Source of the DNA: an uncultured bacterium
Lineage (GTDB): Bacteria > Babelota > Babeliae > Babelales > Babelaceae
Reading direction: 5' to 3'
NCBI GenBank assembly: GCA_963848965.1
Contig: CAWKFG010000001.1
Location: 128,001 to 192,000 of the forward strand
Length of the DNA stretch: 64,000 nt
The translations under genes were made by a program, and so were the position numbers. The notes under the pieces were generated by a model, which was given only the letters and a program-made list of their open reading frames with translations, made no database searches and was not told the DNA's origin. Within the stretch, counting starts at the first letter, position 1, and the number at the start of each line of letters is the position of its first letter. Positions 1 to 64,000 of this stretch are shown here, in pieces.

Positions 1-9
1 GTACGTAAA

Positions 10-1137
10 ATGACTGCTCTATCATATGCTGCAGAAAACGGACATCTAGAGATAGTAAAAATGCTTTTAGATAGTGGTGCTTATAGTGATGTTCAACGTA
101 ATGATGGGGAAACGCCATTAATATCTTCAATAAAGGATGGCCATAAAGAAGTTGCAAAGCTTCTTATAGCACGAGGTGCTAATGTAAGCTTGCAAGATAA
201 CATTGAACATTCAGCTCTTGATGCTGCTCTTAAGCTGGCGGATAAAGAGCTCATAAATTTGATTGTTAGAGCAGATGTACACATTAACGAGTACTATATG
301 TCTGGTTATACTCGTTTAATATCTTCCTTAAAATATCACTACGCTAGAGAAGGAGCTTTGCTGCTTGATACAGATATTGATGTTAATGCTCCAAGTAAAG
401 ATGGTGATACTCCTTTAATAGTGGTCTCAGAGCAAGGAAACTTAAAAGCGGTAGAGCTACTATTACAGAAAAAGGCGGATGTTAATAGTGCAAATAAGAA
501 AGGTACTACGGCTTTAATGATGGCAGTAATACATGGATACAAAGAGATTGCAGCTCTGCTTATAAAAGCAGGGGCAGATTGTAATGCTTGCAATAGCTAT
601 GGATACACTCCTTTGAAGTTTGCTGATGGCAAGAACCATAAAGAAATCGTGCGACTATTAGAGTTGTCTAATACGCCTGAAGTGCAAGCATATCTAAAAA
701 ACCCTCAAGCATATGCTCAAAAAGAATGCTCTATTGTAGGAAAAACAACACCGCTGATGCTTGCTTGTATATTTGGGCACTACGATGTTATTTCTTCTTT
801 TAAGAACTGCCCGCGTAAATACCTTATTGAATCAGATGATAGCGGTTATACAGCTTTTGATTATGCTTTTATGTTTAACATACGTAGTGTTGCTACCCTT
901 ATTCATACTTTTGAAAAGAAAGATATTGTTTATACCTTTGGCAAAAATGCTGTTGCCAGTACTTATGACTGCCTTGAAAAGGCAATAGAAAGTAAAAACA
1001 CAGAAGCAGTTAGTGCTCTTTTAGGTATTGATATTGTTCCATCTTTTGGCATAGTTCAAGGAATAGAAGAGGCTGGATATTTCAATGTTTTACCTAAGGA
1101 TCTTTTTGTGAAATTGCTTTTTTTCACGAATAGTTGA
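10..1137 (+). CDS. Ankyrin repeat protein (probably N-terminally truncated by window edge)
   Basis: Multiple ankyrin repeats (TALSYAAENGHLEIVKMLL, GDTPLIVVSEQGNLKAVELLL, GTTALMMAVIHGYKEIAALL); frame is open to the window start. Confidence 0.9.
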   Translation: MTALSYAAENGHLEIVKMLLDSGAYSDVQRNDGETPLISSIKDGHKEVAKLLIARGANVSLQDNIEHSALDAALKLADKELINLIVRADVHINEYYMSGYTRLISSLKYHYAREGALLLDTDIDVNAPSKDGDTPLIVVSEQGNLKAVELLLQKKADVNSANKKGTTALMMAVIHGYKEIAALLIKAGADCNACNSYGYTPLKFADGKNHKEIVRLLELSNTPEVQAYLKNPQAYAQKECSIVGKTTPLMLACIFGHYDVISSFKNCPRKYLIESDDSGYTAFDYAFMFNIRSVATLIHTFEKKDIVYTFGKNAVASTYDCLEKAIESKNTEAVSALLGIDIVPSFGIVQGIEEAGYFNVLPKDLFVKLLFFTNS

Positions 1138-1359
1138 ATAATGCTGGGTAAAAGCCTTGCCTCTCCACTTAGGTTTGGCCATTCTTAATCTTTTAGAGTT
1201 AAGTATAAATGGCGAAAAGTTTATAGTGCCTACACTGTGAGATCTATTTGTTTGGTTCTTAGAAAAAATTAGAGCGGGCTCGTAATAATCGAGTTGGGCT
1301 CTAAGATTGTTTTTTTATAGTTTAGTACTGCCGCGGTATGCTTTTTTCTTGTATTAAGG

Positions 1360-1551
1360 ATACATTGCTTAAGAAATAGTGCAAAAATTTTTAGTATAAG
1401 TAAAATGTATCATGCTTTAAAATCAATGGGATATGAAATTAGCAAGAATACGCTTTATGATTATATGTCCTATTTTGAAGATGCATATTGTGTTTTTTCA
1501 TTAAGTAAATTTGATCTGTCTCAGCGAAGATCTTGCAGAAAGAGTAAGTAA
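1360..1551 (+). pseudogene. Fragment of AAA+ ATPase, DUF4143-type
   Basis: Own translation IHCLRNSAKIFSISKMYHALKSMGYEISKNTLYDYMSYFEDAYCVFSLSKFDLSQRRS resembles the 'SxNKLYNxLKSxGxxISKxTLYxYLxYLEDAF' segment of these ATPases; no start codon and rest of gene missing. Confidence 0.6.
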
Positions 1552-1811
1552 AAGAGCTGTTGTATATTACAAAATTATGTATGGCGTATAGGTAAATTAC
1601 AGGACAACTAGAACCTTGAACTACCTTCCTCAAATAGAATAACGTTGCAATAAAGCTTAAGCAGGAATTATTGGTATTATTAATAGTAAATAGGTTTTCA
1701 GAAGTATATCCTATGCCAAAAATGCATTATTAGACAAAGTAAGATAAGTATGTTAAAATAACTCAAGATGCTTTTATTTTCAATCAAAATTAAAAAATAA
1801 TAGGAAGTTGT

Positions 1812-2989
1812 ATGCTTTACTATCTTTTAATGTTCTTTTCTTTTATATTTTTTCTTTTCAACTGAACGCTATGGAGCAAACCCTTGAAGAGTAATTTGCT
1901 TCAATGGAGAAATTAAAAATAGTGCATCTTAAAAAACAGTTTGATGTTCGGATAGAAGATTAATCAGAAAAAAGGAAAGTTGCTTTACTTGAAAAGTAAT
2001 AAACTACTATTCAATGCAATCAAGGAGGCGTTGAAGAAATTATCTTAACAATGTTATTGAAAGTCTTTTTCAAGCTAAAGTAGCTAGTAATGCACCAGAT
2101 GAGTATGGGCAACTTCCCTTAATATATGCTATATGGCAAGACAACGCATCGTTAATTTCGCTGCTTCTAGCAAATGGTACCCATGTTAATGATAAAGATG
2201 CTGAAGGTAAAACAGCATTGCTCCATGCAGCTCACCGAGACTATCAAGATATAGTGCACATATTGCTAGATAGGAGCAGAGGTAAACGCTCAAGATAACA
2301 AGGGTAACACTGCTTTAATGGGATGTGTAGATTTCTTAATCTATTCTTTATCGGCTCTCCTAATACGTGCAGGTGCTGATGTTAATGTTCAAGATAATCA
2401 AGGTAAGCTTGCTATAGCACATCTTCCTGTGATTTTAAGAGAAGTTCCTGCATATCAAGATAGAAAAAGAATGAAGCGCTTTTTGAAATTGTGTCAATTA
2501 CCTGAAGTACAAGCATATCTTAAAGACCCTCTAGCATTTGCTACTATCCATAAAGAAGAGTATTTTATCGGTAAAATAACAGCCCTTATGCTTGCGTGCA
2601 TATTTTGTCATGAAGAAGTTATCTCTTTCTATAAAGATTGCAGCGTCAATACCTTAATTTAGTAGATATTATGGTAACAGCGCTTTTGATTATGCTGTTG
2701 ATTACGATCGAAGTCTCGAAGCATTTATCTATACATTTGGTAAGGAAGTAGACAATTACAGCTAAAAGGTCGCACTATTCTTGAAAATGCTATGAAAAAA
2801 GAAAGAGTTCCTCTTATAGATGCAATTTTAAAAGCGGGGGTACAGTGCCCCTTTAAGGTTATTCAAGGTACATCAAAAGCTGGTTATTTAAATAAATTGC
2901 AGAGTAATCTTTTTGCTGAATTGCTTCTCTTTAAAAAAAGAGGTGAAATGCTATATTCAGATTACACTGCATGGCAGTTTAAAAACTAA
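1812..2989 (+). pseudogene. Decayed ankyrin repeat gene, paralog of 10..1137
   Basis: Signal-like start then AMEQ, ankyrin repeats broken by stops/frameshifts (GKTALLHAAHRDYQDIVHILL; GADVNVQDNQG); C-terminal PEVQAYLKDP...GKITALMLACIF matches PEVQAYLKNP...GKTTPLMLACIF of the upstream gene. Confidence 0.85.
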
Positions 2990-3183
2990 TTATAATACCT
3001 TTCTTAATGCAACCTAAGGTCCTTCCTGTCTTTTAAGGTTAAAATGATTTGGCTGGATAATGAAACTTTTTAGCTTAAAGTGCTAAAAGCGTGACAGATC
3101 GCTATTTTAAGCTATACTATAAAAGAATAGTTAGCTTTTTTCCTTAAGAAAGGGCTTAAGGTTTCCTAATTTTTCAATTCCAC

Positions 3184-3211
3184 TTGAAAAAATTGATTAA
3201 AAGGGTATACT
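3184..3211 (+). promoter_or_regulatory. Sigma70-type promoter of the str/S10 superoperon
   Basis: TTGAAA-N16-TATACT about 265 bp upstream of rpsL. Confidence 0.55.
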
Positions 3212-3475
3212 GAAAATATCCACATTTGCGGATTTAAAGTATGCCTGGACCTAAAAAATGTAGAATATCTCTTACTAATCGAATATGTCAAGTAAAGCAA
3301 GGCGGTAGAGCCTACTTTATTCCTTACAGAGATCTGATTCAGATTGAATCATTTCACGTAATCTTGTATACTACACTCATACAGACTCTTAAGGTATAAA
3401 GATTTTACAGGCACATCAGTACAAGAGATAGACTACCAAAAACTAGAGAAAAACATTATTAGATGAAGGAATAGT

Positions 3476-3850
3476 ATGCCTACAATTAATCAGCTTTCGC
3501 GCTCACCGAGGGTGAAAGTAAAAAGAAAATCAAAGTGCCCAGCGCTGAAGGGGAATCCTCAAGCACGTGGCGTATGTACCCGTGTGTTTACTCAAACACC
3601 TAAAAAGCCTAACTCAGCGCTTCGTAAAGTTGCTCGTGTGAAGCTTTCAACAGGTATGGAAGTAACAGCATACATAGGTGGAGAAGGACATAACCTTCAA
3701 GAGCACTCTGTTGTATTAGTGCGTGGAGGACGTGTGCCTGATTTGCCTGGTGTGAAATATCATGTTGTTCGTGGTGCTCTTGACACGGCAGGAGTAGAAA
3801 ACAGAAAGCAAGGTCGCTCGCTCTATGGCGCGAAGCGTACAAAGAAGTAA
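3476..3850 (+). CDS. rpsL: 30S ribosomal protein S12
   Basis: [29 protein letters not shown]. Confidence 0.99.
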
Positions 3851-3865
3851 TAGGAAGGTTACAAT

Positions 3866-4348
3866 ATGCCTAGACGTAAATCGGTAAATTTTATTCGTCA
3901 GATTACTCCAGATGCTCGTTATGGCTCTGAAGTAGTAGAAAAGCTTATCAATATAGTTATGTGGCGAGGCAAAAAAAATGTCGCTCGTAACATTGTTTAT
4001 GAAGCTCTTGATGTTTTGACAAAGAAAGCAGGCGGAGACAAAGATAGGGGACTTGGTCTCTTTCTCAAAGCTCTTGATAACATTATCCCTGCGGTTGAAG
4101 TACGTCCTCGTCGTGTTGGTGGTAGCGTATACCAAATTCCTATGGAAGTGAGATCCAATAGAGGTCAAGCCCTTGCCATGCGTTGGTTAATCGGTGCAGC
4201 ATCTACACGCCCAGATAAAACTATGGGTATTCGTCTTGCTCATGAGCTCGTTGAAGCTTCAGAAGGCAGAGGTGCTGCTGTAAAGAAAAAATTAGATGTG
4301 CATAAGATGGCAGAAGCTAACAGAGCATTCTCCCATTATGCTTGGTAA
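3866..4348 (+). CDS. rpsG: 30S ribosomal protein S7
   Basis: RRVGGSVYQIP, HKMAEANRAFSHY. Confidence 0.99.
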   Translation: MPRRKSVNFIRQITPDARYGSEVVEKLINIVMWRGKKNVARNIVYEALDVLTKKAGGDKDRGLGLFLKALDNIIPAVEVRPRRVGGSVYQIPMEVRSNRGQALAMRWLIGAASTRPDKTMGIRLAHELVEASEGRGAAVKKKLDVHKMAEANRAFSHYAW

Positions 4349-4358
4349 AGGTGTATAG

Positions 4359-6434
4359 ATGAGTACGGACTTAAAGAAATTTCGCAATATTGGTATTGCA
4401 GCACATATTGACGCCGGCAAAACAACGGTGACTGAACGTATTCTCTTCTATACAGGTATTTCACATAAACTTGGTGAAGTTCATGAAGGTGAAGCTACTA
4501 TGGACTGGATGGAACAGGAGCGTGAGCGTGGTATTACCATTACCTCAGCAGCAACGACCTGTTACTGGAAAGGGCATCATATTAATATTATTGATACTCC
4601 TGGTCACGTAGACTTTACTATTGAAGTAGGACGATCACTTCGCGTTCTTGATGGCGTAGTTGCTGTATTTTGTGGTGTAGGAAGTGTACAGCCTCAATCT
4701 GAAACGGTTTGGCGTCAAGCAAATAGATATCGAGTTCCTCGTGTTATCTTTGTAAATAAGCTTGATCGTATTGGGGCTGATTACTTTAAAGTTATTACTG
4801 ATGTAAATACAAAACTCAAGGGAAATGCAGTTGCAATGCAATTGCCAGTTGGGCAATCTGAAGATTTCTCTGCTATCATTGATCTTCTTACTATGAAGAT
4901 GGCTACGTTTAGTGGTGATGATAAGGGTGCTTCAGTAACCTGGTCTGAAATCCCCGCTGAGTATAAGGAACAAGCTGAAGAGCTGCGCTCAAAACTTATT
5001 GAGAAAGTTGCAGATATTGACGATGTATTAGCTGAAAAATTCCTTAATGAAGAGGAAATTACAGTTGATGAACTAAAAGCAGCATTACGTAAAGGTACTA
5101 TTGAACGTAAAATAGTTCCTACTTTCTGCGGTTCTGCCTTTAAAAATAAGGGCGTTCAGCTCATGCTTGATGGAGTGCTTGAGTATCTCCCATCTCCTAT
5201 TGAAATTTCAGAAGTACGACCAATAGAAGGAACAGTACCAGGAACAGATGTAGTTGAAGTACGCCATCCAAACCCCAATGAACCGTTTTCAGGACTTATT
5301 TTTAAGTTAATGAACGATCCATTTGTCGGTGTATTAAGCTTTGTGCGTGTATATTCAGGTCAGCTTAAATCTGGCTCTTATGTATATAATTCTACTAAGG
5401 ATAGCAAAGAGCGTGTAAGCCGATTAGTGCGTATGCATGCAAATAAACGGGAAGAAGTGCAAGAATTAAAAGCTGGTGATATTGGTGCTGTTGTTGGAGT
5501 AAAAGACGCGACAACAGGAGATACGCTTTGCGATGAGAACAAGCCGATCATTCTCGAAAAGATTTTTGTGCAAGCACCGGTGATATCTGCCTCTGTTGAG
5601 CCAAAAAATAAAGCTGATTATGAAAAAATGACGATTGCTTTAAGAAAGATGGCTCAAGAAGACCCTTCATTCCACTTTACCTTTAATAATGAGACAAACC
5701 AGACCGTTATCGAAGGAATGGGTGAACTTCACCTTGAAATTGTGGTTGATCGTTTAAAGCGTGAACAGAAGCTTGAACTTGTGCAAGGTAAGCTTCAGGT
5801 AGCGTTTAAAGAAACGATTCAGCAGCCTATGGATATTGAAGGAAAGTATATCAAGCAATCGGGTGGTAAAGGGCAGTACGGTCACGTATGGCTTAAACTT
5901 GAACCACTTGAGCGCGGTAAAGGATATGTATTTGAGAATAAGATTGTAGGCGGTACTATTCCTCGCGAATTTATTCCTGGCGTAGAAAAAGGCCTTGCAG
6001 AAGCTAAAAATACTGGAATACTCGGTGGATATCCTGTTGTAGACTTTAAAGTAACGCTCTACGATGGATCATATCACGATGTAGACTCTTCTGAGTTAGC
6101 ATTTAAGATGGCAGCAAGTATGGCTTTCAAAGCAGGTATGGCAAAAGCGAGCCCTGTGCTCCTTGAACCTATCATGAAAGTGGAAGTAGAAACGCCAGAA
6201 GAGTACATGGGAGATGTGATGGGTGACCTTAACTCTCGCCGTGGCCGTATTTTAGGAATGGAATCAAAACTTGGCACAAGTGTTATTCTGGCTGAAGTTC
6301 CTCTTGCAGAAATGTTTGGTTATGCAACGATATTACGTTCTATGACCAAAGGACGAGCAACATACACAATGGAATTTGAATGTTACAGAGAAGTGCCAAA
6401 GCACACACAAGATCAGCTTCTTAAAGGTGCATAA
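4359..6434 (+). CDS. fusA: Elongation factor G
   Basis: [33 protein letters not shown]. Confidence 0.99.
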
Positions 6435-6477
6435 GGAAAACAAGTATAATTATAAATGTTATCGGGAGATATAAACG

Positions 6478-7668
6478 ATGGCAAAAGGTATTTTTGAACG
6501 TAAAAAACCTCACGTCAATACAGGTACGATTGGTCACGTAGACCACGGTAAAACAACACTTACAGCAGCAATTACAAGTGTTCTTGCAAAGAAAGGCTTA
6601 GCTGAAGCTCGTAAGTTTGATCAAATTGATAATGCACCGGAAGAAAAAGCACGTGGTATTACCATTGCGATTTCTCACGTTGAATACGAAACAGATAAGC
6701 GCCACTACGCTCACGTAGACTGTCCTGGACACGCTGACTATGTTAAAAACATGATCACTGGTGCAGCTCAGATGGACGGAGCTATCTTGGTAGTATCTGC
6801 TGCTGATGGTGCGATGCCTCAAACACGTGAACATATTCTTCTTGCAAAGAACGTGGGTGTACCTGCTATAGTCGTGTTCTTAAATAAAGTTGATATGGTT
6901 GACGATCCAGACATGGTTGAGATGGTTGAAGAAGAAATTCGTGACCTTCTTACTAAATATGGATTCCCAGGAAAAGAGATACCTATCATTCGTGGATCTG
7001 CTTTAAAAGCATTAAACGGTGATGATAGTGAAATTGGTTCTCAAGCGATTATGAAGCTTATGGATGCGCTAGACAGCTATATTCCAGAACCAGTTCGTGA
7101 AATAGATAAGCCATTCTTAATGGCGGTAGAAGGTGTGTTCTCTATTCCTGGTCGTGGTACAGTAGCTACCGGAAGAATTGAACGTGGTAAGGTCAAAGTT
7201 GGTGAAGAAGTTGAACTTGTTGGATTTGGTGCAAACCAAAAAACAGTTGTGACCGGTGTTGAAATGTTTAGAAAAGAGCTTTCAGAAGGTCAAGCTGGTG
7301 ACAACGTAGGTCTTCTCCTTCGTGGTATTAAAAAAGAAGAAATCGAACGTGGTCAAGTACTTGCAAAACCAGGTACTGTAACTCCACACAAAAAGTTTAA
7401 GTGTGAGTTGATTGTTCTTAGCAAAGATGAGGGTGGTCGTCATAGCCCATTCTTTAATGGCTATAGACCGCAGTTTTATTTCAGAACAACCGATGTGACA
7501 GGAATAGTACAACTTCCACAAGGTCGTGAAATGGTAATGCCAGGCGACCATGTGAGCGTAGAAGTTGATCTTATTTCTCCAGTTGCTATGGAAAAAGACC
7601 AACGTTTTGCTATCCGTGAAGGTGGTAGAACGGTTGGATCTGGTGTTGTAACACAGATTCTTGATTAA
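6478..7668 (+). CDS. tuf: Elongation factor Tu
   Basis: [32 protein letters not shown]. Confidence 0.99.
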
Positions 7669-7682
7669 AGTAGGTTTTATCA

Positions 7683-7988
7683 ATGAAAAAACAAAAGATT
7701 CGTTTGACGCTTAAGTCATACGACCATCAGTTATTAGATAAAGCTGTTAAGCAAATTGTTCTTACGGTAAAACGGACCGGTTCCCAACTTGTGGGACCGG
7801 TACCTATGCCGAATAAAAAACGTTGTTTTACAGTACTGAGATCACCTCACGTTGATAAAAAATCACGTGAGCAATTTGAAATAATAATACACCGACGTAT
7901 TTTAGATATTGTTGCGCCTTCAGATGCGACTATGGATGCATTGATGAAGCTCAATATCTCTTCAGGTGTAGATGTTGAAATTAAGTAA
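7683..7988 (+). CDS. rpsJ: 30S ribosomal protein S10
   Basis: [24 protein letters not shown]. Confidence 0.98.
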
Positions 7989-8005
7989 GGTAGAAAGGCA
8001 TTAGA

Positions 8006-8626
8006 ATGATGAAAGGTCTCTGGGGTAAAAAAATTGGAATGACCCAGGTTTTCTCAGATGCACAAAAGGTAATTCCTGTTACTGTTATTGATCTTGGAAA
8101 CTGGTATATTACTCAAGTTAAAACCAAGGAAAATGATGGATACAGCGCAGTAAAGTTAGGGCATGTCAAAGGTAGATATGCAGAACAAACTTTTTCTGCT
8201 GATTGGTTACAAGAACCAAAAAAATATTTTAGTGCATTTAAAGAAGTTCCTTTTGATGGAGAAATTGAACTCTCTGTCGGTCAACCAGCAGATGTAGCAG
8301 CTATCCTTGTAAAAGGTGATAGCGTTGATGTATTTGGTATTACGAAAGGTGCTGGTTTTCAAGGGGTCGTTAAGCGACATGGATTTGCTGGTGGTCGTGC
8401 AAGCCATGGTGCAACATTTGGTCGATTCCCAGGAGGACTAAGCTTTATGAGAAGCCGCGGCCGTGTTATTAAAGGAAGAAAAATGCCAGGACATATGGGC
8501 GTAGAGCGGCGAGTTATGAAAAATCTTGAGGTGGTTAAGGTAGAACCAAGTGTTGTGCTTGTCAAAGGTTCAGTACCGGGGAAAGCCGGATCACTTGTAT
8601 ATGTAAGAAAGGCAAGCAATGGCTAG
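8006..8626 (+). CDS. rplC: 50S ribosomal protein L3
   Basis: [26 protein letters not shown]. Confidence 0.98.
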
Positions 8627-9272
8627 GAAAAAACAAGCAGCGCAAGCTGAAGAAACAGTAACACACCATGTCATTGCACCAGAAGATTTGGCATTAACAG
8701 AAGAGCAAAGAGTTGCCGTATCGCCTACAGGGTTTTCCCAATGCGTACGTGCACTGCTCCAGAATTGGCGTCAAGGTACTGTTGCCTGTAAAGGTCGATC
8801 TGATGTGGCTTTTTCAAATAAAAAGCCGTGGAAACAAAAAGGCACAGGTCGTGCTCGTGCAGGATCAGCCCGCTCGCCATTATGGCGTAAGGGGGGCGTT
8901 ATCTTTGGGCCACAAGCAAGGACTCGTAAACTTGCAGTTCCTCAAGGCATGAAACATCATGTGTATAAAGGATTGCTGTGGGACTATTTAACAGATAACA
9001 AAATTGTGAGTCTTAATTTTGCTCCAGAAAGTACACCAAAAACTGCTCAAGCACATAAGGCATTGCAAGCAGCAGGATTAGGCAGCAAACGTATAGCATT
9101 GTTTGTAAGCCCGGAAGACAGGCTTACGCATGCTTCTTTTGCTAATCTGCCAAATGTACGCATGTTTTTATTTGATCAAGCAAATGCTTATGATTTAGCA
9201 AATAATGAGCAATGGGTAATACTTTCTAAAGATATGGATGCCTTTAAGCAGATGGTGAACACATGGATTTAA
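8619..9272 (+). CDS. rplD: 50S ribosomal protein L4
   Basis: [28 protein letters not shown]. Confidence 0.97.
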
Positions 9273-9598
9273 CATTATATGATATTATCAAAGGGCCTCG
9301 TATTACAGAGAAAGCATATCGCTTAAATCAGCGATTAAAGCAGTTGGTCCTTGAAGTCCATCCGCAGGCAAATAAGCCTCAAATTGAAGAAGCATTAAAA
9401 AAGTTATTTAATGTAGAGGCGGAGAAAATTGGTATCGTTACTATGCAAGGAAAGCGACGCCGTGTAGGACGTTATTGGACCGAAGGTAAAATGAGAAAAA
9501 AAGCTGTTATTACCTTAAAAGAGGGCCAATCTGTAGACCTTATGGGTCTCGGACAAACTGCTTCTCGCGAAGAGCCAACAACTGGTAGTAAGGAGTAG
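9263..9598 (+). CDS. rplW: 50S ribosomal protein L23
   Basis: [29 protein letters not shown]; operon position. Confidence 0.96.
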
Positions 9599-9601
9599 AA
9601 C

Positions 9602-10420
9602 ATGGCAGTTGTAACAAGAAAACCGCGTAACTCATCGTTACGCTTTCAAACATATATAGATACCAGTGATTTAACGAAAAAGAAGCCTGAGCGTAGCCTC
9701 ACGGTGGGACTCAGAAAGTCTGGTGGCAGAAATGCTTATGGACGTATGACCGTTCGTCATCGTGGTGGTGGTGCACAGCGCAAATACCGTATAATCGATT
9801 TTAAGCGTGAAGTACGGGATATTCCTGGTAAAGTTGTTTCAATGGAATATGACCCTAATCGTAATGTACGTATAGGGCTTGTAAATTATGCTAACGGTGC
9901 AAAACGGTATATCCTTCTTCCTGAAGGTCTTTCTGTAGGAAGCATCGTTCATGCAGGTAAAGAAGTGGAAGCTAAAGTTGGAAATGCGTTACCATTGCGC
10001 AGTATACCAGTAGGTTTCACCGTGCACAACGTAGAAATTATCCCAGGTTCTGGTGGTAAACTTGCTCGTAGTGCTGGTGCAGCTGTTCAGTTAGTGGCAA
10101 AAGCAGATGAGTATGCAACACTCAAGATGCCATCAGGAGAAATCCGTATGGTACATTTAGATTGTTGGGCTACCATTGGAACGCTTGGCAACGCTGAACA
10201 CAAAAACCTCTCTCTTGGGAAAGCTGGACGTACAAGGCATTTAGGTATTCGTCCAACGGTGCGTGGTATGGCAATGAACCCCGTTGATCACCCACATGGT
10301 GGTGGTGAAGGAAGATCCAAATCTGGTTCTCACCCTGTCAGCCCATGGGGTAAAGGTGCTAAGGGTACTCGTACCAGAAAGCGCAAGAATCCGCTTATTT
10401 TAAAACGAAGAAGACCATAA
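9602..10420 (+). CDS. rplB: 50S ribosomal protein L2
   Basis: [27 protein letters not shown]. Confidence 0.99.
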
Positions 10421-10442
10421 ACGAGCATAGAGGATAGATACT

Positions 10443-10730
10443 GTGAGTAGATCAGCTAAAAAAGGCCCTTTTGTTGACGAGCATTTACTGAAGAAAGTTG
10501 AAAAGATAAAGACCGGCGGCAAGAGGGAAGTAATTAAAACATGGTCGCGTAGAAGTATGGTAACTCCTGATTTTGTAGGACTTACCATTGCTGTTCATGA
10601 TGGACGAAAATTTGTGTCTATTTATATTACAGAAAATATGGTAGGCCACAAGTTAGGAGAATTTGCTCCTACGCGTACCTTTAGATTGCATAGTGGACAG
10701 CGCAAAGCAGGCGCTGCAGCTGGTAAATAA
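10443..10730 (+). CDS. rpsS: 30S ribosomal protein S19
   Basis: [28 protein letters not shown]. Confidence 0.98.
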
Positions 10731-10772
10731 TTTTAAAATAGTGTATAATTGTATAAAGAGGATCATTGCGAT

Positions 10773-11234
10773 ATGAAGAAGACAGAGACAAGTAAGCCCA
10801 AGGCTTCTGCTCGTGCTAAGGCTCCTAAGGCTTCCGCTAAAGCTCCTTCTCCTCGACCTAAAAAGGTTGCAGCGAGTACAACAGCGGATAAGGTGGTACC
10901 AAGCCAATTTACGGCACATGCTCGCTATGTCTGGTATTCTCCTTATAAGTTGAGATTGCTTGCGGATATAGTACGCGGTAAAGATGTAACGTATGCTTTA
11001 CAATGGCTTACTACTTATCGCACAAGGCGTGCTGAGCCAATTAAGAAGACTATAGAGTCAGCTGTAGCAAATGCTAAAAATCTTTCAAATGTTGATGCGT
11101 CAACATTAACAGTGAAAGAAATTCGCATAGATCAGGGACCTACACATCGGTATTTTAAACCGAGTGCTATGGGACGCTCGATGCCGTTGCGTAAGCGGTT
11201 GAGTCATATAAGTGTTATTTTAGGAACTAAATAG
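10773..11234 (+). CDS. rplV: 50S ribosomal protein L22 with Lys/Ala/Pro-rich N-terminal extension
   Basis: SPYKLRLLADIVRGK, SAVANA, RKRLSHI; ATG at 10773 follows GAGG. Confidence 0.95.
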   Translation: MKKTETSKPKASARAKAPKASAKAPSPRPKKVAASTTADKVVPSQFTAHARYVWYSPYKLRLLADIVRGKDVTYALQWLTTYRTRRAEPIKKTIESAVANAKNLSNVDASTLTVKEIRIDQGPTHRYFKPSAMGRSMPLRKRLSHISVILGTK

Positions 11235-11241
11235 GTGAACA

Positions 11242-11877
11242 GTGGGACAAAAGGTTAACCCAATAGGGTTTAGAACAGGCGTCTATCGTGATTGGCCATC
11301 ACAATGGTTTGCTCGACGCCAAAATTATGCTAAACTAGCATTAGAAGATATGGCTATTAGAGGATATATAGCAAAAAATCTTCGTGGTGCTGAGATTGCT
11401 AAGGTAGAGATCGAAAAAGCGGCTGATAATGTGCGCGTTAGAATACATTCAGCTCGGCCTGGTGTAGTTATTGGTAAAAAAGGTCAAGATATTGATATCT
11501 TGCGTAAAAATTTAGCTCGTCTGCTTGGTCGTGAAAATGTAGAAGTATCTGTTCAAGAAGTAAAAAATCCTGAGCTTGATGCTACTATTGTTGCTAAAAG
11601 CATTGCTGAGCAACTTGAAAAACGAGCAAGCTTTAAGAAAGTTATGAAAAAAGCAGCACTTTCCTCTATAAAAGCAGGTGCACGCGGAATAAAAATTCGT
11701 TGTGCAGGACGGCTTGGTGGTGCTGAGATTGCTCGTGATGAATGGGAACGTAAAGGATCAGTACCCCTTCATACCTTACGTGCAGATGTAGATTATGGGT
11801 TTGAAGAAGCACATACTACCTATGGCGTAATTGGGGTGAAAGTCTGGATTTACCGTGGTGAATATAAATTAGTGTAA
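11242..11877 (+). CDS. rpsC: 30S ribosomal protein S3
   Basis: GQKVNPIGFR, GRLGGAEIAR, PLHTLRADVDYG. Confidence 0.99.
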   Translation: MGQKVNPIGFRTGVYRDWPSQWFARRQNYAKLALEDMAIRGYIAKNLRGAEIAKVEIEKAADNVRVRIHSARPGVVIGKKGQDIDILRKNLARLLGRENVEVSVQEVKNPELDATIVAKSIAEQLEKRASFKKVMKKAALSSIKAGARGIKIRCAGRLGGAEIARDEWERKGSVPLHTLRADVDYGFEEAHTTYGVIGVKVWIYRGEYKLV

Positions 11878-11889
11878 GAGAGTATAACT

Positions 11890-12324
11890 ATGTTAATGCC
11901 CAAGAAAATAAAATACCGCAAGGTTCAAAAGGGCCGTAAATCTGGAAGATCCAAAGGAGCTCGTGAGCTTGAGTTTGGTGACTATGGTTTACAAGCTGTT
12001 GAACCATGCTGGCTTACGGCACAACAAATTGAGGCTGTTCGTGTGACAATTTCACGAAAGCTTAAGAAAGTTGGTCGTCTCTTTATCCGGGTATTTCCGG
12101 ACAAGCCTGTTACCAAGAAACCAGCGGAAACTCGTATGGGTAAAGGTAAAGGTAACGTAGAATCATGGGTTGCTGTCGTTAAACGAGATCGCATTATGTT
12201 TGAAGTAGCGGATCTTGATGAAGCAACAGCAAAACAAGTGTTAAAAGCGGCGACATATAAGCTGCCAATGAAAACAAAGTTTGTAAAACGAACTAATGAG
12301 CAAGTAGAGCAGAAACATGAGTAA
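11890..12324 (+). CDS. rplP: 50S ribosomal protein L16
   Basis: [18 protein letters not shown]. Confidence 0.99.
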
Positions 12325-12523
12325 AGAAAAAGATTTACGTGAAGAGCTGTGTAAGCTTTCAGCAGAAGAGCTTATAGGTAAGATTCATTCATTGCGTCGT
12401 GAACTCTTTAGCTTGCGTCTTCATGCAGCAACAACGCCTATAAAAGATAAAATGCAAGCTAAGCGTATGCGTAGAGATATTGCTCGCGCACTTACGTATT
12501 TGCGTCAATTAGATAAACATTAA
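12317..12523 (+). CDS. rpmC: 50S ribosomal protein L29
   Basis: [17 protein letters not shown]; operon position. Confidence 0.93.
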
Positions 12524-12541
12524 TAAAGCATAAAGGTATCT

Positions 12542-12814
12542 ATGGTTGATACACAACAGACACCAAAGCATATACTGACAGGCGAGGTAATTTCTGATAA
12601 AATGGATAAAACAGTAGTGGTAAAAGTTGAAAGAACTTATACCCATCCTCGATTCAACAAAGTTATTCGTTCGTCAAAGAAGTATAAAGTACATGATGAA
12701 ACAGAGACTGCCAAAGTAGGTGATATTGTAGAAATCTATGAAGGTCGTCCGCTTTCAAAGACAAAATATATGTATCTTGCGCGTATTATCCACAATAAGG
12801 GCGCAAGACAATAA
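12542..12814 (+). CDS. rpsQ: 30S ribosomal protein S17
   Basis: [21 protein letters not shown]. Confidence 0.98.
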
Positions 12815-12830
12815 CAATAGGGTAAAAGAA

Positions 12831-13211
12831 ATGGTTCAAAAAGAGTCGCATCTTGTTCCTGCAGATAACTCTGGGGCATTGGATTTAAAGGTGTTTCACC
12901 TGGTAGGAAGCACTGGCAAAAGATTTGCTAGTATAGGGGATATTGTTATCTGTGCTGTTAAAAGGGCAATCCCTGGTGCGGAAGTGAAAAAGGGTGACGT
13001 TGTTACTGCTGTTATAGTGCGTACAAGAAAAGAGGTACGACGAGCAGATGGGAGCTATGTTCGCTTTGGAGATAACGCAGCAGTCCTTATTAAAAGTGCA
13101 GACGATACAACTCCAAGAGCTACTCGTATTTTTGGTCCTATAGCTCGAGAGCTTCGTGCTGGCGGGGAAAAGTTTTCAAAAATAATTTCATTGGCGCCAG
13201 AGGTTGTGTAA
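12831..13211 (+). CDS. rplN: 50S ribosomal protein L14
   Basis: [25 protein letters not shown]; start moved to ATG 12831. Confidence 0.97.
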
Positions 13212-13222
13212 AAGGAACTACT

Positions 13223-13531
13223 ATGATGCGTATTAAAAGAAATGATACTGTGCTTGTGATTGCAGGTAAGGATAAAGGAAAGCGCGGAGTTGTATTAGAA
13301 GTGCTTCCTGATAAAAACCTTATCAAAGTACAGGGGATAGCGGTAATGACAAAACACGTAAAAGCACGCCGTCAAGGAGAGATATCTGCAATTAAAAGGC
13401 AAGAAGGATTTATTCATCTTTCTAACGTAATGCTTATAAGTCCTGATGGTAAGCCATGTCGTGTTGGTGTTAAAACGCTTGAAGATGGAAAAAAAGTACG
13501 AGTATGTAATCGTACAGGGCAAACAATATAA
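13223..13531 (+). CDS. rplX: 50S ribosomal protein L24
   Basis: DTVLVIAGKDKGKRG, IHLSNVML. Confidence 0.98.
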   Translation: MMRIKRNDTVLVIAGKDKGKRGVVLEVLPDKNLIKVQGIAVMTKHVKARRQGEISAIKRQEGFIHLSNVMLISPDGKPCRVGVKTLEDGKKVRVCNRTGQTI

Positions 13532-13544
13532 GAGGTAAGGCAGG

Positions 13545-14117
13545 ATGAGTAAAGCCCAAAAAAACACAGACAAAAAAGCTCGTTTAGAAGAGCTCTATGA
13601 GTCAAAGCTACGTCCACAGCTTCAGAAAGATCTTGGACTTCCTAACGTTATGGAAGTACCAAAACTCGATAAGATTGTTCTTAACATAGGGGTTAAAGAA
13701 GCTGTTGGTGATAGCCGAGTATTAAACACGGTCATGCAAACGTTAGATGCAATTGCTGGTCAAAAATCGGTAAAAACTCTTGCGCGTAAATCTATAGCAG
13801 GTTTCAAGATTCGAGAGGGAATGCCAATTGGAGTTCGTGTTACGTTGCGTAGAAAAAAGATGTATGACTTTTTGGATAAGCTTATTAACTTAGGTTTACC
13901 AAAGGTACGTGACTTTCAAGGGGTGCCTACAAAGCTTGATTCTCAAGGTAACTATAACCTTGGTATTAAAGAGTGGAGTATCTTCCCGGAGACTGACTCT
14001 ACGAGTGAAAAGGTTTTTGGAATGAATATTACAATACATACTACGGCTGCTAATGATGCTCAAGGATTTGAGCTTTTGAGAGCTTTTGGTATGCCTTTTC
14101 GTAAACAAACAAGGTAA
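13545..14117 (+). CDS. rplE: 50S ribosomal protein L5
   Basis: KIVLNIGV, FKIREGMPIG, PKVRDFQG. Confidence 0.98.
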   Translation: MSKAQKNTDKKARLEELYESKLRPQLQKDLGLPNVMEVPKLDKIVLNIGVKEAVGDSRVLNTVMQTLDAIAGQKSVKTLARKSIAGFKIREGMPIGVRVTLRRKKMYDFLDKLINLGLPKVRDFQGVPTKLDSQGNYNLGIKEWSIFPETDSTSEKVFGMNITIHTTAANDAQGFELLRAFGMPFRKQTR

Positions 14118-14126
14118 AGGAATTGA

Positions 14127-14312
14127 ATGGCGCGTAAAGCATTGATTGAAAAATCACAACAAACACCAAAGTTTGCAGTAAGACATCGTAATAGATGCAC
14201 ATTGTGTGGACGGCCACGCGGATTTATCAGATTTTTTCAGATGTGCCGTTTGTGCTTTAGAATAAATGCATCTAAAGGTGTGCTGCCAGGTGTAAAGAAA
14301 GCTAGTTGGTAA
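14127..14312 (+). CDS. rpsN: 30S ribosomal protein S14, short Zn-binding type
   Basis: 61 aa, RCTLCGRPR and CRLCFR, GVKKASW. Confidence 0.97.
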   Translation: MARKALIEKSQQTPKFAVRHRNRCTLCGRPRGFIRFFQMCRLCFRINASKGVLPGVKKASW

Positions 14313-14333
14313 ATTATTTAGAGGATTGGTGGA

Positions 14334-14729
14334 ATGTCAGTTGATACAATTGGAGATTTTTTAACGGTAATACGTAATGGTGTATTAGCATCTAAAAAAG
14401 AAGTTACAACTCCTTATTCACGATTAAAGCACGAGATAGCACAGATTCTAAAAGATGAAGGCTTCTTACGTGATATTATTGTTGAAGATACAGGAAAAAG
14501 TTATAAGCAGCTACGCTTGATGCTTAAATACACAAAAGGTGAATCCGTTATTCATGAAATTAACCGGATAAGTAAACCGGGACGACGTACTTATGAAAGC
14601 ATTGCTCGTATAAAGCCAGTAATTGGCGGTTTAGGTATTACAATACTTACTACCCATAGAGGAGTAATGACTCATAAAAAAGCTCGACAACTAGGTGTTG
14701 GCGGTGAAGTCGTTTGTACAGTGTGGTAA
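14334..14729 (+). CDS. rpsH: 30S ribosomal protein S8
   Basis: DTIGDFLTVIRN, ISKPGRR, GVGGEV. Confidence 0.98.
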   Translation: MSVDTIGDFLTVIRNGVLASKKEVTTPYSRLKHEIAQILKDEGFLRDIIVEDTGKSYKQLRLMLKYTKGESVIHEINRISKPGRRTYESIARIKPVIGGLGITILTTHRGVMTHKKARQLGVGGEVVCTVW

Positions 14730-14741
14730 AGGTAGAAAGCT

Positions 14742-15278
14742 ATGTCAAAGATTGGAAGAAAACCCATACAAGTAGGTGGGGCTCAAGTAGAAATAAAAGA
14801 TAATGAGATTCATTACAAAGGTAAAAAATCGTCAGGCGTTCATTTTTTAGATAAAGCTCTTCAAGCAGAGCTTAAGGGAAAAGATTTATATATCACGCCT
14901 CGTACGGAAACCCCTGATACAAATAGAGTATGGGGACTTCATCGAGCACTCCTCTTTAATAAGATTAAGGGTGCTGATGTTGGTTTTGAAAAGCAACTAA
15001 AGATTAATGGTCTTGGTTTTAAAGCAAATGCTGCTAATTCAAAAATGCAGTTCTCTTTAGGATTTAGTCATAAAATAGATTTTGACTTACCAAAAGAGGT
15101 GACTGTAGAAGTTGATAAAACCGGTCAGTTGCTTACATTTAGATCCTTTGATAAAGATCTTCTTGGTCAAGTATGCAGTGACGTGCGTGCTTTACGACCA
15201 CCAGAGCCTTATAAGGGAACTGGGATACAGTATGTTAATGAAGTTATTCTGCGCAAAGCAGGAAAAGCTAAATCATAA
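14742..15278 (+). CDS. rplF: 50S ribosomal protein L6
   Basis: [20 protein letters not shown]. Confidence 0.98.
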
Positions 15279-15295
15279 TTAAGTGGAGCTTTAAC

Positions 15296-15649
15296 GTGTC
15301 TTTACAAAGAAAAATAGCAAAACGAACAGAAAGACGTGCATTACGCGTTCGTGCAAAACTGAGAACTACAGAGGTCCCAAGACTTTCAGTATTTCGCAGT
15401 TTAAACCATATTTATGCACAAATTATTGATGATGCTCAGCAAAAAACGCTGGTAAGTTATTCATCACAAGAGCTTGAGAATGTCAAAGGAACTAAAAAAG
15501 ACGTTGCTCAAGCAGTTGGGAAAGAGCTTGCTCAAAAAGCATTGAAAGCGGGCATTTCCAAAGTAGTATTTGATCGTGGGCCGTTCTTGTATCATGGGCG
15601 AGTAAAATCGCTTGCTGAAGGTGCAAGAGAAGCCGGACTTGAGATGTAA
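15296..15649 (+). CDS. rplR: 50S ribosomal protein L18
   Basis: [36 protein letters not shown]. Confidence 0.98.
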
Positions 15650-15662
15650 ATAGGATAAAACA

Positions 15663-16184
15663 ATGGCAGAAACAGCAAGAGAAAAAGAATTTGTAGATAG
15701 CGTAGTGAGCGTCAACCGAGTAACGAAAGTTACTAAAGGTGGTAAAAGGTTCTCCTTTTCAGCGTTTGTTGTATCGGGAGATCAGCAAGGACGTGTAGGT
15801 ATTGGACTTGGCAAAAGTAAAGAAGTATCTTCCGCAATTGCAAAAGCTACTGCGCGAGCACGTAAAAATATGATCACTATACCGTTGCGTGGTACAACTC
15901 TTCCTTATAATGTAAAAGGTCGTCATGGCGCTACATGGGTTGTAATAAACTCAGCGTATAAGGGAACTGGTGTTATTGCAGGTGGTGCAGTACGTTCAGT
16001 TATGGAAGCGATTGGTATTAAAGATGTGCTTGCAAAAACAGTAGGGCCATCACGATGTGGTCAGAATGTAGTAAAAGCTACTTTAAATGCGCTTGCAAAG
16101 TGTCGTTCAGCAGCAGATATTGCTGCACTACGTGGTAAATCAGTTAAAGAATTGGTAAAGGGTAATCATGACACTGCTGAGTAA
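15663..16184 (+). CDS. rpsE: 30S ribosomal protein S5
   Basis: [22 protein letters not shown]. Confidence 0.98.
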
Positions 16185-16615
16185 TCTTTCTCGATTAGTA
16201 AAAAAAAGAAAGCGTGTAGGAAGAGGTGGAGACCTTGGAGGAACTTCTGGAAAGGGTCATAAAGGGCAAAAAGCTCGTTCAGGACCACGAATTGGTAGCG
16301 CGTTTGAAGGTGGTCAAATGCCACTTACTCGTAGATTGCCAAAAAGAGGATTTTCTAACGCTCCTTTTAAAGAGACCTATGAGATCGTAAATCGTACAGA
16401 AATTAGGTGTCATATTTGATACTGGTGCAACTGTCAATAGAGATGCTCTGGTTGAAAAAGGGATCATAAAGCGGAGTAGCAAACTTCCTATTAAGGTACT
16501 TGGTAATGGCACACTTGACAAGAAGCTTGTAGTCTATGCTGATGAATTTAGCAAGACTGCAGAAGAAGCCATTAAAAATAATGGTGGAGAAACTCATTTA
16601 ACAAGGGAGATGTAA
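16168..16615 (+). CDS. rplO: 50S ribosomal protein L15, frameshifted near 16393
   Basis: N-half [26 protein letters not shown]-half in next frame from 16394 (VQKLG...[32 protein letters not shown]) to TAA 16613-16615. Confidence 0.9.
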
Positions 16616-16619
16616 GGTT

Positions 16620-17936
16620 GTGGTTTTCTTAAAAAATTTTGGGAATATTTTTAAGATTCCTGAGTTAACACGAAAATTGCTTTTTACTCTCGGCGTTCTT
16701 GTTGTATACCGTATTGGTAGCTTTATTCCTGCTATCGGTATTAACGTACAACTTCTTGCAGAACATATGGCGAAGGCCTCTACATTTAGAGGAATATTAA
16801 GCTTCTTTGATACGTTTTCTGGTGGTTCCTTGCAATATTGTACTATTTTTGCATTAGGGATCAGCCCTTATATTACAGCATCGATTATGATGCAGATGCT
16901 TAGTATGACGGTGCCTTCTTTAGAGGCTCTTATGAAAGAAGGAGATTACGGCCGTAGAGTAATCAATCAGTATACACGGTATCTCGCTTTGATCTTAAGT
17001 GTAGGATATAGCTTTGCCTATGCGATGTATTTGAGTAATGCTAATGCTACAACAACACCGGGACTATTAATCTCACCAGGATGGAGCTTTAACTTTCTGT
17101 TTACTCTTTCCTTAACAGTAGGCTGTATGTTTACTATGTGGCTTGGTGAGCAGATCTCTTTGTTTGGTGTAGGAAATGGAAGCTCTATGATTATCTTTGC
17201 AGGTATCGTAGCACGGTTTCCAAGTCTTTTTGCACAAGTGCTTACTCTCCATCCAATTAAGGCATTCCTTGTACTTCTTGTGTTTGTGGCTATTACTGGT
17301 TGTATTGTTTTCCTTGAAAAGGGCGATCGCAAGATACCAGTACAGTATGCACGGCGTATTATAGGGCAGCGAGTCTATGGCGGACAAAGTACTTATATTC
17401 CGTTTAAAATTAATACTGGTGGGGTGATGCCTGTTATTTTCGCGTCTTCTGTGCTTAATATTCCTGCGTTTATTATAGGGCTTTTAGGTGAGCGATTTCC
17501 ATTTCTAAAACCAGTTGCTGCATCATTAGCAGGTACAGGATTCCTTTACAATGCTGTACTTTTTGCTTTAATTATATTCTTTACGTATTTTTATACGGCT
17601 ATTGTGTTTAATCCTACAGAGCTTGCAGATAATATCAAAAAGAGCGGTGGGTTTATTCCAGGTATTCGTCCTGGTAAACAGACAGCAGATTTCTTTGATT
17701 TTATTCTTACCCGTATTGGATTAGTAGGTGCTATCTATTTAGGTGCACTTGCAATAGCGCCAAATATTATTGGCGGGATGTTAAATCTGCCATTTGCGGT
17801 CAGTGGTACGTCTCTTCTTATTATGGTGGGTGTAGCGCTTGAAGTTTCTGCGCAGATTGAATCGTATTTAATAGAATATAAGTATGGATCATTTTTATCA
17901 TCAGGTCAGCGAATAAAGAGTAAGGTTACACGTTGA
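16620..17936 (+). CDS. secY: Preprotein translocase SecY
   Basis: IFALGISPYITASI, GNGSSMIIFAGI, GVMPVIFASS, FIPGIRPG. Confidence 0.99.
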   Translation: MVFLKNFGNIFKIPELTRKLLFTLGVLVVYRIGSFIPAIGINVQLLAEHMAKASTFRGILSFFDTFSGGSLQYCTIFALGISPYITASIMMQMLSMTVPSLEALMKEGDYGRRVINQYTRYLALILSVGYSFAYAMYLSNANATTTPGLLISPGWSFNFLFTLSLTVGCMFTMWLGEQISLFGVGNGSSMIIFAGIVARFPSLFAQVLTLHPIKAFLVLLVFVAITGCIVFLEKGDRKIPVQYARRIIGQRVYGGQSTYIPFKINTGGVMPVIFASSVLNIPAFIIGLLGERFPFLKPVAASLAGTGFLYNAVLFALIIFFTYFYTAIVFNPTELADNIKKSGGFIPGIRPGKQTADFFDFILTRIGLVGAIYLGALAIAPNIIGGMLNLPFAVSGTSLLIMVGVALEVSAQIESYLIEYKYGSFLSSGQRIKSKVTR

Positions 17937-18625
17937 GACATACAGATATTTTTATCTTTCTTGGTCCTCCTGGGTCAGGTAAGGGGTCAATTTCAGGATT
18001 ATGTACAAAACGGCTTGGCTGGACACAGTTTTCTACAGGAAACTTATGTAGACAGCATATTGCAGATAGAACGGAAATAGGTAAAAAGATAGATTTTATC
18101 ATAAAATCTGGTAAACTTATTTCTGATAGCCTTATTATGGAAATGGTTCATGAGTGGCTTATACCGTGGTTGGCAAATGGTCATAGTATTATTTTTGATG
18201 GACTTCCACGTACACAAGCACAAGCAGAAGCTTTAGACACCTTATTTAAAGCTTTAGATTCTCATAAAATTAAGGTGCATGTTATGCGTTTGGCTATAGA
18301 TGATAGCGTTATTATTGATCGAGTAAAGACACGAGCTATTTGTCAAAAGAAAGAGTGCCAAGCGGTATATTCGTTGCATGAGCATTCTCCACAGAGGCCG
18401 CATAAAGATATGATCTGTAATGACTGTTCTACTCCTTTGGCAAGAAGACAAGAGGATGAAGAAAACGTGCTTAAAGAGCGGTTGCTTATTTACCATAAGC
18501 ATGAAGATGAGATTATGGATTTTTACCGTAGTGTTGGTCAGCCGATCCATATCTTAAATGCTGAGGTGCCACTTGAAGAGGTGTATACACAGCTTATTTC
18601 GTTACTGGATCGTGAATCTTTATGA
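17933..18625 (+). CDS. adk: Adenylate kinase (Cys-containing LID)
   Basis: GPPGSGKG, STGNLCR, DGLPRT; follows secY. Confidence 0.93.
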   Translation: MRHTDIFIFLGPPGSGKGSISGLCTKRLGWTQFSTGNLCRQHIADRTEIGKKIDFIIKSGKLISDSLIMEMVHEWLIPWLANGHSIIFDGLPRTQAQAEALDTLFKALDSHKIKVHVMRLAIDDSVIIDRVKTRAICQKKECQAVYSLHEHSPQRPHKDMICNDCSTPLARRQEDEENVLKERLLIYHKHEDEIMDFYRSVGQPIHILNAEVPLEEVYTQLISLLDRESL

Positions 18626-19371
18626 TTACTATCAAAAACGAAAATGCTCTTGAAAGAATGGCTAAGGCAGGATCACTACTTGCACGCATGTTTGAAAAGA
18701 TGCCTCAGTTACTTGAACCAGGTGTAAGTACTGCTCACATTGATGCATGGATAGATGGTTATTTAAGACAGCATAATCTTGTGTCAAGTATGCGAGGGTA
18801 TATGGGATACCGTCATGTAAGTTGCATTTCGCTTAATGATGAGGTGGTGCATGGCATTCCAACCAATGATCGAAAGCTTAAGGAGCATGATTTGGTTAAA
18901 GTAGATGTATGTGCTTCATTTAATGGTTATTGTGCAGATATGGCACGAGCATTTTTTGTGGCAGAAGGAACTCAAGAGGCTCGACGTCTTGTTGATGTAG
19001 CATGGAGTGCCCTTAGTAAAGGGATAGATGAAGTGCTAGCAGGGCAGCGCTTAGGCAATGTTTCTGCTGCGATACAGCAAGAGGTAGAGGCTCATGGCTG
19101 TGGAGTGGTGCGAGAGTTTGCAGGTCATGGTATAGGAAAGCGGATGCATGAGGATCCGGAAATATTAAATTACGGAAAACCTGGTTGTGGTCCAGTGATG
19201 AAGCCTGGGATGGCATTTGCTATAGAGCCTATGATCACCGCTGGTGATTATAAAGTGTATGTAGCACATGATGGATGGACAGTGAAAACGATAGATAAAA
19301 GTCTTGCTGCTCATGTAGAGGATACGGTTATAGTGACTGAACATGGTCCACGTATTCTTACACGGGTCTAA
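18622..19371 (+). CDS. map: Methionine aminopeptidase type I
   Basis: CISLNDEVVHGIP, GHGIG, AIEPMI, AHVEDT. Confidence 0.98.
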   Translation: MITIKNENALERMAKAGSLLARMFEKMPQLLEPGVSTAHIDAWIDGYLRQHNLVSSMRGYMGYRHVSCISLNDEVVHGIPTNDRKLKEHDLVKVDVCASFNGYCADMARAFFVAEGTQEARRLVDVAWSALSKGIDEVLAGQRLGNVSAAIQQEVEAHGCGVVREFAGHGIGKRMHEDPEILNYGKPGCGPVMKPGMAFAIEPMITAGDYKVYVAHDGWTVKTIDKSLAAHVEDTVIVTEHGPRILTRV

Positions 19372-19387
19372 AGGTAACGAGTAGACT

Positions 19388-19615
19388 ATGTCAAAGCAAA
19401 AAGAGGATATTATAAAAGTTGATGGGATCGTTAAGGAAACGCTTCCAAATGCTATGTTTCGTGTAGAAATCGAAGGTGGGCATGTGGTATTAGCGCATGT
19501 CTCAGGTAAAATGCGTATGAATTATATTCGTATCTTACCTGGTGACAAAGTAGCACTTGAACTTTCTCCTTATGATCTTACCAGAGGACGCATTGTATTA
19601 CGGTATAAAAGTTAG
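19388..19615 (+). CDS. infA: Translation initiation factor IF-1
   Basis: [35 protein letters not shown]. Confidence 0.99.
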
Positions 19616-19624
19616 GGTAATGAC

Positions 19625-19741
19625 ATGAAAGTAAGAACATCAGTAAAAAGAATATGTAGGGACTGCCGTATTATTAACCGTGAAGGGGTAGTACGAGTTC
19701 TTTGCAAAAAGAATCCGCGCCATAAGCAAAGGCAAGGATAA
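19625..19741 (+). CDS. rpmJ: 50S ribosomal protein L36 (not in ORF track)
   Basis: Own translation [38 protein letters not shown]. Confidence 0.98.
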
Positions 19742-19763
19742 GTTAGTATAGTGAGGGTATAGC

Positions 19764-20153
19764 ATGGCTAGAATAGAAGGTGTTAATTTACCAAGAGAAA
19801 AGCGTATTGAATATGCGCTTCCCTATGTTTTTGGTATAGGTCTTAAAAGATCTCGAGATATTTTAAACAAAGTTGGTATAGACTTTGATCTACGAGTAAG
19901 AGATTTAACTGATGAGCAGGTAACTGCTATTCAGAAAGAGATTACTGCAAATTATGCAACAGAAGGTGATTTGCGTAAAGAAATTAGGCTTAATATTAAG
20001 CGTTTGCAAGATATCAACAGTTACAGAGGGTTGCGACATAAAAAGTCATTACCTGCTCGTGGTCAAAGAACAAAGACAAATGCGCGTACACGTAAGGGTC
20101 CACGTAAAGCAGGTTCTGCAGTAGCGCTTAAGAAAAAAATAACGAAGAAATAA
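19764..20153 (+). CDS. rpsM: 30S ribosomal protein S13
   Basis: [30 protein letters not shown]. Confidence 0.99.
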
Positions 20154-20174
20154 TCTGTGGTAAGGAGATGATCA

Positions 20175-20558
20175 GTGACTTACAAGAAGAAAGCGAAGAA
20201 AGTAAAACGACAAGTTGACACAGCAGTAGCGCATGTACAGTCAACGTTTAATAATACCTTAGTTTCGGTAACTACGGTAGAAGGTGATGTGTTACTCAGA
20301 TCCAGTGCAGGAAAGCTTGGCTTTAAAGGTGCTCGTAAAGGAACGCCGTTTGCAGCTTCTCAAATAGGGTCAACACTTGCAAAAGAAATGTCTGGTATGG
20401 GTATCAGAAACATAGAGGTTAATTTGCAAGGGCCAGGAGCAGGAAGAGATTCAATTGTACGAGCATTTCAGTCATCAGGACTTAATGTTTCGATGCTCAG
20501 GGATGTAACGCCGCTTCCTCATAATGGTACAAGACCTCCTAAAAAACGGCGTGTATAA
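20175..20558 (+). CDS. rpsK: 30S ribosomal protein S11
   Basis: STFNNT, GTPFAA, DVTPLPHNG. Confidence 0.99.
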   Translation: MTYKKKAKKVKRQVDTAVAHVQSTFNNTLVSVTTVEGDVLLRSSAGKLGFKGARKGTPFAASQIGSTLAKEMSGMGIRNIEVNLQGPGAGRDSIVRAFQSSGLNVSMLRDVTPLPHNGTRPPKKRRV

Positions 20559-20591
20559 GGTAATTTATTTTTTAAAGGAAGATGCAAGAGC

Positions 20592-21164
20592 ATGGAAAGA
20601 AGAAATCCAGCAGAACGTTCTGCCAAACTTGATCGAACCTCTAAAGCTGAGCGTACTCCAAAACGTGTGCGTAAACTGTCAGAATATGGACGACAGCTTG
20701 AGGAAAAGCAGAAAGTAAAAGAAATGTATGGCATGCGTGAGCAGCAATTTAAACGATTTTTTTCAATCGCAACGAGAAGCCAAGAAGCAACTGGTGAAGC
20801 GCTTTTAAGTTTGCTAGAAAGAAGACTTGATAATGCTGTCTATCGCTTAAAGCTCGCTTCAACGCGAGCGCAAGCACGACAAATTATTGTTCATGGTCAT
20901 ATTTTAGTAAATGGTAAGAAAGTATATTCTCCTTCATATTTAATATCTATAGGAGAAGAGATTTCACTTGCTCCGCAAGTTGTTGATAAAACAACATTTA
21001 TTGAACAGGTAATCGATAAGCGTTTAAATTCTAATGTCAAGGTTCCAGAATGGATGGAATTAGATAAAAAAGGACGTAAAGGGCGAATTTTACGTTTGCC
21101 AGTACGAACTGATATTCAAACGCCAATTGAGGAACATCTTATCGTTGAGCTTTACTCTAAGTAA
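20592..21164 (+). CDS. rpsD: 30S ribosomal protein S4
   Basis: SEYGRQLEEKQK, LERRLDN, ARQIIVHGH, LIVELYSK. Confidence 0.97.
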   Translation: MERRNPAERSAKLDRTSKAERTPKRVRKLSEYGRQLEEKQKVKEMYGMREQQFKRFFSIATRSQEATGEALLSLLERRLDNAVYRLKLASTRAQARQIIVHGHILVNGKKVYSPSYLISIGEEISLAPQVVDKTTFIEQVIDKRLNSNVKVPEWMELDKKGRKGRILRLPVRTDIQTPIEEHLIVELYSK

Positions 21165-21197
21165 AGTGATGATATCGTTTCATAGGGATACGCGCTT

Positions 21198-22274
21198 ATG
21201 GTTAAAAATGTGAAAGAAAATATGTCGAAAAGAAAGTATCAACCGTTAACGATTCCACGCTTGAGTTGGACAAGAGAAACACTAACAAGCTCTTTTGGAG
21301 AGCTTGTAGCACAACCACTTGAGCCAGGATTTGGGATTACATTAGGTAACGCTTTAAGACGTGTTTTATTAGGGGGAGTTGAAGGTTCTGCAGTAACAGC
21401 AGTCATTATTAAAGGTGTTAATAATGAGTTTTCACCACTTGAAGGAGTGGTTGAAGATACCATGCAAGTAGTTCTCAACATAAAAGAGCTTGTGGTAAAA
21501 AATGCTACCGGAGAGCCTGGTAAAATGAGCCTCAAGGTAAAGGGTGAAGCAGTCGCTACTGCAGCAGATATTGTAACGGACGAACATTTAGAAATTGTAA
21601 ATAAGGATCATCTTATTGCCCGTGTAGCTCAAAATGGCCTTTTGGAAATTGAATTTTTTGTAGAGTCTGGTAGAGGATATCAACCTGCACAGTGGCCTAT
21701 AGGACAAGCATTACAAGATGATAACCGTATTTATTTAGATGCTATGTTTTCGCCTGTTAGAAATGTAACATTTGAGGTTGAAAAGACTCGTGTAGGTCGT
21801 GAAATTGATTATGATAAATTAACGCTTGGTATTACTACTGATGGTTCTGAAACACCAGTGGATGTCATGCACTATTCAATTTCTGTATTACGTACCCAAC
21901 TTGAGCACTTTTTACTTGTTTCAGAAATTCCGTTTAATGAGATTTCTGCAGCACCACAAGAAGAACGAGTTGAACAAAGAACAGAAGCAGATGAGTCAAC
22001 TCTTAAAGGAATACCAGTTGATTTATTATTGAAGCCTATTGATGAGCTTGAGCTCTCAGTGCGTGCACATAACTGTTTGATCAACGCAGGTATTAAGCGT
22101 ATCATTGATCTTGTTAATCTTTCAGAGGACGAAGCTCTTAAGATTAAGAATTTTGGACGTAAGTCACTTAATGAAGTGAAAGAAAGCTTAAAATCCTTTG
22201 GTTTATCGTTTGGAATGAATATTAAAGAATCAGATGTAAAAAGACTATTAGAAAGTAAGGATATTGGGGTATGA
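21198..22274 (+). CDS. rpoA: RNA polymerase alpha subunit
   Basis: PLEPGFGITLGNALRRVLL, IDELELSVRAHNCL, NFGRKSLNE. Confidence 0.99.
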   Translation: MVKNVKENMSKRKYQPLTIPRLSWTRETLTSSFGELVAQPLEPGFGITLGNALRRVLLGGVEGSAVTAVIIKGVNNEFSPLEGVVEDTMQVVLNIKELVVKNATGEPGKMSLKVKGEAVATAADIVTDEHLEIVNKDHLIARVAQNGLLEIEFFVESGRGYQPAQWPIGQALQDDNRIYLDAMFSPVRNVTFEVEKTRVGREIDYDKLTLGITTDGSETPVDVMHYSISVLRTQLEHFLLVSEIPFNEISAAPQEERVEQRTEADESTLKGIPVDLLLKPIDELELSVRAHNCLINAGIKRIIDLVNLSEDEALKIKNFGRKSLNEVKESLKSFGLSFGMNIKESDVKRLLESKDIGV

Positions 22275-22630
22275 AACATCAAACCGGTAGAGTAAAATTA
22301 AACCTACCATCGGCGCATAGAAGTGCCATGCTTCGTAACCAAGTGATTACGTTAATTACGTATGGTCACTTAGTGACAACGAAAACACGAGCAAAAGAGG
22401 TGCGCCGATTAGCAGAAAAGTTAGTAACACTTGCTCGTGAGGGCAATAACTTTAATGCTCGACGTCGAGCAAAGGCAATGCTTCCTTATAAAGAAGAAGC
22501 GCTTATTAAATTGTTTAATGATATAGCGCCACGCTATGTGCATCGCCCTGGCGGATACACTCGTATCATTCCTTTAGGACGTCGAGTAAGTGATACTGCA
22601 ACAATGGCGCGGCTTGAATGGGTACTATAA
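22271..22630 (+). CDS. rplQ: 50S ribosomal protein L17
   Basis: HRSAMLRN, TTKTRAKE, RPGGYTRI. Confidence 0.98.
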   Translation: MKHQTGRVKLNLPSAHRSAMLRNQVITLITYGHLVTTKTRAKEVRRLAEKLVTLAREGNNFNARRRAKAMLPYKEEALIKLFNDIAPRYVHRPGGYTRIIPLGRRVSDTATMARLEWVL

Positions 22631-22636
22631 ATAAGT

Positions 22637-22873
22637 ATGACCTACGAGCATATTATTAAGAAGATTGAAGATCTTCTGCAAGAGCTACGTCCTACCATAC
22701 AGATGGATGGGGGAGATATCGAGTTTGTTTCTTTTAAAGATGGGATAGTTTCTTTGCGACTGCACGGGGCATGTGTAAACTGTCCTCTGTCCCTTTACAC
22801 GGTAAAGCTTGGTATCGAGGAACGATTAAAAGAGCATATACCAGATATCCAAGAAGTTATTGCAATTAATTAG
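22637..22873 (+). CDS. NifU/Nfu-family Fe-S carrier protein
   Basis: LRPTIQMDGGDIE, LHGACVNCP (CxxC), GIEERL. Confidence 0.92.
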   Translation: MTYEHIIKKIEDLLQELRPTIQMDGGDIEFVSFKDGIVSLRLHGACVNCPLSLYTVKLGIEERLKEHIPDIQEVIAIN

Positions 22874-22879
22874 CATATA

Positions 22880-22916
22880 AAGCTCCCTGCTTACAGAAGT
22901 TGGGAGCTTCTTTTTT
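22880..22916 (+). terminator. Intrinsic terminator ending the ribosomal superoperon
   Basis: AAGCTCCC-N14-GGGAGCTT then CTTTTTT. Confidence 0.7.
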
Positions 22917-23008
22917 GTATCTTTGTTAATTAATTGTTGACAAGAAAAATGCTCTTCCTATAGATTAGACATCAGCGCGCGTGATTATTAAGAAAGGGGA
23001 AATGGGGT

Positions 23009-23683
23009 ATGAAGAGAGTGCTTAGTGCTTTCATTTTGTGTTTTTTTACTATAAATATGTTACATGGTATGAATTCACAGAAAGATGATGCGTCAAAGAA
23101 AGATTTGACAAAAAGTTTCAATGGTCTTGGTTCATTTTATGATATAGCATCTCCAGATGGAAAGCTGCGGCAAGCACAAGGAGAGCCTGTTGTAGAACAG
23201 GTGGTACCACAACAAGCATCTTCTGATAAAGTACAAAGTCCTCGTGGGTCTGACCAACAACAGCAAGAAGAGCATATACATCTAAAAGCGCCTTCTCGGC
23301 AAGATTCTCCTCGTCAGATACATCAAGCTCCTCAAGAAGCAGTAGCTGAAACTGCTCAACCAGCTCCTACTAGCTTTCAAGAAAGATTAGCAAAGAAGGA
23401 GAATACTCAGAAGGAGCCACAACCTGCTGCAAAACAGGAAGCTCCGGTTACTATAAAAGAGTGTTCTTTGGCAAAACCAATTCTTTTGACTACTCTAGCT
23501 GCTGGTGCTCTTTATGCAGTACATAAACCAACACGTCAGAAGGTTAACGATCTTATTTCTCGAGCGAGTAAAAAAATTAAAGAAAGCAGGCGAGCGCAGA
23601 TACTAGTAGGTACTTCACTGCTAGCAGCTGCAGGATTAGTATGGTGGTGTTGTACGCATAACGGCGTAGCGAGTAATGTATAG
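23009..23683 (+). CDS. Exported membrane protein, tandem family member 1
   Basis: Signal peptide, Q/P-rich linker, two C-terminal Ala/Gly-rich hydrophobic segments. Confidence 0.8.
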   Translation: MKRVLSAFILCFFTINMLHGMNSQKDDASKKDLTKSFNGLGSFYDIASPDGKLRQAQGEPVVEQVVPQQASSDKVQSPRGSDQQQQEEHIHLKAPSRQDSPRQIHQAPQEAVAETAQPAPTSFQERLAKKENTQKEPQPAAKQEAPVTIKECSLAKPILLTTLAAGALYAVHKPTRQKVNDLISRASKKIKESRRAQILVGTSLLAAAGLVWWCCTHNGVASNV

Positions 23684-23965
23684 TTTAAAAAAAGGAGAGG
23701 AGAATGAAGCGCATGAACAATGAAGGGGGGGCATTTGATTAATACTTTCTTGCTTGCTATACTTATGTTTAATTAGTTTTGAAATTTGACACATAAGGAG
23801 GTCGGATAGCAAAAGTAATATAAGTGAAAGCTTTTAAACATAAGAGGCTATTGACAAGAAAAAAACATTCTATAAATTGGTAACAAGTAGAATGTGTAAT
23901 CCTTAACAAACAGTAAGGTTATGAATAAAACAATACTATTTCATAATTCTATGGAGGACAAACTT

Positions 23966-24694
23966 ATGAATTCTTTTAAAAAATCTTTTTTAAGTCTTGC
24001 ATTACTTGTTGTTGCAGCTCCTGCACTTGTTGCAGGTGGTGAAGCTCCTAAAGCTCCAGAAGCTGCTCCTGCAGAAGCACCTAAGGCTGCAGAAGCGCCT
24101 AAAGCTGCTGAAGCGAAAACTCCAGGATGGGCAAGCCGTCTCTTTACAGCTTCAAAAAGACCGTTCACAGAACCTAAAAAGATGTGGAACGAAGGTACCT
24201 GTAAAGACAGAGCGCAAATGGCTGGTACTTATGCAGCTATCGCAGCTGGTGTAACTGGACTTGCTTATAAATTTATTCCGCAAGTTCGTAGCACAATTAA
24301 CACTGGTTGGGCAAAAACCAAAGCTGGTGTTAACGCAGTTGTTGATCGCGTGAAAAAAGATAAGACAGCACAAGTGATTGCTGGTGGAACAGCTGCTGCT
24401 TTAACAGCTGTTACTGGTTATTTCATTTGGAAAAAAGTAAAAGCTGCTAAACCTGCAGTTGAAGAAAAAGCTAAGGAAGCTGCTGATACAGCAAAAGAAG
24501 CAGCTAAAGAAGCTGCTCCTAAGGCAGAACCAGCTGTAAGTGCAGAGCAACTTGCAAAAGATGCTGCTAAGGTAGTTGAGAAAGCGCATGAAGTGCCAAC
24601 TCATAACATTGGTGATGCTGCTAAAACTGTTAATGCAGAAAAACCAGCAGAACAATCTAAAGCTGAACCTAAAGCTGAACCTAAAGCAGTATAA
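23966..24694 (+). CDS. Exported Ala/Lys/Pro/Glu-rich membrane protein, tandem family member 2
   Basis: GGAGG RBS before ATG 23966; signal peptide; EAPKAA repeats; two hydrophobic segments; strongly biased codons. Confidence 0.85.
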   Translation: MNSFKKSFLSLALLVVAAPALVAGGEAPKAPEAAPAEAPKAAEAPKAAEAKTPGWASRLFTASKRPFTEPKKMWNEGTCKDRAQMAGTYAAIAAGVTGLAYKFIPQVRSTINTGWAKTKAGVNAVVDRVKKDKTAQVIAGGTAAALTAVTGYFIWKKVKAAKPAVEEKAKEAADTAKEAAKEAAPKAEPAVSAEQLAKDAAKVVEKAHEVPTHNIGDAAKTVNAEKPAEQSKAEPKAEPKAV

Positions 24695-24716
24695 GCACTT
24701 GCTTAATTCAGAAATT

Positions 24717-24750
24717 AAAGAGGCTCCCAAATCGGGAGCCTCTTTTTGTT
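24717..24750 (+). terminator. Intrinsic terminator
   Basis: AAAGAGGCTCCC-aaatc-GGGAGCCTCTTT then TT. Confidence 0.85.
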
Positions 24751-24939
24751 AAAGTCACTTAAGGGTGACTTTTTCTTTTGACTATCTTGCTTCTCTTTTT
24801 ATACTTTTCTTTTCTACTAGACATTGGTTAATGTAGTACTCAAAAACCTTGATTTTGAGGGCTTTTGACAAAGCAATTTCTTTTTGTACAATTTAGTAGG
24901 TGTAATAAAGCACATAAAAATTGTACCTAAGGAGTTACT

Positions 24940-25744
24940 ATGCAACTATTTAAATTATCGCTTATTGCAGTGATAGTGGCTCTTGGAGCTTCACTATCAG
25001 TCCTAGCTATGGAAAAAGAGCCCAAAAAGGCCGCTATAAATATTAAGTTAAAAACAGTAGATCCTAATAGTGCTATTGCACAGTTAGGTAAAAAGCTTGA
25101 GCCTACAATTGCACTTGCTTATGGAGCTGCTAAGGCAGACAAAGAGAATCCTCAGCCTCGAAGAGCTGTTCCTATAGCAAGAGCCTGCACCGGGAGCAGC
25201 AAAGATACCGCCACCGCCACTTGGAGGGATGCGTCCTGGTGTTGACGGAGTTCTTCTTGCTCGACTCCAGGAGGAGTTACATAAGATAGCGGATCTTGAG
25301 AGACAACTGCAGCGACTTATGGTGCGCTTAGAAGAGATGCAAAGGCAAGGTCAGGTTCAAGAAGATCTCAAGAAAGTTATTGAAGATCTTAAAGAGCTTA
25401 AAAAAGAAGCTGAAAAGAAAGCAGAAAAAATAGAAGAAAAGGTTGTACAAACATCTTCTACGCCATCATTGCAGTTAGATAAAGATGTGGTTATGATTGC
25501 AGGAGCTGTTGCTGCAGGAACGATTACTGGTGCAGTTGCGCTTTATAAGTGGTGTATGCCATTTCAACAACATTGTACTGCTGCATGGAATAAAGCAAAG
25601 CAAGGAGCTTCTAAAGCCTATACATGGTTAAAGGAGCACAAGGCAGTTACTGCATTTGTAGGAGGTGCTGCAGTAAGTGCAAGCGCCTTAGGTGGCCTTT
25701 GGTATCTTAACTCATCTATACACAAGTCTCCTTCTCGTAAATAA
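24940..25744 (+). CDS. Exported membrane protein, tandem family member 3 (frameshifted near 25175)
   Basis: ORF 24940 carries the signal peptide and AMEKE; second frame opens after TAG 25174-25176 (QEPAPGAAKIPPPPLGGMRPG) and carries a coiled coil and two hydrophobic segments. Confidence 0.7.
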
Positions 25745-25747
25745 TTG

Positions 25748-25776
25748 AAAGCCCTCATTATGAGGGACTTTTTTTT
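25748..25776 (+). terminator. Intrinsic terminator
   Basis: CCCTCA-tta-TGAGGG followed by a T run. Confidence 0.75.
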
Positions 25777-25880
25777 CTATTAAAGGGGGGCTTTTGACTG
25801 ATAGGATAGATAGTGTAAATTAGAAAATAACTAGTAAAATAATAATTGTGCATATTCATTTTTCTTATGGAGGTTTACTT

Positions 25881-27395
25881 ATGAAATTGAAAAATGCGTT
25901 ATTTCTTAGCGTAAGTTTATTGCTTGCTGCAACGCCAGTTGTTCAAGCAATGGAAAAACAAGAACCAGAAGTTGTAAAGATAAATATTATAGAACCGGAG
26001 ATAAATCTTGAGATCAAGCAGCCAGCAGAACAGAAACCTGCTGAAGCGGCTAAGGCACCAGAAGCTCCAAAGGCTGAAGAAACACCTGTTGAAAAGCAAG
26101 CGTGGTTTAAGCGCCTTGGTAAAAAAGAAGCTCTTATAGCTGGCGGTGTTGCAGGTACTGCAGCTGTAGTAGGTGCTGTATCAACAGAGCAAGGAAGAGG
26201 CTTTATTAAAAGATGGACAGTAGATCCTCTTTATAATAAGTACCAAGCAGTTAAAAAGAATGGTGTTATGCAAGAGCTTGTAACAAAGCCTGTTTTAGGA
26301 ACTATAGGTCTTGCTAGTGCAGCGACAGCCGGATGGTTTGGTTACAGATGGTTGAATAACCCTGAAAATAGAGAGCAAAAAGATAAAGTAGTTGCTCAAT
26401 GGCAACAGCATAAGAAGAAGATCTTAATCGGTGCTGGTGTTGCTGCTGCAGGTGCGTTAGCGTATAAGCTCTTAAAATCAAACTCGGCGGGTGCTCTTTC
26501 TGAAGACAAGCTTCCTGAGGTTGATCCGAAACTGCAAGTATGGCTTGATGAAGTTCGTAAAGGTATAGCAAAGGAAGACTTAGAAAAAGTTGATGCAGCT
26601 ACCGTTGCACTTGTTCTTCGTAATCCAAATCTCTTTATCTTAAAAGAGCAGCATAGTGACTTATTTAAGCTTTTAATTCCTGGAGAAAAAGAGCTTTTTG
26701 AAGAAGCAGTGCAAGCAAGTAAGCTCTTTGTACCATTGTTGAATAAAAAGCAAAAAGAAGAGCTTGTTGGCTTGATTCATGAATATAACGATGCTTTCTT
26801 TAAAGAAATAAAAGCACAGTTAGCATACTTGCATCAACTAAATAAAGAAGTGCATCAAAAGATAGCTAATGCTAAAACAGCACAAGAGCTCCTTGCGCTT
26901 GTAGATGCTCATGAAGCAAAAGAAGTATTTAAGGCTACTATTGCTAAACTTGAAGCAGGTTCTGATGCAATAACGGCAAAAGAAGCAGTAGAAATACTGG
27001 ACATAAACAAAAACTTGCTTGCTCGTACTATATACTTTACAAAGCAAGCAGAAGTTTTTGCTGCATCACTTAAAGATGCATCTTCTGTACAAAAAGACGT
27101 TATCTCTCAAAAGAAAGAAGTATCAGCACAAGCTCTTGCAGAACTTCAAATGTTCTATGAGCTACAGCTTACTGCTTTAAAAGAATCTTTTGATGGAACT
27201 CAACAAGAGCAATTGAAAAAGCATAATCTTATAAGTGTTCTTGCAAAAGCAGATAAAGATGCTTCAGTGCTTGCACAATTGATTAGTCATAAAGACTTTA
27301 AAAAGTCATTACGACAAGATCAAGTTGGCTGCATTGAGCAATTACAGCAGCTTGCTGCTCAACAACAAGCTCTTTTGCATGAATTAACTGCATAA
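25881..27395 (+). CDS. Exported membrane protein with helical C-terminal domain, tandem family member 4
   Basis: GGAGG RBS; signal peptide ending VQA-MEKQ; EAPKA motif; three Gly/Ala-rich hydrophobic segments. Confidence 0.85.
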   Translation: MKLKNALFLSVSLLLAATPVVQAMEKQEPEVVKINIIEPEINLEIKQPAEQKPAEAAKAPEAPKAEETPVEKQAWFKRLGKKEALIAGGVAGTAAVVGAVSTEQGRGFIKRWTVDPLYNKYQAVKKNGVMQELVTKPVLGTIGLASAATAGWFGYRWLNNPENREQKDKVVAQWQQHKKKILIGAGVAAAGALAYKLLKSNSAGALSEDKLPEVDPKLQVWLDEVRKGIAKEDLEKVDAATVALVLRNPNLFILKEQHSDLFKLLIPGEKELFEEAVQASKLFVPLLNKKQKEELVGLIHEYNDAFFKEIKAQLAYLHQLNKEVHQKIANAKTAQELLALVDAHEAKEVFKATIAKLEAGSDAITAKEAVEILDINKNLLARTIYFTKQAEVFAASLKDASSVQKDVISQKKEVSAQALAELQMFYELQLTALKESFDGTQQEQLKKHNLISVLAKADKDASVLAQLISHKDFKKSLRQDQVGCIEQLQQLAAQQQALLHELTA

Positions 27396-27407
27396 GCTGA
27401 TAATTAT

Positions 27408-27436
27408 GAAGGCGCCCATTATGGGCGCCTTCTTTG
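27408..27436 (+). terminator. Intrinsic terminator
   Basis: GAAGGCGCCCAT-t-ATGGGCGCCTTC then TTT. Confidence 0.85.
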
Positions 27437-27628
27437 TTAATTCTTGCTTTTCTCTTTTTGTACATGCCATTCTAAAGTACAGATGGAGAGCGGTTGACAA
27501 AAAAGCAGTGCTCTATAGATTTAATAAGAGGAGAGGTATTTAAAACCAGTGGAGGTTTTTTTGCACTACTTTTATTTTCTTTCTATTTTTCAAGCTTTTT
27601 GCTTATAATTCTAGTGAGGTTATATTCT

Positions 27629-28420
27629 ATGAAGTGTAAACGTCTAGTGGTACTATTCCTTACTTTTTTTAGTACAAATTCTTATGCTGCTCAAACAGCT
27701 CAACAAACAGAAGAAGCAACTACTGAGACAGTATCTAGCCAAGACAAGGGGTCTTTTAGTGCAGTAAAAGAGAAGGTCCAAGAACATCCTGTATTAACTG
27801 CTCTTGCGCTTTCAATTGTAGGAATAGGCTGTTATAAAAACAGTAACCACATAAATGGTGAAAAGATAAGAAGTTTAATACAAAGCACAAAAACTGCTGT
27901 AGAGCATAAAATACTAGTGCCCTTATATGTTAAATATACAGAGGTCAAAGAACAGGGTATTACGCTGAAAGATGCAGGTACATTAGGGATAACTGCTCTA
28001 ACTGCGTGGGGCCTTAAAAAAGCTCAAAGTACTTATAATGTGATTGCACTGGCAACAGACTATCTCAAGAAAGGTGCTGAAGCTGTTAATAAGTTTAGAC
28101 AAGAGCATCCAAAGACAGTTGCACTTATGCTCGCTACACTTGGATCAGCAGCTCTTTTTTTACGCTTATATAAATCTGTTGCAATTCCTAAACGGACACA
28201 GCTTTTGTCGCCATTAGATCAATTTCTTCTTGCAGTTGGTGCTCATGTAAGGAAAAACTTTTTACAGTGTCCACGGCTTCGATCGCTTATTATGAGTGAT
28301 CAAGGAGATCTTTCTTCTTTTATAGAAAGTGAAGAGTTTATAGAATTTCTTTCTTCACTTACTGATGAACAGCAGATCTATATCTCTTCACTCATTAACG
28401 AGTGCCAACAGCTAGGATAA
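27629..28420 (+). CDS. Exported membrane protein, tandem family member 5
   Basis: GAGG RBS; signal peptide ending SYA; PLYVKYTEVKEQGI matches PLYNKYQAVKKNGV of member 4. Confidence 0.8.
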   Translation: MKCKRLVVLFLTFFSTNSYAAQTAQQTEEATTETVSSQDKGSFSAVKEKVQEHPVLTALALSIVGIGCYKNSNHINGEKIRSLIQSTKTAVEHKILVPLYVKYTEVKEQGITLKDAGTLGITALTAWGLKKAQSTYNVIALATDYLKKGAEAVNKFRQEHPKTVALMLATLGSAALFLRLYKSVAIPKRTQLLSPLDQFLLAVGAHVRKNFLQCPRLRSLIMSDQGDLSSFIESEEFIEFLSSLTDEQQIYISSLINECQQLG

Positions 28421-28526
28421 GCTTCTTTTGGTAGAGAGTATGCTATCCTTTGAAAAAATCTCTCAAGGTTACTATACTTGAGGATGTTATGGATAGAAGC
28501 AACTCTATGATGATGATGAGGATTTT

Positions 28527-29645
28527 ATGTATAAAAAAGGGCTTTTAAGCCTGCTTGTGCTGCTCCAGAGCATGCCACTGTTAAGTATAGTTCCGCAAGA
28601 GGAACCTGTACGTTCTTTTGATTTAAAAAGAGCATTTAATAAAAAGAATGTTATTCCTATTGCGATTATAGGATCGGGTCCTGCAGGATTTACTGCAGCA
28701 ATGTATGGTAAGCGGCTTGGTTATCCTACTACCGTTTTTACAGGACCGTTAATTGGAGGACAACTTACAGAAACTACTCTTATTGAAAACTGGCCAGGAG
28801 TAAAAAAGACAGAAGGATATACTGTTATGCAGATACTTCAGGATCAAGCAGAAGAAGTGGGAGCAGTAATTGTAGAAGATACTGTTGTACAGGTTGATTT
28901 TGGACAATGGCCTTTTGTATTGCATACAGAAGGAAAGTTAAAAGTACATGCACTTGCAGTTATTATAGCTACAGGAGCTGCTCCTCGCAAGCTTGGAGTA
29001 CCTGGTGAGCTTGAATATTGGGGTAAGGGAGTAACTGCGTGCAGTGTCTGTGACTGTGTATTTTTTAAAGGTAAAGATGTTGTTGTAGTAGGTGGCGGTG
29101 ATTCTGCTGTTGAAGAGGCAACACAGCTTTCTCGTTATGCTCGTTCTGTTACTATTCTTGTTCGTAAAGATAGAATGAGAGCTGCACCTATTATGCAAGA
29201 AAAGTTAGAAGACTATAAAAATGTTAAGATTGTGTATAATAAACAGATACTTAAAGTACTGGGTGATAAAGCTAAGCTAACAGGGCTTGAAGTACTTAAT
29301 ACAGATACTCAAAAGATAGAGACGCTTAAAACCGATGGTCTTTTTCTTGCCATAGGTCGAAATCCAAATACAGATCTTTTTAAAGATTACTTAAAGCTTA
29401 CACGCAACGGCTATATACATCTTGAAGACCGTTCTCAAATGACTTCAGTTCCTGGTGTCTATGCAGCGGGAGATGCGCAAGACAGTGAATTCCGTCAAGC
29501 AGTTGTAGCAGCAGGAGATGCTTGTAAAGCTGCGTTCGAAGCAACACAATGGCTTCATAAGATTGGTCTTACAGATCTTGCTATTAAACGTCATACTTCA
29601 TCATTTTTTGATAGCAAAGCTTATAAAGAAAATCTTACTAACTAA
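28527..29645 (+). CDS. trxB: Thioredoxin-disulfide reductase with signal-peptide-like extension
   Basis: IIGSGPAG, GGQL, IIATGA, CSVCD, VGGGDSAVEEA, AAGD. Confidence 0.92.
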   Translation: MYKKGLLSLLVLLQSMPLLSIVPQEEPVRSFDLKRAFNKKNVIPIAIIGSGPAGFTAAMYGKRLGYPTTVFTGPLIGGQLTETTLIENWPGVKKTEGYTVMQILQDQAEEVGAVIVEDTVVQVDFGQWPFVLHTEGKLKVHALAVIIATGAAPRKLGVPGELEYWGKGVTACSVCDCVFFKGKDVVVVGGGDSAVEEATQLSRYARSVTILVRKDRMRAAPIMQEKLEDYKNVKIVYNKQILKVLGDKAKLTGLEVLNTDTQKIETLKTDGLFLAIGRNPNTDLFKDYLKLTRNGYIHLEDRSQMTSVPGVYAAGDAQDSEFRQAVVAAGDACKAAFEATQWLHKIGLTDLAIKRHTSSFFDSKAYKENLTN

Positions 29646-29671
29646 AAAGGCGGAGCTTAGCTCCGCCTTTC
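29645..29671. terminator. Bidirectional terminator between trxB and brnQ
   Basis: AAAAGGCGGAGC-tta-GCTCCGCCTTT. Confidence 0.85.
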
Positions 29672-30916
29672 TTATTGCTGTACTGGAGAGTCAGTATTAT
29701 CAGGAGCTGGTGTAACAGTAGGAATTCCTTCACGAAGTGTCTTAATGAAGTCTGGTCCATATACTACACTGCTTATAATAAATGTTGCTAGCACAGGAAG
29801 TTTAACTGGCTTGAAGCCCCACAATTTATAAGCTATATTACAGAACGTAAGTACTACAAGTACAGGATAGCCTAGCAAAATAAGTGGCTCTGAGTAAGCA
29901 AGCAACTTATCAAGCGTAAACTGTGCTATTACCGTAGTGGTAGCAAGTACTATAATAAGTGCTGTAGTATAATTGATCTTTTTGTTAAATACATCATTTC
30001 TCAGATATTCACTGACTACTGAAGCAAGTGCTATCATAGTAGATAAACAAGCAACTAAGACAGTGATACCAATAAAGAGTGACCCTGAAGGTCCTAAAAC
30101 TCTTTCTGTAACAATCTGGAACATTTTTCCTGCACCCAGAGCATGATTGAGACCTTGGCCATGGAAAGCGCCTAAATAAGCTATACCTGCATAGACGACA
30201 GCTAACAAAAATCCGCCAATAAGGCCGCCACGTAACATAATGCGTGCAAGAGCTCGTGAATCTGCAGCAGTATGTACATCAAGTGTTTTTCTTAAAATAG
30301 AAATAATGATATAGCCAAAGAATATAGTAGCTAACAGATCAAGCGTATTGTACCCTCTGTTAAATCCATAGAGGAATGAATCAAATGAGGATAAATTGGT
30401 AAGCTGAGCTGGCTTAGCTGTCCACAAACCTATTGCTATAATAACGCCAAGTGAGAGTAACTTGAGTGGACTCAAAATTTTACCAAGAAGATCTACAATA
30501 GTATTTTTCTTGTAGCAGCAAATAAAAGTGAGTACTGCAAATGCAAGGCTAAATGGCAAAATTGACATATGTTTTGACAATGTAGGACCCATAAGATCAT
30601 ACGTAAGACCTACAATTCGTGGCATAACCAATAACGGACCTATAACGAGCATACAAAAGAGAATAAATAGTGCTCCAGGAATTTTGCCAATTCTATAGAA
30701 GAAAGCTCTATAGTCACCATCAAAGAATACCATACCAATGAGGCCTGCAAGTGGTAACAAGATGCCACTCAAAATAAAGCCAATAAGGCCGAGTCCTACA
30801 TAGTTACCAGTAACTACACCAGTTTTAAGAGGAAAAATAAGGTTGCCTGCACCAAAAAGCATTGCAAATATTGCAAGGCCGGTGACAACTGTATTCGATT
30901 GTAAATACTTTTTCAT
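29672..30916 (-). CDS. brnQ: Branched-chain amino acid:cation symporter
   Basis: FAMLFGAGNLIFP, IVDLLGKILSP, GYNTLDLLA, LVACLST; about 12 TM segments. Confidence 0.93.
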   Translation of the reverse strand: MKKYLQSNTVVTGLAIFAMLFGAGNLIFPLKTGVVTGNYVGLGLIGFILSGILLPLAGLIGMVFFDGDYRAFFYRIGKIPGALFILFCMLVIGPLLVMPRIVGLTYDLMGPTLSKHMSILPFSLAFAVLTFICCYKKNTIVDLLGKILSPLKLLSLGVIIAIGLWTAKPAQLTNLSSFDSFLYGFNRGYNTLDLLATIFFGYIIISILRKTLDVHTAADSRALARIMLRGGLIGGFLLAVVYAGIAYLGAFHGQGLNHALGAGKMFQIVTERVLGPSGSLFIGITVLVACLSTMIALASVVSEYLRNDVFNKKINYTTALIIVLATTTVIAQFTLDKLLAYSEPLILLGYPVLVVLTFCNIAYKLWGFKPVKLPVLATFIISSVVYGPDFIKTLREGIPTVTPAPDNTDSPVQQ

Positions 30917-31001
30917 TGAATTCCTTTATGCACACTATACGGGCATTAGTTGTTTTTATAAAAATATGAGATACAAAAATTTAAGGAGTCGGTAGAGGAC
31001 T

Positions 31002-31121
31002 TTAGAGAATAATCGTAGCCGTAATGGCCCACATCAGATAAGAATAACAGGCAAAGAAGAGAGAAGAAAAAGAAGTAGTAACCAAAGCTTTTTTTACAAC
31101 GTGCGGTAATTTATTGCCCAT
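31002..31121 (-). promoter_or_regulatory. Putative leader peptide of brnQ (39 aa, ends ITATIIL)
   Basis: AAGGAG RBS; MGNKLPHVVKKALVTTSFSSLFFACYSYLMWAITATIIL*; 23-nt pyrimidine tract at 31053-31075. Confidence 0.65.
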
Positions 31122-31249
31122 CTCAGGCTCCTTTACTTAGAGTTAATGTATTTCACTATCTCTTAAAATATACTAACATTCAATTTAATGCAAGTATATT
31201 TTGTGCTGTAACGCATGTACCCTTTGCTAAACTGTTGCTCCTTAACTAT

Positions 31250-31634
31250 AAGGGACGCTGTCCCTTTAACCCTGGCAAGGGCACGCCCTTGCAACCCGCT
31301 TTGTTTGCTCAGAGCTTCGCTCCTCGCTAGTTCTTTAGAGCAAAAAAACGTACCGATTTTTTGCAGTTGCACGCCGCTACGCGAGTCTCCATCCCAGGTG
31401 GAACGCACCTGGTCTGACGACACTCTGTTTACAGAAATACTATTGATGTGAAACTACCAATAAGTGGAACGAGAGTCAGCAACAGGCAACCAGGGAGTTC
31501 CCCTGGTTGCTTAAATCGCGTAGCGACTGCTATTGTTAAAAAACGCTGAGCGTTTTTTAACGCAGAAAAAGAATAAAGAAGCAAAAGGGTTCTAGGGCCT
31601 TGGCCCTAGCGGGGTGAAGGGGCGGCGCCCCTCA
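31250..31634. repeat. GC-rich multi-hairpin element with inverted hairpin doublets at both ends (MITE/REPIN-like)
   Basis: Eight stem-loops in about 385 bp; the two ends are structural mirror images. Confidence 0.65.
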
Positions 31635-31635
31635 G

Positions 31636-32883
31636 TTAGCTGTTAGAGAAGGTGTCTAGAGCAGCACGTAGGCCTGCAGCTATGCGGGTAGTTTCAGTTG
31701 CTTGAGCGTAAGGTAGCCAGCTTGTGCGAGCATATGTTTGCAGGGGAGTAAGAGTTGGCAGAAGGTTGGGTGACCGGCAGAGTGTATGCTTAGTTGCAGG
31801 ATTAATAAGATGTAGATGGCAGTCATCAATAGAAGCCTTGATAGCGAGGTCTAGAGTGGATAGCAGAGGTTGTGCTTGATTGAGTGTATGCAGGAGGGCA
31901 GGGATAAGAACAACGAGTGGTAGGGGTGAAAGGGCGTTGCGTATGGCTTTAACTTCAGGAGAGTCGGTGGTGAAGAACGGTAAGTTGTATTGGTTGAGAA
32001 ACCAGAAGTTGAAGTGTCCGAATGCGATAGTGCTTTCGTGAGCGATAAGGCGTATGTCAAAGATGGGCTTTTTGTGATGATAGGGGAGATTGTGAATCTT
32101 GAAGAATTCGCGGAATGTTTGATAGCTTGCTCCGCTTGGAGTAGAGAATTGATCTTGTCCTTGCACACCATCGCCCTCAGAGTAAAGGCTAATTATTTTT
32201 GAAAAGAGAGGATGGAATGCATAATGTGCAGTTTCTGCTTGGATAGGAGTACCCAGGAGAATAAGATTCTTAATGTTTAGATGCTTTTTTTCATGATTTT
32301 CTGCTTCTGCAAGGTAAAGAAGCACATTACCGCCATGACTATAGCCGCAAAGTGTGATAGTGGTCTCATAGCCTTGTAAGCGATAGCTATGTTGGAGTGT
32401 ATGGAGGTGCTGGTAGAGATTGAATGCAGCCTCTTTGCGATGGGTAGCACTGAAGATACCGGAGAACCCGAAGGTATAGTAGTCGCTGTTGGAAGTAGGG
32501 TTAAAAAGGCGAGAGAGGGTATCGTAGGCACCGATAGTTTGGTATGCTCCTTTTTTGCTGAGCTCAGGTGGAAGTGTACGCTGGCAATAGAGACCGAGGG
32601 TAGAGGTGTTTATTTTTGTGAGTCCTTCATTGAGCATAAGTGAATCTTCTTGAAAGAGGGGATCTTTGCGAACTTTTGCCATACAACGAGCATACCAGTC
32701 TTCTTTAGCAATAGATTGTGTATATGATTTGTAGGGGTTTAAAAGAGCAAGACCCGGTAATATAGTACCATGTACAAAGATAACGATGTTCTTTTCTTTA
32801 CTAAAATAGTCGAGTTTTATTTCAAAAGTAGGCGCAAGAAGAACTGTACAGAGAATGAGCAGGCGAACAATAAATAAAACCAT
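31636..32883 (-). CDS. Alpha/beta-hydrolase-like exported or membrane-anchored protein
   Basis: IFVHGT and GYSHGG nucleophile elbow, LILLGTP; AAGGAG RBS before ATG 32883; hydrophobic N-terminus. Confidence 0.7.
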   Translation of the reverse strand: MVLFIVRLLILCTVLLAPTFEIKLDYFSKEKNIVIFVHGTILPGLALLNPYKSYTQSIAKEDWYARCMAKVRKDPLFQEDSLMLNEGLTKINTSTLGLYCQRTLPPELSKKGAYQTIGAYDTLSRLFNPTSNSDYYTFGFSGIFSATHRKEAAFNLYQHLHTLQHSYRLQGYETTITLCGYSHGGNVLLYLAEAENHEKKHLNIKNLILLGTPIQAETAHYAFHPLFSKIISLYSEGDGVQGQDQFSTPSGASYQTFREFFKIHNLPYHHKKPIFDIRLIAHESTIAFGHFNFWFLNQYNLPFFTTDSPEVKAIRNALSPLPLVVLIPALLHTLNQAQPLLSTLDLAIKASIDDCHLHLINPATKHTLCRSPNLLPTLTPLQTYARTSWLPYAQATETTRIAAGLRAALDTFSNS

Positions 32884-33020
32884 TGATAGCTCCTTGAGGA
32901 GAATCCTTTTATTTAAGTTTAGTTGAACTTTAAGAATCCGCAACGGCCCTATGCTTGTTTGACATAAAGTAATAATATTTTATGATAATAAATAAAACTA
33001 ATATTAGTGTGGGAAAATAT

Positions 33021-34466
33021 ATGTTTAAAAAATATTATTTATTATCGCTGTTAAGTGTCTCGTATCTTTTTTCGATGGAACCGGCTTTAGTGTCTTCTGT
33101 TGATTTTAATAAAACGTATTTAGGAGTATTGCCACAAGAGTTGCTTTCTCAGATCGTTTTGTATGTAAGTATGCTACCACAGCTTAAAAGTTGCGTGATT
33201 GAGCCTCTTGATCATCAAATCCTTGTATCTCGTGTTACTGAAGAACAATTAAGAGCCAAGGCAGAAGAAACTTTTTCTGCATTTATCAAAAGTGTTCAAA
33301 CTCTTGGTGCTTTATTAAAGATGGATAAAAAGCATCTTGAAAGTGAAGGTATTCATAATACTTTTTTAGATGTTCTTTCAGAACATCTTCAGCAGTACGA
33401 AATAAAGCTTATTGCTGAGTTCTTTAGAAAAACAGACGCAGGTTCTATGCTTGCACCAGCGCTCATCTCAGCAGATAAACATAAGGTTTTAGAATCTGTA
33501 GAGCAGTTGAATCAAGCTCTTGATAATTATTTAGAAAAGCATTCTGTGCTTTCTACATACCTTCCAAGAGAGGAGATCTTGAAGATAGATGCTGAGGATA
33601 ATACGATAAAAGATCTTTTCTTGCAGTTTCAAACTTTCCTTCTAGACCGTGCTGATGTTGGTTCACACGTATCAATCATGGCGATGAGATCATTACTAAG
33701 TAATGCTGATCTTACTATGCCATTAGACTCTGCTGGTATTTTATCAGATTTTAGTGATGATGATATAATTTATCCTGATAAAGCAGCTTTAAAAGCAGCT
33801 CCACTCTATTATGCTTATGCCACCAAGTCTGCAGCAAATGTTTTTAAGAATATGTGCTATTCTTCGATTGAGGACCCGCTTGTAGAGTTACTTTATTTAA
33901 CACCCTTAGGAAGCAGATTTGATAAAATGTTTATTTCAGCGCTTTTAGCTACTCCGCAAGCGTTTAAATGGTTAAGAAAGTATTTAGCAAGTACTCCTAA
34001 AGCAGCAACCGACTGCTTGTGTCTTGCAGCAGCACTTGATAATAAAGAGCTTGCTCTTCTAGCTCTTGAGTGTGGAGCAGATAGTAATGGCTTTCAAAGT
34101 GTTTATTGCTTTAAAGGAACCTATCTTATAGCTTTGAGCAAAAATAAGAAACTAGCAACGTATATTACTAGATTTACTCCATTACACATTGCTGCTATTT
34201 GTGGTCATAAAGAGATAGTAGAAGTTTTATTACAAAAAGGTGCTCGTCTAGATGTGGCTGATAGCCAAGGAAGTACTGCTCTTACAGAAGCAATTATGCA
34301 TCGCAATAAAGAAATGGTTAAGTTCTTGCTTGAAGCTGGTGCAAGTCCTTCTTTTCAAACGCCAGGAGGTTTAGATCCTTTAGAAGTTGCTAAGCAAATA
34401 AGTAATACTAATGTTCGAGAAGAAATAATTGCGCTTTTGAAACACTATTTTGCTAAGGAGCTATAA
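33021..34466 (+). CDS. Signal peptide + F-box-like motif + C-terminal ankyrin repeats
   Basis: LFS-MEP; YLGVLPQELLSQIVLYV; FTPLHIAAICGHKEIVEVLL, GSTALTEA. Confidence 0.8.
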   Translation: MFKKYYLLSLLSVSYLFSMEPALVSSVDFNKTYLGVLPQELLSQIVLYVSMLPQLKSCVIEPLDHQILVSRVTEEQLRAKAEETFSAFIKSVQTLGALLKMDKKHLESEGIHNTFLDVLSEHLQQYEIKLIAEFFRKTDAGSMLAPALISADKHKVLESVEQLNQALDNYLEKHSVLSTYLPREEILKIDAEDNTIKDLFLQFQTFLLDRADVGSHVSIMAMRSLLSNADLTMPLDSAGILSDFSDDDIIYPDKAALKAAPLYYAYATKSAANVFKNMCYSSIEDPLVELLYLTPLGSRFDKMFISALLATPQAFKWLRKYLASTPKAATDCLCLAAALDNKELALLALECGADSNGFQSVYCFKGTYLIALSKNKKLATYITRFTPLHIAAICGHKEIVEVLLQKGARLDVADSQGSTALTEAIMHRNKEMVKFLLEAGASPSFQTPGGLDPLEVAKQISNTNVREEIIALLKHYFAKEL

Positions 34467-34598
34467 AAAGGCACAGTGGCACATCTTGCTTAATTATAAA
34501 TATAAAAATGTACAATCAGGCAAGTTGCGCATTGTGTAAATGTCAAGATTGGTGTATCATTAAAAAAGCAGTGCTTCAAAAAACCTAAGGGAGGTCCC

Positions 34599-35639
34599 AT
34601 GAATCTTTTATGGCAGTTGGGAGTATTAGTATCACTAATGCTAGGGAGTCAACTCTTTGGAATGCAAGAAGAATTTAGGGAAGTGAGTCGTACTTATGGT
34701 CAATATATAGCAGAATTTGTCTCCCGGTTAACTCATGAGCAATATAAGCAGCTTGTCTTGCATCCTTATTTTTTTGATAATCCTTGTGAATTACTTGAAA
34801 GTACTTTTGTACAAGAGCTTACAGAAGAACAAAAGATGCTTTTTTTAAAAGTTGCTAGAGAATATAATTCAGATACGTGGTCTGATTTTAAGGAACTAGT
34901 ACTTAAAAATCTGTTTGCTTTTAGTGCATTAACTCCAGAAGCTTTAAAAGATCTTCAAATAAATCAAATAAGCGTTGAGCAATTTGATGCTCCTTGGAAC
35001 AAGAGAATACAAGAATTTATAAAGAATGATAAAAAAATAAAAGAATTTACATGGAACTTATTAGAAAGATCGTGGTGTCCCATTGATTCTCAAGATTTGT
35101 GCTCTTCAACACTATCACTATTTAAAGAAGATGAAATGGTAGAAGAGATACAAACGTCATTTCAAAACAAGCTTTCTCCTGGATGGTGGCAGTGGACATG
35201 GCAAAAGTGTAGTGCAGTAAAAGAATGGTGGTACAGTGACCAATCCGAGCTTAGAGATCAACAGTGGCTTATAAAGTTTGGCTCTCTGTTTTCTAAATTA
35301 AAACGAGAACAGCGTTGGTTTCTCATTGATATTATACAGATTTTGCAAGGATATAAAAATATTCTTCTTGATGATGCCTATAATAGTAAACTAATAACAG
35401 TTGCTCTTAGCATGTTTTCAAATCAAAGAGACTATCTTCGTGCTGTATGTTACTGGTATCTTGAGGCTTTTGTATTTCAGCGTCTTCTCGAGTATGGTTA
35501 TTGTAAACCTCATGAGCGGGAACTCTTTGCAAAGTCTTTTAAAGATAAGTTTGATGAGCATATAATGCATCTTAATGAGCAAGAACAAGCGAGAGCACAT
35601 AATATTAGAAGAGTTTGTAAAATTGTTTTGCTCTATTAA
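34599..35639 (+). CDS. Exported hypothetical protein
   Basis: GGAGG RBS; signal peptide ending LFG-MQEE; no recognisable domain. Confidence 0.75.
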   Translation: MNLLWQLGVLVSLMLGSQLFGMQEEFREVSRTYGQYIAEFVSRLTHEQYKQLVLHPYFFDNPCELLESTFVQELTEEQKMLFLKVAREYNSDTWSDFKELVLKNLFAFSALTPEALKDLQINQISVEQFDAPWNKRIQEFIKNDKKIKEFTWNLLERSWCPIDSQDLCSSTLSLFKEDEMVEEIQTSFQNKLSPGWWQWTWQKCSAVKEWWYSDQSELRDQQWLIKFGSLFSKLKREQRWFLIDIIQILQGYKNILLDDAYNSKLITVALSMFSNQRDYLRAVCYWYLEAFVFQRLLEYGYCKPHERELFAKSFKDKFDEHIMHLNEQEQARAHNIRRVCKIVLLY

Positions 35640-35735
35640 GCTGTACTTTAACCTGCTGAATCTTTTTCTTTCATAACTATCATTATTTTTTTGCGTTTTT
35701 CCTCAGAGAGCTTGATAATTGGAATTATTATATTT

Positions 35736-35973
35736 ATGAAATCATCACGATTAACGTCAAAATACCAAGCAACAATTCTCTAAAAAAATAAGAGAATTGC
35801 TTAATCTTAAGGCAGGCGATACCATAGTTTTTGACATAATAGATAAAGGTACTGTAGTAATGCAAAAAGCTAAGAAATTTGATAAAGAGTACTTAGAAAT
35901 GGTATACAAAATGCTCAATGAATGGGATTCAAAAGAGGATGATGAAGCGTATGAACACCTTCAAAATCTTTAA
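35736..35973 (+). pseudogene. AbrB/MazE-family antitoxin, frameshifted
   Basis: MKSSRLTSKYQATI / KKIRELLNLKAGDTIVF...EWDSKEDDEAYEHL; frameshift near 35779. Confidence 0.8.
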
Positions 35974-36145
35974 TGTGCCTATAACAAATCTTATAAGTTG
36001 TGGTCTTCAGAAGCCTCCAGTGATCCGTTTAAAACTATTTACCATTGATCATAGATTAGTTATTGATAAGATAGGCACGTTAGCATATGAAGACCAAGAC
36101 AAAGTAAAAGAACATATGGCTTTAGTATTTGCAGCTTTGCTTTGA
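35972..36145 (+). pseudogene. C-terminal remnant of PemK/MazF-family toxin
   Basis: VPITNLISCGLQKPPVIRLKLFTIDHRLVIDKIGTL directly after the antitoxin; N-terminal half missing. Confidence 0.7.
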
Positions 36146-36778
36146 GAAAACTTTCTTAAAAAGTTCCAAGTCTTCGCTGCTAAAGAGTATAAAATAAATA
36201 TGAGTTAATGTTGTAGCTTGTGTCTTAGCAAAATCTATAATTGTCTTAAGAGCACTAGTAGCGGCTCGTTCTTTTGGAAAAGCGTATATAGCAGAACTTA
36301 TAAAAGGAAAAGCTATACTTTGAGCTTTTTTCTCAGTAGCTAATTCTAAGCTGTGTAAATATGCTTCTTTTAGCAATTTGTCTTGCTCTTTACTATCTTT
36401 AATAATGCGGCAATCGGGGCCAACAGCATGAATTATATGCGTAATACCATATGTTTGTAAGTTAAAGCTTGGAGTAATACAAGCAGTTCCTGTAGGACAA
36501 CGAATACCATTCTTCTGAGCAGGGATACTGTTACATGCTTCTTGTAAAGCATCTTTTCCGGCTGCTTTGAAAATAGCACCACATACTCCACTGCCTGCTT
36601 GCAGCTCTTTATTTGCTGCATTAACAATAATATCTACCTGTTGCTTGGTTATATCTCCTTGCATACAGGTTATAGTAACGTTGTTAATTTTATATGAAAA
36701 TGGTGTACTATCTGCGCTACTGTTTTTGCATACAGTAACAGTGAGTACAGTCAATAAGCACAAAACAAATTTTTTCAT
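36122..36778 (-). CDS. Macro domain protein (ADP-ribose binding/hydrolase) with signal peptide
   Basis: QGDITKQQVDIIVNAAN, GSGVCGAIFKAAG, IIHAVGP, SIAFPFISSAIY. Confidence 0.92.
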   Translation of the reverse strand: MKKFVLCLLTVLTVTVCKNSSADSTPFSYKINNVTITCMQGDITKQQVDIIVNAANKELQAGSGVCGAIFKAAGKDALQEACNSIPAQKNGIRCPTGTACITPSFNLQTYGITHIIHAVGPDCRIIKDSKEQDKLLKEAYLHSLELATEKKAQSIAFPFISSAIYAFPKERAATSALKTIIDFAKTQATTLTHIYFILFSSEDLELFKKVFSKQSCKY

Positions 36779-36938
36779 AATTTTCCTTGAGTATGGCCGT
36801 ATTTGATTTTGTCTTTAGTGTACCACTCTAGAAAGATGATTCAACTGCTGCGGTAAAAGATTACTATGCTGTTATAGAGAGCTTTCTACTGTACAGTATA
36901 TGCTTTATCAACAATAAGTACCAAACGTTGAGAATCTA

Positions 36939-38003
36939 CTATATATGAGTGTTTACAGTATTTGCAGACTCTTTAAATGGCATATCATAGAAATCTTCTC
37001 CATAAGCAAAGGGCTGGAAATAGATACAAGGTTTTAGACCAGTACGAGCAAAAAACGGGGTAAGAAGTTCCTTTAAGTTCTCTTTAAATGTTTGAAAAAA
37101 CTCTTTTTCTTTAGGTACTAAATAATAGGTAAATTCCTTATTAGGTAGTAAGAAGACGATAGTACATTCTTTTTGTTTTTGCTTAACAGCATAACATGCT
37201 ATCTCATATATATAATAAATGGCTTCTAGATACTGTAGAAAAGGAAAAATTTGTGTGTGATCGAAATCCAAAAGATTTTTGCTTTGAGTCAAAGGACAAT
37301 AATCTAAACAAGAGGGTGTATAACCTATGGTGCGTAAAGAAAAGCGAGCATAGAGGTCACGCGGCTCTGTACGTATGAGCTGGGAGCTTGCTTTTTTAGT
37401 TACTTTACCAAAGTTACATGTATAGAGCCAAGAAAAGAATTTGTTAGCTTGTAAGATCTGATATGAAGTACTTAAAGGAAGAGAAAGCAAAGTTGTAGAA
37501 ACGTCGCTTAAAAGAGGACATTCGTCTTTCTTGAGTACTTTTATGGAGGATTCTTGAATTACTTTTTTATAATCAGGACATGCACGCAACTTTTGATCTT
37601 TGGTTGAAAAATAGCGCCATGCTGTAAGATCGGTAAGCCAAAAAGTGGCCTGAAATGGTAGTAATTGAGTGAAAATAGTATCTTGATACCAGCGGGTACC
37701 GCTCGATGACAGGTTTCCAAAGTGGTCAGTAAACCAAAGAACGATATGAGGATTTTTTTTAGTTTTAAGAACTTCTACTACTTTTTTACTAGAAAGCTCG
37801 TGCTGAAATCCAAGAGTTTTGTAAAGGGCTTTTCTTTCTTCAAGTGTATATTGGCGAAGGCTTTTAAGAAGAGTAAGTGGCATCTTTTTAATGGCTTGAT
37901 CGTAGTGTATTGTTACTTCAAAAGAAGATGCTTTTTGTGTGAGTAAAAAGGTTCCTATTGCTAGAGTTATAAGTGTTATGAACATAAGTAAGAATTTATA
38001 CAT
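36939..38003 (-). CDS. Hypothetical exported/anchored protein, paralog of 38048..39142
   Basis: Shared motifs WFTxxFG, ATFWLTDLxAW, LQYLExxYY, PNKEFTYYLVP, YFQPFAY. Confidence 0.8.
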   Translation of the reverse strand: MYKFLLMFITLITLAIGTFLLTQKASSFEVTIHYDQAIKKMPLTLLKSLRQYTLEERKALYKTLGFQHELSSKKVVEVLKTKKNPHIVLWFTDHFGNLSSSGTRWYQDTIFTQLLPFQATFWLTDLTAWRYFSTKDQKLRACPDYKKVIQESSIKVLKKDECPLLSDVSTTLLSLPLSTSYQILQANKFFSWLYTCNFGKVTKKASSQLIRTEPRDLYARFSLRTIGYTPSCLDYCPLTQSKNLLDFDHTQIFPFLQYLEAIYYIYEIACYAVKQKQKECTIVFLLPNKEFTYYLVPKEKEFFQTFKENLKELLTPFFARTGLKPCIYFQPFAYGEDFYDMPFKESANTVNTHI

Positions 38004-38047
38004 GATAATCCTTTAAAGGGGGAACACCTTACAGTGTTCCCTTTGTA

Positions 38048-39142
38048 TTATGGCAGATATTTCTCTAACTTTGATTTGTTACAAGGGTTACCTACAGCTC
38101 TATACGGTGATGCAAAGAGTGTATTATCTTGTGGTGTATAATAAGCAAATGGTTGAAAATAGACTGAGATACGAAACCCTGGCGGTAATGAAAATGTAGA
38201 GATAACAGTTTCTAAGTCTTGCTTAAACGTGCTCAAGAGTGACTGTTCCTGTGGTACAAGATAATAAGTAAACTCTTTATTTGGTATAAAAAAGACAATA
38301 GAACACTCTTTTGCAGACGGATCATTAGTTAGCGTATCTTTAATAATGTTAGAGGCATAGTAGAGGCCCTCAAGGTATTGAAGAAGACGAAAGATGAGCG
38401 TAAAGTCAGCTGTAAGAAATGTTTGCCGAGCAAGTTTAGTACTTACTATGTCTAATAAAGGGGATGTATAGCCTAGATTTTGTAAAGAACAAGGAGCTCT
38501 TCCTTCGCGTCGTTGCGTTTTACATAAAAGATCGGCCTTATCAAGGATAAGCTCAAACAAAGAAAATTCTTCGGTCTTATTGGTAAGAGCTTTGAAAAAG
38601 TCCTGTGAAAAAAGAGGGCGATACCGTTTTTTAGTGCATGTAACTTTTGCTAAAACTTCTGAACGCTTTGTAGTCAGAGGACATTCTTCTTGCTTTAATT
38701 GCTCGTTATTGTCTAATTTTGCAATAAGTGCACTATAGTTTTGTGATAGTTGCTTTTTATCAATTGCAAGAAAACACCATGCTCGTAGATCGGTGAGCCA
38801 AAAGGTGGCTTGAGGAATTTTATTAAAAAGATTGGTGCTATACCAGAGTGCAGTAGAAGGCATGATACTACCAAAGTAGTTAGTAAACCATATGACAACC
38901 TGAGGATTGTTAAGAGCAGCTATAGTTGCAACTGCTTTTTCTAGTGGAAAGAGCTCTTTAAAGAGGGCAAACATTTGTGCTTGTGTCTCCTCATTTGCAG
39001 TCCGAGCACTTCTCAATTCTTCTAAATAAGGTTTAAGTTTATTAATACAAGGATCGTAAGCGACCGTTAAGGAACTTGGTTGTTCCATTGCTTGCATGAA
39101 TCCCCCTGTAAAGGATAGAAAGAGTAAAAGTAGCGTTTTCAT
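38048..39142 (-). CDS. Hypothetical exported protein, paralog of 36939..38003
   Basis: Signal peptide ending MQA-MEQP; same shared motifs. Confidence 0.8.
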   Translation of the reverse strand: MKTLLLLFLSFTGGFMQAMEQPSSLTVAYDPCINKLKPYLEELRSARTANEETQAQMFALFKELFPLEKAVATIAALNNPQVVIWFTNYFGSIMPSTALWYSTNLFNKIPQATFWLTDLRAWCFLAIDKKQLSQNYSALIAKLDNNEQLKQEECPLTTKRSEVLAKVTCTKKRYRPLFSQDFFKALTNKTEEFSLFELILDKADLLCKTQRREGRAPCSLQNLGYTSPLLDIVSTKLARQTFLTADFTLIFRLLQYLEGLYYASNIIKDTLTNDPSAKECSIVFFIPNKEFTYYLVPQEQSLLSTFKQDLETVISTFSLPPGFRISVYFQPFAYYTPQDNTLFASPYRAVGNPCNKSKLEKYLP

Positions 39143-39156
39143 GATTTTTCTTTCGT

Positions 39157-39859
39157 TTAAAAATATGTTAAAAATTGTTGTAATTCGTTTTGCTCAGGGA
39201 GCTCTTGAATAGTTTGAGTATTCCATGTTCCAATGAGTGTTCCGTCCTGTAAAAGAGCAATTTCTTGAGCAGCATTCTTTACAAAATCCATATCTTGGCT
39301 CGAAAAGAGCACAGTAATTCCCTGTGTGCTTAATGTCTTAAGGAGCTCTGTAAGAAGTGCACTATTTTCAGGATCTAGTGCAGACGTAGGTTCATCCATA
39401 CACAGTATTTGTGGTTCTAAAACTAATGCTCGAGCAAGTGCAACTCGTTGTTGCTGTCCTCCTGACAATTGGGTAGGGTATTTATCCTTGTGAGATTGGA
39501 TACCAAAGTAGGTAAGCATAGAAAGCGCTTTCTCATATGCTTGGGCTTTTGTGAGTTTTTTAGTAACTACAAGAGACTGCATGCAATTTTCAAGCGCTGT
39601 CAGGTGTGGAAACAGGTTATAGTGCTGGAATACAAGCCCTATAGTTTGGGCTTTCTGTTGACAAGAAAGAGTTTTTAGTTCTGTTTGGTTAAAGGTAATA
39701 GAACCAGTATATGAACGTTTCAATTGAGTTATGCATTCTAAGCAGAGTTGTCTTACCCGCGCCACTTTTTCCAATGAGTGCGGTAATGCTTCCAGGCATA
39801 AGAGTCAGTGAAAGTTCTTTTAAAATAGTTTTATAAGAAAGATTTTGTACGATTAACAT
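39157..39859 (-). CDS. Polar amino acid ABC transporter ATPase, frameshifted near 39737
   Basis: Walker A GKSGAGKTT in one frame; LSGGQQQRVALARAL and MDEPTSALDPE in the next; one extra base between KTTLLR and CITQL. Confidence 0.88.
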
Positions 39860-40490
39860 TATATTTCCTTTCAAGAAGTTGACCAAATGCTGAAACTGCA
39901 CAGGTGAGTACAAGGTATATACCGGCAATGCTTAATGAGACACCAAGTGGGTTGAATGAACGATACATAATGTTCATGCTCATCTTAGTAAGCTCGAGTG
40001 TTCCTATGCTTGCAAGGATTGAAGTACTTTTCATAACCATAACGTATTCGCTTGTAAGTGCAGGAAGAGCAGCGCGAAACATTTGTGGTACTATGATATA
40101 GCGCAGTTGTTGCATGTTTGTGTATCCTAAAGCGTGAGCTGCTTGCCATTGTCCACGGGCAATGCTATTAAGTGTTCCTCGTATAATTTCAGAGACGTGT
40201 GCAGCTGAACAGAGGCCTAGAGTGATAACACCTGCAGTAAAAGGAGAGAATGTGATACTTGTAAGCTGTGGAAGTACAAAATAGACAAGCATAAGCTGAG
40301 CATACAGAGGTATTCCTCGTAAAAGCAGGGTTAGGATACCAAGCGGTACAGCAAGGGCTGCTGTGCGCAGCCAAGAGCAGCGCACAGTACCTATACCTAT
40401 TCCTATAACAAGACTTATTGCTGTTGAAACTATCCAAAGTTTACAGGTGGTGATAGTTCCTTGTACTAACAAGGGAATCCAAGCTGTCAT
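39831..40490 (-). CDS. Polar amino acid ABC transporter permease
   Basis: RGIPLYAQL, SEIIRG, GQWQAAHALG, IIVPQMFR. Confidence 0.93.
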   Translation of the reverse strand: MTAWIPLLVQGTITTCKLWIVSTAISLVIGIGIGTVRCSWLRTAALAVPLGILTLLLRGIPLYAQLMLVYFVLPQLTSITFSPFTAGVITLGLCSAAHVSEIIRGTLNSIARGQWQAAHALGYTNMQQLRYIIVPQMFRAALPALTSEYVMVMKSTSILASIGTLELTKMSMNIMYRSFNPLGVSLSIAGIYLVLTCAVSAFGQLLERKYNVNRTKSFL

Positions 40491-41275
40491 TGTACCTCCT
40501 TAGAAAACCATTGCTTCTCTTTTTGTGCTAAGAAGCCCTCTTTTTTAAGATCGGCTATGATAGCTTCTATTTTAGAGATAAGTGCGGTATTCTCCTTGTT
40601 TATTCCTATCCCGCAGCCAAGGATTTTATACTTCTCACTAAGTGGTACAACTAGTGAAACAAGTTCTGGATACTTCTTTTTCAAACTTTGATAGAGTGCA
40701 GGTTCAAGTAATGTAGCAAGTGCTTTGCCATACTGAATCTCGAGGATAGATCCTAGAGGATCTACACGCTTAATTTCAAAGCCTTTAAAGCTTTCAAGAA
40801 TTGGCTCTTGGCTAGAACCAGGCTCAACGCATACAATAGCGCCAGGAATAGAAGAAAGATCTTCAAGCTTTTGTACTCCTGTAGGAATTGTTTTCCAGAA
40901 TATAAGCGGTAAAGAGGTAATAGGCTCTCCTTGGTAAGGAACCATGGCCATTTTGGCAAGCCGTTCAGAGGTGATATCAAGACCGGTCATAATAAAGTCT
41001 ACGGAGCCTTGTTGCAGTGCCTGAATAAGATAGGCGGTATCCATATCTTTTATGAGGAGCTTTTTATTGAGCCTTCGTGCAATCTCTTGAGCAACATCAA
41101 TATCGAAGCCTTCATAATTGCCTAGCTCATTCATACTTACATAGGGTGGCCATCCACTCATGGTGCCCATTACAATAGTTTTGCTTTTATCAACTTCAGC
41201 AGAGCTTTTATACAGTTGTAATCCAATAAACGTACACAGTGGTACTAAAGCTAGAAAATATATGTTTTTAAACAT
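40487..41275 (-). CDS. Polar amino acid ABC transporter substrate-binding protein (family 3)
   Basis: WPPY, EGFDIDVAQEIARRL, GLDITSER. Confidence 0.92.
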   Translation of the reverse strand: MFKNIYFLALVPLCTFIGLQLYKSSAEVDKSKTIVMGTMSGWPPYVSMNELGNYEGFDIDVAQEIARRLNKKLLIKDMDTAYLIQALQQGSVDFIMTGLDITSERLAKMAMVPYQGEPITSLPLIFWKTIPTGVQKLEDLSSIPGAIVCVEPGSSQEPILESFKGFEIKRVDPLGSILEIQYGKALATLLEPALYQSLKKKYPELVSLVVPLSEKYKILGCGIGINKENTALISKIEAIIADLKKEGFLAQKEKQWFSKEVQ

Positions 41276-41429
41276 AGTTATCCTTTAATAAATTCAAATA
41301 GAAATTAATTTTAATAACAAATAAGTTAGGGAAAATAATTATTTTTGTACAGTACTCTTTAAAACAAAGAGATGCTTTGCTTTAACAAATACTTACAAAT
41401 GATGTATAAAATAATGGGAATGCCAAAGA

Positions 41430-41522
41430 TTAATGGCAATGATGATAGTGGTGATGAAAAGAAGAAAGAGAAGAAGGAGAGAGAATAAAAGATTGTTCTA
41501 AAAGATACTTAATAGGTATCAT
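41430..41522 (-). promoter_or_regulatory. Putative His-rich leader peptide (30 aa)
   Basis: MIPIKYLLEQSFILSPSSLSSFHHHYHHCH*; GAAAGGG RBS; 30-nt pyrimidine tract at 41456-41485. Confidence 0.8.
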
Positions 41523-41562
41523 AACATGCCCTTTCTTTGTTTAAATATAATTCTAACTCTTT

Positions 41563-41591
41563 AGTATAAGCATGTTTTATGCAAAATGCAA
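41563..41591 (-). promoter_or_regulatory. Sigma70-type promoter upstream of the His leader
   Basis: TTGCAT-N17-TATACT on the minus strand. Confidence 0.6.
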
Positions 41592-41830
41592 GAAGAAATT
41601 AAATCTATAAGAATGCATGATCTAATGAGAGGTCAGGACAAAGCTCTTTGAGAAAATCCTCGCAAAGTGACAACGCAATTGTCATTTTGAGACTCATTAT
41701 GACATTTTCAATGTCATTTTGCGAGTACAAGCAAGAAAAACTGCTTTATAGGCTTTGGACACCTCTAATGAGCTTAAATACCCAAGAAGCTGATTCTTCA
41801 TAAGTATATACCTATAATGAACAATAAGGG

Positions 41831-42685
41831 TTAGCTGTTGGAAAGAATGCCACTTTTAATAAGTTCTATGCGCAAAGCATCATAATCGTCACCATTAATA
41901 AGTAAGGCTTTCATACCACATGCTTTCGCACCATCAGCATTTACTTTTTGATCATCAATAAGAATACAATCATTCGGGTTCAAGCGAAGCGTATAAATAA
42001 CATATTCAAAAGCATTTTTATAAGGCTTAATACGATGTATATCTCCTGAAATAACCACATGATCAAAGTATTTAAATACTCGTGTATTCCTTTTATAGAA
42101 AGATTTAAAAGAAAGATGATCCCAATTAGAAAAAGCAACTAAACGGTGCTTTCTTCTTCCATTCCTATCACGTACGGCAGCGCATTCTTTGAGAAGTCTC
42201 ACTCCTTCTTCTACAGGATAGACATTACGAGCTAAAACATGAGGATTAAACATTGTTTGAATAGTTCTTGTAACAAGCTCTTTTTCTCGATCGCTTTGAA
42301 AAAAGTTCTGTTGGGCAAGAAGAGCAATCTGCTTTTCTGCAAGTTTTATAATTTCAGGACCAGTTTTTGTTCCTGCCTGCCATTCACACATAATAGGTGG
42401 TAATGGTGGTCCATCTGCAGAACCTGCAGGATTAAAGTTCTTTTCTTTTGGGCCGGGTTCATAGTCTGAAGGAACATGAGTAAGTACTTCATAGAGCAGC
42501 TTTTCTATATTAGGATTCTTCCAATCCATTAAGAGATAAGAAATAAAGCGTTGAAGACCAATCTCTTTGGCAACACCAAGTTTATCTGGTTGAAAAAGAA
42601 TGCCACCGAAATCCCAAATAATAACGTCAGCTAAAGATATATACGAATACACTAAAAATGTGAGTAAAAATATTCTTTTGAGCAT
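41831..42685 (-). CDS. HAD-superfamily hydrolase with signal peptide
   Basis: IIWDFGGIL, FSNW, VISGDIHRIKP, ILIDDQKVN. Confidence 0.85.
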   Translation of the reverse strand: MLKRIFLLTFLVYSYISLADVIIWDFGGILFQPDKLGVAKEIGLQRFISYLLMDWKNPNIEKLLYEVLTHVPSDYEPGPKEKNFNPAGSADGPPLPPIMCEWQAGTKTGPEIIKLAEKQIALLAQQNFFQSDREKELVTRTIQTMFNPHVLARNVYPVEEGVRLLKECAAVRDRNGRRKHRLVAFSNWDHLSFKSFYKRNTRVFKYFDHVVISGDIHRIKPYKNAFEYVIYTLRLNPNDCILIDDQKVNADGAKACGMKALLINGDDYDALRIELIKSGILSNS

Positions 42686-42771
42686 AGTTTCCCCCTTTGC
42701 TAAGCGCGCACTTTTCTAGTATAGCGCAGGAGAATTACTTAAAGTAAGATTTATGAAAATTCTTCTAGTAG

Positions 42772-42800
42772 ATAAGCCCTATACGAGCTATAGGGCTTAT
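42772..42800. terminator. Hairpin, probable terminator
   Basis: ATAAGCCCTATA-cgagc-TATAGGGCTTAT just past the stop of the 42813 gene. Confidence 0.6.
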
Positions 42801-42812
42801 TATGAACGGGAT

Positions 42813-43421
42813 TTACTCTAACAAACGAATTACTGCATCATACTCGTCGTGCTCAAAGCTTGGGGCTTTCTCTTTTTCTTTGCGTGCAATATCTAAAGCT
42901 GTTTCACCGAACTTATTCTTAATTGTTTTATCAGTGCCACGTTTAAGAAGAATATTAACAGTTCCTTTACGGCCATATCCAGCAGCGGTCATTAAAGCAG
43001 TTCCACCAACTTTATTTTGTAAATTAGGTTGAGCGCCGTTATCTAACAGTAAAGAGATAACATCATCTTTTTCCCAAAGGCCAGAGGCGAGCATTAAAGG
43101 AGTGCTTCCTTGAGAATCGCGGATATTTACATCTGCTCCATGCTTTAAGAGAGAACGAATGATAGAAAGATATTCTTGATTCACCTCTTCACCAAGTGTG
43201 TTGAAATTATAAGCAAGAAAATGAAGAATATGAACACCTGGCGGATTATCCCATTTTTCATTAGGATTAGCTCCTGCTTCAAGAAGACGCTCAACTTTTT
43301 TGACATCTGGAAGACGTACAGCACGTATTAATGCCTCACGCGTTGTACTTTGCGCCTTTTCCATACTATAGAGGCTACAGAACGTACTTGCTACCGCAAA
43401 AAATAAAAAGATATTTTTCAT
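42813..43421 (-). CDS. Exported ankyrin repeat protein
   Basis: Start reassigned to ATG 43421 (MKNIFLFFAVASTFCSLYS-MEK); GSTPLMLA, GGTALMTAA, GETALDIA. Confidence 0.88.
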   Translation of the reverse strand: MKNIFLFFAVASTFCSLYSMEKAQSTTREALIRAVRLPDVKKVERLLEAGANPNEKWDNPPGVHILHFLAYNFNTLGEEVNQEYLSIIRSLLKHGADVNIRDSQGSTPLMLASGLWEKDDVISLLLDNGAQPNLQNKVGGTALMTAAGYGRKGTVNILLKRGTDKTIKNKFGETALDIARKEKEKAPSFEHDEYDAVIRLLE

Positions 43422-43633
43422 AATAAATTCTTTATTTATTCTAATAATATATAGTGTTTCTATTAAAGATAGCAAAAATAATGCAATAGTCAATGTTTTT
43501 GGGCTCTCTATCTTATACAGTATGGTCTGGGAGTCTTTCGATTTTTGTGATAAAGAAATTTTAAAAAATTCTTTGCGAATGTAAACCTCTCTTTGCCATA
43601 CTAAGAGAAAACAATTTTCACTGGGTAAAATAT

Positions 43634-44746
43634 ATGGAACTATTGCCAAAGATTATGAAAGCAGTGCGAGAAGGAAATAAAGAAGCACTGCGGCCTCTTT
43701 TAGAGCAAGGAGATAGTATTAACCAAGAGTGCTATGGTTCAACTCCTTTATTAGCTGCAGTAAGCTCTGGATACCAAGATGTGGTAACAGAGCTGCTTTT
43801 GCATGGTGTAGATCCTAATCGTACAGGCTTAGATTCAACGACACCTTTGGTACGAGCTGTTGCCCTGGGACACAAAAGAATGATAGATCTTTTGCTTTCT
43901 CATAAAGCTGATCCTAATGGGCATTTTAGTGGTTATGATACACCTTTATTGCGTGCTATTGCTAAAGGACATAGCGAGATAGTACATATTCTTCTCAACT
44001 ATGGAGCAGATGTCAATTATAGTATTAAGCGAGAGAGTCTTGTAGAGCCAGTTCGAGCTCCTCTCATCGTTGCTATTAAACGAATGCTTGCTTTTTCTCA
44101 AGAGTATTCAGCGGGATATAGAAATGAAGCCTTTGAAATAGTAAAGCTTCTTTTAGAGCATAATGCAAATCCTAACAGTATAGGTAATTATCGTGAATGC
44201 TTGTATGGAATTTTGCTGCGCAATGTAAAGCCCGTAGAAAAGCCACAAGAAGATAGTGACTTTCAAGAAGTACCTCTTTCTCTTGCAGCACGAGCAGGAG
44301 ATAAAGAGCTTACAAATGTTCTCTTGCAGTATGGAGCATCTATTGAAGGCGGTGGTAAATTGAGCGAAATTCCTTTACATACAGCCGTTGAAGGAGAGAA
44401 GCCAGAAATGGTACAAGAGCTTATCCGGTTTGGTGCATTTATTAATAGTCAAGACTACTATGGTCAAACAGCGGTACATATTGCTGCTTATAATGCCACC
44501 TCATCAGACATTGCTTATGAATGCTTAAAAATTCTTTTATCTTCAGGAGCTCAAGTCAATATACTAGACTATGAGAGAAACACTCCTTTAATGTTCATCT
44601 TTGCTTATAGAGGCCCTTCTGAGAGTACTCCTCATGTTGAGCGTGTAGTAAAACTACTTTTAGAATCGGGTGCGGACATAAGTATCGTTAATATAGATGG
44701 AAGAGATGCTCGAGCATTAGCACAAATACGAGGATTTGAGTTATGA
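43634..44746 (+). CDS. Ankyrin repeat protein, no signal peptide
   Basis: GSTPLLAAV, TTPLVRAV, DTPLLRAI, IPLHTAV, GQTAVHIAA. Confidence 0.9.
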   Translation: MELLPKIMKAVREGNKEALRPLLEQGDSINQECYGSTPLLAAVSSGYQDVVTELLLHGVDPNRTGLDSTTPLVRAVALGHKRMIDLLLSHKADPNGHFSGYDTPLLRAIAKGHSEIVHILLNYGADVNYSIKRESLVEPVRAPLIVAIKRMLAFSQEYSAGYRNEAFEIVKLLLEHNANPNSIGNYRECLYGILLRNVKPVEKPQEDSDFQEVPLSLAARAGDKELTNVLLQYGASIEGGGKLSEIPLHTAVEGEKPEMVQELIRFGAFINSQDYYGQTAVHIAAYNATSSDIAYECLKILLSSGAQVNILDYERNTPLMFIFAYRGPSESTPHVERVVKLLLESGADISIVNIDGRDARALAQIRGFEL

Positions 44747-45543
44747 ACGAATTTCTTAAAGCTCTTAAAGAGCACAATGAAGAGCTTATATATGCTCTGC
44801 TTGAACAAGGAGCGGATCCTAATTGTGAGTTTGATGGAAAGGTATGTCTGAGGTATCTTATTGGTGAACCGAAACTCATACGATTACTTTTAGATTATGG
44901 AGCACAACCATGGGTAAAAGATCAGGAAGAACGATCATTGCTGGTAGAAGCTATTTATAAAGATGATATTCATACAGTAGATTATCTATTAGAGTGTGAT
45001 GCTCATTCAGTCTATGTTAATGAGCCTGATGAAGAGGGACATACACCACTTGGCTGCGCTACCTATTGTGGACAGAATGAAGATATGATACGTTACCTTG
45101 TTTTCTGCCAAGCAAATCCTAATCAATTTGATGATGCACGGCAAACATTTCCTTTTATTGCGGTAGCTTCTGGATTTAAAAAAGATATGCTAGAACTCTT
45201 TATAGAATATGGTGCAGATCCTTTTGTTGTAGATCCAAAGGGCAATACTGCGCTTATAAGTGCTATACGTCCAGGCAATGAGGAAAGCGTTGCTTTCCTG
45301 CTTAAACTTAGAATACCGGTAAATCACCAAAATAACTGTGGTGAAACTGCTTTGCATAGAGCTGCAAGAGAGGGAGCTGTATCTCTTATAAAACTTCTTT
45401 TGGACAGTGGAGCAGATATAGCTATACAAGACAATGAGGGTAATACACCGTTAATGATATTATTGGCGCAAGAGGATATAGCACCAGAAGTAAAAGAGCG
45501 GTCTGAACAACTGCTAAGACAGAGTAAAGAGAGGGTAGTATGA
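44743..45543 (+). CDS. Ankyrin repeat protein, no signal peptide
   Basis: GHTPLGCA, GNTALISA, GETALHRAA; ATGA overlap with the upstream gene. Confidence 0.9.
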   Translation: MNEFLKALKEHNEELIYALLEQGADPNCEFDGKVCLRYLIGEPKLIRLLLDYGAQPWVKDQEERSLLVEAIYKDDIHTVDYLLECDAHSVYVNEPDEEGHTPLGCATYCGQNEDMIRYLVFCQANPNQFDDARQTFPFIAVASGFKKDMLELFIEYGADPFVVDPKGNTALISAIRPGNEESVAFLLKLRIPVNHQNNCGETALHRAAREGAVSLIKLLLDSGADIAIQDNEGNTPLMILLAQEDIAPEVKERSEQLLRQSKERVV

Positions 45544-45830
45544 ATGGAGATAGAGAAAGAATTGTACGACTTATAACAGTGTTATTACCTTATGCTAAGC
45601 TCTATGTTGTTGAGTCTTATAATCTTAAAAATAATGAGATGCTGCCAACTCCTGGCATTGATCTAGCTATAGATGCGGGAGAACAGATCCCTCAAGAGCA
45701 CCTTATTCAGATTAAAAATATTCTTCAAGCACTGAGTCTTTCCCAACCAATTACTATTATTGACCTTTATTCACTTCCTGTTGAAAAGCGAGTAGATATC
45801 TTAAAAGATGCAATAGCATGGAAAAACTAA
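45540..45830 (+). CDS. Minimal nucleotidyltransferase (MNT)-like protein, degenerate
   Basis: LLPYAKLYV...GIDLAIDAG...IIDL...ILKDAIAWKN resembles MNT antitoxins, but the GS-x-DxD motif is eroded. Confidence 0.6.
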   Translation: MNGDRERIVRLITVLLPYAKLYVVESYNLKNNEMLPTPGIDLAIDAGEQIPQEHLIQIKNILQALSLSQPITIIDLYSLPVEKRVDILKDAIAWKN

Positions 45831-46012
45831 TAGACTCCTTCTTGTATTAGCCGACCAGTTGCAGAAGAAATTTTTGTTGCTACTCTAAAGAAAATTTAAC
45901 TGTTGTTCTTAAAAGGAGCGAAATGCAAGAGTATTATTTGAACAAAGTTGTCGAGATTGAGCGAGCAAAAATAGATGAATATAGTCTTCAAGGTTATTAG
46001 GTAATAAAGAGT

Positions 46013-46438
46013 TTATTCGTCAGAATACCCTTTACGGCGTAATCGCTTTTTGGCGCTATGCATCTTTTTAGTATGGAGACGTGCTATCTTGGCTGCACCG
46101 CTTGGTGCGGTTGCAAGACGCTTTTTCTGTGGCTGTAAGGCCTGTTGAATGAGTTTTATAAATTTTTCTTCTGCTTTTTTACGATTAGCGTGTTGTGTGC
46201 GCTCTGAACTTGCAGTAACTCGCAGAGTACCTTCACTGTCTATTCTTGTTTGCAGTTTTGTAAGCAAGAGGGCTTTGGTAGTATCGTCAAGGGTAGACTG
46301 TGGAATATTAAAGCTGAGTTCCACTTTTGTCTCAACTTTGTTTACATTTTGACCACCTTTGCCGCTGCTTCGTGCAAAGTGTACAGTAGTTTCTTGTAAA
46401 AGAGCTTGATAATCTAATTTTTTCATGATTTTATGCAC
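46013..46438 (-). CDS. arfB: Alternative ribosome rescue factor B
   Basis: ARSSGKGGQNVNKVETKV, ERTQHANR, basic C-terminal tail. Confidence 0.93.
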   Translation of the reverse strand: MHKIMKKLDYQALLQETTVHFARSSGKGGQNVNKVETKVELSFNIPQSTLDDTTKALLLTKLQTRIDSEGTLRVTASSERTQHANRKKAEEKFIKLIQQALQPQKKRLATAPSGAAKIARLHTKKMHSAKKRLRRKGYSDE

Positions 46439-46502
46439 AATAAATATATAGATATTGTGCTTAGTATAGCAATCGAAGATGCTTATCTCAACTGTTTATA
46501 AC

Positions 46503-46530
46503 AAAAAAGGACGCCTTTACTGGCGTCCTT
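46503..46530 (-). terminator. Intrinsic terminator
   Basis: AAGGACGCC-tttact-GGCGTCCTT with a T run on the minus strand. Confidence 0.8.
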
Positions 46531-46542
46531 AGTACTTGTATC

Positions 46543-47469
46543 TTAATCTCTATCATCTTCTATAATTGTAAATTCTTCATCTATATCATCTAAGTCTTGT
46601 AGGCTTCTAACGTTGACTTGCGCTCTATGTAATCTAAGAACATCGCGAGCAGCTCGTACTGTAGCTGGTACAAGAAGGCCTTTTTCTCTATAAGAAGTTT
46701 CGAGCTCGTTAATAGAGTCAAGTGCTGTCTGCCGTCTTGAATTGGTAGCATTTACATCTGCACCACACTCTATGAGGGTATTCATAAGCAGATAGACATC
46801 TCCTTCAGACTGTGCATAATCAACTATAGCAGCTAAAGGAATTCTTCCAAATTCATCTTCCCCATGCATATTTGCACCTTGATCTACCAAGAATGAGATA
46901 AGGGAAGCATCGTTTTTTTCTAGAGCTTTAAAAAGAAGATCAGTGAGTATATCTTGTTTGTCCTCTACTTTACCTTCTGCTTCTAATGTAGGGCGATAAG
47001 TGAGAAGAATAATAAAGTTTGTTTTATCTTCATTTTCTGCTGCAGCTTTATAGAGTGCTTCGTCATAATTAGTATAAGCACCGTGTGCAAGGAGTCTTTC
47101 AAGAACTTCTGGAGTTGCTCGTGTAGCAGCTGCTTCTAAGATGCTTCCATTCCAGTATTTATTGCCTCCTCTATCTACATCAGCACCATTTTCAAGAAGA
47201 AATTCAATGAGCTCATGATTGTTTGCATATACTGCAGCAAAAAGAGGGGTAAGATTAGCATCTTCGTAATTCCATTCTGCTCCTTTTTCTTCATATACAT
47301 TTGCTTCATTAACATCTGCTCCTGTTTCAACAAGAACTTGCGCAAAATCGATATCGTTTTCTTGTACTGCTCTATAAAGATCTGTTTTGGTAGCTAATGC
47401 AGCAGGACTCATGCTCAAAAGAAGAAAAAGTGGAAATAGTGTTTTTTTGTACATGAAATTTCCTTTCAT
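46543..47469 (-). CDS. Exported ankyrin repeat protein
   Basis: Signal peptide ending ALA; LTPLFAAV, GADVN repeats; acidic tail. Confidence 0.88.
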   Translation of the reverse strand: MKGNFMYKKTLFPLFLLLSMSPAALATKTDLYRAVQENDIDFAQVLVETGADVNEANVYEEKGAEWNYEDANLTPLFAAVYANNHELIEFLLENGADVDRGGNKYWNGSILEAAATRATPEVLERLLAHGAYTNYDEALYKAAAENEDKTNFIILLTYRPTLEAEGKVEDKQDILTDLLFKALEKNDASLISFLVDQGANMHGEDEFGRIPLAAIVDYAQSEGDVYLLMNTLIECGADVNATNSRRQTALDSINELETSYREKGLLVPATVRAARDVLRLHRAQVNVRSLQDLDDIDEEFTIIEDDRD

Positions 47470-47933
47470 TACTTAACAGTTAAGAATTACTACTATAAAG
47501 TATACCTGAAAATAAATGATCAGTAAAAAGCCCCCCATAATAACGAGAAAGATGCCAAATATGGCTTAAATCTCGATTAAATAAGACCTGCCCGAACTTA
47601 GTACTTTTTGTCTGCTAGTGAGGTAAAGATAGCAATGCTTATATGAATTTGTGTTAAGCGTCAAAGTGTATATTTCATAAGATATGCAGGTTCTATTTGT
47701 AGCTGAGGATGTTTTCAGGTAAGGTATTTAAAGCAAACCACATAAGAGAGTCAAGTTTCTTCAAACTATTAACCCAGAATAAAATAAATGATATTCTATA
47801 AAAGAATAGCATAATAAAGGCTTATTGAATAGTAACTTATGGTTTGTAAAAAATAGGCAAAATTGACAAAGTGGAAAATTTATTATACTAATAGAATGTG
47901 AAATCATTAAAGATACTATAACGGAAGCCATCA

Positions 47934-50315
47934 ATGAAAAAAAATTTAGCATTTATAGGTCTATGTCTCTTTACTTATTCTTTCTCCGGATGCATGGAGT
48001 TAGAGCCTCAAAAAGAAGTAGGCACTTTTAGTTTAGGTACGCTGTCTGTTAATACTATTATAGAAAAGCTTAAAGCATATATAAAAGCAGCACAGGCCGG
48101 ATTACTAGATAAGCATGATGCCACAACACATGAGCTTGCTGACTTTCTAGCAACGCACGTCTATCTCCTTATTTCTATGTACCCAGAATTTTTCCCTATT
48201 CTTAAACATGAAGAATTGCATATTGTATGTAATATACTTAAAAAAAAGCTTGTTCGGAGAGGGATAGAACTTTACTCTTCAAACCAATTACAGCAACTGC
48301 ACAGCCGCTCTATTCGAGCTTTAGTACAGCTTGATGATGGTCATTATATTTCTGGTTCTGAAGATAAAGCAGTTTGTGTATGGGATATGAAAACTGCACA
48401 GTGCGTGAAAAAGCTTACTGGTCATACAGGTACTGTAACAGCGCTTACAACATGTATGACAGATAATGTGATACCCGGGTGTGCTACCTATATTATTTCA
48501 GGCTCAACAGATAAGACAATTCGTATATGGGAGGCTGTAACCGGAACATGCTTTCATAAGGTACTCGAAGGACATGCTGGCACAATATATTCTATAGCAC
48601 ATTTGGTTGATAGGTACATAGTTTCAGCTTCTGCAGATAGGACACTACGTTTTTGGGATATGCTTACCGGTAAATGCTTGAATGAAATTGCTTGTCATAG
48701 AGGTGCTGTATATTCTGTCATAAGAATTACTAATTCAGTTATAGCTTCTAGTTCAGCAGATAAGACAGTACGTTTAGTTGATATTCCAAGTGGTCAATGT
48801 TTAAAAACTTTTGAAGGTCATAAGGATGATGTATTCTGTGTTATAGCATTAGATGAACGTTATTTGGCGTCAGCTTCGGCAGATAAAACAGTGCGCATAT
48901 GGGATATGCGTACAGGTGCATGTGTAAAAGTTCTTGAAGGACATACAAATTCTGTTTATACACTAGTTCGTATTAATGATAATTTTTTAGCTTCTGGTTC
49001 AGCAGATAAAACAATACGTATTTGGAATAGACATACAGGTGAATGTGTAAAAGAGCTTTCAGGTTCTCCAGATTCAGTAAAATCTTTACTTGCTTTATCA
49101 TCAATGGCGCTACTTTCTGGGTGTGAAAATGGTACTGTTAATGTATGGGGTATTGATGAACACACATACTTTCAAGAGCTCTTAGAAAAAACAAATGCTG
49201 TTGCAGCTTATGCACCGAAGTTAAAGAATACATTTAAAAGTTTTATAAAGCATAGTACTATACCCTTTCAAAATACAACGTTGTATACGGATTTAATAGA
49301 TTTGATAGAAATTCCTATAAGAGAGAAAGCAAAAAGTAAGCAAGAAGTTACTCGTATACTTATTAACAGGCTCAAAGAGCTTGTACAGATGTGTGGAGAA
49401 GAAACGGTTACCTATCTTTTTTATCTTTTACAAGTTGCTCATTCTGCGCAATTAGAAGCAATAGCAGATGCTGTTCGATATATGTTATGTATATCATGGC
49501 AAGAGCGCCCTTTAAGTAGCTATGAACAATGGGCTGCGAAACTAAAAGAGTTAGGATGTTATGCTATCATTACAAGTGATAATAGTGTTTTTTTAGTAGC
49601 TCAGAATGTAGCAGCACTATCACCTTATTTAAGGTACATGTTTGAAAGTACTATGAAAGAAGGCCAAGAAAAACGTGTCGCACTACAGAGCTATGCTAAA
49701 CAGGAAGTACAGGCTGTTCTTTCTTTACTTAATAAGCTTTACTTTCATAAATTAGGCATACCGGGATTTGTTTCTAATCATATTTTAAGATCTTATTTAA
49801 ATACAATGAAGATAACTATACAAGCGATTGCGTTAGCAGAAGAGTGGGTTTTACCTCAAATAGCACAACTACTAACGCATGAAGTATTACAGCAGCTTGA
49901 TGAAGAACATGTATGTCAGTTAATTGAAGCATTGCCTTCTTCATGCCATAAGTATATAGCACCAGAGCTTGCTCCATCGGTTGATCTGCTTCTATGGCAA
50001 CTTGAATCGTGTGCGGAGGCTATAAAGTTACATTATCTCTTTGGAAGAAAAATAGCTGTTGCTTATAGTGAGTTTATTGTAGAAAATTTTTCTATCATAG
50101 TTGCACAGTATGCTAACTTTGAGACTATTATAGAGCACCATAAGTATTCGTTTATTCATCTATCTCTTAAGGAAGCTCTTCTGAAAAAAATTTATGGCTT
50201 AGGTGGTGGTGTTGAAAAACAAGTAGATATCGATAAATTAAAAGATGTATCTTTCAAAGAGCTTTTTGATATGCTTAAGGTACTTCTTGAAATTGTAGGG
50301 ACGAAGTTTCACTAG
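47934..50315 (+). CDS. Exported WD40-repeat protein with BTB/POZ-like segment
   Basis: Signal peptide ending SGC-MEL; about seven GH...SGSxDKTxRIWD repeats; LSPYLRYMFESTMKEGQEKRVAL. Confidence 0.85.
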   Translation: MKKNLAFIGLCLFTYSFSGCMELEPQKEVGTFSLGTLSVNTIIEKLKAYIKAAQAGLLDKHDATTHELADFLATHVYLLISMYPEFFPILKHEELHIVCNILKKKLVRRGIELYSSNQLQQLHSRSIRALVQLDDGHYISGSEDKAVCVWDMKTAQCVKKLTGHTGTVTALTTCMTDNVIPGCATYIISGSTDKTIRIWEAVTGTCFHKVLEGHAGTIYSIAHLVDRYIVSASADRTLRFWDMLTGKCLNEIACHRGAVYSVIRITNSVIASSSADKTVRLVDIPSGQCLKTFEGHKDDVFCVIALDERYLASASADKTVRIWDMRTGACVKVLEGHTNSVYTLVRINDNFLASGSADKTIRIWNRHTGECVKELSGSPDSVKSLLALSSMALLSGCENGTVNVWGIDEHTYFQELLEKTNAVAAYAPKLKNTFKSFIKHSTIPFQNTTLYTDLIDLIEIPIREKAKSKQEVTRILINRLKELVQMCGEETVTYLFYLLQVAHSAQLEAIADAVRYMLCISWQERPLSSYEQWAAKLKELGCYAIITSDNSVFLVAQNVAALSPYLRYMFESTMKEGQEKRVALQSYAKQEVQAVLSLLNKLYFHKLGIPGFVSNHILRSYLNTMKITIQAIALAEEWVLPQIAQLLTHEVLQQLDEEHVCQLIEALPSSCHKYIAPELAPSVDLLLWQLESCAEAIKLHYLFGRKIAVAYSEFIVENFSIIVAQYANFETIIEHHKYSFIHLSLKEALLKKIYGLGGGVEKQVDIDKLKDVSFKELFDMLKVLLEIVGTKFH

Positions 50316-50411
50316 AAAGCTGCTAAACTATATGAAAGTAGGCATTGCTTTACTTGTAAAAAAGTGCACACTAAACGAAAAAGTAGGTTTTTAAAGAGAG
50401 AAGGAAATGCT

Positions 50412-51305
50412 ATGGATATCACATTGAATATGCTTGGTGAATATGGTATTACTGCCCTTTCTGTTTTGGCTACTTTAGCAGCAACAATGGGGCTTGCCAG
50501 ACTTGTACATACCTTTACTGCACAGCTTGATAAGAAGCTTGAAAAGACATTAGAAAAAACACCGAAACCTCATGTTGAGGTTCCTGACTTTAAAATTGAC
50601 GCTACTCATTATCGATTTTTTAAGCATTTTATTACAGGACTTATTTATTTTGGTGGATGCTGTTTAGCATTAAGTATGATACCTGCATTTAAGAGCCTTG
50701 CATACTCTGTTTTTGCAGGTTCGGGTATTTTACTTGGTATCATTACTTTTGCTTCAAGAGAAGCATTTACTAATGTTTTAGGAGGTCTTCTTATTGATAT
50801 CTTTAGGCCTTTTGAGATAGGTAATCATATTAAGATTGATAAAGACCTTGAGGGGGACGTAAAAGACATTACACTTTCCCACACTATTATTAAAACTGCT
50901 CAGCAAAATTATGTTATGGTACCCAATTCTGTCATTAATAGTAAAATGATAGAAAACGTTACCTTGCCAAAAGAAGAGATTAGTATCCCTTTTGATGTTT
51001 ATATAAGTTATAAGGCTGATATTGATAAAGCTCTTGAAACTGTTCGTAATGTTTTAGAATTGCACCCATTGCTTCTTGACAAGCGTACTAAAGAAGAAAA
51101 AGAGCAGGGCAAGACAATGGTACAGGTTAATGTTGAAAAGCTTGATCATAAAGATATACAGCTTCGAGCATGGGTATCGGCTAAAAATGAAGCAGATGCT
51201 TATAGATTAGCCTGCGATTCTTATAGAGAAGTAAAAAAGAGCTTTGATGCAAAGCGAATACCATTTCCAGAAGCTAAAAGTACAAGTAAAGAGCTTTCAT
51301 TATAA
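50412..51305 (+). CDS. mscS: Small-conductance mechanosensitive channel
   Basis: N-terminal TM helices; FRPFEIGNHI, GDVKDITL, VPNS, DIDKA. Confidence 0.9.
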   Translation: MDITLNMLGEYGITALSVLATLAATMGLARLVHTFTAQLDKKLEKTLEKTPKPHVEVPDFKIDATHYRFFKHFITGLIYFGGCCLALSMIPAFKSLAYSVFAGSGILLGIITFASREAFTNVLGGLLIDIFRPFEIGNHIKIDKDLEGDVKDITLSHTIIKTAQQNYVMVPNSVINSKMIENVTLPKEEISIPFDVYISYKADIDKALETVRNVLELHPLLLDKRTKEEKEQGKTMVQVNVEKLDHKDIQLRAWVSAKNEADAYRLACDSYREVKKSFDAKRIPFPEAKSTSKELSL

Positions 51306-51451
51306 TCTGTAATGACTTTATTTTGATAGAGAGCTATTATTTTTGCAATCTGTTAAATATCTATTTAAAACTATTAAATTATTGATATTTTAAAACCAAT
51401 GAAACTATACTTATTGTAAATATAGCTTAACTAATTAGTAAGGGAGAAGCA

Positions 51452-51676
51452 ATGGACGATAGACGAATACGCAAAGAAAGTATAGAGGATGCAGAAGTAC
51501 GCCATCGTGCTGATGAAGCTGCTCAAGAACATAAAGCTCCTACTCAAGAAGAATATGAACATGACTGGAGATTGGTAAAAGAGACAGAAGGTCTTGATGA
51601 CGAGGAAGTTGTAAAAGAATATTCTAAAATATTCTCTGAAGACAGTTCTCACTCACACAATAAAGGTAAGAAATAA
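51452..51676 (+). CDS. Small acidic hypothetical protein
   Basis: GGGAG RBS, 74 aa ORF followed by a terminator. Confidence 0.6.
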   Translation: MDDRRIRKESIEDAEVRHRADEAAQEHKAPTQEEYEHDWRLVKETEGLDDEEVVKEYSKIFSEDSSHSHNKGKK

Positions 51677-51685
51677 GAACCTGTG

Positions 51686-51708
51686 AAGCCCCTTAAAAGG
51701 GGCTTTAT
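51686..51708 (+). terminator. Intrinsic terminator
   Basis: AAGCCCCTT-a-AAAGGGGCTTT hairpin. Confidence 0.65.
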
Positions 51709-52105
51709 CTTTTAGACACCCTTACAAAATAATTGCCTTAGAGAAATCTAGTAAGTATACTTGCCCTACGTAATTACTTCTATAGGTACAAAAGGGGAGT
51801 ATCATGCACATTTTTCTGTTTCTTACGCTTTTAACAAATATAGGTATTACGCACATCATCCACGTCTTTTAACCTTGATACGCATACGATCTACGAATCT
51901 CCTCAGCATCTTCATTGATTTTAACTTTGTGCGTAAAGATCTCTTGCGTATCTATGGGCATAACCCTCTTGGTTATTTTCTTTTTGTTCGTGTAGAGCTG
52001 GTATAATTTATTTTCTCTCAAGAAGTTTGTTATATAAATCTTGCTTTCCAGGACTTTAATCCTTTAAATTATTTAATAATAGAAAAATAAAATAAGGATG
52101 ATAAT

Positions 52106-53506
52106 ATGAAAAGAGTATGGTATATAGTTGGATCAATAGTACTAGTTCTTTTTGGGCTTAAGGTAATAAATACGTATATACGGACATCACCTGGTCATAG
52201 CAATTGGGCAGGCAATCAAACATGTCAGCCACGTAAAATTTTTTATCCAAAAACAAAAGAAGAACTTATAGCTATAGTACAGGATGCAGCTAAGAATAAG
52301 TATCGTATTCATGCTTATGGTTCTTTTCACTCGTGGAGTGATATTGTCTGTGCAGATTATCTTATTAATACTGATACATTAAACAAAATACTTTCAGTAG
52401 ATAAAGAAAAAATGCGTGTGCGTGTTGAAGCTGGTATTAAGCTTGAAGATCTTAATAAAAAGCTTGCACACATGAATTTAGCTCTTGAGAATGTGCCTGA
52501 TATGACTGCACAAAGTATAGCAGGCATAACTGCTACAGCTACTCATGGGACAGGACATACTGGAACACTTTCTGATTTTATAGAAGGAGTAGAGCTTGTC
52601 ACTGGTACTGGGATAGTACGTACACTTTCAAAATCTGAAAATCCAGAGCAGTTTGCAGCTGCTCGTATGAGTTTGGGAGCTCTTGGTATTGTTTATGCAC
52701 TTACCTTGCGATGTGTGCCATTATTTAAGGTAAAGCATACAAGAGAGGTAACTGATTGGCCGACGTTGAGTAAACAGTACAAAGATCTTTATGCAAAGAA
52801 TGATTTTTTCCAATTCTTCTGGAATCCCTATACAGATAAAGCTATTACCTATAGCTTTAATAAAACAGATGATCCGGTGACAACAGTTGCAAACACTTAT
52901 TTACGGTACAAACAAAAGCTTTTTATTGGATATTGGACAGGAGAGCTATGGGTAACATTATTACGATGGTTTCCTCACCTTACTCCTTCGTTTATAGACT
53001 TTTTCTTTAGAGCTTCACAGATACGTGACTATGTAGACTATGGATATAATATATTGGCAAAGTCGCACAACTATCGAGATGAAGTTATTTATTATGAAGA
53101 AGAGATTGGTATTCCTATAGATGAGTTGCCAGAAGCGTTAAAAGAGGTAAAAGAGCTTATGTTAAAGTATCAAAAAGAAGGATACTATGTTTTTATGTGG
53201 GGGGTCTTAATAAGATTTGTAAAAGCAGAACAGGATATCTATCTTAGCCCAGCTGCTCAAAGAGATACTGCCTATATTAGTATTACAAATCCTACGATAA
53301 ATAATAACTTTTATCGAGAATTTTATGAGCGAATGTTGAAATATCGAGGAAGAGCTCATTGGGGTAAAATTAACTTTTTAACTACTGAGGATGCTCGCAA
53401 ACTGTATGGTGATAACTTTGACAAGTTTGTGAAAGTACGAAGAGAGCTTGATACCCAAGATATATTCTCAAATCCATTTGTAGAACGAATTTTAGATCCA
53501 AAATAA
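52106..53506 (+). CDS. FAD-linked aldonolactone oxidase (L-gulonolactone/D-arabinonolactone oxidase family)
   Basis: NWAG, GSFHSWS, ATATHGTG, SLGALG, HWGK, FSNPF; N-terminal TM anchor. Confidence 0.88.
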   Translation: MKRVWYIVGSIVLVLFGLKVINTYIRTSPGHSNWAGNQTCQPRKIFYPKTKEELIAIVQDAAKNKYRIHAYGSFHSWSDIVCADYLINTDTLNKILSVDKEKMRVRVEAGIKLEDLNKKLAHMNLALENVPDMTAQSIAGITATATHGTGHTGTLSDFIEGVELVTGTGIVRTLSKSENPEQFAAARMSLGALGIVYALTLRCVPLFKVKHTREVTDWPTLSKQYKDLYAKNDFFQFFWNPYTDKAITYSFNKTDDPVTTVANTYLRYKQKLFIGYWTGELWVTLLRWFPHLTPSFIDFFFRASQIRDYVDYGYNILAKSHNYRDEVIYYEEEIGIPIDELPEALKEVKELMLKYQKEGYYVFMWGVLIRFVKAEQDIYLSPAAQRDTAYISITNPTINNNFYREFYERMLKYRGRAHWGKINFLTTEDARKLYGDNFDKFVKVRRELDTQDIFSNPFVERILDPK

Positions 53507-53520
53507 AGAAGAGGAATAAC

Positions 53521-53727
53521 ATGACTAAGAAAAAGGATATACAACACACTATTGAGCCAGATACCTATGAAGAGGCGATACTCTATAATACAGAGGTAGA
53601 AACTGAATATGGTGAAAACCATGATCAGCGTATCAGCCACCATGAAAAAAGGCGTAGTTCGCGCCCACATAGATGCGTAGGGCCACAATGTGAAGATGTT
53701 TTTAAAGATCCTAAACATGCAAAGTAG
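53521..53727 (+). CDS. Small hypothetical protein
   Basis: GAGG RBS, 68 aa, 14 bp after the oxidase gene. Confidence 0.55.
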   Translation: MTKKKDIQHTIEPDTYEEAILYNTEVETEYGENHDQRISHHEKRRSSRPHRCVGPQCEDVFKDPKHAK

Positions 53728-53794
53728 TAATGGTGAATATGTTACACGATGTCTAGAGCCGTTTCGGCCTATGGAGACTAGATAAGACTTTATG

Positions 53795-54262
53795 TCATAG
53801 CTTTTTATGCATAATAAAAGTAAAAAATGTTAAGCCACAGTGCTTTTTTTGCTGAGTTTGTAGTACTTCATAGCCCTTTTGCTCAAAAAAGGGTTTAGCT
53901 GTAATGCTTGACTCAACAGTAAGGCCTTTAATACCGCATTGTTTTGCTTCTTGTTCAAGAGCAGATAAAATGCGAGAACCTATCCCTTTACTCTGAAAGC
54001 TCCTGTGAGTATAGAGCCTATCGACATGTCCTTCTGAGGTCATATCACCAAAACCCACAATATGATTATCAAGCTCAGCAACATAAGTTATATTATTATT
54101 TAATGAAGTGTACCACCGTTTTATATCAGGATCTTTTGGTGCCCATGCTTCAGCCTGTTCGTGAGAATAATCTTTTATATTGATGGTATGAACAGTGTCA
54201 TAGAAAAGTTGTAAAATATGGTTTAAATCTGCAGGCCGAAACTTTCTAATCTTCATGGGCAC
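53795..54262 (-). CDS. GNAT acetyltransferase (YafP-like)
   Basis: DYSHEQAEAWA, DRLYTH..FQSKGIG, SITAKPFFE. Confidence 0.9.
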   Translation of the reverse strand: MPMKIRKFRPADLNHILQLFYDTVHTINIKDYSHEQAEAWAPKDPDIKRWYTSLNNNITYVAELDNHIVGFGDMTSEGHVDRLYTHRSFQSKGIGSRILSALEQEAKQCGIKGLTVESSITAKPFFEQKGYEVLQTQQKKHCGLTFFTFIMHKKL

Positions 54263-54278
54263 GACTATTAATAAATAC

Positions 54279-54866
54279 TTATGTAGAAGCTACAGGGCAT
54301 GCATGTCTATTAATCGCCAAAGCAAGCATCACTGAATACCAGCCTGTTACAATTAATTCAACACCAATTAATGTTCCTATAAGCCAAAGACTGGAAGCAG
54401 GCCACTGAGCTAAAACAATGATACCTAAAAGAACACTGACAATACCACTTACAAGCATCCAACCCCAATTTTCAAGATTAATAGCAAGAGCATTAATAAT
54501 CTTAAAAAATCCGGTGACTGTGAAAAAACTTCCTAAAAGCAAGGTAAGAGAGACTGCGCTGAGTTTAGGATTTGCGATCATCATAACTCCTACGACAGCA
54601 CTAAATATACCAAGCAATACCTGAAGAAAGAATCCGCGCCATTGTATCGTCCAAAAAGCTTTTACAAAATAGACTACAGCAGCAGTAAGAAGAAGAACTC
54701 CAAAAAATATCATGCTATAGAGTGTTGTAAAGTTGGCAGTTGCAGTAGCAAGTGTTCCTAGAAAAACAAATACAAGACCTACTGCAAAAAGCCACGGCCA
54801 TTTTGGACAAAGACCTTTAATGTCTTTTAAGTCTAAACGCCCAGCTGTTTTTATTGAATCGTTCAT
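54279..54866 (-). CDS. HdeD/DUF308 membrane protein
   Basis: Six TM helices; WGWMLVSG, WPASSLWLIGTLIGVEL. Confidence 0.88.
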   Translation of the reverse strand: MNDSIKTAGRLDLKDIKGLCPKWPWLFAVGLVFVFLGTLATATANFTTLYSMIFFGVLLLTAAVVYFVKAFWTIQWRGFFLQVLLGIFSAVVGVMMIANPKLSAVSLTLLLGSFFTVTGFFKIINALAINLENWGWMLVSGIVSVLLGIIVLAQWPASSLWLIGTLIGVELIVTGWYSVMLALAINRHACPVAST

Positions 54867-54946
54867 AGCTTTTCCTTCTTATTATAGAGAGTTATTTTTA
54901 TATAACTATACCTTAAATGAAAAGCATAGATCAATATTTTAAGCAC

Positions 54947-55354
54947 CTATTGTCGTGTTTCACTCACAATAAAGATATCTTTATCATGTTCTCGCATAAC
55001 ATATATTTGAGGAGCTTCTTGATAGGCAAGATCTTCCCAATCTTCTACAACGGTTGCAAGCTCATCTATACTTATGTCTGTTTGAAGGACCTTATGTGAT
55101 CTATCAACGTTATGGAGCTTAATTATAAGCATATTTTCTTGTACGCGTTCAAAGGTAATTTTAGAATGCTGCGCTGTATGAAATGTTAACGGCTTATTTT
55201 CTTTTATAGATGGAAAATCTTCAAGATCAGTTTTTACAAAACCTCTAATATCATCATCTAAAAGGAGCTCGCCAATAAGGTACAGGCGTTCATCAGTATG
55301 ATCTACAATGGTATATGCCCCGTTTTCTAATCGCTCAAATTTGACGTAGTACAT
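54947..55354 (-). CDS. Hypothetical acidic protein
   Basis: AAGGAG RBS, 135 aa. Confidence 0.7.
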   Translation of the reverse strand: MYYVKFERLENGAYTIVDHTDERLYLIGELLLDDDIRGFVKTDLEDFPSIKENKPLTFHTAQHSKITFERVQENMLIIKLHNVDRSHKVLQTDISIDELATVVEDWEDLAYQEAPQIYVMREHDKDIFIVSETRQ

Positions 55355-55463
55355 AGCAGCTCCTTCTCATGGTTTCTTACCTAAGATAGTATACTACCAT
55401 TTTATACTATAAATAAAGATTTGTTGACTGAATAGCTATAGCTTCTTGCTCTCTAGTTTACAT

Positions 55464-56984
55464 CTACTGCGATCCATCATGAGGTGGTTTGAATGCAGAG
55501 GTATATTCTAGGCAATATAAAGGTCTTGTTGTATTGGCAAGGGCATCATCGCGTGTTTCAGGATTATACGAAATAAGATAGGCAGGGGGTGAGTAACAAC
55601 CTTGGCCGGAATCAGCTTTTTTGGAAAGAGCTATCTCTTCAATGAGTGATTTTTCTCGTAGAGCATTTTTTATAGTGCTAAAGATTGCATATCTCAAGGT
55701 AAGTTGTTGTAAAGCAGGGTTTTGATAGAGTGCTTTTTCAAAATCCTTCAGTCTAAAACCGTTATTGTCTACTTTTATAATAGGATAGTGGCTATGATCA
55801 GTAAAGAGCTCTAAAATCTTGATTATGGCTTGGGGGCTCAGCATATTGTTTTGTATATTAAGAAGTTGTAGTGATTGAGGAACTGCTGTAAGTGTGGCCA
55901 TATCTTTATCGGTAAATTGACATGCATCAAGGCTTAATGTTTGTACATGATTAAGAATATTTTCTCTAATGCCACGCAAGATACACTCTTTAAAGCTATC
56001 TGCATGCAGAGGCTGTGTGCAGTCTAAGATTATCCCTTGTTCATCTATAGTAAATTCTATATCACCGGTATCAGTAGTATTATAAATAGGGCGATCTGTT
56101 ATCATTATTGCATAACCATTTTCAAATTGCAGGTAACTTTTACAATGTGCATTGTTTAATGCGTCTAATTGTCCATAGAAGGTGACTGGATGAGGCTCTA
56201 TAGTACTATCTGGATCCATGGTTGATGCTCCATACTGAAGAGTATTTTGAGCTGGGTGATGATATCCTTCATGCTTATTTGCACTGATAACGAAACAACT
56301 AGGTGAAATAGCTTTAAGCCATTCTTCGCTATTGCTTCCTTCTGTTGCTGATCCATGATGGCTTGCAAGAAGGAGCGGAGCTTTAAGTGTTTCTGCATTA
56401 CGAAGAAGCTTTTCTGTTATTCTTCCTGTAGCATCTGCGGGTAAAATAATGGGTGTTCCTTTGTATTCTACTTTAAGTACTATGCTTTTATCATTTTTAT
56501 TAGAACTCTTTTTTTCTGCAGACAGTACAGTGCAATAAGAGGGTAATCCGTAATTATTTTCTTGTGCAGATGGTTGGCTTGTATACCTAAAGAGATTTTG
56601 AGAAAGCTTAAAGCGTTTTATAAATGGTGGAAAATCTTGTGGAGAGCCTCCTAATAAGAAAGATAGTTTAAATTTATGCTGTAGAAGAGAGGTAGCAAGA
56701 GGAACTATCCAGCTATAATGATCTCTATCTCCATGACTTACTACTATTGTGAGTCTTTTTTGCGGAACAAGCACAGTAATCTTTTTAATAATCGTTTGCA
56801 TTCGCTCTGCGCTTGTAGAATTGTAGGGTAGCTTAGATGAGCCAGCATCAACGAGCACAGCTCGTTCATGAGGGTGTACAACTAACGTGCAATTACCTTG
56901 TCCTACATCAAATACAATGACCTTCATTGCAACAAGATAAATGTTAAAATGTATAATACAGAAAAGAATACTGCTTCTATACAT
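55464..56984 (-). CDS. Exported ComEC-like metallo-beta-lactamase-fold hydrolase with LRR-like C-terminus
   Basis: FDVGQGN, LVDAGS, SHGDRDH, NDKSIVL, ASHHGS, YHHP; LSLDACQF and LQLLNIQNNML. Confidence 0.8.
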   Translation of the reverse strand: MYRSSILFCIIHFNIYLVAMKVIVFDVGQGNCTLVVHPHERAVLVDAGSSKLPYNSTSAERMQTIIKKITVLVPQKRLTIVVSHGDRDHYSWIVPLATSLLQHKFKLSFLLGGSPQDFPPFIKRFKLSQNLFRYTSQPSAQENNYGLPSYCTVLSAEKKSSNKNDKSIVLKVEYKGTPIILPADATGRITEKLLRNAETLKAPLLLASHHGSATEGSNSEEWLKAISPSCFVISANKHEGYHHPAQNTLQYGASTMDPDSTIEPHPVTFYGQLDALNNAHCKSYLQFENGYAIMITDRPIYNTTDTGDIEFTIDEQGIILDCTQPLHADSFKECILRGIRENILNHVQTLSLDACQFTDKDMATLTAVPQSLQLLNIQNNMLSPQAIIKILELFTDHSHYPIIKVDNNGFRLKDFEKALYQNPALQQLTLRYAIFSTIKNALREKSLIEEIALSKKADSGQGCYSPPAYLISYNPETRDDALANTTRPLYCLEYTSAFKPPHDGSQ

Positions 56985-57255
56985 GTGTATACCTTTCAAG
57001 TAATACTTGCTTTACAAGTAAATGATAAAACCTCTCTTTATAGTATGCTATCTTATAAAATTAGTGAATGCCTTGTGTAGCTTTCACACTAAGCAGCAAA
57101 AAGTTATTTTTTTAACAGATAAGCAATAAATTATTATGATGTAATTTTATCTCCTTGTGATTGGACTTTGGAACATGTATGTTTATACATTCAAGAAGCA
57201 TGTCATACTCTCAACGTAAAGAAATTATCTGCAGAGCAAACGGGTCTTCTCTATA

Positions 57256-57324
57256 ATGCAATTTGCTGCACAGTGTGGATATAAAGAAATAGTATAAGTA
57301 CTAGAAACTTACAAGCGAGAATAG
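57256..57324 (+). pseudogene. Tiny ankyrin-repeat remnant
   Basis: MQFAAQCGYKEIV*VLETYKRE resembles a terminal ankyrin repeat. Confidence 0.35.
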
Positions 57325-57467
57325 TACTACTTTCATAAAAATAGATATATGCTGATTGCTAGCAGATAAGCGTATGCATAGTAATGCTCACATTATTCCT
57401 TGTGAAACTAATTAAGAAGTATTATCAGAAAGCCTATAATGAAATTGTAGAGCGGGGAAGACCTTCA

Positions 57468-57515
57468 TTGAAAAATAAGCATTCTGTGCTATACTAGAAG
57501 TAATAATCATTACTA
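57468..57515 (+). promoter_or_regulatory. suf promoter with Fur/PerR-like box
   Basis: TTGAAA-N16-TATACT, then TAATAATCATTACTA at 57501-57515. Confidence 0.55.
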
Positions 57516-57531
57516 GTATACGGACTTATCT

Positions 57532-58266
57532 ATGCTTTCTTTAGAAAATATTAGTATTTCTTGCTCTGAAACGAAAGTTATTAATAACCTTTCGCTTTCT
57601 TTTACGCCTGGAACAGTGACCGTTTTAATGGGACCAAATGGTTCTGGTAAAAGTACGTTGGCATATACACTTATGGGCCATCCAAAGTACTATGTTACTC
57701 AAGGTTCTATTATCTTTAATGAGCATAATTTCCTTGAATTACCGGTTGAAAAGCGAGCACGATTAGGACTCTTTTTAGCATGTCAGTATCCGCAGGAAGT
57801 TCCTGGAGTTCAAGTATTTACTTTCTTAAAGGAAGCTCATCGTATGCTTACAGGAAAAGAGCTTTCTGTAAGCGATTTTCAACAGTTATTGTATACAGTT
57901 TTTGATACTGTCAAATTAGATCATAGTTTTGCTTATAGAAATCTTCATGAAGGTTTTTCAGGTGGAGAAAAAAAGCGTCTTGAGATTGCACAGTTATTAC
58001 TCTTTCAACCAAAGCTTGCTATTTTAGATGAAATAGATTCTGGCCTTGATGTAGATGCATTAAAGCTTGTTGCTGAAGCTATAAATACTGCACGGATACA
58101 GAATCCTGCTATGAGTATAGTACTTATTACGCACTATGCTCGTATTTTAAAGTATATTACTCCAGATACAGTTCATATTCTTATGAATGGTTCCATTGTA
58201 AAATCGGGAGATCATAGTTTGGCAGAGCTTATTGAGAGCAAAGGATATGATGGACTATCTCTTTAA
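57532..58266 (+). CDS. sufC: Fe-S assembly ATPase SufC
   Basis: GPNGSGKST, QYPQEVPGV, GFSGGEKKR, LDEIDSGLDVDAL. Confidence 0.97.
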   Translation: MLSLENISISCSETKVINNLSLSFTPGTVTVLMGPNGSGKSTLAYTLMGHPKYYVTQGSIIFNEHNFLELPVEKRARLGLFLACQYPQEVPGVQVFTFLKEAHRMLTGKELSVSDFQQLLYTVFDTVKLDHSFAYRNLHEGFSGGEKKRLEIAQLLLFQPKLAILDEIDSGLDVDALKLVAEAINTARIQNPAMSIVLITHYARILKYITPDTVHILMNGSIVKSGDHSLAELIESKGYDGLSL

Positions 58267-59593
58267 AACTGAAAAAGGGCTCAATAAGGCTATTGTTACG
58301 CAAATTTCTGAGCGTAAAAATGAGCCTGGCTGGATGACAGATTTTCGCTTAAAAGCTTTAGAGGTCTTTGAATCATTGAAGATGCCTTCATGGGGTCCAG
58401 ATCTTTCAGAACTTTCAATGGATGATATTCATTACTATATAAAACCGTTAGATAGTCAAAAGTCTACGTGGAAAGATGTCCCTGAAAAAATTAAAAAGAC
58501 ATTTGAAGCTCTTGGTATTCCTCAAGCAGAACGTGCAATGCTTGCAGGAGTAGGTGCACAGTTTGAATCTGAAGTGATCTATAAAAGTTTAAAAAAAGAG
58601 TGGGCAGCACAAGGAGTTTTATTCTGTGATATGAATACCGGACTACGTGATTATCCAGAGATTTTTAAAAAATATTTTTCTACGATAGTTCCTGTGCATG
58701 ACAATAAATTTGCTGCTTTAAATTCTGCTGTCTGGAGTGGTGGAAGTTTTGTGTATATTCCTCAGGGAGTTCAGGTAGAGTTACCATTGCAAGCCTATTT
58801 TCGTATAGATCAAGCGAGTATGGGCCAATTTGAACGAACGCTTATTATCGCAGAAGAAGGCTCTTTTGTTCATTATATAGAAGGCTGCAGTGCACCTCTT
58901 TATAAAACAAGCTCGTTGCATAGTGCTGTTGTTGAAATTAGTGCTCATGCTCGTGCACAGGTGCGTTATACTACCATTCAGAACTGGGCTCCTAATATTT
59001 ATAACTTAGTAACAAAGAGAGCTATTGCGTATCGTGATGCTTCAGTTTCATGGATTGATGGCAATTTTGGTAGTAAAGTAACTATGAAATATCCTTCTGT
59101 TATTTTAAAAGAGCCAGGAGCTCATGGAGAGATTCTTTCAATAGCGGTAGCATCGGCAGGGCAACACCAGGATTCTGGGGGAAAAATTATTCACTTGGCA
59201 CCGCACACTAGTTCAACAATTGTCTCAAAGTCTTTGAGCAAAGACGGAGGACGAACAAGTTATAGAGGTCTTTTAAAAGTGGTTAAAGGAGCAAAACAGG
59301 TACGCTCTCGTGTGCAATGTGATGCTCTTATGCTTGATAGCAAAGCGCAATCAGATACCTATCCTACAATGGTTATTCAAGAGACTGCAGTAGATGTAGG
59401 CCATGAAGCATCGGTTTCTAAAATAAGTGATGAGCAACTTTTCTATTTAATAAGTAGAGGGATTACTGCTTCTGCGGCAAGTGCAATGATTGTAAACGGT
59501 TTTATAGAGCCTTTTACTAAGACCTTGCCAATGGAATATGCAGTAGAACTCAACCGTTTAATTATTTCTGAGATGGAGGGATCCATTGGCTAA
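58247..59593 (+). CDS. sufB: Fe-S assembly protein SufB
   Basis: KFAALNSAVWSGGSF, GQFERTLII, YIEGC, LPMEYAVE. Confidence 0.98.
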   Translation: MMDYLFKTEKGLNKAIVTQISERKNEPGWMTDFRLKALEVFESLKMPSWGPDLSELSMDDIHYYIKPLDSQKSTWKDVPEKIKKTFEALGIPQAERAMLAGVGAQFESEVIYKSLKKEWAAQGVLFCDMNTGLRDYPEIFKKYFSTIVPVHDNKFAALNSAVWSGGSFVYIPQGVQVELPLQAYFRIDQASMGQFERTLIIAEEGSFVHYIEGCSAPLYKTSSLHSAVVEISAHARAQVRYTTIQNWAPNIYNLVTKRAIAYRDASVSWIDGNFGSKVTMKYPSVILKEPGAHGEILSIAVASAGQHQDSGGKIIHLAPHTSSTIVSKSLSKDGGRTSYRGLLKVVKGAKQVRSRVQCDALMLDSKAQSDTYPTMVIQETAVDVGHEASVSKISDEQLFYLISRGITASAASAMIVNGFIEPFTKTLPMEYAVELNRLIISEMEGSIG

Positions 59594-60776
59594 ACAGATT
59601 CTTATGCCTGTAGGACTATTTCCCTCTCATGCGGTTATTGCTCAATGGTTTTCTGTACTTAGTTCTTTAGGATTATCATCTTTTAGAGAGCAAGCATATA
59701 AAGCATATATGCAAAAGGCACTACTAGAAGATAAAGAGTTAAGCTTGTTTATGCCTTTTTCGCTCTGTTGGGATCAGTACATGATTCAGTCTGCTAGAGT
59801 GCATTTTAAAGCACCAAAAGGCATATGGCTTAAACCGATAGAAGAAGCATATGCGTATTCTCATATAAAAGAGCGTATTGTTTCAGTCCTTACAGCGCAT
59901 AACAAGTCAGCTTTTGAGCTTCTTGTATATAGCGTATATAATCAGGCGTATGTACTCTATATACCAAAGGGTACTCAAAGCCAAGAACCGATTAGTATAG
60001 AGCATATACAAACTGAGTTAGGTATTACACTATCAGTGCTTATCGTAATTGTAGAGCCAGAAGCACAGATAACTCTTATTAAAAAAACGAGTGCTCTACA
60101 GGTAATGGTATCTGTGATGCATACGTTTATAGAATCAGATGCTCAAGTAAGAGTGATAGAAGAATATGTTAATGACCAAGATGCCTCTAGTATAGAGCAG
60201 GCCACTTGGCAGCTATCGCATAATGCTCTGCTTACTCTGCTTGAAAGTGTTCTTGGAGGAACTACTTTAAAAATGACAGATCATCATCTTATTGGCCATT
60301 ATGCTCATGTAGAGCATACAATGCTTGCAGCTATAAAGAAAAAAGAGAAAATAGCACAGAGTGTTTGGCAACACCATTATGAGAAAAATAGTACAAGTAA
60401 GGTAGAGGCAAAAGCAGTTCTTTTAGATGAAGCATCTTCTTTTTATCGAGGTACAATTACAATTGAAGCGGAAGCAAACAGTAGTCAGGCTGAACAGTAT
60501 CATAGTGCTCTTATGGTAGGAAAAAATGCTCGCACATGTGCTATACCCTCTTTAGAAATTAAGACAAATGAGGTACACTGTAAACATGGCAGCGCAGCTG
60601 CTCATATTCAAGAAGAAGATCTGTGGTACCTTCTTTCTCGTGGTATTGATACTGCACAAGCACAGAGACTGCTTATTGAAGGCTTTTTAAAAGACAATGC
60701 TCTTATGACCAGTTATGGGCAACTTGGGCAAAAAATGGTTAATAATATAGAAAATGCTTTAGAGGGCTTTTTGTGA
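59586..60776 (+). CDS. sufD: Fe-S assembly protein SufD (divergent)
   Basis: PSLEI..NEVHCKHGSA, YLLSRGI, LLIEGF. Confidence 0.9.
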   Translation: MAKQILMPVGLFPSHAVIAQWFSVLSSLGLSSFREQAYKAYMQKALLEDKELSLFMPFSLCWDQYMIQSARVHFKAPKGIWLKPIEEAYAYSHIKERIVSVLTAHNKSAFELLVYSVYNQAYVLYIPKGTQSQEPISIEHIQTELGITLSVLIVIVEPEAQITLIKKTSALQVMVSVMHTFIESDAQVRVIEEYVNDQDASSIEQATWQLSHNALLTLLESVLGGTTLKMTDHHLIGHYAHVEHTMLAAIKKKEKIAQSVWQHHYEKNSTSKVEAKAVLLDEASSFYRGTITIEAEANSSQAEQYHSALMVGKNARTCAIPSLEIKTNEVHCKHGSAAAHIQEEDLWYLLSRGIDTAQAQRLLIEGFLKDNALMTSYGQLGQKMVNNIENALEGFL

Positions 60777-61354
60777 AACGAATACTAGTAATTCTTATTT
60801 TTTTAGCATTCGGTGCTACCTGTTTTGGTACAAAAAAGTGGAGCAAAGATATAGCACGTTGGCTTTATATAGTAGAAAATCATCCAGATATCACATATGA
60901 TTACTGCCAAAGTCTTATTAACCATCCGGATCCTAGTCAACAGATGTCTATGTTGAAATTAATGCTATTAAGAGCACTTGCAAACAGGGGACATGTACAA
61001 TCGCTTACTGACTTTGGACAGATGTATCTGTTAAGTACCAATGAAGAACAAAGAGAAAAGGGAAGAAGGCTTCTTATCAAAGCTGCCAAAGCAGACTATA
61101 AACCTGCTTGTTGTATTTTAAGTAGAGACTATTTTATGAGTGGTTATATAGATGAAGGAATAACATGGCTTGCTAAAGCGCTTGCTCCTACTGTCAAAAT
61201 AGTTGTATCTAAAGATAGACTTGATTTTAAACGATTAGTACTTTATGATGAAGCTGCAATAGAATTTTTAAATGAAGTTAAAAGCGGAATGTGCGGTCAA
61301 AATGCGCAATTAGTTGTTGAAGCATTGGCAAAAGAGGAATTACGTGCCACATAA
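60773..61354 (+). CDS. Exported Sel1-like repeat protein
   Basis: Signal peptide; ANRGHVQSLTDFGQMY, LIKAAKADY, ITWLAKA. Confidence 0.65.
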   Translation: MKRILVILIFLAFGATCFGTKKWSKDIARWLYIVENHPDITYDYCQSLINHPDPSQQMSMLKLMLLRALANRGHVQSLTDFGQMYLLSTNEEQREKGRRLLIKAAKADYKPACCILSRDYFMSGYIDEGITWLAKALAPTVKIVVSKDRLDFKRLVLYDEAAIEFLNEVKSGMCGQNAQLVVEALAKEELRAT

Positions 61355-62528
61355 CTTTCGCAAAAATTTTCCCTTTTTTTCTAGTGATAAGCCGCTTATT
61401 TATTTAGATAATGCTGCTACTACCCAAAAACCGCAAATGGTTATTGATGCTATAAACTATTTTTATAGTTATCAAAATGCTCCTGTACATAGAGGTATTT
61501 ATGCACTTGCTGAGCAAGCTACTCAGTTATATGAAGATGCTCGACAAGCGGTTGCACGTTATAGTGGTGCATTTGATGATGAAGTGATTTTTACAAAAGG
61601 TACTACCGAGAGCATTAATTTTATCTCTGCTACGTGGGCATCAAACTTGCAGCCGGGTGATGAGGTTATTATCACAGAGCTGGAACACCATGCAAATATA
61701 GTGCCTTGGATTCGGTTAAGTCAAACACATGGTGTACAACTGCGCTATGTGCCTGTTAATGCAGATGGTACGTTAAACTACGAGCAGTATCTTTCGTTAC
61801 TTTCTTCAAAAACAAAGCTTGTCTCATTTACTGCATGCTCTAATGCACTTGGTACTATGGTAGATCTTCCATTTATGATTACTCATGCTCATGCAGCAGG
61901 TGCTAAAGTGCTTGTTGATGCTGCACAGATAGCAGGGCGAGAAAGGCTCAATGTACATGAATTAGGTGTTGATTTTCTAGCATTTTCAAGTCATAAAATG
62001 CTTGGTCCTACAGGTATAGGAGTGCTTTTTATAGCACGAGAGCTTCAGAATGCAGTTGAGCCTTATCAAGTTGGTGGGGGAATGGTATTTGAAGTAGATC
62101 TCTATAAAGCACTATGGCTTAAGCCTCCACGCAAATACGAAGCGGGAACACCGGCTATAGCAGAAGCTGTTGGTTTTAAGGCTGCAATTGAATATATAGA
62201 GCACAATGTGTCTTGTGAAGTATTAAAAGCTCATGAAAAGACGCTCTCTACAAAGCTTTACTTAGCACTTAAAAAGTTTTCTTCAGTGACTATTTTGAGT
62301 CCTCCAGGAAGTCACATAGTAACTTTTGTAAGCACTCAATTTCATGCTCATGATATAGCTGCATATGTAGACCAATTTGGTATTTGTGTACGTGCAGGAA
62401 ACCACTGTGCTCAGCCGCTTCATAAAAGGCTTGGTGTTGATTCTTCTGTACGAGTAAGCTTTTATCTCTATAACACTGAGCAAGAGGTAGATGCTCTTAC
62501 TTCTGCTCTTGAAAAGCTTTTTGCTTGA
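61344..62528 (+). CDS. sufS: Cysteine desulfurase SufS
   Basis: YLDNAATTQKP, EHHANIVPW, SSHKMLGPTGIG, RAGNHCAQP; GTG start after GAGG. Confidence 0.96.
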   Translation: MPHNFRKNFPFFSSDKPLIYLDNAATTQKPQMVIDAINYFYSYQNAPVHRGIYALAEQATQLYEDARQAVARYSGAFDDEVIFTKGTTESINFISATWASNLQPGDEVIITELEHHANIVPWIRLSQTHGVQLRYVPVNADGTLNYEQYLSLLSSKTKLVSFTACSNALGTMVDLPFMITHAHAAGAKVLVDAAQIAGRERLNVHELGVDFLAFSSHKMLGPTGIGVLFIARELQNAVEPYQVGGGMVFEVDLYKALWLKPPRKYEAGTPAIAEAVGFKAAIEYIEHNVSCEVLKAHEKTLSTKLYLALKKFSSVTILSPPGSHIVTFVSTQFHAHDIAAYVDQFGICVRAGNHCAQPLHKRLGVDSSVRVSFYLYNTEQEVDALTSALEKLFA

Positions 62529-62620
62529 GGTTAGGTTGCTTGTTAGTCTATTTATAAAAAAGAATTATTTTATAATTATTTAAAATGGTATATTTAGATA
62601 AAATATTAGAAAGTATGAGC

Positions 62621-62845
62621 ATGGAAAAAGAAGATCTACTTAAACGTATTATCCGAGATCCAAAGATAATGCTGGCTAAACCTACCATTAAAGGAACTTG
62701 AATAACGGTAGAACCCATCTTAGGCTTGTTAGCTCACGCAAGACCAACTCATGAGATATTACAACAGTATCCAAGGCTCACAGAAGAAGATATTTTTGCA
62801 TGCTTGAATTACGTTGCTCGCTTAAATCCTTTAATACCTTTATAA
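62621..62845 (+). pseudogene. DUF433-family protein with in-frame stop
   Basis: RIIRDPKIMLAKPTIKGT*ITVEPILGLL...EILQQYPRLTEEDIFACLNY; TGA 62699-62701 where GTRI is expected. Confidence 0.85.
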
Positions 62846-63138
62846 AAAAAAATTCCGCCAATGAGTCCTACAGGAGCCATAACTGCTGCTACATATTTTG
62901 CAGTAGTAGCTAAATGGCTATTGGATTTTTTGGCGTTCTTGATAACGCTCACACTTTCCCATATGCGATCGCCAGCCCAATAGAGTAAGAGACCGCCAGA
63001 AAGAGTTTTAAATCCAGGACTAATATAATGAGCAAAACTACTGGACTTTTGTGCGAGAGCTTCTTGTGTGTTTGTACATTGAGTTTGTATAGTAAACAAG
63101 AAAAATGCTGTCGATAAAAATAAAATTATTCTTTTCAT
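62809..63138 (-). CDS. Small exported/membrane protein
   Basis: GGAGG RBS, signal peptide, two hydrophobic segments. Confidence 0.7.
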   Translation of the reverse strand: MKRIILFLSTAFFLFTIQTQCTNTQEALAQKSSSFAHYISPGFKTLSGGLLLYWAGDRIWESVSVIKNAKKSNSHLATTAKYVAAVMAPVGLIGGIFFYKGIKGFKRAT

Positions 63139-63378
63139 AAAACCTCCAAAATAATTATCTAAAGTTTAGCATACAGCGAAAAATATATAAAATGGTTGAT
63201 AGCTGTCTGCTTGTATTTAGTTTTGCTAGATGTATTCTTGAAATTAATACTGGTGATTAAGAAGTGTCATTAAGATAGGGGTGCTCAACAGTATGTATAC
63301 TTATTGTTGACAAAAGTGCTTACTGAGATAAAATAGTAATGTAATTTCAAATAAAAAATAAATACACTGTGAGAAACG

Positions 63379-64000
63379 ATGCTTAATTCATTCATTACAC
63401 TTTTGAGTTTGTTGTTTTGCCTTTCGAGTCCATTATGGTCAATGGAAGTGGAGAGTCCTGAGCAGCAAAGTTCTGCTAGCAAAGATAAGTCTTTTGTGCT
63501 TGAGATGCATGAAAAGGCATATCCTCTTTCGTTGCGTACTGTGTTATCACACATAAGTACGTATCAATATATAAAAGATGTAGCTACTGAAAAAATTTCT
63601 GGCTTTCATTGGTATGGCGCATATAAACCAGAAATTATTTCTCTTGCCTATGGAACACTTTGCAAAATTACGCCTTTTCTTTGGGTTGTTACTTCTGGAG
63701 ATATTACAAAATTTCATAAGGGCTCCCTTATCTATAAAGGAAAAGTGCTTGAAGGAGTAAAAACATTCTTTCCTTCTCAATGGAAACAAAAGGATATATG
63801 TTCTTATGTACAGCACATGGCTACAAAGGGTTCTGTTACTATAAAAAAGAAAGAGCAAGAAGGTACTCAAAAGAAATATGGTGTTATGCTTACAGCTCAA
63901 GATAAGGTGCCGCTTTATCTTATTCTGCAAGAGTGTCCTTCATTAGATAAAGAAAATATGCATCTTCTTACACTTCATCCTCTTTTATCTGAAAAGCAAA
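63379..64000 (+). CDS. Exported EndoU-like ribonuclease (runs off the window; not in ORF track)
   Basis: Open frame of 207 codons: MLNSFITLLSLLFCLSSPLWS-MEV...SHIS...KISGFH...KTFFPSQWKQKDI...LTLHP. Confidence 0.65.
   Translation, partial: MLNSFITLLSLLFCLSSPLWSMEVESPEQQSSASKDKSFVLEMHEKAYPLSLRTVLSHISTYQYIKDVATEKISGFHWYGAYKPEIISLAYGTLCKITPFLWVVTSGDITKFHKGSLIYKGKVLEGVKTFFPSQWKQKDICSYVQHMATKGSVTIKKKEQEGTQKKYGVMLTAQDKVPLYLILQECPSLDKENMHLLTLHPLLSEKQ

Follow-up and report, generated by a model that had tools for sequence, protein, structure and literature searches.

Two conserved short reading frames upstream of amino-acid importers in a member of the Dependentiae look like ribosome-based gauges of amino-acid supply

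Introduction

In the enterobacterial attenuators hisL, ilvL, leuL and thrL, a short translated leader carries a run of cognate codons beside its stop codon, and the supply of charged tRNA is sensed through the position of the ribosome on that leader. In the his leader (RF00514), the Rfam consensus also includes a small hairpin with the stop codon within an 8-nt loop. A different read-out is found in tnaC, speFL and cruR, which PMC12360218 describes as attenuators where a short upstream reading frame (uORF) acts together with Rho, the rut site of cruR lying inside the uORF itself; the reference list of the same paper includes an artificial polypyrimidine Rho terminator. These uORFs encode arrest peptides sensing a ligand (Trp, ornithine and Cu, respectively), and in the case of cruR and tnaB the switch is tied to an importer. 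Importers of histidine and of branched-chain amino acids are controlled by yet other means elsewhere: T-boxes control both kinds of transporter in Firmicutes (PMC9413887; see also PMC2494555), and PMC9413887 presents HisR, a TrpR-family histidine repressor of the hisXYZ transporters.

Here we describe two tiny conserved reading frames, preceding a histidine-type ABC importer operon and brnQ, whose features suggest that ribosomes translating them gauge the supply of amino acids; we place them within leader-peptide attenuation, possibly as a variant form. Like hisL and its relatives, they have a leader ORF with its own ribosome-binding site (RBS) and, in the case of the His leader, a cognate-codon cluster and a small hairpin whose 8-nt loop contains the stop codon. 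Unlike them, they would control importers in an auxotroph rather than biosynthesis, no canonical terminator and no convincing antiterminator was found with them in this genome, and their codon run follows a conserved pyrimidine tract. The proposed likeness to tnaC, speFL and cruR is that a ribosome halted near the end of the uORF would shield a nearby or intragenic rut site, whereas the putative trigger here would be starved codons instead of a ligand. With HisR and the T-box they share the kind of target (a histidine ABC importer or brnQ), but there a protein repressor or a tRNA-binding RNA does the work that a translated leader would do here.

The two loci and their genome

The window, which is the whole stretch of 64,000 nucleotides analysed, belongs to the genome of a host-dependent member of the Dependentiae (Babeliales) that is 88.7% complete. 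HisA/F, HisG and KARI were not found in this genome at that completeness, and the synthesis of histidine and of branched-chain amino acids appears to be absent from the organism, so that import would be the controlled step, as the sequence-only reading of the window had proposed. Rho, on which that reading depended, is encoded intact (a 427-aa ORF, PF07497 at 114.9 bits). The uORFs, their RBSs, the uninterrupted pyrimidine runs and the spacers were all recovered where the sequence-only reading had placed them (Table 1). Its observation is therefore confirmed, and its interpretation, as detailed below, is partly supported.

Table 1. Features of the two importer loci, in window coordinates
Feature	Position	Strand	Remarks
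Putative promoter, His leader	41563..41591	-	TTGCAT 41591..41586, 17 nt, TATACT 41568..41563; by eye, below scan threshold
Shine-Dalgarno-like AAGAAAGGG, His leader	41529..41537	-	purine-rich; ends 6 nt 5' of ATG
His leader ORF (uORF2)	41430..41522	-	30 codons + TAA; MIPIKYLLEQSFILSPSSLSSFHHHYHHCH
Pyrimidine tract, His leader	41456..41485	-	unbroken 30 nt, Ser/Phe/Leu/Pro; abuts His codons on 5' side
Putative regulatory codons, H H H Y H H C H	41433..41456	-	6 His in last 8 codons
5-bp hairpin UGCCA-UUAAUCUU-UGGCA	41421..41438	-	leader stop codon within 8-nt loop; RNAfold -6.9 kcal/mol
AU-rich spacer hairpin	41344..41399	-	24 bp, interrupted; -17.1 kcal/mol; followed by AAUAAUUAUUUU; not a canonical terminator
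Spacer, His leader to binding-protein gene	41276..41429	-	154 nt
Polar amino-acid binding protein, SBP_bac_3	40487..41275	-	best NCBIfam model Lys/Arg/Orn subfamily, below cut-off
ABC permease, BPD_transp_1, HEQRo type	39831..40490	-	polar amino-acid family
ABC ATPase, two frames	39157..39859	-	Walker A part from ATG 39859; remainder in ORF 39774..39157
Putative promoter, brnQ leader	31165..31193	-	TTGCAT 31193..31188, 17 nt, TATTTT 31170..31165; by eye, absent from scan list
Shine-Dalgarno AAAGGAG, uORF1	31128..31134	-	AAGGAG-type sites before orthologous uORFs
brnQ leader ORF (uORF1)	31002..31121	-	39 codons + TAA; ...TTSFSSLFFACYSYLMWAITATIIL
Pyrimidine tract, brnQ leader	31053..31075	-	23 nt; codons S F S S L F F
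Spacer, uORF1 to brnQ	30917..31001	-	85 nt; 5' end G-poor; predicted unstructured
brnQ, LIVCS family carrier	29672..30916	-	PF05525 2e-68, 231.8 bits; TIGR00796 253.7 bits, above cut-off

The leaders have a common layout, in which a polar N-terminus is followed by a pyrimidine-rich Ser/Phe/Leu stretch and then by a codon cluster adjoining the stop. The putative promoters of both have the same -35 element, TTGCAT. The ABC genes belong to the polar amino-acid family, with every specific NCBIfam model below its cut-off, and a frameshift divides the ATPase gene, one extra base lying between its two parts.

Conservation of the leaders

Of 63 distinct orthologous loci in Dependentiae and Chlamydiota, 33 have a His-rich uORF ahead of the ABC operon; MAGs labelled as Parachlamydiaceae, Simkaniaceae and Rhabdochlamydiaceae are among the genomes that carry it, and AGGAG-type sites stand before these orthologous leaders. 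In a further 13 of the 63 loci the leader is replaced by a PF01371 gene (TrpR family, HisR-like), and the two never occur together (0/63). This alternation at the same site points to an importer of histidine (basic amino acids) that is controlled by histidine, and it is on the His leader and its HisR-like alternative that the probable histidine assignment of the ABC system rests. One locus, L040, has the same layout in a leader ending RRRARRI. Within the genome under study, the His cluster ranks first among 3272 uORFs for single-residue clustering.

The conservation of the brnQ leader was assessed by the presence of a comparable uORF with a Shine-Dalgarno (SD) site and an ATG, which was found at 11 of 28 orthologous brnQ loci, compared with 14 of 518 upstream gaps genome-wide. 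The sequence-only reading had seen cognate codons packed against the stop of both leaders, which holds for the His leader and is doubtful for this one: four of the last eight codons of uORF1 are Ile or Leu, with Ile-Ile-Leu as the final three, but the codons enriched across the family are those for Cys, Trp, Met and Ser, and Ile, Leu and Val are not enriched. Ile/Val-rich leaders are found at three of six Chlamydiota brnQ loci.

Taken across genomes, the comparison shows that the predicted ORFs, their RBSs and their layout are kept across genera, and the His leader across two phyla; since the loci come from related genomes and are not independent, P values overstate the case. A genome-wide scan brought up no wider system, the two leaders and one look-alike aside.

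The pyrimidine tract

Long pyrimidine runs are more frequent than expected in this genome, with 13 of at least 23 nt on both strands (0.62 expected) and 34 of at least 20 nt (4.2 expected). Most of the latter (26) are antisense to coding sequence, four are in sense orientation, either within a short ORF or where a gene begins, and four are intergenic, two of these being the tracts of the His and brnQ leaders. Among the 33 His leaders, the 30 nt located 5' of the first His codon are 77% pyrimidine, compared with 50% further upstream. The bias extends to synonymous sites of the leader tracts, where UCN makes up 94% of the Ser codons (144:10) against 66% in the reference and G occupies 9% of the fourfold sites against 16.5%. 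In per-locus sign tests, Ser UCY is above the reference for 30 of the 31 His leaders and for 10 of the 12 brnQ leaders, reaching 60% versus 26% across the latter. Judged by codon choice, the tract is a conserved feature of the RNA, under selection at synonymous sites.

The composition of these regions only partly fits the C-rich, G-poor RNA of the sequence-only reading. An 80-nt window of the His leader (26 C and 3 G, flanked by hairpins) belongs to the top 0.014% of genome windows, but the tract itself is U-rich rather than C-rich, with 11 C in 30 nt, and the corresponding window of the brnQ leader (19 C and 6 G, top 1.8%) is ordinary for its strand.

RNA structure and terminators

The terminator scan found no terminator-like site on the minus strand in either spacer, in agreement with the sequence-only reading, even though terminator-like hairpins (dG <= -8) are common at gene ends in this genome (47 of 220 sampled 3' ends, versus 6 of 220 after shuffling). 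Such hairpins were found in 6 of the 33 orthologous His leaders, compared with 1.9 +/- 1.9 in shuffles. The pyrimidine tract is about equally strong in the six orthologous leaders that have a canonical terminator (0.79) and in the 27 that do not (0.76), so the tract is no simple stand-in for a terminator and, given its equal presence in terminator-bearing orthologues, may serve another purpose.

The hairpin-free character attributed to both leaders does not apply to the His leader. The brnQ leader is predicted to be unstructured, as is its 85-nt spacer (-8.5 kcal/mol, z +1.31), and the spacers of its family are no more structured than chance, whereas the His leader folds into the 5-bp and 24-bp hairpins of Table 1 (whole-leader z -3.66; 0 of 100 shuffles equally stable) and the spacers of its family have more structure than their shuffles (mean z -1.40; z below 0 in 28 of 33). 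The same stop-in-loop topology was folded in two further leaders, L062 and L034, and is visible by eye in 8 of the 15 His leaders listed; a covariation test on this hairpin failed.

Alternative explanations

The structure of the His leader could mean that classical hairpin attenuation operates there, with the pause and spacer hairpins of a his-type attenuator, a poor U-tract and no need for Rho. RF00514 aligns to the window below its gathering score (20.2 bits, E 0.56, against 49), placing its stop-in-loop hairpin on UGCCA...UGGCA and, weakly, matching its terminator to the upper portion of the hairpin in the spacer. Together with the structured His spacers and the six terminator-like hairpins, a UUUUU within 30 nt after the leader stop is more frequent than expected (19 of 29 His leaders, 12.2 expected; 9 of 12 brnQ leaders, 4.4 expected), and L092 and L094 do resemble classical attenuators, with a terminator and a competing upstream hairpin. 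However, a hairpin followed by a U-tract is missing from both spacers here, no convincing antiterminator was found by eye (the best candidate has 5 bp), RF00514 gave no match at E <= 10 in any of 18 orthologous loci, and the brnQ spacers show no structure beyond chance; we consider this explanation rather unlikely. We regard as decidedly less probable an erm-like translational attenuation, where the tract would pair with the purine-rich RBS of the importer or of the leader and a stalled ribosome would free it. Both minimum-energy folds pair the tract with the SD of the leader itself, duplexes between a tract and an SD can form at -7 to -14 kcal/mol, and attenuators sequestering an RBS rather than terminating are described in PMC9413887. 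But tract-to-SD duplexes within a locus do not surpass those between loci (rank fraction 0.43-0.53), the brnQ leader lacks structure, and masking the last 20 leader codons scarcely alters the predicted probability that the importer RBS is unpaired (from 0.43 to 0.45 and from 0.45 to 0.48), a value that rises by more than 0.1 at only 4 of 33 and 2 of 12 loci; sequestration of the RBS by the leader was thus not found in these predictions. Alternatively, a ribosome parked near the 5' end might shield the importer mRNA from nucleases and leave transcription unaffected. Stalled ribosomes protect mRNA in erm leaders, and a leader without structure or terminator fits this idea, but nothing specific to these loci speaks for it and the pyrimidine bias would be left unexplained; we hold it to be very doubtful.

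Other explanations concern the peptides themselves. Instead of being a leader, uORF1 might encode a small hydrophobic membrane protein, such as a BrnQ accessory, its pyrimidine run being the coding signature of Phe, Leu and Ser. The C-terminal halves of its family are hydrophobic, a loose SFS...W motif recurs, the missing Ile, Leu and Val enrichment agrees with this idea, and the other sense-strand pyrimidine runs of the genome encode N-termini resembling signal peptides. This proposal is nonetheless unlikely: mean column identity of the peptides is 22%, versus 57% for BrnQ, their length and Trp position vary, prolines interrupt the hydrophobic part, the synonymous Ser bias is not predicted by a constraint on the protein alone, and the same layout recurs in the His leaders, taken to be clearly regulatory. 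For the latter, C-termini such as HHHCH and HHCHHHHC recall a metal-binding peptide, with the copper-binding CruR leader as a precedent (PMC12360218), but sensing of a metal instead of histidine is extremely improbable, as the leader alternates with a HisR-like repressor before the same operon, the binding protein falls in the polar amino-acid family, the small hairpin has the Cys codon as its 5' arm, and many leaders have no Cys.

Proposed mechanism

With these alternatives in mind, we consider it very likely that the His uORF is a regulatory leader and, on balance, probable that the brnQ uORF is one too. In the leader-peptide mechanism that we propose, the ribosome on the leader would report the supply of charged tRNA and thereby set the expression of the importer gene downstream. 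When His-tRNA is scarce, the lead ribosome would stall on the His run and later ribosomes would queue behind it, covering the G-poor, pyrimidine-rich RNA that runs from the second half of the ORF into the first part of the spacer; the signal for brnQ might come from tRNAs for hydrophobic or sulfur amino acids. Under good supply, the ribosome would reach the stop codon and leave, exposing this RNA. Rho would be its likeliest reader in this genome, loading on the exposed RNA and halting RNA polymerase within the spacer or where the importer gene begins, and the stop-in-loop hairpin could act as a pause element that keeps the polymerase coupled to the ribosome, like its counterpart in the enterobacterial his leader.

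The Rho-dependent read-out is plausible but only a candidate. It is favoured by spacers without terminators in a genome that uses canonical ones, by an importer RBS that is not predicted to be sequestered, by the extreme C-over-G window of the His leader and by the lack of predicted structure in the brnQ leader and spacers, and it is weakened by the equal tract of terminator-bearing orthologues, the structured His spacers, the U-rich His tract and the ordinary C-over-G window of the brnQ leader. The proposal as a whole, from charged-tRNA sensing to importer expression with the Rho step included, is likewise put forward tentatively.

A last comparison can be drawn with pyrBI, a coupling-dependent attenuator. 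As there, the last part of the leader ORF lies within a hairpin that could be melted by a ribosome, and the stop is often followed by a U-run; but the logic of pyrBI would turn the importer off in starvation unless the stalled ribosome itself covered the hairpin, and the hairpins here are of 4-6 bp.

Layout of the two leader loci

The two leader loci are separate and both lie on the minus strand. Each is made of a short ORF with a ribosome-binding site (RBS), a pyrimidine run inside the ORF (exactly 30 nt in the His leader and 23 nt in the brnQ leader), and an untranslated spacer; a scan of the His and brnQ spacers, 154 and 85 nt long, returned no terminator-like site in either. All these elements had been pointed out by the sequence-only reading, and are confirmed here. 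A putative promoter, TTGCAT-17-TAT(A/T)(C/T)T, was recognized by eye before each leader, at a score below the threshold of the promoter scan.

Coordinates of the leaders, importers and neighbouring features
Feature	Position	Strand	Remarks
His leader ORF, 30 codons, MIPIKYLLEQSFILSPSSLSSFHHHYHHCH	41522..41430	-	purine-rich ribosome-binding site before the ORF
Polar amino-acid ABC system, three genes (SBP_bac_3, permease, ATPase)	154 nt downstream of His leader	-	
ABC ATPase gene	39157..39859	-	one extra base splits the Walker A segment (frame of ATG 39859) from the rest (ORF 39774..39157)
brnQ leader ORF, 39 codons, end ...MWAITATIIL	31121..31002	-	AAAGGAG before the ORF
brnQ	85 nt downstream of brnQ leader	-	PF05525; TIGR00796 above cut-off
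Dispersed non-coding repeat	31200..31640	-	GC-rich, palindrome-filled, ~400 nt
Ankyrin-repeat proteins and macro-domain protein	32982..34466; 36122..36778; 42813..43649	+; -; -	between or beside the importer loci
SD-bearing look-alike uORF, MIPISIPITSRSTNLFISLLLFSSFYRPFYYLFNF	L156:2640-2747 (contig C1 of the window's own genome, G000; outside the window)	-	third uORF with the same layout
PF01371 (HisR-like) gene at the His-leader position	loci L035, L037, L043, L044, L045 (=L095), L066, L067, L071, L072, L073, L091, L108, L113		never together with the leader

The split of the ABC ATPase gene may reflect genuine decay or an artefact of sequencing. The repeat between the upstream gene and the promoter of the brnQ leader has other copies in the genome: four near-full ones (81-88% identity), one of 73% identity, and several that are partial; upstream of the brnQ leader no Rfam family reached gathering level (matches were at chance level) and no tRNA or tmRNA was found. 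The ankyrin-repeat and macro-domain neighbours fit a protist-associated lifestyle.

Amino acid supply and the His leader

Inside the protists in which they live, Dependentiae and environmental Chlamydiota depend on import for most of their amino acids. The binding protein of the ABC system has its nearest named records in MAGs of Candidatus Dependentiae/Babeliales. In this genome (88.7% complete), the His_biosynth, HisG and KARI_C models gave no match, whereas each of them matched 14/14 control genomes, and so histidine and branched-chain amino acids are probably acquired through import only.

A total of 67 loci were collected that encode relatives of the binding protein and have 150 nt or more of sequence upstream; discounting four duplicates, 63 are distinct. 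A uORF with at least four His among its last 12 residues precedes 33 of these 63, in Dependentiae and in MAGs labelled Parachlamydiaceae, Simkaniaceae, Rhabdochlamydiaceae, Chlamydiales, and others, so that the leader is conserved at orthologous loci. Within its own genome, the His uORF ranks first by single-residue clustering among the 3272 uORFs upstream of crude gene calls.

Under a slightly looser criterion, the same 63 loci divide into 34 with a His leader, 13 with a TrpR-family gene directly upstream (PF01371, 82.7 bits in the case of L035), 16 with neither, and none with both. HisR is described, in PMC9413887, as a histidine repressor of the TrpR family that acts on his operons and on hisXYZ ABC histidine transporters. 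The alternation of the leader with a HisR-like gene argues that the ABC system is a histidine importer and that the leader acts as its control element, responding to histidine. One importer would be placed, depending on the lineage, under either a leader peptide or a HisR-like repressor. At a further binding-protein locus, L040, the same Ser/Phe-rich stretch is followed by RRRARRI in place of the His run, which suggests, from the comparison of these sequences, a module with an exchangeable codon cluster; this ending may indicate that the importer has changed over to arginine.

The brnQ leader

The uORF upstream of brnQ was searched for by a fixed criterion (ATG and SD word, 25-60 codons, end 40-170 nt upstream of the gene). 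It is conserved in relatives, being found at 11 of the 28 non-self brnQ loci, compared with 14 of 518 upstream gaps of the genome; the nominal P of 8e-11 for this enrichment is overstated, because related genomes are not independent. Three of the six Chlamydiota brnQ loci carry a leader as well, with the end VVFVVRSAH or IILISVRVNIVRQ. Conservation of the peptides is poor, with a mean column identity of 22%, against 57% for BrnQ itself.

It had been proposed that cognate amino-acid codons are packed against the stop of both leaders. For brnQ, this claim is only weakly supported: the window's own leader ends in ...TIIL, whereas across the last 25 codons of 12 brnQ leaders the over-represented residues are Cys (4.2x), Trp (3.1x), Met (2.45x) and Ser (2.4x), with Ile/Leu/Val at about 1.1x. 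Since Phe, Leu, Ile and Met are reported to compete at chlamydial BrnQ (PMC11140210), it is conceivable that the leader senses a broad hydrophobic signal. Two Chlamydiota brnQ loci, L142 and L144, have Ile/Val-rich leaders of 19 codons that end in a 6-bp GC hairpin (UGCGCC...GGCGCA, with a 3' arm GGCGUA in L144) whose loop contains or adjoins the stop codon; their spacer is C-rich and nearly G-free up to the brnQ RBS.

The pyrimidine tract

Over the 30 nt that lead up to the first His codon, the pyrimidine content of the 33 His leaders is 77%, compared with 50% further upstream, and 28 of the 33 reach at least 70%. The choice among synonymous codons is also skewed. Serine is written as UCN 144 times and as AGY 10 times (94% UCN, versus 66% in neighbouring genes), UCY makes up 75% of the Ser codons (34% in the reference), G-ending Leu codons fall to 7% (24%), and G occupies 9% of the fourfold sites (16.5%). 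Taken locus by locus, UCY is more frequent than in the local reference for 30/31 His leaders and 10/12 brnQ leaders. This bias at synonymous sites is not expected from a constraint that acts only on the peptide, and therefore the tract is, as far as codon choice reveals, a feature of the RNA. Textbook attenuators are without a conserved pyrimidine tract; here, it stands directly 5' of the regulatory codons and bears the mark of synonymous-site selection.

Hairpins and resemblance to known attenuators

The leaders had been described as hairpin-free, a description that overlooked two hairpins at the His locus: a 24-bp one in the spacer, and one at the end of the leader, formed by its final two sense codons together with the stop codon, UGCCA-UUAAUCUU-UGGCA (-6.9 kcal/mol), with the stop in the loop. 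Hairpins of the latter topology were folded in two related leaders (L062 and L034) and seen by eye in 8/15 listed leaders; the covariation analysis, on a five-sequence alignment with no gaps placed, returned no pairs. This stop-in-loop hairpin is probably a pause element. Leaders with a U-run in the 30 nt that follow their stop are moderately more frequent than expected, among His leaders (19/29, 12.2 expected) as well as brnQ leaders (9/12, 4.4 expected).

The Rfam His_leader model aligns with the His leader of this genome below threshold (20.2 bits, E 0.56, gathering score 49). In this alignment, the 5-bp, 8-nt-loop hairpin of the model, which also holds a stop codon, falls on the stop-in-loop hairpin, and its terminator on the upper part of the 24-bp spacer hairpin. 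As the model matched none of 18 orthologous loci, this likeness is resemblance, not membership. L092 and L094, leaders of the Simkaniaceae type, resemble compact attenuators of the classical kind.

How the leaders may be read out

Intrinsic termination is in use in this genome, where canonical terminators with dG <= -8 were found at 47 of 220 sampled gene 3' ends and 6 of 220 shuffled ones. Among the orthologous leaders, terminators occur in 6/33 of the His type (shuffles 1.9 +/- 1.9) and 2/12 of the brnQ type (shuffles 0.6). Control through the importer RBS is not supported: the tract can pair with it, with a complementarity that is not locus-specific, and the predicted accessibility of the RBS showed no opening when the last 20 leader codons were masked. 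Hungry-codon frameshifting on a slippery tract, carrying ribosomes through the spacer, was rejected; beyond the leader stop, the +1 and +2 frames stay open no longer than those of shuffled spacers (mean percentile 0.47 and 0.49). With terminators absent from both spacers and RBS sequestration unsupported, Rho is, by elimination, the best candidate for the read-out in this genome.

The gating by Rho put forward in the sequence-only reading has its factor at hand, as rho is present in the genome (an ORF of 427 aa that contains the Rho RNA-binding domain). An 80-nt window over the His leader contains 26 C and 3 G, placing it in the top 0.014% of the genome, and the brnQ leader and brnQ spacers are predicted to be unstructured. 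Rho-dependent attenuation at a uORF, with a rut site that becomes shielded, is established, including the case of cruR, where rut lies inside the uORF (PMC12360218). Against Rho, the tract is U-rich, and its strength is the same whether a leader has a terminator (0.79, n=6) or lacks one (0.76, n=27); structure in the His spacers exceeds the chance level (mean z -1.40, 13/33 below -2), and the C>G window of brnQ is ordinary on a strand that is already C-rich. On account of these four points, we consider dependence on Rho possible, if somewhat doubtful.

The complete mechanism would involve a module composed of a rut-like pyrimidine tract, an exchangeable codon cluster (His, Arg or hydrophobic) and a stop-in-loop pause hairpin. 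Stalled and queued ribosomes would hide the Rho loading site on the leader, and the charging status of the tRNA would in this way switch the importers on, with no terminator/antiterminator pair involved. That such a starved-codon, Rho-read attenuator without a terminator/antiterminator pair is common to two phyla of host-dependent bacteria is a tentative proposal, and a slightly more doubtful one than the dependence on Rho as such. Attenuation by leader peptides, its use now and then on transporters, and the exchange of one sensing system for another are already known (PMC2965389 and PMC9413887); full-text literature searches returned no description of such leaders in Dependentiae or Chlamydiota. 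The loci of both phyla suggest the ribosome itself as the gauge of supply, acting on importers instead of biosynthetic operons, and the conserved tract before the regulatory codons makes them a concrete candidate, open to testing, for an attenuator that senses starvation through Rho.

Pyrimidine runs elsewhere in the genome

Counting either strand of the 1.73-Mb genome, there are 34 pyrimidine runs of at least 20 nt (4.2 expected) and 13 of at least 23 nt (0.62 expected). Most of the 34 (26) are antisense to purine-rich coding sequence; four are sense and within called ORFs, three of them coding for signal-peptide-like N-termini, and four are intergenic, two of which are the His and brnQ leaders. 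A wider leader system in the genome is not borne out, as the scan yielded only these two leaders and the two other intergenic runs, plus one look-alike uORF. The look-alike has a 19-nt pyrimidine run and a Phe/Tyr-rich end, and lies 126 nt upstream of the gene for a 413-aa protein with a signal-like N-terminus and without a Pfam family, which is present in only 2/40 relatives. Contig ends of the genome (C1 1-7000, C4 1-13000, C5 1-3400 and 121000-128000) contain 80-nt windows with C+G counts far above the rest (e.g., C 36, G 18), and could be rRNA, foreign DNA, or mis-binned sequence.

Follow-up and report, generated by a model that had tools for sequence, protein, structure and literature searches.

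A conserved His-codon leader upstream of an amino-acid ABC importer operon in Dependentiae and Chlamydiota

The leader ORF and the importer operon

The window analyzed here is a 64,000-nt stretch (C1:128001-192000) of a Dependentiae/Babeliales MAG, the assembly of which comprises 1.73 Mb in 5 contigs and is 88.7% complete. On its minus strand lies a small ORF, MIPIKYLLEQSFILSPSSLSSFHHHYHHCH*, of 30 codons plus stop (41430..41522 (-), ATG...TAA). As the first-pass annotation had described, this ORF is extremely rich in histidine towards its end: reading the sequence gives the codon run CAT CAC CAC TAT CAT CAT TGC CAT (41433..41456 (-)), which places His at codons 23-25, 27, 28, and 30, or six of the eight terminal codons. 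We propose this run as a ribosome stall site. The ribosome-binding site noted at first pass is also present, as a Shine-Dalgarno-like AAAGGG (41529..41534 (-)) positioned 6 nt 5′ of the leader ATG, though the match to the Shine-Dalgarno sequence is loose.

Further upstream, the hexamers TTGCAT (41591..41586) and TATACT (41568..41563) are separated by a 17-nt spacer (41563..41591 (-)), with 40 nt between the end of TATACT and the leader ATG. The second hexamer matches the -10 consensus at 5/6 positions. The first matches the -35 consensus TTGACA at 3/6 only, and for this reason the site is not among the calls of a promoter consensus scan. The promoter claimed in the earlier annotation thus retains its hexamers, spacing, and distance to the leader, whereas its -35 element is poor and goes unlisted by the scan; we regard it as a plausible promoter, judged from its letters.

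The His tail sets this ORF apart within its genome. Across all six frames of the 1,726,235 bases, it is the sole ATG-initiated ORF of 10-100 aa with at least five His among its last eight codons. Nothing convincing emerged from this genome among other leader-like ORFs, whether with runs of other amino acids or with weaker His runs. A cmscan of 35000..47000 against Rfam (E up to 1) gave no match to His_leader (RF00514). Its sole, weak match, to sroD (sub-threshold, E 0.27), lies elsewhere and coincides with a canonical intrinsic terminator at 46507-46530 (-), which has a 9-bp stem with 6 G-C pairs followed by TTTTGTTATA; the sroD match is therefore probably just this terminator.

A 154-nt spacer separates the leader from the ATG (41275) of a gene for a family-3 substrate-binding protein (40487..41275 (-), SBP_bac_3 PF00497, E 1.2e-25), just as had been annotated. 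The protein has 262 aa and not a single His, and its gene is preceded by an AAGGA Shine-Dalgarno sequence (41285..41281 (-)). It is followed by a gene for an ABC permease of 219 aa (39831..40490 (-), BPD_transp_1 PF00528) and by an ABC ATPase gene with a broken frame (39157..39859 (-), ABC_tran PF00005, break near 39740/39741). The combination of SBP_bac_3, BPD_transp_1, and ABC_tran in one operon is the make-up of a polar amino-acid ABC importer (PAAT type), and the operon order is kept in all 17 loci inspected. An ORF of 364 aa with a signal-peptide-like N terminus (38048-39142 (-)) starts 14 nt past the ATPase stop and, given this short distance, is possibly co-transcribed with the transporter. 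Neither this ORF nor another of 354 aa (36939-38003 (-)) has a Pfam or NCBIfam match.

We also searched this 88.7%-complete genome for the histidine biosynthesis families HisD, HisA/F, and IGPD and found no match to any of them; the same search scored in 14/14 control genomes. Because the genome is incomplete, the absence of his biosynthesis genes is not proven. The missing matches are consistent with a need for histidine import.

Leaders and HisR genes at orthologous loci

Orthologous loci were gathered from 40 relatives and from one genome per species. A tblastn threshold of E ≤ 1e-30 retained 78 of 100 loci, which fell to 70 upon removal of 6 duplicates and 2 loci without upstream DNA. We called a His leader where the last eight codons of a same-strand ORF (8-90 aa) included four or more His and the ORF ended at most 320 nt before the binding-protein gene. 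By this rule, 35 of the 70 non-redundant loci carry a His leader, in both Dependentiae and Chlamydiota, though these are related genomes and not independent samples. The same His-tail rule applied to both strands of the remaining 669,306 nt of the 70 loci returned 2 ORFs. The strict leader is thus missing from half of the orthologous loci; weaker His tails occur in four further loci, and L010 has an internal HHHH. The closest binding proteins come from MAGs labelled Candidatus Dependentiae/Babeliales or "uncultured bacterium", while orthologues at 36-47% identity are found in MAGs labelled Parachlamydiaceae, Rhabdochlamydiaceae, and other Chlamydiota.

A second, independent set of loci was obtained from metagenomes. 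Scanning with a 6-sequence alignment yielded 28 loci, none above 57% identity; scanning with a single binding protein as query yielded no loci. Among the 15 of these loci with enough upstream DNA, nine have a His leader.

The leaders also carry signals for translation initiation. A strict Shine-Dalgarno core with an in-frame ATG is found for 25 of the 35 leaders, and for 31 when a looser core is allowed. Across the leader stretches, a strict Shine-Dalgarno sequence precedes 26 of 58 in-frame ATGs versus 1 of 23 out-of-frame ATGs. Leader lengths range from 20 to 47 aa and the N-terminal parts are not conserved; a Cys near the leader end is kept in the closest clade. Conservation of the His codons in orthologous leaders was one of the checks put forward in the first-pass annotation, and the His run recurs in both locus sets. 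That the ORF arose by chance in a 5′ UTR rich in pyrimidines is excluded by the uniqueness of the leader within its genome and by its conservation at orthologous loci.

At 17 of the 70 loci, all without a leader, a gene of the YerC/HisR family encoding ~100 aa lies directly upstream of the binding-protein gene instead. Its product scores 67 bits on TIGR02531 (YerC/YecD, cut-off 42) and stays under the cut-off on TrpR. Transporter operons headed by HisR occur in many Dependentiae (L004, L006, L012, and 14 other loci, as well as L022). The last of these, from the window's own clade, has both devices in series, the HisR gene preceding the His leader and the His leader preceding the binding-protein gene (L022:1810-2501). 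Upstream of the HisR gene, a palindrome of the GTGCTATCATGATAGCAC type overlaps a -10-like hexamer in most of the 18 HisR loci.

The main text of Ashniev et al. 2022 (PMC9413887) equates YerC with HisR, a histidine-dependent repressor whose predicted targets in many Firmicutes are genes of his biosynthesis and of His transporters, and describes a Ruminococcus gnavus HisR that binds its operator only with L-histidine. HisR is a TrpR-family protein, and the 17 loci resemble this system in having a family gene where the leader would stand and, mostly, a palindromic operator. The Dependentiae members are putative histidine binders, and the genome studied here differs in having no HisR homologue or remnant (best tblastn E 1.7). 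Together, these loci offer a natural three-way comparison in which a single operon is headed by the leader, by the repressor gene, or by the two together.

From these comparisons, we consider it likely that the leader serves as a sensor of charged tRNA-His, controlling a histidine-importing operon in a bacterium unable to make histidine. A ribosome on the leader would have to read six His codons among the last eight. If histidine were scarce, it would stall at these codons and expression of the binding protein, permease, and ATPase would go up; if histidine were plentiful, it would finish and leave, and operon expression would be attenuated. The operon would, most likely, import histidine. That ribosomes stall here, which way the control works, and what the importer carries are all points that we infer from sequence comparison. 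The first-pass annotation had read the leader in the same way, as a His sensor that points to histidine as the likely substrate. Its reading is supported by leader conservation, the exchange with HisR, and the lack of his-gene matches, and also by the Arg-leader/pocket split and the His depletion of the binding proteins described below.

This type of switch is already known. The his operon attenuator of Escherichia coli and Salmonella, hisL (RF00514), is likewise a short ORF with a late His run just upstream of a histidine-related operon, with ribosome stalling as the presumed sensor of charged tRNA-His. In contrast to hisL, however, the leader described here would control an importer rather than biosynthesis, has no Rfam match, occurs in the phyla Dependentiae and Chlamydiota, has no definable antiterminator/terminator pair, and carries a conserved pyrimidine tract before its His codons. 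Also comparable are the His-leader attenuators that the main text of Ashniev et al. 2022 (PMC9413887) predicts for Firmicutes, ahead of his operons, of the hisXYZ transporter, or of both. These resemble our leaders in having 3-5 His codons, in being used without HisR and T-box, and in belonging to a mosaic of interchanging devices, but they differ in transporter family, in lineage, and in having a defined terminator/antiterminator, of which none is definable here. The main text of that study has 0 occurrences of Chlamydia or Dependentiae.

"Histidine transporters" appear in PMC3766115 in a list of genes regulated by RNA. A full-text literature search, with subscription journals largely outside its reach, returned no leader-peptide attenuator for Dependentiae and no His leader for Chlamydiota. 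What makes the present case stand out is that it spans two phyla of intracellular bacteria, that HisR can take its place, and that a His/Arg codon swap tracks the residues at putative pocket positions. Very few regulators have been described from Dependentiae and environmental Chlamydiota, groups that are largely uncultured and rely on host-derived amino acids.

RNA structure and candidate read-outs

RNA between the leader and the binding-protein gene folds more stably in the window than shuffled sequence does (z -3.1). Two hairpins are predicted there. The first, a small hairpin of the form UGCCA-N8-UGGCA (41421..41438 (-), 5 bp, -6.9 kcal/mol, z -3.6, 0/200 shuffles as stable), holds the leader stop codon in its loop. 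The conserved Cys codon is part of this hairpin, which would explain its conservation. Similar stop-enclosing hairpins are found at L003, L011, L021, and L022 and, with other sequences, at L042 and L054, two loci whose leaders end in Arg rather than His codons.

The second is a long, A/U-rich, imperfect hairpin (41344..41399 (-), 56 nt, ~23 pairs, -19 kcal/mol, z -5.4, 0/200 shuffles as stable), followed by AAAAUAAUUAUUUU. It is not a canonical terminator, because no U tract directly follows the stem. Two consensus scans call no intrinsic terminator in the window's spacer, the canonical one nearby being that at 46530..46507. Across the family, by comparison, 18 of 35 spacers contain a hairpin with a perfect stem and a U-rich tail, versus 5.7 ± 2.3 (maximum 11) in 100 dinucleotide shuffles. 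This enrichment makes premature termination plausible as the event that the leader would control.

Textbook attenuation further involves an antiterminator, and we looked for one in several ways. A duplex search between the upstream region and the terminator arms gave a mean z of -0.2, no better than shuffles, and hence no general antiterminator; L070, L005, L056, and L043 alone stood out. When the ribosome was modelled as a constraint, stalled at the His codons, the terminator probability dropped in only two of 18 loci (L005 and L056). In the window itself, the one alternative pairing seen by eye is a 5-bp CUUUG:CAAAG. RNAalifold, applied to three chlamydial subgroups of 4 sequences each, predicted for one subgroup a conserved hairpin of 13 pairs, 1 of them compensatory, and a weak consensus for the other two (-4.7 and -1.6 kcal/mol).

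Two further candidates gained no support. Masking of the binding-protein ribosome-binding site was modelled as accessibility over 35 loci, which is the same with the ribosome stalled at the His codons (0.43) as with it at the stop (0.43), against 0.41 in the free RNA. Pairing of the U run after the stop with the downstream Shine-Dalgarno sequence appeared in one RNAalifold subgroup, with negligible energy.

Another conserved feature of these RNAs lies just 5′ of the codon run. In the window, codons 11-22 (41457..41492 (-)) are S/F/L/P codons that form a pyrimidine-rich, G-poor tract, and the 42 nt 5′ of the last eight codons (41457..41498) are 86% pyrimidine and 2.4% G. In 25 of 35 loci, the equivalent 42 nt belong to the most pyrimidine-rich 5% of windows of their own locus. 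Between -60 and the leader stop (position 0), the 35 loci have 5-11% G and 26-38% C, compared with 20% and 21% overall, and the first 15 nt past the stop have 6% G. The tract precedes His and Arg runs alike and is conserved as composition, not as peptide sequence. We found no purine-rich partner downstream of it in the 35 loci. This conserved tract is unexplained by the textbook attenuation model, and it hints at a read-out possibly unlike the textbook hairpin switch.

One such read-out would depend on Rho. In the tnaC-tnaA system of E. coli, attenuation is Rho-dependent and tnaC senses free tryptophan via its nascent peptide. By analogy, a ribosome held near the end of our leader could cover a C-rich site next to it at which Rho would otherwise load, although the His leader would respond to codon supply rather than to tryptophan sensed by a nascent peptide. 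The C/U-rich, G-poor tract over the 3′ half of the leader and its stop would then be the loading site. Stalled and queued ribosomes would cover the tract, prevent Rho from loading, and let transcription continue; when translation ended normally, the bare tract would admit Rho, which would terminate transcription at downstream pause-like hairpin/U elements.

Both parts expected of such a tna-like arrangement are found, the C-rich, G-poor tract at the stop as base composition and Rho as a gene present in this genome, and together they make this read-out a serious alternative. The recurrence of the tract across the family, the missing purine-rich partner, and the lack of both a general antiterminator and a canonical terminator in the window spacer agree with it. 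On the other hand, the evidence for Rho loading is compositional and the His codons are themselves G-free, the enriched hairpin-plus-U elements also fit intrinsic termination, and the comparison with tna is one of analogy. A Rho-dependent read-out therefore strikes us as possible but clearly not the most probable. We rank premature termination at hairpin/U-rich elements first, a tna-like Rho-dependent mechanism acting through the C/U-rich tract second, and control of translation or mRNA stability third, with protection of the mRNA by stalled ribosomes as a serious alternative.

Integrity and substrate of the importer

Likely control of a histidine importer by the leader presupposes a working importer, and the ATPase gene raises doubt on this point. 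Its Walker A half (..GKSGAGKTTLL) and the remainder (ECITQL..) are in different frames, parted near 39740 by what looks like one extra base. In relatives, the ATPase is a single ORF of 215-259 aa, the sole exception among those examined being L010, with an ORF of 168 aa. Given this frameshift, the operon may be inactive in this genome, and the leader may be a relic of a decaying operon that controls no working importer. The leader, binding protein, and permease are all intact, however, and the single extra base may be an artefact, the genome having been assembled from an uncultured organism; the break is either a real frameshift (pseudogene) or an assembly error. We find decay rather doubtful as an account of this locus.

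A different concern is that the leader senses histidine while the importer is of a general basic amino-acid or arginine type, in which case histidine would be the wrong substrate or too narrow a one. The closest solved structures to the binding protein are of chlamydial ArtJ, an arginine binder (PDB 3del, 3qax, and 3n26; E 2e-37 to 2e-34), which belongs to the same type of operon with one binding protein, one permease, and one ATPase. None of the NCBIfam equivalogs HisJ, ArgT, and ArtJ reached its cut-off (cut-offs 256-522 bits; best scores 46.7-87.3 bits), and the best NCBIfam match, also below cut-off, is the Lys/Arg/Orn subfamily. Moreover, passages of the preprint 10.1101/350942 document promiscuity among basic amino-acid binders for GsArtJ and StLAO.

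Residues at the putative pocket speak against this broader or arginine-specific assignment. We mapped the pocket positions through our own alignment to LAO, for which the same preprint (10.1101/350942) describes roles of the equivalent residues Y14, F52, and L117. In the numbering of this genome's protein, the window's binding protein differs from ArtJ at six of these putative positions: N39 is replaced by M, Y42 by W, F80 by T, D81 by A, S100 by D, and Q151 by E.

The ArtJ-like residues go instead with a second kind of leader. Six loci form a separate clade (SH-aLRT 94 in a quick IQ-TREE analysis), and three of them carry similarly built leaders with Arg codons at the end (..SSSRRRARRI, ..FRRSFRRRR, and ..IRRPRR). 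The metagenome set contributes two more distinct Arg-run leaders (in all, L009, L042, L054, L110=L111, and L112). Arg-run leaders are found only before this ArtJ-like sister clade, which occurs in Dependentiae and Chlamydiota records alike. Binding proteins with Arg leaders have N/Q/C39, F80, and D/E81, and chlamydial ArtJ has N39, F80, and D81. In contrast, binding proteins with a His leader or HisR have M/T/A39, T/M/S80, and A/P/T/V81, together with W97, or T/S97 with D100. Leader codon identity thus appears to covary with the residues at the putative pocket positions. This association is suggestive rather than statistical, because it represents essentially one evolutionary split in a quick tree.

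The composition of the binding proteins themselves points the same way. Of those encoded behind His leaders, 26 of 35 have no His at all, the window's protein among them, and the group averages 0.23% His. Behind HisR genes, three of 15 are His-free (0.72% His), and in the Arg clade none of six is (1.32% His). All ORFs of 200-400 aa in this genome, for comparison, have 2.57% His, with 14 of 982 His-free. Such depletion also speaks for induction under starvation, since a protein made in the presence of uncharged tRNA-His should avoid His codons. With the near absence of His behind His leaders, the replacement of the leader by HisR within the same clade, and the departures from the ArtJ pocket, we consider a broader or arginine-type substrate unlikely. 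A fourth family-3 binding-protein paralogue of this genome, located outside the window (342 aa, C1:630585-631358 (-)), is also His-free; it directly follows another gene and has no leader ORF.

If the leader is, as we favor, a His sensor, it assigns histidine as a testable substrate to an ABC importer whose specificity family searches do not narrow down. The Arg leaders of the sister clade would yield a second assignment, arginine, suggesting that leader codons can be used to annotate orphan amino-acid importers. In a bolder proposal, which we hold to be improbable as a whole, a modular leader programmable by its codons travels with the ArtJ-family importer between Dependentiae and Chlamydiota, both of them phyla of intracellular bacteria associated with amoebae, and is re-programmed between Arg and His together with the pocket, while stalled and queued ribosomes mask a Rho loading tract without any classical antiterminator. 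The order of such a module would be a pyrimidine-rich S/F/L tract, a terminal codon run, and a stop that is either enclosed by a small hairpin or followed by a U run.

HHHxHHCH resembles metal-binding motifs and the near-terminal Cys is kept in the closest clade, but a functional His/Cys-rich micropeptide, such as a metal binder, is scarcely credible given N-terminal parts that are unconserved in leaders of such varied length, the presence of an Arg run in the sister clade, and of a HisR gene at other loci, where the His run would be, and a Cys codon accounted for by the RNA hairpin.

Several other features of the genome drew our attention. Very Arg/Pro/Gly-rich short ORFs at C4 ~17300 and C5 ~121800, outside the window, suggest stretches that are G+C-rich relative to the genome (37% G+C) and that may be foreign or mis-binned DNA. 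Within the window, a macro-domain protein is encoded at 36122-36778 (-) and three adjacent ankyrin-repeat proteins at 42813-45543. Proteins of both kinds are typical of bacteria living inside eukaryotic cells.
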